A stretch of 63,772 bases of DNA, filler included, from Octopus bimaculoides (lineage: Eukaryota): the NCBI RefSeq assembly GCF_001194135.2. It is 6 parts of 6 records of this genome, joined end to end, with 100 filler letters (N's around TTAATTAATTAA, not from the genome) between each part and the next. Parts side by side here need not be neighbours in the genome. Positions count along the whole stretch, not along the records: positions 38,223 to 50,571 come from NC_068985.1; 5 more parts are not named here. One strand, 5' to 3'. Below, piece after piece: positions 1 through 63,772 of this stretch; position 1 is the stretch's first letter; each line of letters starts with the position of its first letter. The notes beneath the pieces are model-generated. The model was not told where the DNA came from. It searched no databases and saw only the letters and a program-made list of their open reading frames with translations. The translations under genes were made by a program, and so were the position numbers.

Positions 1-96
1 ATACAGTACAGTACTGTTTCTACTTCGCGGATTTTCACCTATCGCCTGGGGGTGAGTTTGGAACGCAACCCTCGCGATAGTCGAGGGATTACTGTA
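1..96. mobile_element. End (TIR) of a Tigger/pogo-like DNA element
   Basis: CGCGATAGTCGAGGGATTACTG|TA is the reverse complement of a TA|CAGTAATCCCTCGACTATCGCG-type TIR, with a TA target at 95-96. Also carries a TTCACCTATCGC motif at 34-45. Confidence 0.6.
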
Positions 97-516
97 CATA
101 GATGTGTTCCGGTACGCACACACAAACGCTCACACATATATGCAAACCTGTGTGTATATGTGATTATAACTATGTCTGTCTATATATATTTATGCGTGCG
201 TATGTAGAAGTATGTGCATGCATTTGTACGTTAACGCACGTGACTTGTAATTAGGTTTATAGACACTTGAGAGTAAAATTGTGGTTTCGTTTCATACTCA
301 TNNNNNNNNNNATATATATATACACACACACACAAAATGCATACGCTCATACATTCATTCATACATAAATACATACGTACATACATACATTCATGCATAC
401 GTACATTCATGCATACATACATGCATGTATTCATGCATACATGCATACATGCATGCATACACACTCACATACATACATACATACATACATGCATACATAC
501 ATACGCATTCAATACG

Positions 517-660
517 CATTCAATCCGTCGCCATATCGCGTTTCACCTATCGCGGTTCACCTATCGCGGTTCACCTATCGCGGTTCACCTATCGCGTTTT
601 ATTATTTAAGCTTACGTCGATTCCACCGTGGTATTGTTTTGCATTTATAATAAAATAAAT
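517..660 (+). mobile_element. Start of a second Tigger/pogo-like copy with 4x 14-bp subterminal repeat
   Basis: Degenerate TIR CATTCAATCCGTCGCCATATCGCG followed by (TTCACCTATCGCGG)x4 at 542-597, the same motif as in 1-96. Confidence 0.5.
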
Positions 661-1296
661 ATATACAATTTATAAATATATATATATATATNNNNNNNNN
701 NNNNNNNNNNNNNNNNNNNNNNNNNNNNNNNNNNNNNNNNNNNNNNNNNNNNNNNNNNNNNNNNNNNNNNNNNNNNNNNNNNNNNNNNNNNNNNNNNNNN
801 NNNNNNNNNNNNNNNNNNNNNNNNNNNNNNNNNNNNNNNNNNNNNNNNNNNNNNNNNNNNNNNNNNNNNNNNNNNNNNNNNNNNNNNNNNNNNNNNNNNN
901 NNNNNNNNNNNNNNNNNNNNNNNNNNNNNNNNNNNNNNNNNNNNNNNNNNNNNNNNNNNNNNNNNNNNNNNNNNNNNNNNNNNNNNNNNNNNNNNNNNNN
1001 NNNNNNNNNNNNNNNNNNNNNNNNNNNNNNNNNNNNNNNNNNNNNNNNNNNNNNNNNNNNNNNNNNNNNNNNNNNNNNNNNNNNNNNNNNNNNNNNNNNN
1101 NNNNNNNNNNNNNNNNNNNNNNNNNNNNNNNNNNNNNNNNNNNNNNNNNNNNNNNNNNNNNNNNNNNNNNNNNNNNNNNNNNNNNNNNNNNNNNNNNNNN
1201 NNNNNNNNNNNNNNNNNNNNNNNNNNNNNNNNNNNNNATGCACTTACGCTCATTCATGAACACAAATTTATATGATTATATAGAAACATATCAATA

Positions 1297-1336
<40 letters not shown>

Positions 1337-2184
1337 CTCTTTATGTGCGTGTGTGCGTGTGTGTGCGTGTGTGTGTGTGCGTGTGTGTGTGCGTGTGCGT
1401 GCGTGTGTGTGTGATAGATCGCTAGCCACTACACAATCCTCTTTTCTCTCCTTGTTTCACTTCTTGTTTCTTTCCGTGTTACTTTTTGTGGAAGAGCATA
1501 GGCTCGAAATGTTAAAGACTTTTTCACTTCCCGAGCGTTATGCTAATACATCTGTTTCTTTTCTGCACCACCTGTCTTCGTCTTCTTTTTTTGTGAATTC
1601 TTCCCCTATGTATATATATGTGTGCGTGTGTGTGTGTGTGTGTGTATGTATACATACATACATACATACACCACACACACACACACACTTGCACATACAT
1701 ATGTGCATGGACACTGCGTAATCGAATGACATTCAGATCTACGTGCGTGCTCTCACGTGCTTTTGTATGAAACAGAATTATTTTCTCTGTATCCGTCTGT
1801 CTTATTCTTATCTTCCATAAGTTTCCCCTATACCGATTCATACAAAACCATTCACCGACATGCATAAAAACACCCACACGTACACGGACATGAATGTGAA
1901 AAACTCGTAATAATCCGATGCTCATTAAATATTTAGTTATCAATCACACAATTTCCTCTGTTTAATGACATAACTAGCAATATCCAATCCAATTAAAACG
2001 TTTGTTAAATTGTGTACGCCTGGAAGTGTAATATTCGTCTCTGAATATTATAAAACCTCCACTGACTACAGTCTTCTTGAGAAGACCACTCATATGGACG
2101 CATAATGCACGAAAGCACTATATTTTATCGTTCGCCGGGGCAAGAATCGTCTGCTATGGCGGTCGGAACTCAGAGATCATGTGA

Positions 2185-2632
2185 TTTCGACCTAAGCGGT
2201 CTTCTTAGTGGCATACGTTCGGTAACTGCAGACCAACCGAATCTCACTTGTTGTTGGCACTCCGTCACTTATGACGTCGAGGGTTCCAGTCGATCCGATC
2301 AACGGGACAGCCTGCTCGTGAAATTAACGTGCAAGTGATTGAGCACTCCACAGACACGTGTGCCCTTAACGTAGTTCTCGGGGATATTCAGCGTGACACA
2401 GTGTGACAAGGCTGACCCTTTGAATTACAGGCACAACAGAAACAGGAAGTAAGAGTGAGAGAAAGTTGTGGTGAAAGAGTACAGCAGGGTTCGCCACCAT
2501 CCCCTGCCGGAGTCTCGTGCAGCTTTAGGTGTTTTCGCCCAATAAACACCCACAACGCCCGGTCTGGAAATCGAAACCGCGATCCTATGACTGCGAGTCC
2601 GCTGCCCTAACCACTGGGCCATTGCGCCTCCA
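2185..2632 (-). mobile_element. Near full-length tRNA-derived SINE (family C) with (CAA) tail
   Basis: Minus strand starts GTGGAGGCGCAATGGCCCAGTGGTTAGGG (A box) ... GGTTTCGATTTCC (B box), followed by a body ending GGAGTGCCAACAACAA. A partial homolog lies at 36275-36425. Confidence 0.8.
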
Positions 2633-3455
2633 CCGAATCTCACTACCAACGACATAAAATTTTAGCATCTTTTCACGTATAGCTATAGCTTACGGTTATA
2701 CCTAACCTTCCTTCCAAACGATTATTGAATGACTTCGGATTTACAGTTTCTATGAATGGACTGCATATTTATTAAAATACGTTAATTGCTACCCTCATCA
2801 CGAGAGAAGTTTTTGTTGAGTAGGTCTTTTTCGCATAGAGTGCTGACTAAGTTATTGGTCTGGAATTTTTCTGTCCTTACTTTCATTCACTATGTATCTG
2901 TATTTTCGTGTATGTGAGTGCGCGCGCGTGTGTGTGTGTACGCTCGATCAATGAATATCAAGAATAAATCTAGTTGAACGTTATTTACAAATAAATACAC
3001 TAAACAAATATATTTTGCCACCATGACATAGATTCGTTTAATCTTAATATGTTTTGAGATTTCTTTCTTCTGTTTGGTCCAACAGTTACCTTTTCTTCTT
3101 TCTGTTTGTGTAATTTTTTTTACTGAAGCTGTTTAGAAAAAAAAATTGGGCAATACGCTGGCTTAAGAAAACATGTTAACTGATAAGAACTGTATGTAGT
3201 GATAATGATATTACACATGCTTTCAAAACGCAAAATGATAAAATACCCCACCCATCAGAATAAAAAAAAGGGGAGAAAGAAAATGATATAAATAAATGAA
3301 TAAATAAATAAATAACACTAATAGGAACAACACAACAATAAGAATAACAAAATGGAGAAATAGACGCGAGAGTTTATAATATTTAGTATACTTTAAGCAC
3401 GTGAATAGGGTTATTATTGATTACGCACACACACACATGTATGTCTATGTAAGTG

Positions 3456-3500
<45 letters not shown>

Positions 3501-3734
3501 ATGTATGTGTGTGCATGTGTTTAATATATATTTACATATATATATANNNNNNNNNNNNNNNNNNNNNNNNNNNNNNNNNNNNNNNNNNNNNNNNNNNNNN
3601 NNNNNNNNNNNNNNNNNNNNNNNNNNNNNNNNNNNNNNNNNNNNNNNNNNNNNNNNNNNNNNNNNNNNNNNNNNNNNNNNNNNNNNNNNNNNNNNNNNNN
3701 NNNNNNNNNNNNNNNNNNNNNNNNNNNNNNNNNN

Positions 3735-3767
<33 letters not shown>

Positions 3768-4678
3768 TGTGTGTGTCTGTGAGAGAGAGTGCAGTTGTGT
3801 GGATTTTATTGTATGTTTACGTGTGGGTATGTCTTGGTGGAGAAAATCATTAGACTTGAGAAAACGCCTCTTTCCTTCTCGCTTAAAAAGCGCATATATG
3901 CGTTGGAATTTACATGTGTGAGTGTGAGTGTGTGAGTGCACGTGTGCATGTGCGTGAGTATTTGAGTGAGAGAGAGAAATGTCGTGAGAGAGAGAAATGT
4001 CGTGAGAGAGAGACATACAATACATGAATATGTGTGTTTATGTGGTGAGGGTTATTCTGCGCATATACGTGCAAGTATGCGGCTCAATGCATTTCTCTGA
4101 ACATGTTAGCTTTATCTATTAAGCACTTGCTTAATCTAGAAGGAAGTACAATGCTTGTAGCCTTCGGTTACTCTCGAAACTCGTTGAGTTTTATGTGTTT
4201 AAGGTTTCTTTTGAAAATTTAGCTCGATTTGCAACCAAGCTGTTTTATGTTCTGTTCCACTGCGCGGAACATTGAGCAAGTGTATATCTATATATATCTA
4301 TATATATAATTACTGTAGTAGATTTATTGGACAAATTCCCTTAAAGTCCGTGCCCTGTCATGACTGAAACAATTTACAGATGATAATCTTTGAGTTAGGT
4401 ATTTACCAAGTACGAAGTAATAGTGAGAAATGATGGGTTGAATATGGAAGGAAACGTTTAAACTAAGGAGACAAAAAATGACGATTGAGGACGGAGAAAC
4501 TGTCTTGCATGGCATGCTAAGGAACCGATTCACCCTAAAGAAAAGCGGCCACGGAAGTTGCGGCACAAGAGACCGAGAGGGATGACAGCACGTTATATAT
4601 TGGCGTGTGAGTTTTTTTTTTTTTTTTTTTTGCAAATGTGCGCGTGTATTTCTGTGTATGCAATATGGGAATGTAATG

Positions 4679-4925
4679 CGGCGAGCTAGCAGAACCGTTT
4701 CAGCACGTCAGACAATCAGCTTAGCGCATTTCTTCCGTTTTTTTTTTTGACCTTCTGAGTTCAACTCCCACTGAGATGAGGTAACTTTGCTCTCCGTCAT
4801 GTTGAGGCCGATAAAATAAGTACCAATCAAGTACTGGAGTAGATGAAACCGACGGTTCCATCTCTCGAAAATTGCTGGCCTTGAATTCATTAATTGGAAG
4901 CGTCTTGTTCAGCGGGAATGTTGCG
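4679..4925 (+). mobile_element. Diverged SINE family A copy
   Basis: GCGAGCTAGCAGAACCGTT..GCATTTCTTCCG..TTCTGAGTTCAA..GATAAAATAAGTACC..GTACTGGAGTAGATG. Confidence 0.7.
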
Positions 4926-5265
4926 ATCTCAATCACTTACAAGCCATGGAATCCGAGTGACTGTCCCTTTTAGTCCTAAGGCTCGAAAAAAAAAGAAGAA
5001 AAAGAAAAAGAAAAGAGAGAATAGATATATCAATGTATGTTAATTAATGCATGTATATATACATATGATTATGAGTGCAATGTTGTATACGAATCAGAAT
5101 GTGCGCAGCGAATATATCTGTATAACTTTATATGATGCATACATACATCCGTGTATCTGTATGCGAGCGTTTGTGTGCATGCTTTCAGTTATATGACTTA
5201 TGTTCATACATGTTTCTAAATGAGGTGTACGTATATAAAAATATATACATACACAAGCCTATAAT

Positions 5266-5342
<77 letters not shown>

Positions 5343-6015
5343 TGTATGTATGTATATTCTCACAGATGCACATACATATATACGCACATGTATGTGTATG
5401 TATATTGGTGCATGTATATTTATGTGTGTGTGTGTGTGTGTATTTATTTCTACGTTTTTGTCTGTGTATATGTATGTATATTTTGTAAGTATATTTGTTA
5501 ATTTCTATATGTAAATACATCTTTGCGTGAGAGTGTTTGAACAGAGATTTATCCGCTCCAGTGTACAATTTATTTATACAGAATGTTTAACAAATGTCTT
5601 GATCTTTCAACAAATACGATTAAGGTGTGTTCTCTCTCTTGTATTTTCAATCTGTTCTGAGGGAGTGAGAGAGGGTGTTGTTTTATATCCGATGACAAAT
5701 TTAAACGCCCCGATTCAAGCAACAAATCTTGCTATAAATTTGTATGCCATCATCAGCCATTTGGGTCCTATTAGCTTTTGGATTCTTTTTACATTTTGTT
5801 TGTGTTTGTGTTTTCTTTTTACATTTAGGGATTTCGTTTTGAAGGAAAGATTTGGCTTATTTCATTTTTTTTTTCTTTCACTAGTACAAAAAGTCAAAAA
5901 GTATACATGCGTGTTCGTACGTGTGTATGCTCGCCTGTGTGTATGTGCATGTGTGTGCGTGTGTGTGTGTATTTTTGTGTGTGCATGCGTAAGCATGCTC
6001 GCATGTATGTATGTG

Positions 6016-6098
<83 letters not shown>

Positions 6099-6214
6099 TT
6101 AGATATTGCCGCCTTTCTATATCCAGGCTTTAACATGGTTTGAGGAACGACAAAACTGAAAACACATTCGGAAATACGAAGACCACCTTCTGAATCATGC
6201 AAATAGACCCCCAG

Positions 6215-6296
<82 letters not shown>

Positions 6297-6438
6297 GTAT
6301 ATGTATGTATATATAAGATATATACATATAGACAGAGAGAGTGCTAGAGAGAGGGAGAGAGGAGATATATATATATATATGTATAGGATATATACATATA
6401 TATATGTTATATACATATAATAAAATAATAATAATAAT

Positions 6439-6490
<52 letters not shown>

Positions 6491-6662
6491 GAAACAACTA
6501 GCATCATAGCATCATAATTTTGAAATATCTATAAACCAGTCAAAAGTTTGTTTATTTTTATGTTTTTTTTTTCATTTATTATTAGTGTTGCTTAATATGT
6601 TTTGATAAAATTGCTGTTTCTTTTCAGATATCATCAGGGAAAGGTAATAAAAATTCCTTAAA

Positions 6663-7468
6663 ATGACAAATCCGTCGGACTTTCAAAGAGGTCAAATTAT
6701 TCGTGCGTGTATGGCAGGCGCTAGCGTAACGAAAACAGCCGAAATGTTTGGTGTATCAAGAAGTACTGTCTCGAAAGTAATGACAGCCATTGAGAAAGAG
6801 GGAAAAACCTCCTGTTCGAAACAAAACTCCAGAAGAAAACCAAAACTTTCAGATAAGGACTATCGGACTCTTACGCGAATTGTTAGAAAGACAAAAGTAT
6901 AGCGACCAATATTAATGCAGAGCTTAATGAGCACTTCGAGAACTCAGTTTCCACAAAGACTGTTCGCCGCGAGCTGCACAAAGCCGGATTTCACGGGAGG
7001 GCTGCAATCAGAAGACCACTACTTTCGAAAACAAACGTTGCAAAGCATTTAGAGTGGAGTAAAAAAAACCCCTCCAGAATTGGTCCCTAGACCAGTGGAA
7101 GAAAGTTATTTTCTCAGTCGAGTCATCTTTTACCTTATTTCCGACCACCGGCCAAGTATACGTGTGGAGAGAGCCAAAGAAACCATTTGATCCAGACTGC
7201 ATTCTTCCAACAGTTAAACATAGAGGAGTATCTATGATGATCTAGGAGGGATACATCTTAGAAATCCGCCGGCCAAATGGCTTCCATTCATGGTTAAATT
7301 AATAGTCAAGATTATTTAACCTTTTAATCTGATCAAATTTTTCGTATGGTTGCGGAACTGTTTCCGGAGTGAAACGCAATCTTACAGGATGATAATGCAC
7401 CATCTCACACAGTTAAATGTGTTACTGAATGACAAGAGGAACATTCTAGTGAAGTTGAACATCTTATC
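6663..7468 (+). mobile_element. Tc1/mariner transposase relic, 3'-truncated
   Basis: MTNPSDFQRGQII..AGASVTKTAEMFGVSRSTVSKV (paired-like HTH), TVRRELHKAGFHGRAA.RRPLL, WKKVIFSVESSF (first catalytic D lost), PTVKH, LQDDNAPSH. Contains stops and frameshifts and breaks off just before WPxxSPDLN. Confidence 0.9.
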
Positions 7469-7571
7469 TGAAAAATTGTCTTCAATGCGGCTTTCCTTGA
7501 CACTCGAATACATTACACTAAACCGAAAATGGATAAAAACTGAATGCTTTTGGTTCCAACAAATCTAAAGT
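7469..7571 (+). repeat. Dispersed duplicate of 8988-9116
   Basis: TGAAAAATTGTCTTCAATGCGGCTTTCCTTGACACTCGAATACATTACAC..AACCGAAAATGGATAA..CTTTTGGTTCCAACAAA.CTAAAGT occurs at both sites. This copy has two internal deletions. Confidence 0.85.
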
Positions 7572-7619
7572 CACTGCACAAGCCACCAGTTATCCTTCAC
7601 ACATTCCGACGGGCAAACA

Positions 7620-7836
7620 CATGTCCATTGTGGTCTGTGTCGCGATCGTTCTGATTAGTGGTCGCAGCCATCATCATCATCGTCATTGATATAATTTTCA
7701 TCGTTGTTATTGTCTTCATCGTTGTCGTTGTGGCTGGCATCGTTGTTATGTTGCAGCAATGATTGTAGCGGTTATTATTGTTTTTGTTGTAGTGGTCGTA
7801 ACACTAGTCGTTATTGCCATGTTCACTATTATTTTG

Positions 7837-7871
<35 letters not shown>

Positions 7872-8040
7872 TGTTGTCTTTGTGTACCAATGGTCATAAT
7901 CCTCGTCATAGTCCTCGTCATAGTCCTCGTCATAGTCCTCGTCATAGTTAACGTAATGTTTATCATGCTCGTCGTGTCTCGCAGTAGTCTTCTTCGTTGT
8001 CATCATCGTGGTTGTTATGGTCGGCGTAACCATTATTTAT
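7620..8040. repeat. Compound trinucleotide mosaic including (GTC)n and 4x CCTCGTCATAGT
   Basis: Directly visible; the 12-bp unit lies at about 7900-7948. Confidence 0.8.
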
Positions 8041-8803
8041 AGCAGCTTTTACTTAAATTAGATTGATAACTTTCTCAGTAATTTGANNNNNNNNNNNNNN
8101 NNNNNNNNNNNNNNNNNNNNNNNNNNNNNNNNNNNNNNNNNNNNNNNNNNNNNNNNNNNNNNNNNNNNNNNNNNNNNNNNNNNNNNNNNNNNNNNNNNNN
8201 NNNNNNNNNNNNNNNNNNNNNNNNNNNNNNNNNNNNNNNNNNNNNNNNNNNNNNNNNNNNNNNNNNNNNNNNNNNNNNNNNNNNNNNNNNNNNNNNNNNN
8301 NNNNNNNNNNNNNNNNNNNNNNNNNNNNNNNNNNNNNNNNNNNNNNNNNNNNNNNNNNNNNNNNNNNNNNNNNNNNNNNNNNNNNNNNNNNNNNNNNNNN
8401 NNNNNNNNNNNNNNNNNNNNNNNNNNNNNNNNNNNNNNNNNNNNNNNNNNNNNNNNNNNNNNNNNNNNNNNNNNNNNNNNNNNNNNNNNNNNNNNNNNNN
8501 NNNNNNNNNNNNNNNNNNNNNNNNNNNNNNNNNNNNNNNNNNNNNNNNNNNNNNNNNNNNNNNNNNNNNNNNNNNNNNNNNNNNNNNNNNNNNNNNNNNN
8601 NATATATACATATATATGTATATATATTTGTGTGTGTGTGTGTGTATTTCTTTCGTCATGTAACACTTCTCTTATTGGTACTTTTGATGTGCCAGGTGCT
8701 CGAGCGATGAGAATCAGATTCATTTACGTACATATAAGCAAATATATATACATATACATGCATATATACATACCCACAGATTATATATATGTACGTATGT
8801 ACG

Positions 8804-8841
<38 letters not shown>

Positions 8842-9721
8842 TAGAGGCACGAAGGACAGATTGCTTGTCTAAATGAAAAACTGATCTTGTTATCTCTTAT
8901 CGGAAGTTCAAATTGGGGACTGTAAACAATGACATTGAGTTTATCATTTCCTGACGAGCGCTGTAAAAAGAAACCAATCTTTCGCCTTGAAAAATTGTCT
9001 TCAATGCGGCTTTCCTTGACACTCGAATACATTACACGAAACCTATAGCCTAACCGAAAATGGATAAGGACTGCACCTGAGGAACAGAATACTTTTGGTT
9101 CCAACAAAACTAAAGTGATTAATGCATATGTATGTGTTTATGTGCGTGTGTATAAATTCATGTGTATATATGTACGTGGTGATTGTATGCGTTGTTGTTT
9201 TTTTTTTAACCCGGGGCCGAAACTGACCGAGCAGAACATTCCAGTTGTGATCATCCTGTTATAATTTCTGTCTTAACAGCATGTACATCAAGTTTCACTA
9301 GGTAAGCTAATTATACTTTAGCGGTGGTTGGCAGTAAATTGAGGGAGATATAGCTGTTATTTCTCGTTTGTTGAAATACCATATACAAATTCCTTTGTCT
9401 TTGTAAGTAAATTATGTTTGTCTGTATGTGTGTGCGTGTTTGCATGTGCGACTAACATGCAAAATCTATTCATCAAAGAAAAAAAGAAATCATGTCGTAA
9501 TAAACATCATTTTTCCGTCTCCCATGACGATCTTGTAATTCTGCCCTAAATATACGCAAAATTTTGTAAACCCGAATAGGTTTGCACGCACCAGATAACG
9601 ACATTTAGAATGTCATAACCCCTACGAAAAGTTTATCGTGTTGGAATTGAGTCCTCAAATGTTGTACAATATTTATATTGGTTTAATCGACGTGAGCGTC
9701 ATTATTGTCACTATTATCAAT

Positions 9722-9972
9722 TATTTTGAGGAGGGGGGGGGAGTAAATGCATCAACCCCAGTGCTCAATTGGTACTTATCTTCATGACCGAAGGATGAAA
9801 ATTAGTCTACCTTTGAACTCAGAACGAAAAGNNNNNNNNNNNNNNNNNNNNNNNNNNNNNNNNNNNNNNNNNNNNNNNNNNNNNNNNNNNNNNNNNNNNN
9901 NNNNNNNNNNNNNNNGAAGAAATGCTTCTTAGCATTTTGTTCGCGCAGTAGTAATTCTGCTAAGTTCGCCGC
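9722..9972 (-). mobile_element. Diverged SINE family A copy spanning a gap
   Basis: CCCCAGTGCTCAATTGGTACTTAT..GAAGGATGAAA..TTTGAACTCAGAACG..GAAATGC..AGCATTTTG..ATTCTGCTAAGTTCGCCGC is the reverse complement of the family core. Confidence 0.7.
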
Positions 9973-10033
9973 TTGACGGCCATTACTGAAAATTATGCTG
10001 CGTTCGTGTATTCAAATTCTTTATCGTTATTAT

Positions 10034-10101
<68 letters not shown>

Positions 10102-10113
10102 TTGATGATGATG

Positions 10114-10179
<66 letters not shown>

Positions 10180-10431
10180 GTAATTACGCTATGGAAAGGT
10201 ACGAAGGAAACGAAATACAAGGCTTATTCTTAGTGACATGAACATTAAATTGACAAAAAGCCATTTCAAATTCTTAACCTAGCTTCAGGGGCAGTATTCA
10301 TCATGGTGTCATGTTATCTAGTGTACGTGTGTGTTTGTGTGTGTGTCAGTATGTCTATGGGTGTGTATATGCGTGTGCGTCTATCTATCTTTCTATCTAT
10401 CAGTCAGTCTGTTTGTCTCTCTGCCTGTCTG

Positions 10432-10511
<80 letters not shown>

Positions 10512-10520
10512 ACTATCTAA

Positions 10521-10567
<47 letters not shown>

Positions 10568-11249
10568 ACTATCTATCNNNNNNNNNNNNNNNNNNNNNNN
10601 NNNNNNNNNNNNNNNNNNNNNNNNNNNNNNNNNNNNNNNNNNNNNNNNNNNNNNNNNNNNNNNNNNNNNNNNNNNNNNNNNNNNNNNNNNNNNNNNNNNN
10701 NNNNNNNNNNNNNNNNNNNNNNNNNNNNNNNNNNNNNNNNNNNNNNNNNNNNNNNNNNNNNNNNNNNNNNNNNNNNNNNNNNNNNNNNNNNNNNNNNNNN
10801 NNNNNNNNNNNNNNNNNNNNNATATATATATATATACATCTTTATACATACATACATACATACATATATACATACGTATTTATTCGCGGTAACAACACTT
10901 TACCTATCTATCTGTAGGAACACGATACAACCAATTACAGGTAGGTTGCGGATTATCACAAAACAGGACAGAACAAGACAGGAAAAGCCCAGCAAGCTAA
11001 CACACCGACAACCAGTCAGGCCAACAATCCAGCATCCTAAGTAACAACAAGTTGTGTGTAATCTTCGTGAACGTTGTAAGACAATATGTCTGATTTATTA
11101 TTATTTTATATATATACATATATATATACACACACACATATATGCACATATACATATATTTATTTAGAGCTACGATCAGATTACTTTTTGACCTATCCGT
11201 TGAACTAACTGGAGATATCACCCCTCCGACTAGTACACTGGGTATCTCA

Positions 11250-11311
<62 letters not shown>

Positions 11312-11750
11312 TCATATATAAATGTACACATATATATGTGTGTGTATGTATGTATATATATATATATATGTGTGTCTGTGTGTAGGTGTCTTAGTAACTA
11401 CAGTAAGTAAATAAGTCCCTATTTATCATTTTCCTTTTAATTTTGTTGTCGTTGTTGTTGCTTTTGTTGTTTAGGCCCAGGTCAGCCCTGTATGATAAGA
11501 TGTTGTGATGAAAGGGAAGTACATCTATCAGAAACATACCGTCTCTTTGTCTCAATCGTACTGGATGTTTTCTATCTTGAAATTCGTCCTAACCGTGCAG
11601 ACATATGATCAGGGGTGAAGAGAGTTTCCAGTCCCTGACTGTCTTTAATATTTTTTGTTCGTAAGACCTAGCATAAATAGGATTACATTATTCAATATGT
11701 CTTTCTTAGATTTCTTTTTGCTTCGAGAGTGAGCGAGCGAGTGAGAGTAA

Positions 11751-11806
<56 letters not shown>

Positions 11807-12757
11807 GAGAAGGAAGGAAGGAAAGAAAGAGAGTAAGAAAGAAAAGAAGAAAGAAAGAGTAAGTTAGATTTGGCTACTATTTCTAGCGACCACATAAAGG
11901 GCTCCCTCATCGTATTGTTTGTGTTGTTATACTTAAGTCTTGAACGATCAGATCTCACATCAAAGACAATCCAGTTATGAACATTCCGCCTTAAATATTG
12001 AAGGGTCATGTATAGCATACTGAACTTCCCTTTCAAATCACTAGTATAAAGTTATCTAATATTCATATACACACTCATATGTATAAGATATATATATATA
12101 TATATCAGATAGGAGAATCATTTAAGGAGCTGGTTATAATAGCTTGCAAAGCTCTGTGCACTCCGGATTCATTTCCCAACGAAAACGGTAAATATAGTAA
12201 TTGATTTTTACACCCTCTCTTCTCCCTCGAAATCTGCTACGTAAAGTGGTCAAGAAATTACCATTCACTTGGCAAAATCCTATCGACGCTGTTCTGTGAA
12301 CACAAGAAAGAAATCTAATTTTCAAGGTTTTACTGTTACGAGCATAGAAAATTTGGACATACCCCAGTGAACGCCCACCCGACATTTTTGTATTGGGTCG
12401 CTAACAGACACACTCATTTTTGCATGAGTGTAGGGTATTGATTTAAGGTAATGATTTGGTTCCTTTTTACTAGCAATCCGACAACCACGTAGCGGTCTCC
12501 TCGTTGGCTCATTGGTGTTATTGCTTCAAGAAAGGTTGACTCTCGTATCACTTTTGAGTTTTGTCTTTGATGCTGGGTCAGAGAAAGTGGGTAAGCCCCT
12601 TTCTCTGCAAGAGAGCAGAACAGAGTAGGTTTTATGACAATTGAAGGAGGATTTAATAAGAAGTGAAATGGAAGGGGTTGTACAAGGCGCAGGAAATAAG
12701 GAATTGGTAATAGGAAATCTAAGCAGGGCCCATGAAAAGAAAAAAAAGGGTTGTGAA

Positions 12758-12799
<42 letters not shown>

Positions 12800-14459
12800 N
12801 NNNNNNNNNNNNNNNNNNNNNNNNNNNNNNNNNNNNNNNNNNNNNNNNNNNNNNNNNNNNNNNNNNNNNNNNNNNNNNNNNNNNNNNNNNNNNNNNNNNN
12901 NNNNNNNNNNNNNNNNNNNNNNNNNNNNNNNNNNNNNNNNNNNNNNNNNNNNNNNNNNNNNNNNNNNNNNNNNNNNNNNNNNNNNNNNNNNNNNNNNNNN
13001 NNNNNNNNNNNNNNNNNNNNNNNNNNNNNNNNNNNNNNNNNNNNNNNNNNNNNNNNNNNNNNNNNNNNNNNNNNNNNNNNNNNNNNNNNNNNNNNNNNNN
13101 NNNNNNNNNNNNNNNNNNNNNNNNNNNNNNNNNNNNNNNNNNNNNNNNNNNNNNNNNNNNNNNNNNNNNNNNNNNNNNNNNNNNNNNNNNNNNNNNNNNN
13201 NNNNNNNNNNNNNNNNNNNNNNNNNNNNNNNNNNNNNNNNNNNNNNNNNNNNNNNNNNNNNNNNNNNNNNNNNNNNNNNNNNNNNNNNNNNNNNNNNNNN
13301 NNNNNNNNNNNNNNGAATTTTTGCCTCTTTGATGATGCCGCTTCTTAATATAGACGAAAACCATCGGAGGGCGATTATCTCCCTTTTTGTAGCATTTGTT
13401 GCTTTTCTTTTGCTCTATTAATATCCCATATCCGCCTAATTCGAGCAGATATATGACTAATGGCGTTCCATCCGTGTGAAGAAAAGTAATTATGTGTTGT
13501 TTTCTTTCTTCTTTTTTTTTTCCAGACATCAAGGGCGTTGCTGTTGCATCGCTTGCAGACACCATGGACTATCTATGACCACTCGATACATTTGGATTCT
13601 ACCACTAAAAAATTACTCTTCAGTCTTACAAGCGTTTTGTCTCTTCTCTTCGTCTTTTCTACCCCTACTACAACGGTCTAACTTCCTTGATGTTGAATAC
13701 TTCCCGTCTCCACTACTCAACTATTTATCTCCCTCTCCCTCGTTACCTTTGACTCCGACAATTCGTTGAGCATGCCCTAATTTTAGTCTCTTTCCTTCTT
13801 CCCCAGAAAAATCGACTCTCTGGAAACTCTCTGCAGACATTGTCCCATAACTTTTAAAAGGGATGTTAACGATATCAAGCCCACTGGTCTCGAAAGGTTT
13901 GCAAAAGTCTTGCGTTCTTCCTTATCCTCCACAGTTGGAAAAATAAATAATCACCTCATCATAATGTGATGTAGTCTTCCCCTTTTAAAGATATTTTTAA
14001 AGTGTCTGATTTGAGGTACAATTTGCCTTCTTTCTCGCATACATGAAGCTGGTTACACTGGAGCAAAGGGAAATGAAGTATTTCTGTGAAGAAGAAAACG
14101 CACCGCCCAGTCCGAAAATCATAACGGCGATCTTTCGATTGAGAGAGCAACACACCTAACAACTAGGCTACACGTCTTCACCTAAAGCTAATGTTGGCAC
14201 TGAAATGACAATAGAATTTAGCACGAGGGTACACGAATCATTATGTAACAGCAATTACGATCGTTCAGCGAGCAAATCTCAATTTTCGCGCTAGATGTCG
14301 CTGCACACACAGAGAATTATTTTAGAATAATGTTAAGAATAATACATTTATATGCCTATCAAAATATAATTTATTGAACTATATTTTCTTGTGCGTTCTA
14401 CAGAGGTTTATATGCATGTAAGGCTGGTTTATATATATATATATATATATATATAAATA

Positions 14460-28049: not shown

Positions 28050-28944
28050 ATTGTTACATTGTCACAAGTTACTGTTTATAATATAACTCTCGTTACATCC
28101 TGTTACATCTTATTAATCTTGTTAAACCAGTTGCAACCTATTAATCCTGTTACATTCGATAACGTCTGTTATATCTTGTTACATTCTTTTACATCATTAT
28201 TTCCTATTTCTAAAAATACACTTATAATATATTTTTTATGCAATGCAGTAACACTAACACTAATACTACATTTTTCACGTAAAACTCAGTGTTACATACC
28301 ACTATCGTTTATTGCATCACATATGCAGCATCACAATGTACTTATTTAATAAAGCCATGCAGTTCAATTTCACTGCTCAAAGTCACAATAATAATGCTGT
28401 GTTTCAAATGTTCAACTCTGTATTACAATTTTTTTTTTTTGTCACAACTGTCTCTGTAACAGACTTTTTGCTTTGCAAGCTGTTAATATTACTATAAGCG
28501 CAATACATGGCAGATCACTAAAATATCTGTGAAAATACTTTACAGTGTATAATTGCCTCTTTTTACGCTCTTAGTCTGTAAACTTTGCTTTTTATTTATC
28601 AGAGACTGATAATTATGAGTGCTATGTACTAGTGTCCATATACTCGACTATATTCCTACCCCAATTTATGGCCTTGTGCCTATACTACAAACCATTGAAA
28701 AAATGAAAGCGATTTTTATACAATCTGAGATTCTATAAAATTCTTTGCTATAGTTCCTGTCACAAAAAGTTGTGTCACACCCTGCTTTTCCACGCTATAA
28801 TTGTTATGCAAACCACTATGTTCCGCCGTTGCAACATCGTTCTATGTTACATAATGTTATTGTTACTCGTATGAATATTTATCGTGATAATACCTTTCTC
28901 CTTTTCTTTTCTTTTCTTTTCGTTTTCAAGCTATCCATCCATAC

Positions 28945-28993
<49 letters not shown>

Positions 28994-29284
28994 NNNNNNN
29001 NNNNNNNNNNNNNNNNNNNNNNNNNNNNNNNNNNNNNNNNNNNNNNNNNNNNNNNNNNNNNNNNNNNNNNNNNNNNNNNNNNNNNNNNNNNNNNNNNNNN
29101 NNNNNNNNNNNNNNNNNNNNNNNNNNNNNNNNNNNNNNNNNNNNNNNNNNNNNNNNNNNNNNNNNNNNNNNNNNNNNNNNNNNNNNNNNNNNNNNNNNNN
29201 NNNNNNNNNNNNNNNNNNNNNNNNNNNNNNNNNNNNNNNNNNNNNNNNNNNNNNNNNNNNNNNNNNNNNNNNNNNNNNNNNNNN

Positions 29285-29319
<35 letters not shown>

Positions 29320-30620
29320 AACCATATATACATAAACCATATACATATATTTCAAACAATCAAACTCAAACTGATGTTACGGTTTTTGGAACATTAAGTA
29401 CTGTTTCGTTACAATGTTGCTATTTGCGTGAGACATTCTTCTCTGATATGCTATAATTACCATTCATAAAACTAAAACCACGTTTATACAAACATGTTAC
29501 AATGATACAAATATATGTTTGTAACGTAAAATTCAATGTTAGTTACTTTTAAATAACTCGTGTTACTAAAATCGTTTATATATGTTATTTTTATTATCAC
29601 ATCAAATACATTACTTCGTCAAACAATCTAAATTATATGCTTATCACCCGTTAATAACTGTAAATGTTATGTTACATACGTTACATGCTGTTGAGTCACA
29701 GGCTATTATTCATGATGCAACTTTTAAACATATAGTTATTCAAACATTCCAAATTTTACAGTTACAGCTGCGTGTGTTAACTGAAATTTTTATATTACAT
29801 TTATTACAATCTACTGTGACACAGTCTGCCATTTTCTTTTTAGGCTTCTTTGCTGATAAACACTTTAAGCCACAGCGCTAAAAACAATAAATAACATTCA
29901 AATGTTACCACTTTTATCCTTTAAATTATACACAATAAAAATATATATCACAGACATCTGTGTCACAGTACAATTTTTTTCATTAATTTCTTCAAATTAT
30001 CATTGTTACAACTAAATATATTATGAAAAAAGCGAAATACCACTGACACTTCAGCGTTTATAACAAAAGTTGTCTTGATATTAAGTTACTTAATGTTTAT
30101 TTACTTTAATATTACGCGTGCCACAAGCTGTTGTGCCACATTTCTGTTATCATTTTATAAAACATTGTTATTGCAACAACTACAGCCACTCCTATTGAAA
30201 CAATTTTAAGTCACACTGATACACTTGCGTTTGTAACAGATATCTCTGAATGAGAGAACAAAATAAATGTCTTCTCTCAAGATTTTTCATATTTTATATG
30301 ATTAACACCTTCTTATACACAAACATTTTAAACTACACTATTACCACACTGTTGGGTAATACTGTGTGTTAAATTACCTCATTTGTAACACTGCATGTAA
30401 AATATACCTCTGTCTTTTTACTATTGTCAAACAACTTTACCGTCTATTATGTTACGCACAATGTAATGTTACGAATGAAATATTACGTCACAATATATAT
30501 AACAATAAATTTAGTGTTGTTACAACATATTACAACAAATGTAACATTATTATTGAAAGAGTATATTGCATAATGCAACAACACAAGGAACAAGCGCTGA
30601 CATTCAATCAACGTAAGCTA
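28050..30620. other. AT-rich tract densely populated with GTTAC/GTAAC/GTCAC motifs
   Basis: Examples at 28053 (GTTACATTGTCACAAGTTACT), 28092, 28102, 29671 (GTTACATACGTTACATG) and 30451. There are dozens by eye, with no fixed period. Confidence 0.6.
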
Positions 30621-31587
30621 TCCTGATTCAGTTGTGTTTGTAAATTAAATTTGCAATGTTGCCTTGTTAATACTCATGCTATACGATGAGTTATAACTAG
30701 GTCACCATTTTCCCTTACAGACTATCGTTTGGTGGTACATTCTCAGTGAACCGAGATTACAGTTAGAACTCATTTCCATCTCGCTTCACATATACCATCC
30801 CACTTCCAAATCTTTTTAAATTTGAGCCCTTCATATATGAGGTTAATATTTTTAATAAATATATGCTGATTTGCGGTGACAAGTTTCCATGAACTGCGTC
30901 TGTAACCTAGTTTCCATCCCCAACAGGAAACGCTTCACCTCTTTTTTTCTTTAAGTCGCTTATTCCTTATACCATTTGGGAATTGCATAAATTGAACAAC
31001 TTCCTTATTATCTCCCTCCCACCTCTAAAACAAAAGCCCAGGTTTAATGCCTCTGTGGATGACAATCGCTTCCATAAGAAATATCAAGTGACATTGAACA
31101 AGATTTAAGCAGTTGGCAAGTCAAGACTGCAATGCTAGTTCGATTTTCGGCTGGATTTATTTCCCTCATGCACACTACTAAAGAGGAAACATAAATATAT
31201 CAAGATTTGTAGTTTGCAATAAAAGAAATATCAATTTATTCTAATGTAACTAGTCTCACGGAACAAATGTCCTCCCAGCGAGCCAACTCATGGAGACCCA
31301 ATTTCAATTTACTGAATGTGGAAGAAAAATGGTTGGGAATACTGGGAGAGCTGGACAATCATCTGAAAGCGAGAGGTGAACGGATCATGCGTTGTTACTG
31401 ATCATGTGATGAGCATTTTAAGATATTGAGACTAACACAGCGGAATCACAGGACGAGGTTATCCTACATTCTGTATGAGTGTTTCGTGAGGTTATTGGGA
31501 ATTAAAGAGACTTGTTACTAAATTTTTTTAACATTAATCTGTTAATATGATAAGCAGAAATTGTTGATGGGGTTGTTGATGATGGTG

Positions 31588-31687
<100 letters not shown>

Positions 31688-31891
31688 CAATAATGAATTT
31701 TAAAATTCAAAAATTATCTGGGGCGGGGGGCCTTTGGTAAGTACAATTCAGAAGATTGCACTCAGAGGAGGAACCTATAATCCGTGTGAAATATATATAT
31801 ATATTAAGTAAAAAGAAAAGCTTATAATCAAATCCACATTCGAACATCTAAACTGCAGTGGTAGAATAGAGAACAGTAGTCTTAACAGAAT

Positions 31892-31970
<79 letters not shown>

Positions 31971-33259
31971 AACAACTCTGATGGTGGTGTTTGGATATGC
32001 ATGAATGCTTTAACTTTGAATTATATACCTACCTCCCTTCCCCACTTTCCTCTGTGCCTAGATAAAACAGACCGATATTATTTTAAAATTATGAACAGCT
32101 CTGTAGAGCATGAATAAGAGAACAACTGCCAACGAGCTGAGTCTGTAAAACGGGTTTTTATTTCAGTTCAAAGCCATTGAAATTTCAGTTACAGTGCTAA
32201 AGACATTAAGGGAATCGTATGAACGACACAACTTCCCAATCGTATGAACGACATAACTACACACATTTCCTTTATAATAAAGAGCTATTTTCAGCCTATT
32301 CAAGAAGTTAAACAGATATTTTACGTACACCAGTTTTCCTCAGTATATTCCATATTTTAAATTATTGCTTTCGCATCTAACTATAATTTTAAAACAAAAT
32401 TTAAACTATTTTAACAAAGTAAAAATTTTTATACTTCACTCAAAAATGTTAATAAATCTATAATTAATATTATTCATAATTATTTATATAAATACACATA
32501 TAAGTATAAATATAATAAAAAGTATATATATATACACATACATATTATATATACATCTATATGTATATATATTTATGTGTATAGGTATATTTGTATATAT
32601 ATACATATATATGTGTTCTGTATATATTTATAAATATATGTATATATACACTTATATACGTATGTATATACATACTCATATTCTTATATATGCATATAGA
32701 TTTATATATATATGTATATATATATATATAATATATATATATATATATANNNNNNNNNNNNNNNNNNNNNNNNNNNNNNNNNNNNNNNNNNNNNNNNNNN
32801 NNNNNNNNNNNNNNNNNNNNNNNNNNNNNNNNNNNNNNNNNNNNNNNNNNNNNNNNNNNNNNNNNNNNNNNNNNNNNNNNNNNNNNNNNNNNNNNNNNNN
32901 NNNNNNNNNNNNNNNNNNNNNNNNNNNNNNNNNNNNNNNNNNNNNNNNNNNNNNNNNNNNNNNNNNNNNNNNNNNNNNNNNNNNNNNNNNNNNNNNNNNN
33001 NNNNNNNNNNNNNNNNNNNNNNNNNNNNNNNNNNNNNNNNNNNNNNNNNNNNNNNNNNNNNNNNNNNNNNNNNNNNNNNNNNNNNNNNNNNNNNNNNNNN
33101 NNNNNNNNNNNNNNNNNNNNNNNNNNNNNNNNNNNNNNNNNNNNNNNNNNNNNNNNNNNNNNNNNNNNNNNNNNNNNNNNNNNNNNNNNNNNNNNNNNNN
33201 NNNNNNNNNNNNNNNNNNNNNNNNNNNNNNNNNNNNNNNNNNNNNNNNNNNNNNNNNNN

Positions 33260-33579
33260 AGATTAATGAAATGACGACACAGAGGACAGGGAAAAAGGAA
33301 TAAGATGAAGCAAGAGAAGAAAAAAAGAAACATAAAGTTTACATTTCAACTTCCTGATCATGTAGAAGTAAGTCCGTAAGTCCTTAGGTGCAATCTTGTG
33401 TAAATCTATGGAGGTTCGGACTTTAGGACTTTAACCTACATGGATTTACACAGGATTGAACCTAACGACTTCTACATGATCGGAAAGTTGAACTGCGAAC
33501 TTTTATGCTTCTTTTTTCTTTTTTTCTTCATCTCCTTTTTCCCTTTCTCCCGTCCTCTGTGTCGTCATTTCATTAATCT
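33260..33579. repeat. ~320-bp imperfect inverted repeat (foldback), probably an inverted duplication of a Penelope-like element end
   Basis: AGATTAATGAAATGACGACACAGAGGAC... (33260) mirrors ...GTCCTCTGTGTCGTCATTTCATTAATCT (33579). The inner stem CAATCTTGTGTAAATCTATGGAGGTT / AACCTACATGGATTTACACAGGATTG closes a 16-nt loop. The left arm runs into a gap. Confidence 0.9.
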
Positions 33580-33600
33580 ATACCCTTCTCATTTTCCTAT

Positions 33601-33660
33601 TTGTGTCCGATGACGGAATATCCCATACCCTGGGATATCCCAGAAACAGCTGTAAGACTT
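33601..33660 (+). ncRNA. Degenerate minimal type I hammerhead ribozyme motif (Penelope-like)
   Basis: GTGT-CCGATGA-[CGGAATATCCCA TACCC TGGGATATCCCA]-GAA-ACAGCTGT-A-AGAC: a core with U4>C, a stem II, a palindromic stem III and a GUA cleavage triplet. Stem I has a mismatch. Confidence 0.6.
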
Positions 33661-34835
33661 TAAATTTTTCCAATAATAATAACGTTTGTGACTTGAGATG
33701 TTTGTCTTGCCTTAACGTTTGTTGTCCTCTTTAACAATTATATATCCGCTATATCGGAAATCTACAAGGACTCCATAACTACCGTCTCGGCTATTAACCA
33801 TGGAGCCCCGGTAATCCATTACAGTACTTACGTAGCGTACCTAGTCGTTTAGATTACCTGTGAACTAAACCCCCATATTTTGCGTATATATATATATATA
33901 TATATACATAGGCATATACATATATTCTGTGTCCAGTTTGTCTGGAAAAGTGTTGATTTTTGAAAGACACAAAAAACTGATGCGTTCTGCTTCATATAGC
34001 TAGCCTGAGAGTGTTCACAAGGTAATATGGCACACAATCATCGTTGGTAGGAGTTTTCAAAAAATTTCCCCATCTTTATTCAAAACTACCTTTGATACTT
34101 AGGCAACTCAATATTCATTATGGGCAAAATTTATACGTATAAAAAGCACAACTTCTAGAATTAATAACGCAATATGGCGTTTAATAATACTGATATTGAT
34201 ATAAATAATAAAATTAATTATAAAACACGCATGGAAAATTAGTGATACACAAATATTTCGTACACGAAAATATTTGTGTTTTTAGCAAAAAACACAAAGG
34301 TATATTATATATTCTTATTGCTAAATAGTGTGTAGATATATATACATATATAGAGAGAGACACAGAGGGAGAGAGACAGAGAGAGAGAGACACAGAGAGA
34401 GAGACACAGAGAGAGAGACACAGAGAGAGAGACAGAGAGAGAGAGAAGTAGGTAGGAAGAGAGAGAAAAAGAAAGAGGGAGAGAGAGAGATGGGAAAAAT
34501 AGTCCACAAATGATAACACGATGAAAAACAGTCAAGTTTTGCATACCTTAAAGCATATACATATGCATATAGTTTTACTGTGCATTTAGGGGGGGGGTGT
34601 TTATGCACGTCTTTCTTTGTGTGTGTTTTGTGCGTGAAAATGAGCGCGCAATGATGTGTGTGTGAGTATATATGTGTATATGTATATACGCACACACATA
34701 TTATGTGTGTGTGTGCATGTGTGCAAATATAATATTTATAAATATATACATGAACATATAATATGCATATCACATTGAAATATTATATATGTATAAACAC
34801 CAGTATGTATAAATGTATACATATAAATATATGTG

Positions 34836-34876
<41 letters not shown>

Positions 34877-35116
34877 GCACGCACACACACATTCAATACT
34901 ATTCTTAATATTGAATGATACTTTCGTTTGTTTACTCATTCATATACTTGTGTATGTGCGTGTGTATGTGTGTGTATATACTACTGTTTATTATATAACG
35001 CTTTTATGTGCGATATTCCCCATTCATATTATGTGAATAATACAATATTTTTAACCTACTACCGGTTACTCGTAATCTGTTTTCTGGTTCCAACTCGTTA
35101 TTATTATTATTATTAC

Positions 35117-35188
<72 letters not shown>

Positions 35189-35208
35189 TAAACAATATTT
35201 TCATTCGG

Positions 35209-35435
35209 TTGTGGATGGCAGAATCGGTAGAGTGTTATATAAAATATGCATGTGGTGTATATTTATGCCTCTCTACCATATGCTCTGCGTTCAAATACCT
35301 CCCCTCAATTCGACTTTGCTTTTCATACTACCGAGAACGATAAATTATATAACACACACTGAAAACAATTTTATCAGCTATAGCCCTCCCCAAACTTGAG
35401 GCGTTGTGCCAGTTAGAATTCATTATTATTGCATT
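35209..35435 (+). mobile_element. Old SINE family A copy
   Basis: GGATGGCAGAATCGGTAG..GTTCAAAT..TCGACTTTGCTTTTCAT..CGATAAATTA..TTGTGCCAGTTAGAA followed by an (ATT) tail. Confidence 0.5.
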
Positions 35436-35744
35436 ATTATAATAATTTTTTTTTTATTCTTATGATTATTGTTAAGATTATTATTATTTTTATTATTAAT
35501 ATCTAAATTATTATCTATATTATAACATATGAAAAATAAATAAATGAAAGTAAAATATTTTGTTTCAAGTTGTTTTATTTCAGCATTTCTGATAATACAA
35601 TATCTTTTAAATCTTTTTCTTATTCAAATTAATTTGATTATTTTTTCTGATATGGTAAAAGATTTTTTCGCTCATTAAATCATTAAAACTATTTTCATTA
35701 TGTCAAAACATAGATTATAGAAAATATATTGAAATTTATTTGTT

Positions 35745-36065
35745 TGTTTCAGGCATTAGACTGAGGCCATGCTAGAGCACCACCATGTAGAAATTTAAGT
35801 CGAATGAATCGACGCTGGTACTTATTCCATCGATCTCTTTGCCGAGCCTGTAAGTTACGGGGACATAAATACACCAATACCGGTTGTCAAGCAGTAGTGG
35901 AAGACAAACACACACACACGCACACATATACATATACGACGGACTTCTTTCAGTTTCCGACTACCAAATCTATTCACAAGTTTCCTAAGGTGCCACGCAG
36001 CAGGATTGAACCCAGAACCATGTGGTTGGGAAGCAAGCTTCTTACCACACAGCTACGCCTACACC
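35745..36065 (-). mobile_element. SINE family B, near full length with deletions
   Basis: TTGTTTCAG..GGCCATGCTAGAGCACC..CGGTTGTCAAGC..ACGACGGACTTCTTTCAG..GAACCCAGAACCATGTGGTTGG..CTTACCACACAGC. Confidence 0.8.
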
Positions 36066-36274
36066 TATTCATACCACAAAACCCTGAATATTTAATGAAC
36101 AAAAATAACTTGAGCAATAAATAAATAAAGAGATAGGTTAATATAAATTTTAACGAACATTTATATAAATTGTTGTATCATGAGGTCAACAACTATGGTA
36201 AGACTTTCTGTATAAGTCAAATCAAAAATGAGTAATGCAGGAAGGTATATTATAGTGCGTTCTAACTATCTAGC

Positions 36275-36425
36275 GTTGCTCCAGTCCACTCAGCTGGTAA
36301 AAATGAGTTGTACATGAGAACTACGCTAAGGGTACGCGTGTCTGCGAAGTGGTCAGCCACTTGCACGTTAACTTCATGAGCAGGCTGTTCTGTTGATCGG
36401 ATCAACTGGAACATTCATTGTTGCA
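36275..36425 (+). mobile_element. Partial, internally deleted copy of SINE family C
   Basis: GAGAACTACGCTAAGGGTACGCGTG...CACTTGCACGTTAA...GCAGGCTGTTCTGTTGATCGGATCAACTGGAAC matches the reverse complement of 2280-2380. Confidence 0.7.
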
Positions 36426-36594
36426 ATTGGCAGAGTGCTAGTTATTATTAGAAGTACTGTAAAATTTTTAAAGAATTACAAGGATTCTAAACAGCAATGC
36501 AGCACACACTCTAATGTACTAAAGTGGCATTCACACAACATGTGTGTAAGTTTAGCCACACGTGCGTACATAAATCCATACACACACATACACG

Positions 36595-36627
<33 letters not shown>

Positions 36628-36991
36628 CGATTCAGATAACCAAATAACCACAGAGCTCAAGAGTTCTCTTCACATAAAGAAAAGAGCTTTTTTGTTAGTG
36701 ACTGGCTTGTAAAAAGGTAAAATGATTCCATGCATTGAAAAATGTTATTCATTTTTGCGCTAGATGCTGTCGAAATTGCTGGTGTCTTCTGTGCACAGAC
36801 GGCCATTTTCCTACGTTGAATCGGAGTACAAGCACCTTGCATGACGAAAGAATCACGTGAGATTAGAGTGGCTGATGCAACAGATATTGTTGGTTGTTCT
36901 TCGAGGTCTTTTACTATCCTTATCACCAGATGTAGGTGAAACAAATTATTCAAATGAAAATATAGAAGCCGTATTTATACCGAGAGTTAGG

Positions 36992-37044
<53 letters not shown>

Positions 37045-37045
<1 letters not shown>

Positions 37046-37160
37046 TTATTCTTAAACAAGAATGTTGTTGACAGGGAATTCGACTATCGGCCATCTCCGA
37101 CGATGGCTTAGCTGACCGAAACTTCGATTCCTGTCAGCAACATTCTTGTTTAAGAATAAT
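37045..37160. repeat. 116-bp element with 34/35-bp inverted arms around a 47-bp spacer
   Basis: ATTATTCTTAAACAAGAATGTTGTTGACAGGGAAT (37045-37079) versus ATTCCTGTCAGCAACATTCTTGTTTAAGAATAAT (37127-37160): one substitution and one indel. Sits directly after (GATA)n. Confidence 0.85.
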
Positions 37161-38222
37161 AAATTTGTAGTCTACAAAACTATGGAGTAATTCATCAGTT
37201 NNNNNNNNNNNNNNNNNNNNNNNNNNNNNNNNNNNNNNNNNNNNNNNNNNNNNNNNNNNNNNNNNNNNNNNNNNNNNNNNNNNNNNNNNNNNNNNNNNNN
37301 NNNNNNNNNNNNNNNNNNNNNNNNNNNNNNNNNNNNNNNNNNNNNNNNNNNNNNNNNNNNNNNNNNNNNNNNNNNNNNNNNNNNNNNNNNNNNNNNNNNN
37401 NNNNNNNNNNNNNNNNNNNATATATATATACATATATATATTAGGTTTTTGCAAACGATTTGACAATATATATATACAAACACACACATATATACGTATG
37501 AGAGAATGTATGCAAATGTGTGTGTATGTGTGCGTGTGTGCGTATGTGCGCTCGCGTGCGCGTTTCTATTAGTGTTGTGAGGTTATCTACGTCAGCTGAC
37601 AAAAGTGTTTGCATCATTACTTTAACGGTGTCAAATCTATAATTTTAATTATTTTAATGGATATATATTAATATCAACATTTTTAAGAATTCAATTGTCG
37701 ATTATCTATGATAGATAACTCATACTTAAATGAAAAACATTTAAAACGCCATAAGCAGGCGAGCATGGACACACATACAAACAAACGCAGACAAGCTAAC
37801 GCACGCGCACGCGCGAGCGCTCACACACTTACACACCCACACACTTCCACTGATGCATGCAATATTTTAATTAATTATTAACGTTGCAATTATTCTTCTT
37901 TAATTAATTAAACATCGCAATTATACTTCATTCCGTCCAACAGAATCATATTTATGTTGCAATGCATCTATGTACGCATATTATACTTATAAAATGTTAC
38001 ATATAGACATACTATCATACACACACACATACACACGCGCGCACACACACACATGCACGCATGCACACTCACAGAGGCACACAGTCATATATATATGTAT
38101 TATTATATATATATATATATATNNNNNNNNNNNNNNNNNNNNNNNNNNNNNNNNNNNNNNNNNNNNTTAATTAATTAANNNNNNNNNNNNNNNNNNNNNN
38201 NNNNNNNNNNNNNNNNNNNNNN

Positions 38223-39740
38223 CGAAAACGAATGGGAGGTGCGTCCATTCGTTTCGCGTGAACGTACGTCCGACCTTGGCGAAAACAAACGGTACGTGCG
38301 TCCGTTCGTTTCGCTTGAATGTCCGTCCGTCCTTGGCGAAAACGAACGGTACGTGCTTCCGTTCGTTTCATGTGAACGTACGTCCGTCCTTGCCGAAAAC
38401 GAAGGGCACTTGTGTCCGTTCGTTTCGCGTGAACGTACGTCCGTCCTTGGCGAAAACGAACGGTACGTGCGTCCGTTCGTTTCGCGTGAACGTACGTCCG
38501 TCCTTGGTGAAAACGAACGGTACGTGCGTCCGTTCGTTTCGCGTCAACGTCCGTCCGTCCTTGTTGAAAACGAATGGTAGTTCTTCCGTTCGTTATGCGT
38601 GAACGTACGTCCGTCCTTGGCGAAAACGAACGGTATGTGCGTCCGTTCGTTTAGCTTGAACGTACGCCCGTCCTTGGCGAAAACGAACGGTATGTGCGTC
38701 CGTTTGTTTCGCTTGAACGTACGTCCGTCCTTGGCGAAAACGAACGGTACGTGCGTCCGTATGTTTCGCGTGAACGTACGTCCGTCCTTGGCGAAAACGA
38801 ACGGTACGTGCTTCCGTTCGTTTCGCGTGAACGTAAGTCCGTCCTTGTCGAAAACGAATGGGAGGTGCGTCCATTCGTTTCGCGTGAACGTACGTCCGAC
38901 CTTGGCGAAAACAAACGGTACGTGCGTCCGTTCGTTTCGCTTGAATGTCCGTCCGTCCTTGGCGAAAACGAACGGTACGTGCTTCCGTTCGTTTCGCGTG
39001 AACGTAAGTCCGTCCTTGTCGAAAACGAATNNNNNNNNNNNNNNNNNNNNNNNNNNNNNNNNNNNNNNNNNNNNNNNNNNNNNNNNNNNNNNNNNNNNNN
39101 NNNNNNNNNNNNNNNNNNNNNNNNNNNNNNNNNNNNNNNNNNNNNNNNNNNNNNNNNNNNNNNNNNNNNNNNNNNNNNNNNNNNNNNNNNNNNNNNNNNN
39201 NNNNNNNNNNNNNNNNNNNNNNNNNNNNNNNNNNNNNNNNNNNNNNNNNNNNNNNNNNNNNNNNNNNNNNNNNNNNNNNNNNNNNNNNNNNNNNNNNNNN
39301 NNNNNNNNNNNNNNNNNNNNNNNNNNNNNNNNNNNNNNNNNNNNNNNNNNNNNNNNNNNNNNNNNNNNNNNNNNNNNNNNNNNNNNNNNNNNNNNNNNNN
39401 NNNNNNNNNNNNNNNNNNNNNNNNNNNNNNNNNNNNNNNNNNNNNNNNNNNNNNNNNNNNNNNNNNNNNNNNNNNNNNNNNNNNNNNNNNNNNNNNNNNN
39501 NNNNNNNNNNNNNNNNNNNNNNNNNNNGAAAACGAACGGTACGTGCGTCCGTATGTTTCGCGTGAACGTACGTCCGTCCTTGGCGAAAACGAACGGTACG
39601 TGCGTCAGTTCGTTTCGCTTGAATGTCAGTCCTTGGCGAAAACGAACGGTACGTGCGTCCGTTCGTTTCACGTCAACGTAGGTCCGTCCTTGGCGAAAAC
39701 GAACGGTATGTGCGTCCGTTCGTTTCGCGTGAACGTACGT
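38223..39740. repeat. CpG-rich 57-bp tandem satellite (interrupted by a gap) with an internal hairpin and a 3-monomer higher-order repeat
   Basis: Consensus GAAAACGAACGGTACGTGCGTCCGTTCGTTTCGCGTGAACGTACGTCCGTCCTTGGC. Monomer starts at 38452, 38509, 38793, 38850, 38907, 38964 and 39021 show a 57-bp period. Confidence 0.95.
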
Positions 39741-40619
39741 CCAGAAAGAAGCAGAAGACACTGGGACTGGTTTTTCATTCTCTTATTTCAAAACTGGCCA
39801 TATTTTTAAAATACAAAACATATTCAAGCCAGTTGTTAGCTGGGATAACGTTTTCAGAATAGTCAACAGTTATAAAGTAAGCAAATGCATATTTGTGATG
39901 GCAAAGTTCTATAAAGAGCATACATACTGTGAACTTCTTTTTACAGTTCATTGACCATGTTTAATGAAAAGTGATCTTGACCCATGTGACCTCACAATCA
40001 AAAAATTAAGGGAACATTCAAAATATCAATTTTCATAAGAGACAGTTAAAGTTTCAACGAAACATGTCACATCTAGTTTACAATGATAGCCATAATATAT
40101 TAAGCAAAGCGCAGGCATATCCGCAGATATTGAGGTGTATTATGTCAAGAGCCAGAAAAATATGTTGTTTCTAAACATCTAATTGTATAACGGACATTTC
40201 TGTCATTGTCAGGACATTTGAAACTGGTTAGGCTGAAAATACTGAAAGTTGATCAAGTTTGATACCTTTTTTTTTTTAACTAAGGAAACTTAAATCATGA
40301 ATTTTGTTTTCACTTTTGTAGTTGTATTTGCTTTAAATGGCATTGAAAAACTATATTTTCAAAGTTATGTCAAGCTCTGTACAGGGGTTCGCATTTGATG
40401 AAGTCAAATCTATCCTTAGAAATGGTGACACTACCAGAAATGTTGAACAATGGACATTTCAGTTTGTGAAAAATCTTGATGTATTAGAGCAAAATGGATT
40501 TCATTTTTGAAATCAGCACCCCCAAGTTACTAGGAAACATGTCTCCAACATCAGACAACAAAAACCCTGTTCCCCAGTGTAATAATAAACATAAGGCTTG
40601 AAAAGAGGCAAAAATCAAA

Positions 40620-42011
40620 TGTATGGATGATCTAGTGATACTGTTGGGGGAGGTTATGAAACAGATAGAAGAGATGGGCTATAAGTATTTGGGGATACTG
40701 GAAATGGTTAAATTGATGGAGAAAGAAATGACAGAAAAATTTAAGGTGGAGTACTTGCGCAAACTAAGACTGATCCCTAAGTTGAAAATAAGCGGACGGA
40801 ATAAGACTGAAGCTATCAATACCTGGACAGTTTCACTCCTTAGATATGGAGCAGGTGTAATCGCATGGACGGTGGCGAACTAAACAGCTTAAACAGAAAG
40901 ACAAGGAAGATGCTCATTAGATATGGGACACCCCACCCAAAACATGACTCAGACAGACTCTATGTACCACAAAAAAGAGGGGGAAGAAGACTAATTGGAT
41001 GTGGACATAGCATTACAGCAGAAGAAAACAACACAGCATGGTATGTAAAAATGCCACAGAACCACTATTATTGGAAGTAAGAAGGTCAGGCTTGTGTAGG
41101 ATGAAATAGTGCAAAGATAAAGCACTGTACAAGCAATTGAGAATGAATGAAACTGAAAATGGGTGGATAAAGAATGCCTGGACAATTTCATAGGGATATT
41201 GAAGATGAGATAGAGAAAAAAGTTGGCTGTCGATGACTAAAAGTGATTTAAAACCAGAAACGGAGGCTCTGTGCTGCCCAAGAGCAAGCATTTAGAACAA
41301 ACTACATAAAATACAGAATAGACAACACATCAGAAAGTGATAAGTGCAGAATCTGTGGACAAAATGGTCAAACCATATGGCATATTACCAGTTAATGTAT
41401 GCCACTAGCCCAGAAAGAATATAAGAGACGTCATGACAATATAGCAAGGATTGACAATTGGACACTTTGCAACAAGTATGGACTTCAGAGAGCAAAATAG
41501 TGGGAAGAACATAAACCTGAAGGCATCATCGGAAATGTTAATGCAAAGATCCTATGAGATTTTATGATTCAGTGCGACCATGAGATTGAGAATAGGAAAC
41601 CAAACATAGTCTTAATTGAGAAAGAAAGCAAATGATGCTGGATCATAGACATAGCATGCCCAGCTGACAACAAGGTATGTGATAAGGAAGAGAGAAAAGT
41701 CGAGAGATATGACAGGTTAGCTTGGGAGGTGAAGCAGTTGTGATCGATGAAAATGGTGGTAGTAGTACCAATAATTGTCAGAGCCCTGGGAACAGTGAGT
41801 AAAAATCTCGAAAAGTGCATGGAAAAAATAGGGGCTGCAATAAGGGTGAAGAACTTGCAGAACACAGCACTGCTTGGAACTGCTCGAATACTCCGGAAGA
41901 TGCTTGAAAAATAAGAGGTGTTACCTTAGTTGACTGGTGGTGAACAGCTGACACTGTAGTACATCTCCAGTGTTAGAAGGTGTGCAAAGGCAATAATAAT
42001 AATAATAATAA
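40620..42011 (+). mobile_element. 5'-truncated, decayed R4/Dong-type non-LTR retrotransposon (RT C-terminus, CCHC finger, restriction-like endonuclease) with (AAT)n tail
   Basis: Across frameshifts and stops: (C)MDDL at the YMDD box, YKYLGILE, AINTW..LLRYGAG, DRLYVP.KRGGR.L, EQAFRTNYIK..ID, CRICGQNGQTIWHITS*C (CCHC), KRRHDNIA, RKPNIVLIEK...WIIDIACP, VVPIIV.ALG, LQNTALLGTARILRKMLEK* (stop 41912-41914). Short 3'UTR, then (AAT)6 at 41992-42011. Confidence 0.9.
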
Positions 42012-42023
42012 CTATATCGAAGT

Positions 42024-42047
42024 TTAATATTTATGAAAATATTTATT
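42024..42047 (-). terminator. Polyadenylation signal candidates (AATAAA overlapping the stop codon, ATTAAA just downstream)
   Basis: Minus strand: GAC AAA TAA ATATTTTCATAAATATTAAAC. Confidence 0.4.
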
Positions 42048-45000
42048 TGTCATAATAAAAGAATGCAAAAGACTGACGTCCTGGAATAATTCCAAAAACC
42101 ATGAAAGAATCGTCTGAAATATGAAAACCAAGAACCTGGAAAACTTCATTGTCATCTTTCCTGAGAAGTAAATATTTTTGAATATCCTTCAATGTCAGAA
42201 TTTCAATGTCTTCAGATGTTTGCTGTTCAATATGTCCAGGTATTTGGTAAATATTGTTTTCTTTATCTGTTATATAAACACATTCACCAATTTTGGTTAG
42301 ACGAGGTCCTTGAATGTCATATTCCTGAAGATAATTTATTCCTTCTAATTTTATCCTCCTAACCAATGTCTTTTCCCTGAACCATTCCACAAAAGACAAA
42401 TTATCCAACCCTCCAAACTTGTTCTTCTTCCACTCCCTCTTCACAACAACAACATCACCAAAAGATGTAACCCCTACATCAACCACCACCTCTTCTCCCT
42501 CAAACCTTTCATATGTTCTCATCTTCACATGACACACTTCATATTTACATACCCCATCTTTGACATCAACTTTATCGACATAATAGGAGTCTCTAATATA
42601 ATGACCACCACACACGAGTTGATTGTCGTTGTATTTATATATCCTGTTGTAGTATTTCTCAGTTTTGATGGTTTTTAAACGACGGAGATCTCTGTTGAAG
42701 ACCATCATTTCTTTACCAAACACAACTATGAAATGATCATCTGTCCACTGACATATGTCCAGAGGTGGTTGTTGTGGTAGTTGTTTATGTTGAAGTATGT
42801 CACCTGTAGTTGTGCTGATTAATGTGACACTTTCTCTAAACATCAAGACACTGACATTGCCATCTAACATAATTAGTTTACTGTTCCAGTCCCTTAAGTC
42901 CCTGATGTCATAATTAACAGGTTCATTGAATGTAGGAATGGAAAGTGAGACCATTGCTGTTCTATGTGGCAGTCTTCTCACTGATATTTCATCATATCCT
43001 AACATAGTCTCTGCTATGTAATTATCACATCTCACCTTTAGTCTACCTTTACCAATTATTTTACCTGATTTACCTCTTCTTCTGCCTTTATCTCTATCTC
43101 CTCCACTGTAATTCAATTTACTCAATAGTTCCTTGTTCATCTGAGATGTAATGGAAGGGAAACAAAGACCAGAATCAAGATTTAATAAAGACACAGATTC
43201 CAGAATGTTCAGTTGGTCCCCATCAATCTTTATGCAATGACATTCAATCAATTCAATATGTACACACCAGTAAATATCCTCCTTTGTTCTCCATATTATA
43301 CCATAAGGTACTCGACTTTGCCAAACTTTATATTTCTGCAAATATTTTCGACTCAGTTGAAATATTTCTTTTCTTTTAGGAACTGTGGCCATTATGTCTC
43401 TTTTATGTGTAAAACACACACCACCAACAAAACTTGCAACATTTTGGTAACATAGTAACTTCCCAAATCTATTAAACATTTTAACATTTCCATTATTGGC
43501 TTTTTCACACACCACTATCTTTCCTTCATCAGAGATATCAATATCTTTTACTTGAACAGAGTATTTGTCTGTTTGTAAACGAGAAACAGAGAAGCTTTCT
43601 CGGTTGATCATGAAATATCCTTCCACATACAATTCATTCTCTCTTTTCCATTCCTTGTGGCTTCCAACGAACCTTGGTCCTTTACAGTTTATACTGAGGA
43701 AATATACTTCATCGTTATACATTCTTCTATTTAAAAATATTCCCTTGTATTCCCCAGTCTGTGTCAAACGCACAACATTTTTGTACCCAAACAAACCTAA
43801 ATCTTTATCCCACCCACCATGGATGTACAAATAGCTGTCATCAGTTGTCATCTTGTCTTCACCAATATCATACTTCATGTAGTGTGTAACTGTATGTAAA
43901 TATTGACCATCACTGTTGAAAAAAATGATGGATTTTCCGTTGCGAACAATGATGACATCAACGTTAACTGTAATATCGTCGATGACATTAATACAATTTC
44001 CATCTATGTCTCTCGTTAATAATGTTTCAGGTATGTCTATTTGTTTTATTTCATTCACAGTGAAATGTATTTCATCAATATCAATGAAATACAAATGACA
44101 TTCATCTCTTAACTTACTACAAACCATCTGATTGTTTGATAAAGAAGCGATACATTTATATTCATTTCTCGTCTGGTAAAGTAACACAGACAATGGGAAG
44201 TCTACTTTTAATGTCAACAGTTGGTATTTATTACCAGAATAATCCCCAGTCGTAATAACCAGTGTGTTTGACTTCCATTGACACATTTTAATAAATTCAT
44301 AAACTTTCAGTTTGAGAGAATCCAAAAGTTGACCGTCAAATGTGAATATCTTAATGCTTGTATTATCCTTGTCGCATCCCGCAATCAGGTTATTTTCAGT
44401 AATAACCAAACAGTCAATCTCCATCGGTTCTTCGTCTCCCGAACACTGAGGGAGATGAATATGTCTTGCTTTATCAGAAACTGTCAGATCCTGTAGATAT
44501 GATATAGAAGATAACATTTCACTGACACAAATCTTTCTTGAAAATATATCTACTAAGTCAAAATGAGTATTTAGTTGATTACTTGTAATGAGATCATTAA
44601 CCAACAAATTATGATCATTTATAGCAAATATACAGCTGTTCTCTATCAGATAAACAAATAATTTATCAATAGATCCACCATAGAGATTGGTGGGGCGTTT
44701 CACTTGGGACAGTAAAACACTAGGGTCCATCTTAATACTACAAAGCCGAGGACCACCACCACCACCACCACGTATTGTAGTTTTGAACTGAAAAGCTTTA
44801 CCCTTAATAACAATTAATAGCTTTCGTGTTTCCTTTTGTATTGATAATGATTTCACAAAAAAAGGAATATTAATTGTCTTAATTGTTTCAACTTGATTAT
44901 GATATTTAATGGCTAAAATATCTAAATGTGATGGTTTATCAGAATAACAAACAATTTCACCTTCACCCATCTTACACACCCGTACATAAGGCTGACTAAA

Positions 45001-47031
45001 CGATATACTTCTAATTGTCTTTGATAGGTTTCCGATGACCCTTAATTGTTTCTCTAGGGGTAATGTGACACCTATTTGATTAGAATCCCATCTACATATA
45101 TCTGTAGCTGTAGATGGCAGAGATAATCTGGACACAATGTCTCCTCCATTAGAAATGTATAATAGACAATCATTGTTAATGTCAGACACCACCAACTGTC
45201 CATTTGTCAGATGACATATTTCAGCAATGACAACTTTGTCATTCTCTTTATCTTTGAGTCGTAGATTTAGATTTCTGATATAAGGATTTTTCATATGTAA
45301 ACAACAGCCAGAGAAGTCATGAAACTTGTAAAAAAGAACCTTGTTGAGTTCAACATCCGGGACATAAACAGTTCCTTGGAAAATTGCAATGTGAGGGTGA
45401 ACAGAGAAAGGTACTTTCCACTGCCATTTAATTTCTCCATATATATCGTAACATATCACAGTTGATTGTCGCTTGAATAGGACATAAAAATAAACATTAT
45501 CAGAGTAGATGTCATGAGGGTAGCCATAGAATGGAAGGTATTTTTCAAAAAGTTCTTCACTGAATGTTGAATAAAAAACCAGTTTATTTTCCCTTCCATC
45601 TAAGACTACAAAATTAATTGGAGTTGCAGCAATGGTGACATTATAATGTCCCAGAGAAATTCTTTCTATAATGTCAATTTTGTCATCCTTGATCAATAGG
45701 ATATGTACCTCGTTTTTGTTTTTACTGGTGGTCAGAGCTAAACACTTATTTGATACAATGTGACATATTTTAATGTAATCAGTGTGGACATTTATTAAAG
45801 GGCCTTTGCTTAGTTCAGGACAGGTGATATACTGAAGTCCTTTCATTTCACGATAAAGGACCAGAAATCTGCTTGAGTTTATTCTACAAAAGACAGAAGG
45901 TGTCTCAAGGAAAGTTAAATTATTTTGGCTAATTATTTCCCCAGTATCAGTAAATAACATAGCTTTCTTATTCCTACAGACTATTAATATTGAAGATGTA
46001 GACATAGGTAGAATATTTGTAATGTTATAGCAATCTTCAATATAGATATGGTGTTTCAAACTGGGGGTATGTAGCTGGTGGTTGTATGACAGCTTGGGCC
46101 AAAAGTCTTTATTTGTTCTAATGGCATGAGTTATGCCAAAGCAGTCTATTACCAAAATGGTATCTTTACCAACAGATATAGAGCGGCATTTCCTGCCAAT
46201 GTCTCTCTTTGTCACACCACCTTTCGCTGAAATTCTATAAATAATATGTCCTTGGAGGACATAGAAATAGCTTTGGTACAGTGAGATTTTACTAGGGATG
46301 TCCAGCATGTAGGTTCCTACCTCCCATAACTGTTGACCATCCACATTATAACAAATTATTCTGTTTATACTGGAAAAGGATAATAAGAGTTTATTTTGAG
46401 CTCCTACAGCAATATCTGTAGGTGATTCTTTGGTAATGAATTCATATTTTATTCTATTTTCTTCCCAATCAATGCAGTAAATGGTCTTACCAAACATTTC
46501 TACACCTATAATTGTAGAATGTTCAAAGTAAGACACTAAATATAATCCAAGTTGCATCGTTTTGATCTTAAAACTTGTGGGGCTAATTGAAAGAATCATT
46601 TTCCGGAAGGGGATGGTTGCTAGAACCATGTCTTGACTGATTCTGGTGAAATCGGTCACAGAAGATGGGCAATGAACATTATTTCTGTCACCATCTCTTG
46701 TCATACAACATACTGTCATACAATTGTGGGAATATGTTACTAATCCTTCTTGTATGATAACAATATTGGATATTGTGTTGTCAATGTCTTTATCGGATTC
46801 ATTGATCTTTGCTTCTTTGGTCAGAACTGGCCAAACAGGCCGAAATTTTGTACTTATTTTTTGTGCCTCAATGGTCTTCTGCTGCCTTCGATTTATTTCC
46901 TTCTGTTCATGCTCTCCTTTATGTCTCTTCTCTTTTGACAGAGATGAAGTTCGTCTCTGTGACATCTCTCTCCTGGAATCATCATCTCTCCCATATCTAC
47001 AATTTTTTTTATCAACTGCTTCTTCATCCAT
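42043..47031 (-). CDS. Large single-exon-CDS protein (1662 aa): charged N-terminal arm plus six tandem NHL/TolB-like six-bladed beta-propeller-type modules
   Basis: 4989-nt ORF without stops in AT-rich DNA and not low-complexity. Start context AAAAATGG, with in-frame stops upstream in the same exon. Recurring blade motifs at about 220-290 aa spacing: PSSVTDFTRISQDMVLATIPFRKMI (aa~122), ETPSVFCRINSSRFLVL (~376), PSTATDICRWDSNQIGVTLPLEKQL (~639), FIKMCQWKSNTLVIT (~913), FVGGVCFTHKRDIMATVPKRKEI (~1201), QPPLDICQWTDDHFIVV (~1421). These resemble the C-terminal propeller of mollusc TRIM/NHL-like proteins. The fold is assigned by pattern only. Confidence 0.85.
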   Translation of the reverse strand: MDEEAVDKKNCRYGRDDDSRREMSQRRTSSLSKEKRHKGEHEQKEINRRQQKTIEAQKISTKFRPVWPVLTKEAKINESDKDIDNTISNIVIIQEGLVTYSHNCMTVCCMTRDGDRNNVHCPSSVTDFTRISQDMVLATIPFRKMILSISPTSFKIKTMQLGLYLVSYFEHSTIIGVEMFGKTIYCIDWEENRIKYEFITKESPTDIAVGAQNKLLLSFSSINRIICYNVDGQQLWEVGTYMLDIPSKISLYQSYFYVLQGHIIYRISAKGGVTKRDIGRKCRSISVGKDTILVIDCFGITHAIRTNKDFWPKLSYNHQLHTPSLKHHIYIEDCYNITNILPMSTSSILIVCRNKKAMLFTDTGEIISQNNLTFLETPSVFCRINSSRFLVLYREMKGLQYITCPELSKGPLINVHTDYIKICHIVSNKCLALTTSKNKNEVHILLIKDDKIDIIERISLGHYNVTIAATPINFVVLDGRENKLVFYSTFSEELFEKYLPFYGYPHDIYSDNVYFYVLFKRQSTVICYDIYGEIKWQWKVPFSVHPHIAIFQGTVYVPDVELNKVLFYKFHDFSGCCLHMKNPYIRNLNLRLKDKENDKVVIAEICHLTNGQLVVSDINNDCLLYISNGGDIVSRLSLPSTATDICRWDSNQIGVTLPLEKQLRVIGNLSKTIRSISFSQPYVRVCKMGEGEIVCYSDKPSHLDILAIKYHNQVETIKTINIPFFVKSLSIQKETRKLLIVIKGKAFQFKTTIRGGGGGGPRLCSIKMDPSVLLSQVKRPTNLYGGSIDKLFVYLIENSCIFAINDHNLLVNDLITSNQLNTHFDLVDIFSRKICVSEMLSSISYLQDLTVSDKARHIHLPQCSGDEEPMEIDCLVITENNLIAGCDKDNTSIKIFTFDGQLLDSLKLKVYEFIKMCQWKSNTLVITTGDYSGNKYQLLTLKVDFPLSVLLYQTRNEYKCIASLSNNQMVCSKLRDECHLYFIDIDEIHFTVNEIKQIDIPETLLTRDIDGNCINVIDDITVNVDVIIVRNGKSIIFFNSDGQYLHTVTHYMKYDIGEDKMTTDDSYLYIHGGWDKDLGLFGYKNVVRLTQTGEYKGIFLNRRMYNDEVYFLSINCKGPRFVGSHKEWKRENELYVEGYFMINRESFSVSRLQTDKYSVQVKDIDISDEGKIVVCEKANNGNVKMFNRFGKLLCYQNVASFVGGVCFTHKRDIMATVPKRKEIFQLSRKYLQKYKVWQSRVPYGIIWRTKEDIYWCVHIELIECHCIKIDGDQLNILESVSLLNLDSGLCFPSITSQMNKELLSKLNYSGGDRDKGRRRGKSGKIIGKGRLKVRCDNYIAETMLGYDEISVRRLPHRTAMVSLSIPTFNEPVNYDIRDLRDWNSKLIMLDGNVSVLMFRESVTLISTTTGDILQHKQLPQQPPLDICQWTDDHFIVVFGKEMMVFNRDLRRLKTIKTEKYYNRIYKYNDNQLVCGGHYIRDSYYVDKVDVKDGVCKYEVCHVKMRTYERFEGEEVVVDVGVTSFGDVVVVKREWKKNKFGGLDNLSFVEWFREKTLVRRIKLEGINYLQEYDIQGPRLTKIGECVYITDKENNIYQIPGHIEQQTSEDIEILTLKDIQKYLLLRKDDNEVFQVLGFHISDDSFMVFGIIPGRQSFAFFYYDK

Positions 47032-47111
47032 TTTTCTTGTTCAGCCCCAAGTGGCTCCTTTCTGACGGGTGTGTTCTTAAAGTATTTCCCGTCTAGCTTT
47101 CGATAGTGAAT

Positions 47112-47140
47112 CTATAAAGAAATACAAGAAAAACATGTAG
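47112..47140 (-). promoter_or_regulatory. Splice acceptor 80 nt upstream of the ATG (5'-UTR intron)
   Basis: Minus strand reads CTACATGTTTTTCTTGTATTTCTTTATAG|ATTCAC: a polypyrimidine tract plus TAG, with the exon starting at 47111. Confidence 0.6.
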
Positions 47141-47723
47141 CTTTGTGAAAATATTAAAGTTTGACAGAGATGAATACTTCATTATTTTAAATGTACAAAC
47201 AATAAATTTCTGTATTTCTGTCAGTGTATTTAGTTAGTCTTATTAATATCTAAAGACATTTTGGAGTGGGAGGGAATAATAATGATTAGAAATAAACATC
47301 TTATTACAATACAGTTTCATTAATTAACTGGTGTCTAAATATTAGCATTAATTATATTCACTGAAAATTATGTTTTCAACATCACAAAGTAATAGTCATG
47401 TGTGTTTTAGATTTATTTATCGATAATTAGTCAAAGAGATTCCCCTGCGCCAAAAGTACTCGATAACAAGACACTCTAAGCTATAGAGAAAATTAACTTT
47501 CATTGCTATACATACTATATCATGTCCCAACATACAGCAATCATGTTCAATCTTCGTTAACATGGAACAATTAGCAAAACAGACTTTATGTTTCACAGAC
47601 AAATGTCAGATACAAGACAGACTGAACATTTTGCTAGTTAGATGGAATATTAATAATATTTATGATTATATATACTAGAAATGATGTGACAGTCATGGTT
47701 GGTTTGGCTTCCAACATATTTAC

Positions 47724-47771
47724 CTGGATTAAGAAATATCAATAAAGCTGGAGATGAAACTGGTTCTTAAC
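47724..47771 (-). other. Candidate 48-nt non-coding 5'-UTR exon of the propeller gene
   Basis: Minus strand: TTTGTCAG|GTTAAGAACC...TTAATCCAG|GTAAAT, a canonical acceptor and donor pair upstream of the 47112 acceptor. No transcript evidence. Confidence 0.3.
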
Positions 47772-49344
47772 CTGACAAATGCTGTAAATCACTTAGCAGT
47801 TCAATATAATCCATACAATTATCATACACAGTATTTATAAAATTTGGAAAGCTTATCCAAAGATCGGGTTTAATGTAGTCACACTGATACACAGCGTGTT
47901 GAGACGATCATTATTATTTGTTAATGATTGAGATAATAAAGTTTGGTTAATGAAGAAGCCCAATTAATGAAAGTAAGTTCATCTTAATTATATTCAAAAG
48001 ACAATGTTTAGGTTGTAATGAGAAACAGGTGTTTGTATGTAAAAGGGGCCAGTGAAGTGTGTTTTGTTTTGGTTTAGGGGAGGAGATATAACTTGGTGTA
48101 GTTTATTATGAAGTATTGGGGGTTTAGTGATTTTGATTAGGAAATATTGTTGGGGTGTTTAATGATATTCTGCTGAAACATCATCATCATCATCATCATC
48201 AAATATATTCTCCACCTCCTACTTGGCCTATAAAAAAATGACTGTTAATCAATTGACCCCAGGAGGAATGAAAAGTAAAAATGACCTTCTTTTAGGTGTC
48301 TCCTCTCTGAATATACATCGACTAAACAACAACATATCTTTTGAAAAAAAAACTGGATAAGACTATGTTGTTTTTGTTGTTATTGTTGAAAACAAATTTT
48401 GTATATAAGGAAAACCAGATAATTGCAAATATTTCAACTGTAAAATTAAATTGGAATTAATGTTTATGTTTCATTTGTACCATTCTACTTAGTTTATTTT
48501 GGGGAAGAAAAACCTACAAAAACTCTCATAATAATTATATTAGACTTTAATCTAATTGTACATATACATACATGTATATATATGAATGAATGTGTATAAT
48601 ATATACACAAACAAACATGCACATATATATATATTTTTACATCCATACATATGTATGTATGATGATCATCATTTTACCCCCACTTCCCATGCTGTAATGG
48701 GTTGGATGGTTCAAAGAATATCTTGCCTGAAGTTACATTTTCTGGATTTCCTTCTAACACCATCCACTGCACAAGGTGCACTGGGTGCATCTTATGGGAC
48801 CATCGCTAGAGACGATTTCCATGTCCTTGACAAAACTAATGTTCCTCCTTGATCTTTGGGCTTTACATATACCTAGGGATTGGTGAGAAATCTAGGGTAA
48901 TAAATATATGGAAAGGAGGGGTTGAGTGTTGGGGAGAGACTCAGGTAGGTCCAGTAACATCCCTAGTTTCACTGGAAGAATGGTGAAGAGAAGAGATTTA
49001 CTGCCATTCTTTGTTCAGCAATAAGATAGTAGAGTAAAAAGAAGAAGAGAGAGTGATTGAGAGATGAAAGCTAGGGGTAGGGGTGATAGGGGCATGGCAG
49101 TAGGGTCACAGGTGTCAGTGACATAGGGGATGTGAAGAATGTGATATTGGAAGTGAATGATAAGTTATGTGTGTTAGAGGGATGAGTGATAGGAGTGTGA
49201 TTAATATCAGAGAGTAGCAAAAAAGGGTGAGGGAGTAGACTTTATATGCATACATACATTCATACATACATACATATGTATTCATCCATGCTGGAGCACC
49301 ACCTTTACCCAAGCAACATGTTATCAACATGATAGTTAATAGCT

Positions 49345-49935
49345 GGTGCAGTCGACTTGGTGCTTTGCTGCCTCCTCCAGTGTCTGATCGCAGTGAGCAT
49401 CATCCTCCAGTAGTCCATGTTTGGTGTCGGCTTCTCTGTAGGTCATTCAGACTCCCCATTGTGTCTTCGAAGGCCTAACAGCGGGCAGCAGTAGATGCAG
49501 AAAGAAGCACTTCTGCTGATTAGGGTGCACAGTGTACACCCGCCTGATGGCGCCCACTTCCGACGACAGCATTTTCTTTCCAGCCCTCAACGCGTGTTCC
49601 TTGCTTGCATCTGTTCCATCTATTGTGTGCCCAGATACAGGAAATGGGAACCTCAACATACAACAGTGTTCGGGCAAACAGATCACATTGGCATGATTTG
49701 AAGAAAGCTGTCAAAGTGGTTTCAGGTTGATTCGGAACTACGTTTCGAGCATTGTATTTTGTGAAATATACACACTGGCCATTTTCAATATGTACAGACA
49801 GATTAACTACTGTTGGATGGTGCTCGTGGATTTTGAAGCCTTCGTTAGAGGAAATATACCTGCTCAATTTCTATTGCTGAATTTCATCTGCTTGCCTGCC
49901 CTCATGTTCAAGTTCAAAAACCACCATATCTGAGC
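49345..49935 (-). mobile_element. Helitron Rep/helicase fragment (pseudogenic)
   Basis: DMVVFE...DEIQQ*..RYISSNE, HPTVVNLSVHIENGQCVYFT, PETTLTAFF..CQ.D.FARTLLY.EVP, IRRVYTVHPNQQKCFFL.LLL, GLLEDDAHCDQTLEEAA: characteristic RepHel inter-domain motifs. Confidence 0.85.
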
Positions 49936-50725
49936 CCTTATTGATGTATCTACATACATATTTAATACTCTTTATAGAGTTGCATGACTCAATATTAACA
50001 TGGGCCTGTCATATTTTAGACAATGGGTTGTAGGGCACGATACACCTGTTGCAAATTTCCATCCCTTGACCATTTATCTTTGAGATCGGTAGTGTTTAGG
50101 ATGATCACAAGAAAATGAATGGATTATTTCCCTTGGCTACGAAAATGAATGGGTTATTTCCCTTGGCTGTTATAGGAAAATATATTGGTTTTATATGTGG
50201 ACCCATTCTAAGGGCCTTAGCCTTCAAATTATACATTTTTTAGTAACAAACTGGACATCACTTTAACATGTTTGCAATGTTTCGCGAAAATTCGTTTACG
50301 AGTGTAGAAGGCAACTTGACACAAACGGACATTGAGACAACTTGCGTTTAGCTATTCTTTTTTTATTTTTATTTTTTTACCCCCCCCCCGTCCCCTTTAC
50401 ATTATATCCATTATTCTCTTGTTATTACACTCGCTACATTTTTCCACTTTTTATCTCACCCCTACCTACACGCACACATACCCACACACAAAAAATACAC
50501 GCACCCATACACACACATGTAAGCACACCTACCCCCAACACACCACATACACACAACACATATGCATGCACNNNNNNNNNNNNNNNNNNNNNNNNNNNNN
50601 NNNNNNNNNNNNNNNTTAATTAATTAANNNNNNNNNNNNNNNNNNNNNNNNNNNNNNNNNNNNNNNNNNNNACGAAGGAAACAGGTTAATGTTTAGTTAG
50701 AAGGAAGAAAGAAAAGAAGGAAATA

Positions 50726-50765
<40 letters not shown>

Positions 50766-51344
50766 AATGGAAGAAAAAGAAAATAAACAGGACAAAAGAA
50801 ATAATGATGGTAAGTTAAAATCAGAGAGAGAGAGAGGGGGAGGGGAGAAGAGAGAGAGGGAGAAGAGTGAGAGAGGAAGAAGAGAAAGAAAAGAGAGAGA
50901 AAGAACAGGTGAGACATTCTAAGCGAGAGTCTGAGAGAGAAAGAGAAAGTAAGAGAGAATGAAAGAGAGAGAGAAAATGTGTGAGTATGTGTGTGTGTGT
51001 GTTTGTGTGTGTGTTTGTATGTGTGCGTGTTTGTGTGTGTGTGTGTGTATGTGTGTGTGTGTGTGTGTGTGTTTGTGTTTGTGTGTGTGTGTGTTTGCAA
51101 ATTATTGAAAGAATAAGAAAATGAAAAAATTAACAGCAAAAAAGTTTGTTTTTAAAAAAAAAATTGATTTTTCTTTTTTTTTTTTTTGCAGCAGACTGGA
51201 ATAAGTTATCAATATTTATTGATATATAATACTGTCTCTATTTTATAAAATTAATTGGCGGAAACAAAAAAAAAATGTTGAAATACAGAAAGAATAAAAT
51301 GGTATAAACCAAATAATGGTGTCTAAATAGCCAGCAACAACTAC

Positions 51345-51725
51345 AACAACAACAATGATATTAATCCTTTCTACTATAGGCACAAGACCTGAAATTTGTG
51401 TGGGGGGGGTCTAAGTCGATTATATCGACCCCAGTGCGTAACTGGTATTAATTGAGTCGATACCGAAAGGCAAAGTCAACAACAAAACAACAACAATAAT
51501 AATAATGTTGGTTTCAAATTTTGGTACAACGCCAGAAATTTGGGAGAGGAGGTGCTAGTCGATTACCGACCCCAGTCTTCAACTGCTTTTAAATTTATCG
51601 AACCCCGAAAGGATGAAAGGCAAAGTCGACCTCAGCGGAATTTGAACTCAGAACAGAAGGACGGACAAAATTCCGCAAAAAGCATTTCGCCCGGCGTGCT
51701 AACGATTCTGCCAGCTCGACGCCTT
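51345..51725 (-). mobile_element. Two adjacent SINE family A copies (3' fragment plus near full-length)
   Basis: 51505-51725 carries GAAAGGATGAAAGGCAAAGTCGACCTCAGCGGAATTTGAACTCAGAAC..AGCATTTCGCCCGG..GATTCTGCCAGCTC. A second partial copy lies at 51350-51480. Confidence 0.85.
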
Positions 51726-51727
51726 AC

Positions 51728-51771
<44 letters not shown>

Positions 51772-53584
51772 CGACGACGACGGCGACGACGACGGCGACG
51801 ACGACGGCGACGACGATGATGATGATGATGATGATAGTGATTTCTTTGTTTGCCACAAGAGTTCTTACATAAATATTAATGAACGATGTACATGCAGGTT
51901 AATAAAGCGCGTGGCGATTGACAAGACAATTTTATCAGTGTTTCCGAAAAAAGTAATGACGTTATAATAAATATTAATTACGAATAACAAGCATGAAATA
52001 AATGGAAAATTGTGTGAAAAGCATAATATTTAAAACAAAATATATTTCTAATGAATAATAACGCGAAACAACAAATTAATTAACCTATTCCCAAACGAGT
52101 GGAAAGACATGTTAGATCATGAACTTTTAACGATTCTGACCATTTTCTGCTCCCGGTTCTTCTTATTTAGCACACTCTCCGTTTGCTCTACCGGAAAGTC
52201 TTTCGGTAGATCCATTCTAAAACTCATTTATATTCAGGGTACCCAAGTATTGAGCGCTTTTTGAAGACAGGGTCAACTCTGTCTCCGACATTGAGCACGC
52301 CTTTAGCTTGGGTACATTTTTACTCGTTTTTGCGCCTTTTTTTTTGGTTTCAGTGACAGTTTCCTACTCCTCTTCATCCTCTCTTCCCTCCTCATTTACT
52401 GGAAAGGGTCTCTTTGTTTACAGGTCATTGGTCCTTCGGTCGTGAGTTCTGCGGTTGATGACTGTGCTGATATCGTCTGCTCTCCCTCTCTCCCCTTCTC
52501 CCTCTGCCTTTCTCTCCCTTTCCCTCTCATTCTCTCTTTTCCTCTCCCTCTTCCTCTCTTTCTCTCTCTTCCATTCCTCCTCCTCTTTTCCCTTCTCCTC
52601 TTTTACCTTCTAAGCTTTTGGGGGACACACCAATGGGACGCATCCTCTCTGCAAGAAACTAACGACCAAAGAGTCGAATCTGGCCAGATGAAGGCTAGGG
52701 CATGACACGATGGTCAGGTGGTGACATATAATGGCAGCGATGTCAACACTCAATCGATAATTCATGAACAGTTCCTTACCAAACCGAAATCTAGGTGAGA
52801 ACTAGCCACCATCCTTGTAGCTACGTTACAATTCCTAAACACGTGGATATTCGAGTCTCATCGGATTCCAAGTACCTTAACTCGATCCGTCGATTCAGCA
52901 TCTCGTGACACCTGCCGATAACCTGGACTTAACTCTGCAGGTGTCGAATCGCATACCGATCGACTTGTTCGCCAATTCTTTTTTCTCACCCAGCAGCCCT
53001 TGCATTCCTTTAGACATGTGGCAACTTCTAATTCTATGATTCTCAAAGCCTCTAACTTCGGCCGCGTATGTCGACACGCCTTACCGTCCGTTTCGAATAG
53101 GTTATCACATCAGTTTCCATAACAATGGATCGCAAACTAGACAAGCCTTCTTCCTTCTATGACAAGAACAAGTGTGTGACGTTTAACAGTTCAATCGACT
53201 TAGATATGCCATCAAGATTTTCTTTTCTTTTTCTTTTGGATCAAAAGCTCAACACGTATTTCCAACCATCCCTCCTGATGTCGCTTGCTTCGTTGGCGAC
53301 TTCCTCATCCACTAAATTGCTTCGAGTGACGAGAATTTGCCAGCAACTTGCCGACATTTTCCTACTCAGGTGTATCTCAGCTTTTCTATGCACCTATATA
53401 TATATATATGTGCCGGTGCCTAATTATATTTTTCTCCGTTTTATATCCAGAAGGACAGTCAAAACGAGATTTCTGCCGTTCTTTCCAACCTTTGACTGCT
53501 CACACTTGTCTTCTCTCTTGTTCAAATATCCCCGTGACCCTTGACACGTTCCTTGCAATAAAGGGCAATCTTGTTTAACGTTAT

Positions 53585-54170
53585 TATTGCTGATGCCGCG
53601 GCGGCTGACGTAGATAATATTGCCAACTGCTACAGTGGTGGTGGTGGTCGTCGTGGTTGTGGTGGTGGTCGTGGTCGTGGTGGTGGTTGTGGTAGTGGTC
53701 GTGGTCGTGGTCGTGGTGGTAGTGGTAGTAGTGCTGGTGGTGGTGCTGGTGATGATGATCGTGGTGGTGGTGGTGGTGGTGGTAATAGTGGTAGTAGTGC
53801 TGGTGATGGTGGTGGTGGTGGTGTTGCTGCTGCTGGTGGTTGTGGTTATTGTGGTAGTTGTTGTGGTGGTAGTGGTGGTGGCGGTGATCCCGGATGCACG
53901 TTTGATTGGTTTGTTGTTAGGCTGCTGGCTGTGTTGTTATCGATTATTTGCAATTGCTGCTCCGTGATGTTGTTGTTGTTGCTCATGGCACATATTCCAT
54001 CGTTGATGTTGTTGTTATCATTCCTGTTGCTGTTCAAGTTACTGTCGTTGTTGTCGGTCATCTTCTTACTTGTCGTATCTGCTGCTGCTGCTGCTGCTGC
54101 TGTTGCTGCTGCGGCTTCTGCTGTTGTTGTTGCATTTCTTACTGTTGTAGATGTTACTGCAGCTTCTTTT
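53585..54170. repeat. Compound (GGT)/(GTT)/(GCT) low-complexity tract
   Basis: Directly visible; it explains the overlapping poly-G, poly-V and poly-C ORFs. Confidence 0.85.
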
Positions 54171-54675
54171 AATGGTAAGCTGACTCTCAAAGACCCAGTG
54201 AAACATGAGCAAACAACACAATTACGCACAATTCCTCAAATTATTTAAGATCAAACCACACCTACATAAATAGATGCAGAAGAATCGTCGACAAACAAAT
54301 AAACAGTGAATTAATATGAAAGTCTATGGACTATTTTGTGACGCGAGCAGCTAACTTACGTTAATATAGTGCTTTGTTAAATATCTACACTGGACTATTT
54401 TCACGCGCAATGTTTTTCTTTTTTGCGTTGTTTTGTTTTGTTTTGTTTTGTTTGCTTGTTGAGGGAAGAGGGACGGCGCAGTATTGTTTACGATGATGTT
54501 CTTTTAATTGTCTTCGAAACATGATTTACGATATTTGTAACCCATTCAACGTATTTTTCGATTATTGCTGATATAATTAATCAATTTTAAATATTACATT
54601 ATCTCACCACACTTCTAACACAAAATATCCTCTATGACAAACAACCTTTCTCTTTATCTCACCTTTCCATATGTA

Positions 54676-54716
<41 letters not shown>

Positions 54717-54869
54717 NNNNNNNNNNNNNNNNNNNNNNNNNNNNNNNNNNNTATATATATACACACATGCACACACACACACACACACAAACACACAAAC
54801 ATACATATGTATGTGTGCGTGTAAGCGTATATATTATAAAATATATATTTATTTATGGATAGATATATA

Positions 54870-54913
<44 letters not shown>

Positions 54914-55466
54914 ATATATTTTTTTATAAGTTTCAGTTCAAAGTGTGCGGCCATGCTGGGGCACAGTCAGTATTATTACCTTTTCAACGACCATTCTCTC
55001 GTGATTAATTTTTGGTGAAGTGGGGAGTTTGATGTTGCCACCTTCTTTACATATACAGAGAGAGAGAGCGGGGAGGGAGAGGGGAGAGAGAGGGGAGAGG
55101 TGGAGAGAGAGAGAGAGTTGTGTCGAGAACAAACTTCATATAAATCTCCATACATATGTGTATTTATATGCGTATACAAGTATTCACATACATCAATGTG
55201 ATCACTGGCATAAAATATCATACATATATGAGTCAAGGTATGTATACACGGGCGTGTGAGGCGACATATATAGATTACATATGTAGAATCTTCTCCGTCT
55301 AATTCTATATATGTGTTTTAATATACTACAGTATTTTCATAGGTTTAACAGTTGCTATGCAGGTCAACACTAAAAGCAAGATTGGAACTAAAGCGCAATT
55401 CAGAGACTTGTGACAATGCATGTCGTGCCCATCAAATTTGTATTAAAGAAATTCGTCGAAAAAATA

Positions 55467-55822
55467 TAAAACAAGATCACTCAGAGAGCGTAAGCCTCCG
55501 CCAAAGCAACACCAACGTCATCTCAACGATTAGCCGGAGATGATTTTTAAAATGAAAATATCTGAAATAAACTTGACTGCTCTCACAAACGAGAATAGTA
55601 AAAATGAATCCGACCGCTCTCAAAAATTAAGTAAAAAGACAGGAAAATTAATCCAGAATCCTTGTCCGGTACCGGATAGACTCCAAAATCTAATCAGCTC
55701 GTGCCAGTCACGAGGTCAAACTGAATCCACTCAGCGGTTCTTGAGATATCTTGTCCATGGACAAACAAACAAACAAACACCACTGAAAACAATACCTCTG
55801 CCTTAGCGAAGGCGGAGGTAAT
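55467..55822 (+). mobile_element. Non-autonomous Helentron/HINE-like element
   Basis: 5' CCTCCGCC at 55495 is complementary to GGCGGAGG near the 3' end. A 3' hairpin ACCTCTGCCTT-AGCG-AAGGCGGAGGT lies at 55794-55819, preceded by (ACAA)n. Confidence 0.55.
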
Positions 55823-55879
55823 GAGAAATGAGAAAATGACGAAACAAGATAATGACCTGAACTAAAAATAGTATTAATA

Positions 55880-56100
55880 TTTATTCTTTAACCTGTTTCA
55901 GTCATCTCACTACGGCCATGCTGGGGCACCGCCTTTAGTCGAATAAATCTGCCCCCGGTCATGTGCGTTTGAGGCGATATATATATATTACGTACGCAAT
56001 ATATATAAGCTTTGTAATTATTCTATCGGCACTTTTTGCCGAACCGCTAGGTTACGGGGGCGTAAACACACCAACATCGGTTGTCAAGTGATTGTGGGGG
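55880..56100 (-). mobile_element. SINE family B 3' half
   Basis: CTGTTTCAGTCAT..GGCCATGCTGGGGCACCGCCTTTAGTCGA..TATTCTATCGG..GCCGAACCGCTAGGTTACGGGG..CGGTTGTCAAG. Confidence 0.75.
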
Positions 56101-56204
56101 TATATATATACATACATTATTTGGGGGTTAACAAGCAAGCATATACGTATATTATGAAGAGTTAAAATGAGGGACAAAAATCTATTTGGGGACGCTTAGT
56201 CTTG

Positions 56205-56470
56205 AAGCAGTTAAGTTATAGATAGTAGTGTAAAATCATAAGGCACAGAAATCCGCTTTCTATTGAAAGCGATCGAAGGCACGAACCAACTTCTACGTAG
56301 AGACATGAAAGGTGGTCTACCATTGGACCAAAGTAAGCCATCGGAGATTTCTAGGCATTTTAGAAAGCTTGTTCCTCCCAGCGAGTATTGTGAGTGGTTG
56401 ACATTTGAAGAATCTATAAACCTCAGCACGTATGACATAATTCTTTTTTTGGAACGTTGGATCATGAAGC
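56205..56470 (-). mobile_element. Possible BEL/Pao LTR-retrotransposon pol relic
   Basis: RIMSYVLRFI..DGLLWSNGR..KRISVP..TLL resembles the Pao RNaseH-integrase linker motifs RVTAYVLRFI / DGLLRVGGRL / PIILP. Confidence 0.4.
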
Positions 56471-56547
56471 AGATTAGCTATAAATAATAACGTTCCATAA
56501 AAAGAATTATATCATGTGCTCTTGACGTTTATATAACCACGCGCGCG

Positions 56548-56589
<42 letters not shown>

Positions 56590-56731
56590 AATTATTTCAA
56601 CCATAATTTATTATTCCAGCAAAATATGTTTTGTCAGACTAGTGATAAGGCATTGCATATTTTGTTCACTCTCAAATTTCTCTTTATCCTAAGTGACTGA
56701 ACATAACTTCTTTTGAATTTGTCAAACCCTA

Positions 56732-56786
<55 letters not shown>

Positions 56787-56793
56787 ACCCTCT

Positions 56794-56830
<37 letters not shown>

Positions 56831-58184
56831 NNNNNNNNNNNNNNNNNNNNNNNNNNNNNNNNNNNNNNNNNNNNTTAATTAATTAANNNNNNNNNNNNNN
56901 NNNNNNNNNNNNNNNNNNNNNNNNNNNNNNAAACAGGTATGTATATATATATATATATATACAGGAATATAAAGAATTAAAATATATATAAACATTTTAA
57001 AGCACTAAATGTACTTTTTTCCCTCAACAAAATTAGGTATTATGGATACGCGGCTGAGTATTGCTCCACTGCATCGCATTTTCCATACAACTTCAATAAA
57101 GCTAATTATTGTTCAGTTGTTTTTTCTCTAGGAGCCAGATATGAGCAACAATCAAAGAATTACTAAAAAAAAAAAATTAAAAGAAAAATATTGCACCAGT
57201 GAATGTAAAAGGGACGGTGTTACAGTGTGTAGAAGATAATCTTTTCTGCATCTGTAGCATCTGTGTGTATAAATCTGTGTGTGTGTATATGCATGCATAT
57301 ATTTATTCTCTAGAATGACCGTCTCCAATCTCTCCCGTAGATATAGATTTTCTAAGAACGTTACGTTCCTTCTTCCTCACGTTAATGACATAAGCAATCT
57401 GTTTCCATGATATTGACATTAAAGGTGGCATATGGAAGCTGTGTGATTCTAAAACATTACAGCATTATAAACGGTAAGGCAAGACATTGATTGATTGGAT
57501 AGAAATTACAACTGTAGCCATTCCTTGTGTATGGAGAATTTTCTGGTGAAGTTCCAAACCTATGTACGACAATGCCAAAAAGGAAGGATCAAACTACTGC
57601 ACGAGGAAAAGATCAAAGGGTGTTAATATAGAAATATTCGTAATAGGTAAATGAGTTGCCTCTTTTGTATGGCAATGCCATAATCACATGAAGCATAATG
57701 TTATCAGAATTTCTTTTCAAATAACAACTTATTATTCTATTTTGAATAAACTGAAAAATTAGTTCAAACTGAGTAAATTCTCGTCGTGTGTTGTTTATTC
57801 GTGTTCAAAGTTTTGGCAGGAAGCCAAGAGTCTGCAGGAAACATACTATAAAGCAGTGAATAGAGCGACCACCCATCACAGTAACACGTCCTATTCTTAA
57901 GCAAATTATAAGCCGCGCCAACAAGGGAACCATTACCCTGTGACTCGACCTGTTATAAACAATAGTCAAATTTCCCACAAAATCACAAAGTGTTAAACAC
58001 AGGAAGATCACATTAGATATTTTAGCTGTAGATGTACGAAAAAGAAAAAGGATAGGTTGCTCAAGGCTAAAATACCTTCGATCATATGCCTGTTCGGTCA
58101 GTGCTGACCTGGGACTAAACAATTACGCAAACAATACAACTGCTACAACGTTTTAGGATGAGAGACGTATTCGACCGTGTTTTA

Positions 58185-58475
58185 CTCTTTATCTTTTCCT
58201 TGATTCAGTCATTAGATTGTAGCCATTCTGGAGCACCACTTTGAAGAATTTTTAGTCGAATGAATCGAACCCAGGATTTATTTTTCCTTTTAAGCCTCGT
58301 ACTTAATCAATATATTTTGCCGAAGTGCTAAGGTACATGGACGTAAACACACCAGCAATGGTTGTCAAGCAGTGGTGGGGGCCAAACATAGACAAAGAGA
58401 CACACACACACAAACACATGTGTGTATATGTATATATATTCTTTTATTATTTTACTTGTTTCAGTCATTCTGAAA
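58185..58475 (-). mobile_element. SINE family B 3' half plus the tail of another copy
   Basis: TTCAGTCATT..GGAGCACCAC..TAGTCGAATGAATCGA..GTAAACACACCAGCAATGGTTGTCAAGC. A second TTTTACTTGTTTCAGTCATT lies at about 58451. Confidence 0.75.
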
Positions 58476-59332
58476 AACAATTTATATATATATACGTTCG
58501 TGCTGCAGATCGAGGTGAGAGGGATAACTTCCCTTGGCAAACAGGACACTGTCGTGTGTCGATAAGCCAGCTGGAGGAGATGTCCTCCTGGGGCTAAAAG
58601 CAACAGTAACATCCACCCCTAGGGGTCAGCCACACTTAAGTGGCAATATACTACACTTTATCGTGCAGTTACTGTTAATACTTCATTTAGAGAATTAACA
58701 TTGCTTGTTTTCACCTTTTCGATATCAGTGAAGAATTTCACTGGAAAAGAAGATATAAGATTGCCAGGTTTTTGTCTCTCTCACCAAGGTCAGCAGCTAT
58801 CGGGCGCCGACGAAGGGAAATNNNNNNNNNNNNNNNNNNNNNNNNNNNNNNNNNNNNNNNNNNNNNNNNNNNNNNNNNNNNNNNNNNNNNNNNNNNNNNN
58901 NNNNNNNNNNNNNNNNNNNNNNNNNNNNNNNNNNNNNNNNNNNNNNNNNNNNNNNNNNNNNNNNNNNNNNNNNNNNNNNNNNNNNNNNNNNNNNNNNNNN
59001 NNNNNNNNNNNNNNNNNNNNNNNNNNNNNNNNNNNNNNNNNNNNNNNNNNNNNNNNNNNNNNNNNNNNNNNNNNNNNNNNNNNNNNNNNNNNNNNNNNNN
59101 NNNNNNNNNNNNNNNNNNNNNNNNNNNNNNNNNNNNNNNNNNNNNNNNNNNNNNNNNNNNNNNNNNNNNNNNNNNNNNNNNNNNNNNNNNNNNNNNNNNN
59201 NNNNNNNNNNNNNNNNNNNNNNNNNNNNNNNNNNNNNNNNNNNNNNNNNNNNNNNNNNNNNNNNNNNNNNNNNNNNNNNNNNNNNNNNNNNNNNNNNNNN
59301 NNNNNNNNNNNNACTCAGACACACAAACACAT

Positions 59333-59475
59333 ATATATATATATATATATATACGACGGACATCTTCCAGTTTCCATCTACCAAATCCACTCACAAGGCT
59401 TTGGTCACCTCGAGGCTATAGTAGAAGACAATTGCCGAAGGTGTCACGTAGTGGGACTGTACCCAGAACCATGCG
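59333..59475 (-). mobile_element. SINE family B 5' half
   Basis: ACGACGG..CAGTTTCCATCTACCAAATCCACTCACAAGGCTTTGGTC..GAGGCTATAGTAGAAGAC..GTGGGACTG.ACCCAGAACCATG. Confidence 0.8.
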
Positions 59476-60462
59476 TTTAAAATGCACGTTTTTTTTGTGT
59501 TTCTTTTACCATACAACTATGCCTATTCTACGCATGGATGGATTCCATTTAAGAATTTAAAGGAACACAACTAAACGTCCAGTATGTCTGAAAGAACCAG
59601 GTGAGCCGTCCACGTAGCTTCGACTGAAAAGACATGTTCGGTGGTGGTCACTTGGATGCAGGAGTGATTTTAACCAACCTAGGTCGGATCACCTAGGTGC
59701 GAGTGTATGATTCCAGGATATAAATTTGACAATGTGTTCAGGTATTGAACCTATAACTCTGTGTAGGACTTATGATTAATAAGTGTTGAATTTTATATGC
59801 CAAGGTATTTTATATAACGAATGAAGCAGGCAAGAAATTCTCAAATTAATGTTTGCCTCTTACTTAGAAAATGGAAACAAATAGATAGCGGTTATTGTTA
59901 GCACCTCGTGCATTCTTAGAGGCAGAAGATTGATGATGTGGGGGAGGAGGATGAGAAGGTAAAATCAATGGAAACAATTGCTGGTAGTTTTAGATTTTAT
60001 TAGGCATTATTGGCATTGTGTATTCTATTCAAACCTTAAAATTAATATTAATGGTATAATTCTTCGTATAGTTTTATGGTATGTGTGAAATAAAGTTTCG
60101 TGAGTTCAATCGTTGAGCGAGAACGTTATTGCCGGAACTAATAGGAAACGTCAAAGCCTCTATCAATTCACGCCTATGTCATCATCAGGAGAATGATCCA
60201 TTAACTAATAGGTTCTTGCATGTAATGTGCCTGACCAAAAAAGAGAAGTCAACATTAGTGAGACGCTTTTAATGATTGATAGAGTTGCTAGAAATAGCAG
60301 CCAAATCACCCTTAAAACACTCCTTACTTCTTTCTGTGTATATATAAAGGAAAAACTAAATCTAAGAGCATTAGATTCCTTGGAAGAAAGCAGCGAATGT
60401 ATACGAGAACAAGGACGGAAGTAAAAAGAAACCGAGTGTAGGTATATGTATGCATACATATG

Positions 60463-60499
<37 letters not shown>

Positions 60500-60921
60500 G
60501 AATATATATATGTGTGTGTGTGTCTATTGATAGAAATAGAGGGGGAAGGAACAAGAGATAGATAGATTAACGTATGTACATAAAATATAGAATATATGTA
60601 TTACACATAAAGTTATATATATATATATATTCATATATATATGTATACGTATACATGTATATATATACATGCATATACATATCTATATGTGTTTGTGTGA
60701 GAGTATGTGTGTGCGTGTGTGCGTATGTGTGCTTGCGTGCGTGTGTGTGTGTGTGTGCGTATGTGTGTGTATGTATATATGCGTGCGTATGTGCGTATGT
60801 GTGTGTGTGCGTATGTGTGTGTGTGTGTATATATATGCATATGGAAAAGATAAATAGACAGATAGATTGACATATATGTAATTACTCATACAGTCAACGA
60901 TGCATAGGAAATGTATATATG

Positions 60922-60963
<42 letters not shown>

Positions 60964-61134
60964 TNNNNNNNNNNNNNNNNNNNNNNNNNNNNNNNNNNNN
61001 NNNNNNNNTTAATTAATTAANNNNNNNNNNNNNNNNNNNNNNNNNNNNNNNNNNNNNNNNNNNNATAGATAAAGAGAGGTAGATTGATAGGCAGGTAGGT
61101 TGGTAGGTAGGTAGGTAGCTAGGTAGGTAGATAA

Positions 61135-62290
61135 CTTTCTTTTATTGGCCACACAGGGGCTGCACACAGAGGGGACAAATATAAATGTAGAGCTTTTCTT
61201 TTAGAAAAAAATTCCGATCAAACGGGATCGGTAAGAAATAAAAAAAAACGATCAAAAGGGATCGTGTATCACAGAAAATGTTTAAGGTGTAAAAAAGGTA
61301 ACATTAGGTTTATCCATGGAGAGAAAANNNNNNNNNNNNNNNNNNNNNNNNNNNNNNNNNNNNNNNNNNNNNNNNNNNNNNNNNNNNNNNNNNNNNNNNN
61401 NNNNNNNNNNNNNNNNNNNNNNNNNNNNNNNNNNNNNNNNNNNNNNNNNNNNNNNNNNNNNNNNNNNNNNNNNNNNNNNNNNNNNNNNNNNNNNNNNNNN
61501 NNNNNNNNNNNNNNNNNNNNNNNNNNNNNNNNNNNNNNNNNNNNNNNNNNNNNNNNNNNNNNNNNNNNNNNNNNNNNNNNNNNNNNNNNNNNNNNNNNNN
61601 NNNNNNNNNNNNNNNNNNNNNNNNNNNNNNNNNNNNNNNNNNNNNNNNNNNNNNNNNNNNNNNNNNNNNNNNNNNNNNNNNNNNNNNNNNNNNNNNNNNN
61701 NNNNNNNNNNNNNNNNNNNNNNNNNNNNNNNNNNNNNNNNNNNNNNNNNNNNNNNNNNNNNNNNNNNNNNNNNNNNNNNNNNNNNNNNNNNNNNNNNNNN
61801 NNNNNNNNNNNNNNNNNNNNNNNNNNNNNNNNNNNNNNNNNNNNNNNNNNNNNNNNNNNNNNNNNNNNNNNNNNNNNNNNNNNNNNNNNNNNNNNNNNNN
61901 NNNNNNNNNNNNNNNNNNNNNNNNNNNNNNNNNNNNNNNNNNNNNNNNNNNNNNNNNNNNNNNNNNNNNNNNNNNNNNNNNNNNNNNNNNNNNNNNNNNN
62001 NNNNNNNNNNNNNNNNNNNNNNNNNNNNNNNNNNNNNNNNNNNNNNNNNNNNNNNNNNNNNNNNNNNNNNNNNNNNNNNNNNNNNNNNNNNNNNNNNNNN
62101 NNNNNGTTGTCCATAGGTCCCGGCCCGAAAGTTGTCCTGAAAAGGCGGGTCAAGTGTTCCTCGTCGACGCCCAGATTCTGCCCGAGATCGTCGTCGCACC
62201 TCCCCTACACTAATCCTCTATAGAACGCTTTTGTGGAATCTAAGTTGCCCAAGATTGGTCCCGGACGGCAGAGTTGCTTGAGAGCAACGC
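61135..62290 (-). mobile_element. Probable 3' part of an L1/Tx1-type LINE (mostly in the gap)
   Basis: The minus strand encodes ..STKAFYRGLV*GRCDDDLGQNLGVDEEHLTRLFRTTFGPGPMDN before the gap. After the gap it ends CCCCTGTGTGGCC-AATAAA-GAAAG, directly into a (TAGG)n/(TAGA)n microsatellite. Clade assigned from recollection. Confidence 0.45.
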
Positions 62291-62555
62291 GACACTCAGA
62301 ACTCAAAAGGTAAAGGCAGGCGAAATGCCACTAAGTATATTGCCCAACATGCTAACCATTCTGCCAGCCTGCCGCTTTATTTTGAGTAAATATATTAATT
62401 TCAAATTTTGGGACAATTTCGGAGGAGGGGATTAGGGGATTACATCGGCCCCAGTACTCAACTAGTACTTATTTTGTTGACCCCCTAAAGGGATGAAAGA
62501 CAAAGTTGGCTTCGGTGGAATTTGAACTTGGAACGGTTCTGCCAGCTCACGGCGT
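62290..62555 (-). mobile_element. Two SINE family A fragments
   Basis: Head fragment ending CATTCTGCCAGCCTGCCGC at about 62376, and a deleted copy CCCCAGTACTCAACTAGTACTTATTTT..GGAATTTGAACT..TTCTGCCAGCTCAC. Confidence 0.7.
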
Positions 62556-63772
62556 TTATCTTGAGTTTATCTTAAGACTAAAGAAACATTTCTTTCCATC
62601 TTAAAATGCGACACGAATTTTTCTAACCCAATGCTTTGATATTTTGCAGATTAATATCATGTCAGTGAGTCGTAATAAGAAGATAGTTGATCGTTTAATA
62701 ATATTAATGATCTTACACAAATAATAAACAACCTGATGCTACAAACTTAAGCGTGAACTGACTCATTAATATAACAGACACAGACAAATGGTGATAAATC
62801 GAATAGTGGGGAAAATGTTCGTGTGCGGCAATTCTCTGTTGTTTTTTTTTTTTTCTTTTACGAATTCGGAAGATGACAACCATGTTGTCAAATGATAAAA
62901 TACTTTATCGGCCGTTTAAAATGTCTCAGTTGTTGTTAATAAGATTTTAATTTTTCGCGCTGTTGACCCTACCAAAGCAAAGAAACAGACATTCGTTGAA
63001 TGTCTCCAAAGCTAATTTTCTCTCCATTTATACGAAGTGTTTTGCTTCTTAAATTGTTTAATTTAGTTTAATTTATTTGCCTTGGATGAGGAGATGATTT
63101 CTAAAAAGAATGAAATGGCTCTATACATGGTTACAAGAAATTTTAAGATCTTTGTAATGAGTAAAACAAATTAAATATGTTTATTCACTGTATAGTCTTC
63201 TTTTTTCTATCTGTTTATTTCTCTCTTCTTTCTCTTTTTCTCATTCTCTGTTTCTCTTGCTTACACATATTCTCTCACTCTCTGTAATAGTTCCTCTCTT
63301 TTAGTCTATGTCTGTTTCTTTCTCTCTCTTTCTCTCACGTTCTAACTCCCTCACACACTTACTAACTTCTGCCTACAAATTGGTATCCACGTATTTCAAT
63401 TAGTCATGCATAAATATCTGTTCTTACGGTTTTTGTACGGTCTCTCTGAAAAATGATTTAACTATTTTTAATTTTTGTTCACCTTGTGCGTTTAAATTCA
63501 GTTTTGCCACATTTGCCTAAAAATTGACTTTAGTGTATTTCAACTTTGTCGTGCGTAAATATCTTAGCCCTTACGATTTTTGTACGTTCTCCCTAAAACA
63601 TTACTTATTTCAAATGTATTTAGATACACTATTTACATTTATCCTTCTATCGAAAAACGTGCGAGCAGTCGTGCATGCGTACGTATGACCTCTCTGGGTC
63701 ATATACATCCGATAAGCCTTTGTTACTAACCAATGAAATTTCAACCACGCCACTGAGCGGTCATGCGTTAGA

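What the first reader, a model, noticed from the sequence alone, without database searches (positions are those of the whole stretch)
42043..47031. Intact 1662-aa protein built from six tandem NHL-like propeller modules, without TRIM domains
Seen: an unbroken 5-kb ORF in a scaffold where every neighbouring transposon is decayed, which implies purifying selection. Six modules (about aa 85-310, 335-575, 600-850, 870-1145, 1158-1345, 1375-1662) align at three anchors: an I-x-x-I blade start, a P/T-x-D-I-C-x-W/F-x-x-x-x-I-x-V-T-x-P blade, and a Y-x-x-I-x-x-x-x-N-x-L-V-C blade (aa 164, 419, 682, 958, 1243, 1461). Established: TRIM-NHL proteins (Brat, TRIM2/3/71) carry one NHL propeller behind RING/B-box/coiled coil and use it to bind RNA or proteins. 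Inference: a cytosolic hexa-propeller without a catalytic or ligase domain would be a multivalent binding platform (RNA sensing, intracellular immunity or scaffolding). I do not recognise this architecture from any named gene, so it may be a lineage-specific family. The modules are very divergent from each other, consistent with old duplication or diversifying selection.
Basis: partly seen in the sequence, partly recalled or inferred. Interest (0 to 1): 0.82.

Follow-up and report, generated by a model that had tools for sequence, protein, structure and literature searches.

The report
Octopus giant multi-NHL-propeller protein gene
This is a real, selectively maintained gene of the octopus Octopus bimaculoides that encodes a 192-kDa protein made almost entirely of five to six tandem NHL-type beta-propellers; it belongs to an uncharacterised, fast-evolving gene family found only in octopods, and this copy has lost the family's N-terminal region.

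Summary
The ORF (window 42043-47031, minus strand, 1662 aa) is real. The piece is the first 12 kb of O. bimaculoides scaffold CM046605.1.

- **Fold.** AlphaFold2 gives an all-beta protein. Four modules have 23-27 strands each, consistent with six-bladed propellers, at pLDDT about 80-90. Module 3 is only half modelled. Module 5 looks like a 2-3 blade fragment.
- **NHL homology.** Pfam finds nothing. Family profiles hit only TRIM-NHL structures in the PDB. All six modules align to the propeller of cephalopod RING/B-box/NHL proteins, with hhalign probabilities of 79-99%.
- **Family.** In 1.84 billion representative proteins, relatives with the same architecture come only from Octopus species and Argonauta.
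- **Host gene, not transposon.** The coding sequence is a single exon behind a conserved 5'UTR splice acceptor, orthologous loci are syntenic, and the ORF has no flanking terminal repeats.
- **Constraint.** This copy keeps 225 of 228 family-invariant residues. Its dN/dS is about 0.3-0.5, the same as annotated paralogues.
- **Defects.** The ancestral ATG is lost, a new ATG sits 24 codons downstream, and a clean 267-nt in-frame deletion removes the conserved N-terminal helical region.

The function, a multivalent binding scaffold, remains an inference.

The parts
42043..47031 (-). Complete ORF, 1662 codons plus TAA stop. Single coding exon of a multi-NHL-propeller protein (192 kDa, pI 8.3, no signal peptide or TM segment).
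46780..47031 (-). N-terminal basic, probably disordered segment (aa 1-84). The ATG at 47031-47029 lies at the position of an ancestral Trp codon (TGG to ATG). dN/dS here is about 1.
   Evidence: AF2 pLDDT about 30 for aa 50-84
46884..46885 (-). Junction of a clean in-frame deletion (89 codons relative to P0010). It removes the conserved N-terminal helical region that all 15 aligned full-length relatives have.
   Evidence: (P0010 aa 22-85 ends at 46885 and aa 175-259 starts at 46884)
47102..47104 (-). Relic of the family's ancestral start codon, now ATC. The stretch between it and the new ATG carries a 2-nt deletion and in-frame stops.
47112..47125 (-). Conserved polypyrimidine tract plus AG 3' splice acceptor (TTTCTTTATAG) of a 5'UTR intron, shared with paralogues P0008 and P0010.
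48231..48636 (-). Upstream non-coding block homologous (75-78%) to the region 0.1-0.9 kb upstream of paralogue P0008. It is a candidate 5' exon or promoter, and in this copy it is separated from the acceptor by about 1 kb of extra DNA.
   Evidence: L001 8396-8801 converted to window coordinates
46078..46779 (-). Module 1 (aa 85-318). 23 strands, consistent with a six-bladed propeller; pLDDT about 77-87.
   Evidence: hhalign vs cephalopod TRIM-NHL propeller 78.6%, E 1.7e-5
45277..46077 (-). Module 2 (aa 319-585). 23 strands, consistent with a six-bladed propeller; pLDDT about 63-88.
   Evidence: hhalign 92.5%, E 5e-7
44482..45276 (-). Module 3 (aa 586-850). Three clear NHL blades (aa about 603-724, containing the family's most conserved motif LPSTATDICRWD), a Gly/Arg-rich loop (aa about 752-761), then a poorly modelled second half.
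   Evidence: (98.1%, E 1e-13, 118 columns)
43597..44481 (-). Module 4 (aa 851-1145). 24 strands, consistent with a six-bladed propeller. Carries the canonical NHL motif IAGCDKDNTSIKIFTFDGQLL at aa 883.
   Evidence: (98.9%, E 3e-17, 216 columns)
43039..43596 (-). Module 5 (aa 1146-1331). A partial NHL unit of about 2-3 blades (motif VVCEKANNGNVKMFNRFGKLL at aa 1173), followed by a basic G/R/K-rich linker (aa about 1309-1335). pLDDT is mostly below 50-60.
   Evidence: (90.6%, E 1.3e-6, only 73 columns)
42046..43038 (-). Module 6 (aa 1332-1662). C-terminal propeller of about 27 strands (6-7 blades), pLDDT up to 94. This is the fastest-evolving part in the orthologue pair.
   Evidence: (97.1%, E 5e-11, 240 columns)

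Best explanation
The ORF is a host gene of Octopus bimaculoides. It belongs to an unnamed, octopod-restricted multigene family of about 1,650-1,900-aa intracellular proteins. Each consists of a short N-terminal region followed by a chain of NHL-type beta-propellers (four full, one probable, one partial) and has no enzymatic, RING or B-box domain.

Shown: the family arose from the propeller of a cephalopod RING/B-box/NHL (TRIM-NHL-like) protein by repeated internal duplication before Octopus and Argonauta split. It then expanded by DNA-level gene duplication, much of it clustered on small chromosomes.

Inferred: like single NHL propellers, each module offers a binding face for a protein or RNA ligand, so the chain works as a non-catalytic, multivalent binding scaffold or sensor. 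The basic Gly/Arg/Ser-rich linkers and the family's fast, birth-and-death evolution fit RNA or non-self recognition best.

This copy has evolved under the same constraint as its annotated paralogues, but it starts at a new ATG and lacks the family's conserved N-terminal helical region. It is therefore a truncated isoform-like variant whose present activity is unproven.
For: - Species and locus: the exact protein is encoded at positions 3821-8809 of CM046605.1, assembly GCA_001194135.2, the assembly that also carries named O. bimaculoides genes.
- Family: 47 homologue clusters, all Octopus and all 'uncharacterized', 44-74% identical and collinear over 97% of the query.
- Restriction: a profile search of 1.84e9 representative proteins found only 30 hits. 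Full-architecture hits are Octopus and Argonauta hians. The next hits are cephalopod proteins with RING, B-box and NHL Pfam domains.
- NHL homology: all 12 PDB profile hits are TRIM-NHL proteins, best E 0.004. Hhalign of modules versus the cephalopod TRIM-NHL propeller gave 78.6-98.9%.
- Fold: all-beta, with four-stranded blade periodicity. Foldseek top hits are LRP2 six-bladed propeller arrays, DDB1 and IFT-A.
- Host-gene features: single-exon CDS in P0008, P0037 and P0039, and aa 8-1790 of P0010 in one exon. A conserved splice acceptor lies before the ancestral ATG. The orthologous loci P0037 and P0039 are collinear at about 90%, including the neighbouring gene. Q and P0008 share upstream homology. 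No inverted or LTR-like repeats flank the ORF.
- Constraint. Neutral evolution over the whole Q branch would have produced about 49 stop codons.
- No signal peptide or TM segment.
Against: - No experimental or expression evidence for this copy or any family member was available, and no paper mentions these genes.
- Pfam's NHL model does not reach threshold on any member.
- AF2 confidence is moderate (mean pLDDT 66.8) with a shallow alignment made only of paralogues. I could not inspect coordinates, so blade counts come from secondary-structure strings.
- The loss of the ancestral start and of the conserved N-terminal region may mean this copy is no longer functional. So may a transposon remnant that ends about 33 bp after the stop, and the position next to a satellite and an assembly gap at a scaffold end.
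- The ligand-binding mechanism is extrapolated from single-propeller NHL proteins.
Confidence: 0.72

Rival explanations
1. This copy is a very recently inactivated, or currently decaying, paralogue. The body of the ORF is still open only because too little time has passed since it lost its start codon, its N-terminal domain and perhaps its normal 3' end.
For: - The ancestral ATG is mutated to ATC, with a 2-nt deletion and stops between it and the present ATG.
- The 89-codon conserved N-terminal region is deleted.
- About 1 kb of extra DNA lies between the conserved upstream block and the splice acceptor.
- A decayed repeat ends about 33 bp after the stop, and the locus abuts a satellite and an N-gap at the scaffold end.
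- No orthologue above 74% identity was found in O. vulgaris or O. sinensis, although the duplication (dS 0.38) is older than the species split (orthologue dS 0.18).
Against: - The replacement ATG is in frame at a former Trp codon and the deletion is an exact multiple of three.
- 225/228 family-invariant residues are kept.
- The Q-branch N:S ratio equals that of the annotated paralogue and is about a third of the neutral value.
- P(no stop) falls below 0.01 once neutral divergence exceeds about 2%, so any inactivation must be very recent.
Confidence: 0.22
2. The ORF is encoded by, or recently domesticated from, a transposable element or virus. On this reading its multi-copy nature reflects transposition rather than gene duplication.
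For: - There are many copies per genome.
- The coding sequence is intronless.
- Some database gene models are fused to a DUF4371 domain or to C2H2 zinc-finger domains.
- TE remnants lie on both sides in the window.
Against: - No transposase, RT, integrase or capsid domain was found.
- No TIR or LTR flanks the ORF.
- A 5'UTR intron acceptor and upstream non-coding homology are conserved between paralogues.
- Orthologues occupy syntenic positions in two species.
- Copies are 44-86% identical rather than near-identical, and they evolve under purifying selection.
- The viral structure library gave only generic propeller matches.
Confidence: 0.03
3. The modules are beta-propellers of another class (YWTD/LDL-receptor class B, WD40, or bacterial-type DUF5122/SBBP repeats). 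On this reading the NHL resemblance is convergence on a common blade motif.
For: - Pfam NHL is below threshold.
- Foldseek's best hits are LRP2 YWTD arrays, DDB1 and WD40 tandem propellers.
- Two bacterial DUF5122 repeat proteins appear in the profile search.
Against: - Sequence-profile hits in the PDB are exclusively TRIM-NHL.
- The nearest non-family eukaryotic relatives carry bona fide NHL Pfam hits together with RING and B-box.
- Hhalign against those propellers reaches 97-99% over up to 240 columns.
- The Foldseek ranking is driven by the multi-domain nature of the query (TM scores 0.1-0.2), not by blade type.
Confidence: 0.04

Closest known systems
TRIM-NHL proteins (TRIM71/LIN-41, Brat, TRIM2, TRIM3, Thin/TRIM32), and in particular the cephalopod RING/B-box/NHL proteins such as Acanthosepion (Sepia) pharaonis CAE1315789.1
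   Same: The propeller modules are homologous to the NHL propeller of these proteins. They share the blade motif 'hydrophobic-x-D-x-x-N-x-x-I-x-h-F-x-x-D/N-G-x-h' and the cephalopod-specific 'GIC.W....V.VTLP' blade. Both are predicted to be intracellular.
   Different: There is no RING, B-box or detectable coiled coil, so no E3 ligase module. There are five to six propellers in tandem instead of one. The protein is 1,650-1,900 aa instead of about 650-850. The family is restricted to octopods and expanded to dozens of copies.
LRP/LDL-receptor family (LRP2/megalin) arrays of six-bladed YWTD propellers
   Same: A chain of several propellers in one polypeptide, six-bladed by strand count in the query. 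These are the best Foldseek matches for the first 1,100 aa.
   Different: The LRP propellers are extracellular, separated by EGF and LDL-A modules, and have signal peptides and a TM helix. None of these is present here. There is no sequence-profile relationship.
DDB1 / CPSF160 / SF3B3 triple-propeller scaffolds
   Same: Intracellular, non-catalytic proteins built almost only of tandem propellers that serve as multivalent adaptors. They give strong Foldseek matches.
   Different: Those propellers are seven-bladed and WD40-like, and are interdigitated. They are universally conserved single-copy genes, not a lineage-specific expanding family. There is no sequence similarity.
NHLRC2 and teneurin NHL domains
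   Same: NHL propellers outside the TRIM context.
   Different: Each has a single propeller combined with other domains (thioredoxin-like; YD shell). Neither appeared in any search here. This comparison rests on my own knowledge and on the title and abstract of PMC6107167 as listed.

Membership tests
NHL-repeat six-bladed beta-propeller (Pfam PF01436 / clan level) | Match to the curated NHL repeat model above its gathering score (20 bits) | tested here: not met
   The query has 0 Pfam families at E<=10. The best family member, P0052, scores 18.5 bits and P0045 scores 7.3 bits.
NHL-repeat six-bladed beta-propeller (Pfam PF01436 / clan level) | Profile-level homology to proteins with established NHL propellers | tested here: met
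   The PDB profile search returned only TRIM71, Brat, TRIM2/3 and Thin (E 0.004-0.3). The profile search hit cephalopod RING/B-box/NHL proteins whose NHL hits pass threshold. Hhalign of modules gave 78.6-98.9%.
NHL-repeat six-bladed beta-propeller (Pfam PF01436 / clan level) | Six blades of four antiparallel strands closing into a ring | tested here: inconclusive
   Strand counts of 23-24 at about 40-aa periodicity for modules 1, 2 and 4, and about 27 for module 6, at pLDDT about 80-90. Modules 3 and 5 are incomplete or of low confidence. Coordinates could not be inspected, and single-module fold searches were not possible.
TRIM-NHL (tripartite motif class VII) proteins | N-terminal RING finger | tested here: not met
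   No RING hit in the query or in four relatives.
TRIM-NHL (tripartite motif class VII) proteins | B-box zinc finger(s) followed by a coiled coil | tested here: not met
   No B-box hit. The family's N-terminal helical region shows no similarity to the RING/B-box/coiled-coil part of cephalopod TRIM-NHL proteins (hhalign probability 0.4%).
TRIM-NHL (tripartite motif class VII) proteins | A single C-terminal NHL propeller | tested here: not met
   Five to six tandem propeller modules.
Octopod multi-NHL-propeller family (unnamed; e.g. O. bimaculoides LOC106868082, LOC106873529, LOC106882419) | Collinear full-length similarity with the same module order | tested here: met
   44-74% identity over 97% of the query. 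40% identity to Argonauta and 30% to LOC106882419 across all modules.
Octopod multi-NHL-propeller family (unnamed; e.g. O. bimaculoides LOC106868082, LOC106873529, LOC106882419) | Conserved N-terminal helical region of about 90 aa and the ancestral start (ME..NT.R...) | tested here: not met
   The region is deleted in frame. The ancestral ATG is now ATC, and nothing similar lies elsewhere in the piece.
Octopod multi-NHL-propeller family (unnamed; e.g. O. bimaculoides LOC106868082, LOC106873529, LOC106882419) | Single coding exon preceded by a 5'UTR intron acceptor | tested here: met
Transposon- or virus-encoded protein | Transposase, RT, integrase or capsid domain, terminal repeats, non-syntenic copies | tested here: not met

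The most novel reading that the evidence does not exclude
The family is an octopod-specific system of intracellular, multivalent recognition proteins. On this reading a TRIM-NHL-derived 'sensor array' has dropped its ubiquitin-ligase half, and its five to six divergent NHL faces each read a different RNA or protein feature of viruses, transposons or (edited) transcripts. Birth-and-death evolution, inter-paralogue gene conversion and N-terminal variants such as this copy would then diversify the repertoire.
Probability: 0.15. Interest if true: 0.8.

Novelty: new variant of a known kind. Interest (0 to 1): 0.55.

Why it matters
NHL propellers are known as single RNA- or protein-binding modules at the end of TRIM E3 ligases that control development and antiviral responses. 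Here the propeller alone has been multiplied five to six times in one polypeptide. The resulting gene has then been amplified to dozens of fast-evolving copies, and I found this only in octopods. I found no description of the architecture in the searchable literature, and all members are labelled 'uncharacterized'. If the modules bind RNA or foreign proteins, the family would be a new type of multivalent recognition scaffold. It would also be a candidate lineage-specific innovation in cephalopod immunity or RNA biology. Finally, it offers a natural experiment on how propeller arrays evolve through internal duplication, gene conversion and domain loss.

Tried and rejected
- Direct Pfam scans of the query and four relatives found no domain.
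- Single-sequence phmmer against the PDB gave only sub-threshold TRIM-NHL hits (E about 0.9). The family profile was needed.
- I tested whether the family's N-terminal helical region is a relic of the TRIM coiled coil. Hhalign probability was 0.4%, so I rejected this.
- Foldseek with the multi-domain models confirms propeller arrays but cannot discriminate NHL from YWTD or WD40, because TM scores are only 0.1-0.25.
- The viral structure library gave only generic propellers.
- I looked for the missing N-terminal region elsewhere in the piece, for example on an upstream exon. tblastn found nothing.
- Terminal repeats around the ORF: none.
- Pfam on the flanking transposon-like ORFs gave no hits, so calling them LINE-like or Helitron-like rests only on my reading.
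- Three literature searches, including one by LOC identifiers, found nothing on this family. A search for mollusc TRIM-NHL immune expansions returned nothing usable.
- Sliding-window dN/dS found no convincing patch above 1. Isolated windows near 1 coincide with low dS.
- Bacterial 'delta-60/DUF5122' proteins in the profile search were dismissed as repeat-summed matches of generic propeller blades.
Full report

The piece (window 38223-50571) contains one long ORF, 42043..47031 on the minus strand. It starts with ATG and encodes 1662 aa. At about 35% GC roughly 7% of random codons are stops, so an open run of 1662 codons is not a chance event (about 1e-53 by my calculation).

The 'x-D-I-C-x-W...V-T' blade recurs at aa 125, 378, 642 and 1423 by regex. 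Two looser copies near aa 913 and 1203 are my reading by eye. I did not check the first anchor.

Self-alignment of a family HMM shows that modules 3, 4 and 6 are mutually similar (E 2e-6 to 1e-5) and that module 2 resembles module 4 (E 4.5e-4).

**2. Where does it come from?**

The exact protein is encoded at positions 3821-8809 of CM046605.1 in assembly GCA_001194135.2. That assembly also encodes proteins named as Octopus bimaculoides. The piece is therefore the first 12.3 kb of a 127-Mb chromosome scaffold.

Downstream of the gene lie three things:
- a decayed repeat whose reading frames are broken (about 40600-42010, plus strand, ending in (AAT)n about 33 bp from the stop codon);
- some unique DNA;
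- a 57-bp satellite (38223-39742) interrupted by an assembly gap.

**3. What is the protein?**

Pfam finds nothing in it or in four relatives. There are 47 homologue clusters, all from O. vulgaris, O. sinensis or O. bimaculoides and all 'uncharacterized'. They are 44-74% identical, 1,650-1,900 aa long when complete, and collinear over 97% of the query. Most O. vulgaris copies lie on one 29-Mb chromosome.

I ran a profile of modules 3-4 against 1.84 billion representative proteins. It found only 30 hits:
- The full-architecture hits are Octopus proteins and two Argonauta hians proteins. The Argonauta protein is 40% identical over 1,405 aligned residues (query aa 47-1406), with a second match from aa 1409 on.
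- A divergent member (LOC106882419) is 30% identical to the query across all modules and more than 90% conserved between three Octopus species.
- The next hits are cephalopod proteins with RING, B-box and NHL Pfam domains. One example is Acanthosepion pharaonis CAE1315789.1, with NHL at 29 bits against a cut-off of 20.
- Two bacterial DUF5122 repeat proteins also appear. I treat these as summed generic-blade matches.

Several results point to NHL:
- The same profile searched against PDB sequences returns only TRIM-NHL proteins (TRIM71 E 0.0044, Brat 0.008, TRIM2/3, Thin). The alignments fall on the canonical NHL motif.
- Each of the six modules aligns to a profile of the cephalopod TRIM-NHL propeller. 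Probabilities are M4 98.9% (216 columns), M3 98.1%, M6 97.1% (240 columns), M2 92.5%, M5 90.6% (73 columns only) and M1 78.6%.
- Every module scores better against that outgroup profile than against any sister module.

**4. Fold**

AlphaFold2 on aa 50-1150 and aa 850-1662, with 34 paralogues as the alignment, gave mean pLDDT 66.8 for both models. The models are all-beta.

| Region | Strands | pLDDT | Reading |
|---|---|---|---|
| Modules 1, 2, 4 | 23-24, about 40 aa per blade | about 77-88 | six-bladed by strand count |
| Module 6 | about 27 | up to 94 | 6-7 blades |
| Module 3, aa 605-718 | about 12 (three blades) | 50-64 | partly modelled |
| Module 3, aa 719-852 | few | below 50 | unresolved |
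| Module 5, aa 1140-1239 | few | below 50 | unresolved |
| Module 5, aa 1240-1284 | short stretch of strands | 52-63 | blade fragment |

Foldseek against the PDB returns multi-propeller proteins: LRP2 six-bladed arrays first, then DDB1, IFT-A and tandem WD40 proteins. This confirms a propeller chain but does not discriminate the propeller class. I could not inspect coordinates.

The honest count is four full propellers, one probable and one partial, roughly 30 blades in all. The protein has no hydrophobic segment compatible with a signal peptide or TM helix. It is 192 kDa with pI 8.3, and it has basic Gly/Arg/Lys-rich linkers at aa about 752-761 and 1309-1335. In paralogues the first linker becomes poly-Arg plus poly-Ser.

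**5. Host gene or mobile element?**

The evidence favours a host gene:
- The coding sequences of P0008, P0037 and P0039 are single exons, and aa 8-1790 of P0010 lie in one exon.
- A polypyrimidine/AG splice acceptor immediately upstream of the family's start codon is conserved in the query, P0008 and P0010.
- The query and P0008 share a further 0.4-0.9 kb of upstream non-coding homology.
- The O. bimaculoides and O. sinensis orthologues P0037 and P0039 lie in collinear DNA at about 90% identity, including the neighbouring gene.
- No inverted or long direct repeats flank the ORF, and no transposon domain is present.

The family therefore spread by gene duplication, not transposition.

**6. Is this copy under selection?**

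- It keeps 225 of the 228 columns that are invariant in the other 15 full-length relatives. That is as good as any annotated member.
- Nei-Gojobori dN/dS is 0.48 against its closest same-species paralogue (dN 0.18, dS 0.38). It is 0.40 for the orthologue pair, rising to about 0.8 in that pair's C-terminal third.
- I polarised changes with an outgroup. The query lineage has 60 nonsynonymous and 53 synonymous changes, and P0008 has 60 and 61 (Fisher p 0.6). The neutral expectation is 3.6:1.
- Neutral evolution along the whole branch would have produced about 49 stop codons. An open frame becomes unlikely (p below 0.01) after about 2% neutral divergence.

The body of the gene has therefore been constrained until now or until very recently. 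The family as a whole evolves fast: orthologues are only about 85% identical. Its dS varies from 0.1 to 0.9 along the gene between paralogues, which suggests gene conversion.

**7. What is unusual about this copy?**

All 15 aligned relatives carry a conserved helical region of about 90 aa after a variable N-terminus. The query lacks it through a clean in-frame deletion, with the junction at 46885/46884. Nothing similar exists elsewhere in the piece.

The ancestral start codon is now ATC (47104-47102), followed by a 2-nt deletion and stops. The present ATG (47031) was created from an ancestral Trp codon 24 codons downstream, in frame. The first 84 residues evolve at dN/dS of about 1.

No orthologue above 74% identity appears in the other Octopus proteomes, although the duplication predates their split. 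This makes a recent loss of function a serious rival; I put it at about 0.2. Even so, both N-terminal changes preserved the reading frame.

**8. Mechanism**

Shown: this is an intracellular protein made of a chain of NHL-type propellers without any catalytic or ligase domain, and it derives from the propeller of a TRIM-NHL-like ancestor.

Inferred: in characterised NHL proteins the propeller's top face binds RNA hairpins or linear motifs (Brat, LIN-41/TRIM71, per PMC4015489 and PMC5908797 as listed) or protein partners. A chain of divergent propellers would therefore act as a multivalent, non-catalytic binding platform.

The RG- and RS-like linkers, the lineage-specific expansion, the clustering, the elevated dN/dS and the probable gene conversion are typical of recognition families under conflict. 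They are circumstantial, and no ligand, expression pattern or phenotype is known.

**9. Novelty**

The sequences are in public databases but unnamed. I found no paper that mentions them. The building block is a known fold. The architecture, the loss of the TRIM half and the octopod-specific amplification are, as far as I could determine, undescribed. I class it as a new variant of a known kind, with moderate interest (0.55).

Noticed in passing
window 38223-39742: A 57-bp satellite (consensus CGAAAACGAACGGTACGTGCGTCCGTTCGTTTCGCGTGAACGTACGTCCGTCCTTGG; at least 18 copies at 86-88% identity) interrupted by a 497-N assembly gap. It forms the very first bases of chromosome scaffold CM046605.1, so it may be subtelomeric or mark a misjoined contig.
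   Followed up: partly
window about 40600-42010 (+ strand): A decayed repeat with broken reading frames. To my eye it resembles the C-terminal part of a non-LTR retrotransposon reverse transcriptase. It ends in (AAT)n about 33 bp from the gene's stop codon. Pfam gave no hit on three of its ORFs, so the identification is unconfirmed.
   Followed up: partly
window about 49330-49930 (- strand): A GC-richer stretch with a 115-aa ORF. Its translation (…VEVPISCIWAHNRWNRCKQGTRVEGW…VYTVHPNQQKCFFLHLLL…) reminds me of the region upstream of the helicase in Helitron Rep/Hel proteins. Pfam gave no significant hit. I have not verified this.
   Followed up: partly
window 42043-47031 compared with L002 and L005: Synonymous divergence between paralogues varies about eight-fold along the gene. 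For the query versus P0008, dS is 0.13-0.19 at aa 601-750 and 1201-1275, and 0.83-0.90 at aa 226-300 and 901-975. That pattern is expected from inter-paralogue gene conversion.
   Followed up: no
L005 21440-21697 and 21881-22138: Immediately downstream of the O. vulgaris paralogue P0010 there are two extra tandem copies of the last 83-91 codons of the gene. They are 66-67% identical to P0010 and 71-73% identical to the query.
   Followed up: no
window 42024-42155 (- strand, alternative frame): A 43-aa ORF overlaps the 3' end in another frame (…FIFQTILSWFLELFQDVSLLHSFIM…). It matches the aberrant C-terminus of the database protein P0021 (…LIFQTILSWFLELLQDASLLLSFIM…). That O. sinensis gene model probably carries a frameshift near its end.
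   Followed up: no
window 42040-42050 (- strand): The stop codon is embedded in GACAAATAAATA, which contains an AATAAA polyadenylation signal overlapping the stop. The 3'UTR could therefore be very short and end before the inserted repeat. This is read by eye.
   Followed up: no
A1 alignment columns about 920-950, 1125-1165 and 1945-2090 (paralogues, not the window): Paralogue-specific low-complexity insertions sit in loops or linkers. P0037 and P0039 have poly-Arg followed by poly-Ser. P0019 has a 40-aa Asp-rich insert. P0035 and P0038 have long (EDQIS/F)n repeats near the C-terminus.
   Followed up: no
window 47106-48230: About 1 kb of DNA separates the conserved upstream block (48231-48636) from the splice acceptor. 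It has no counterpart in the P0008 locus, where the two are nearly contiguous. It is probably an insertion into the 5'UTR intron or promoter of this copy.
   Followed up: no
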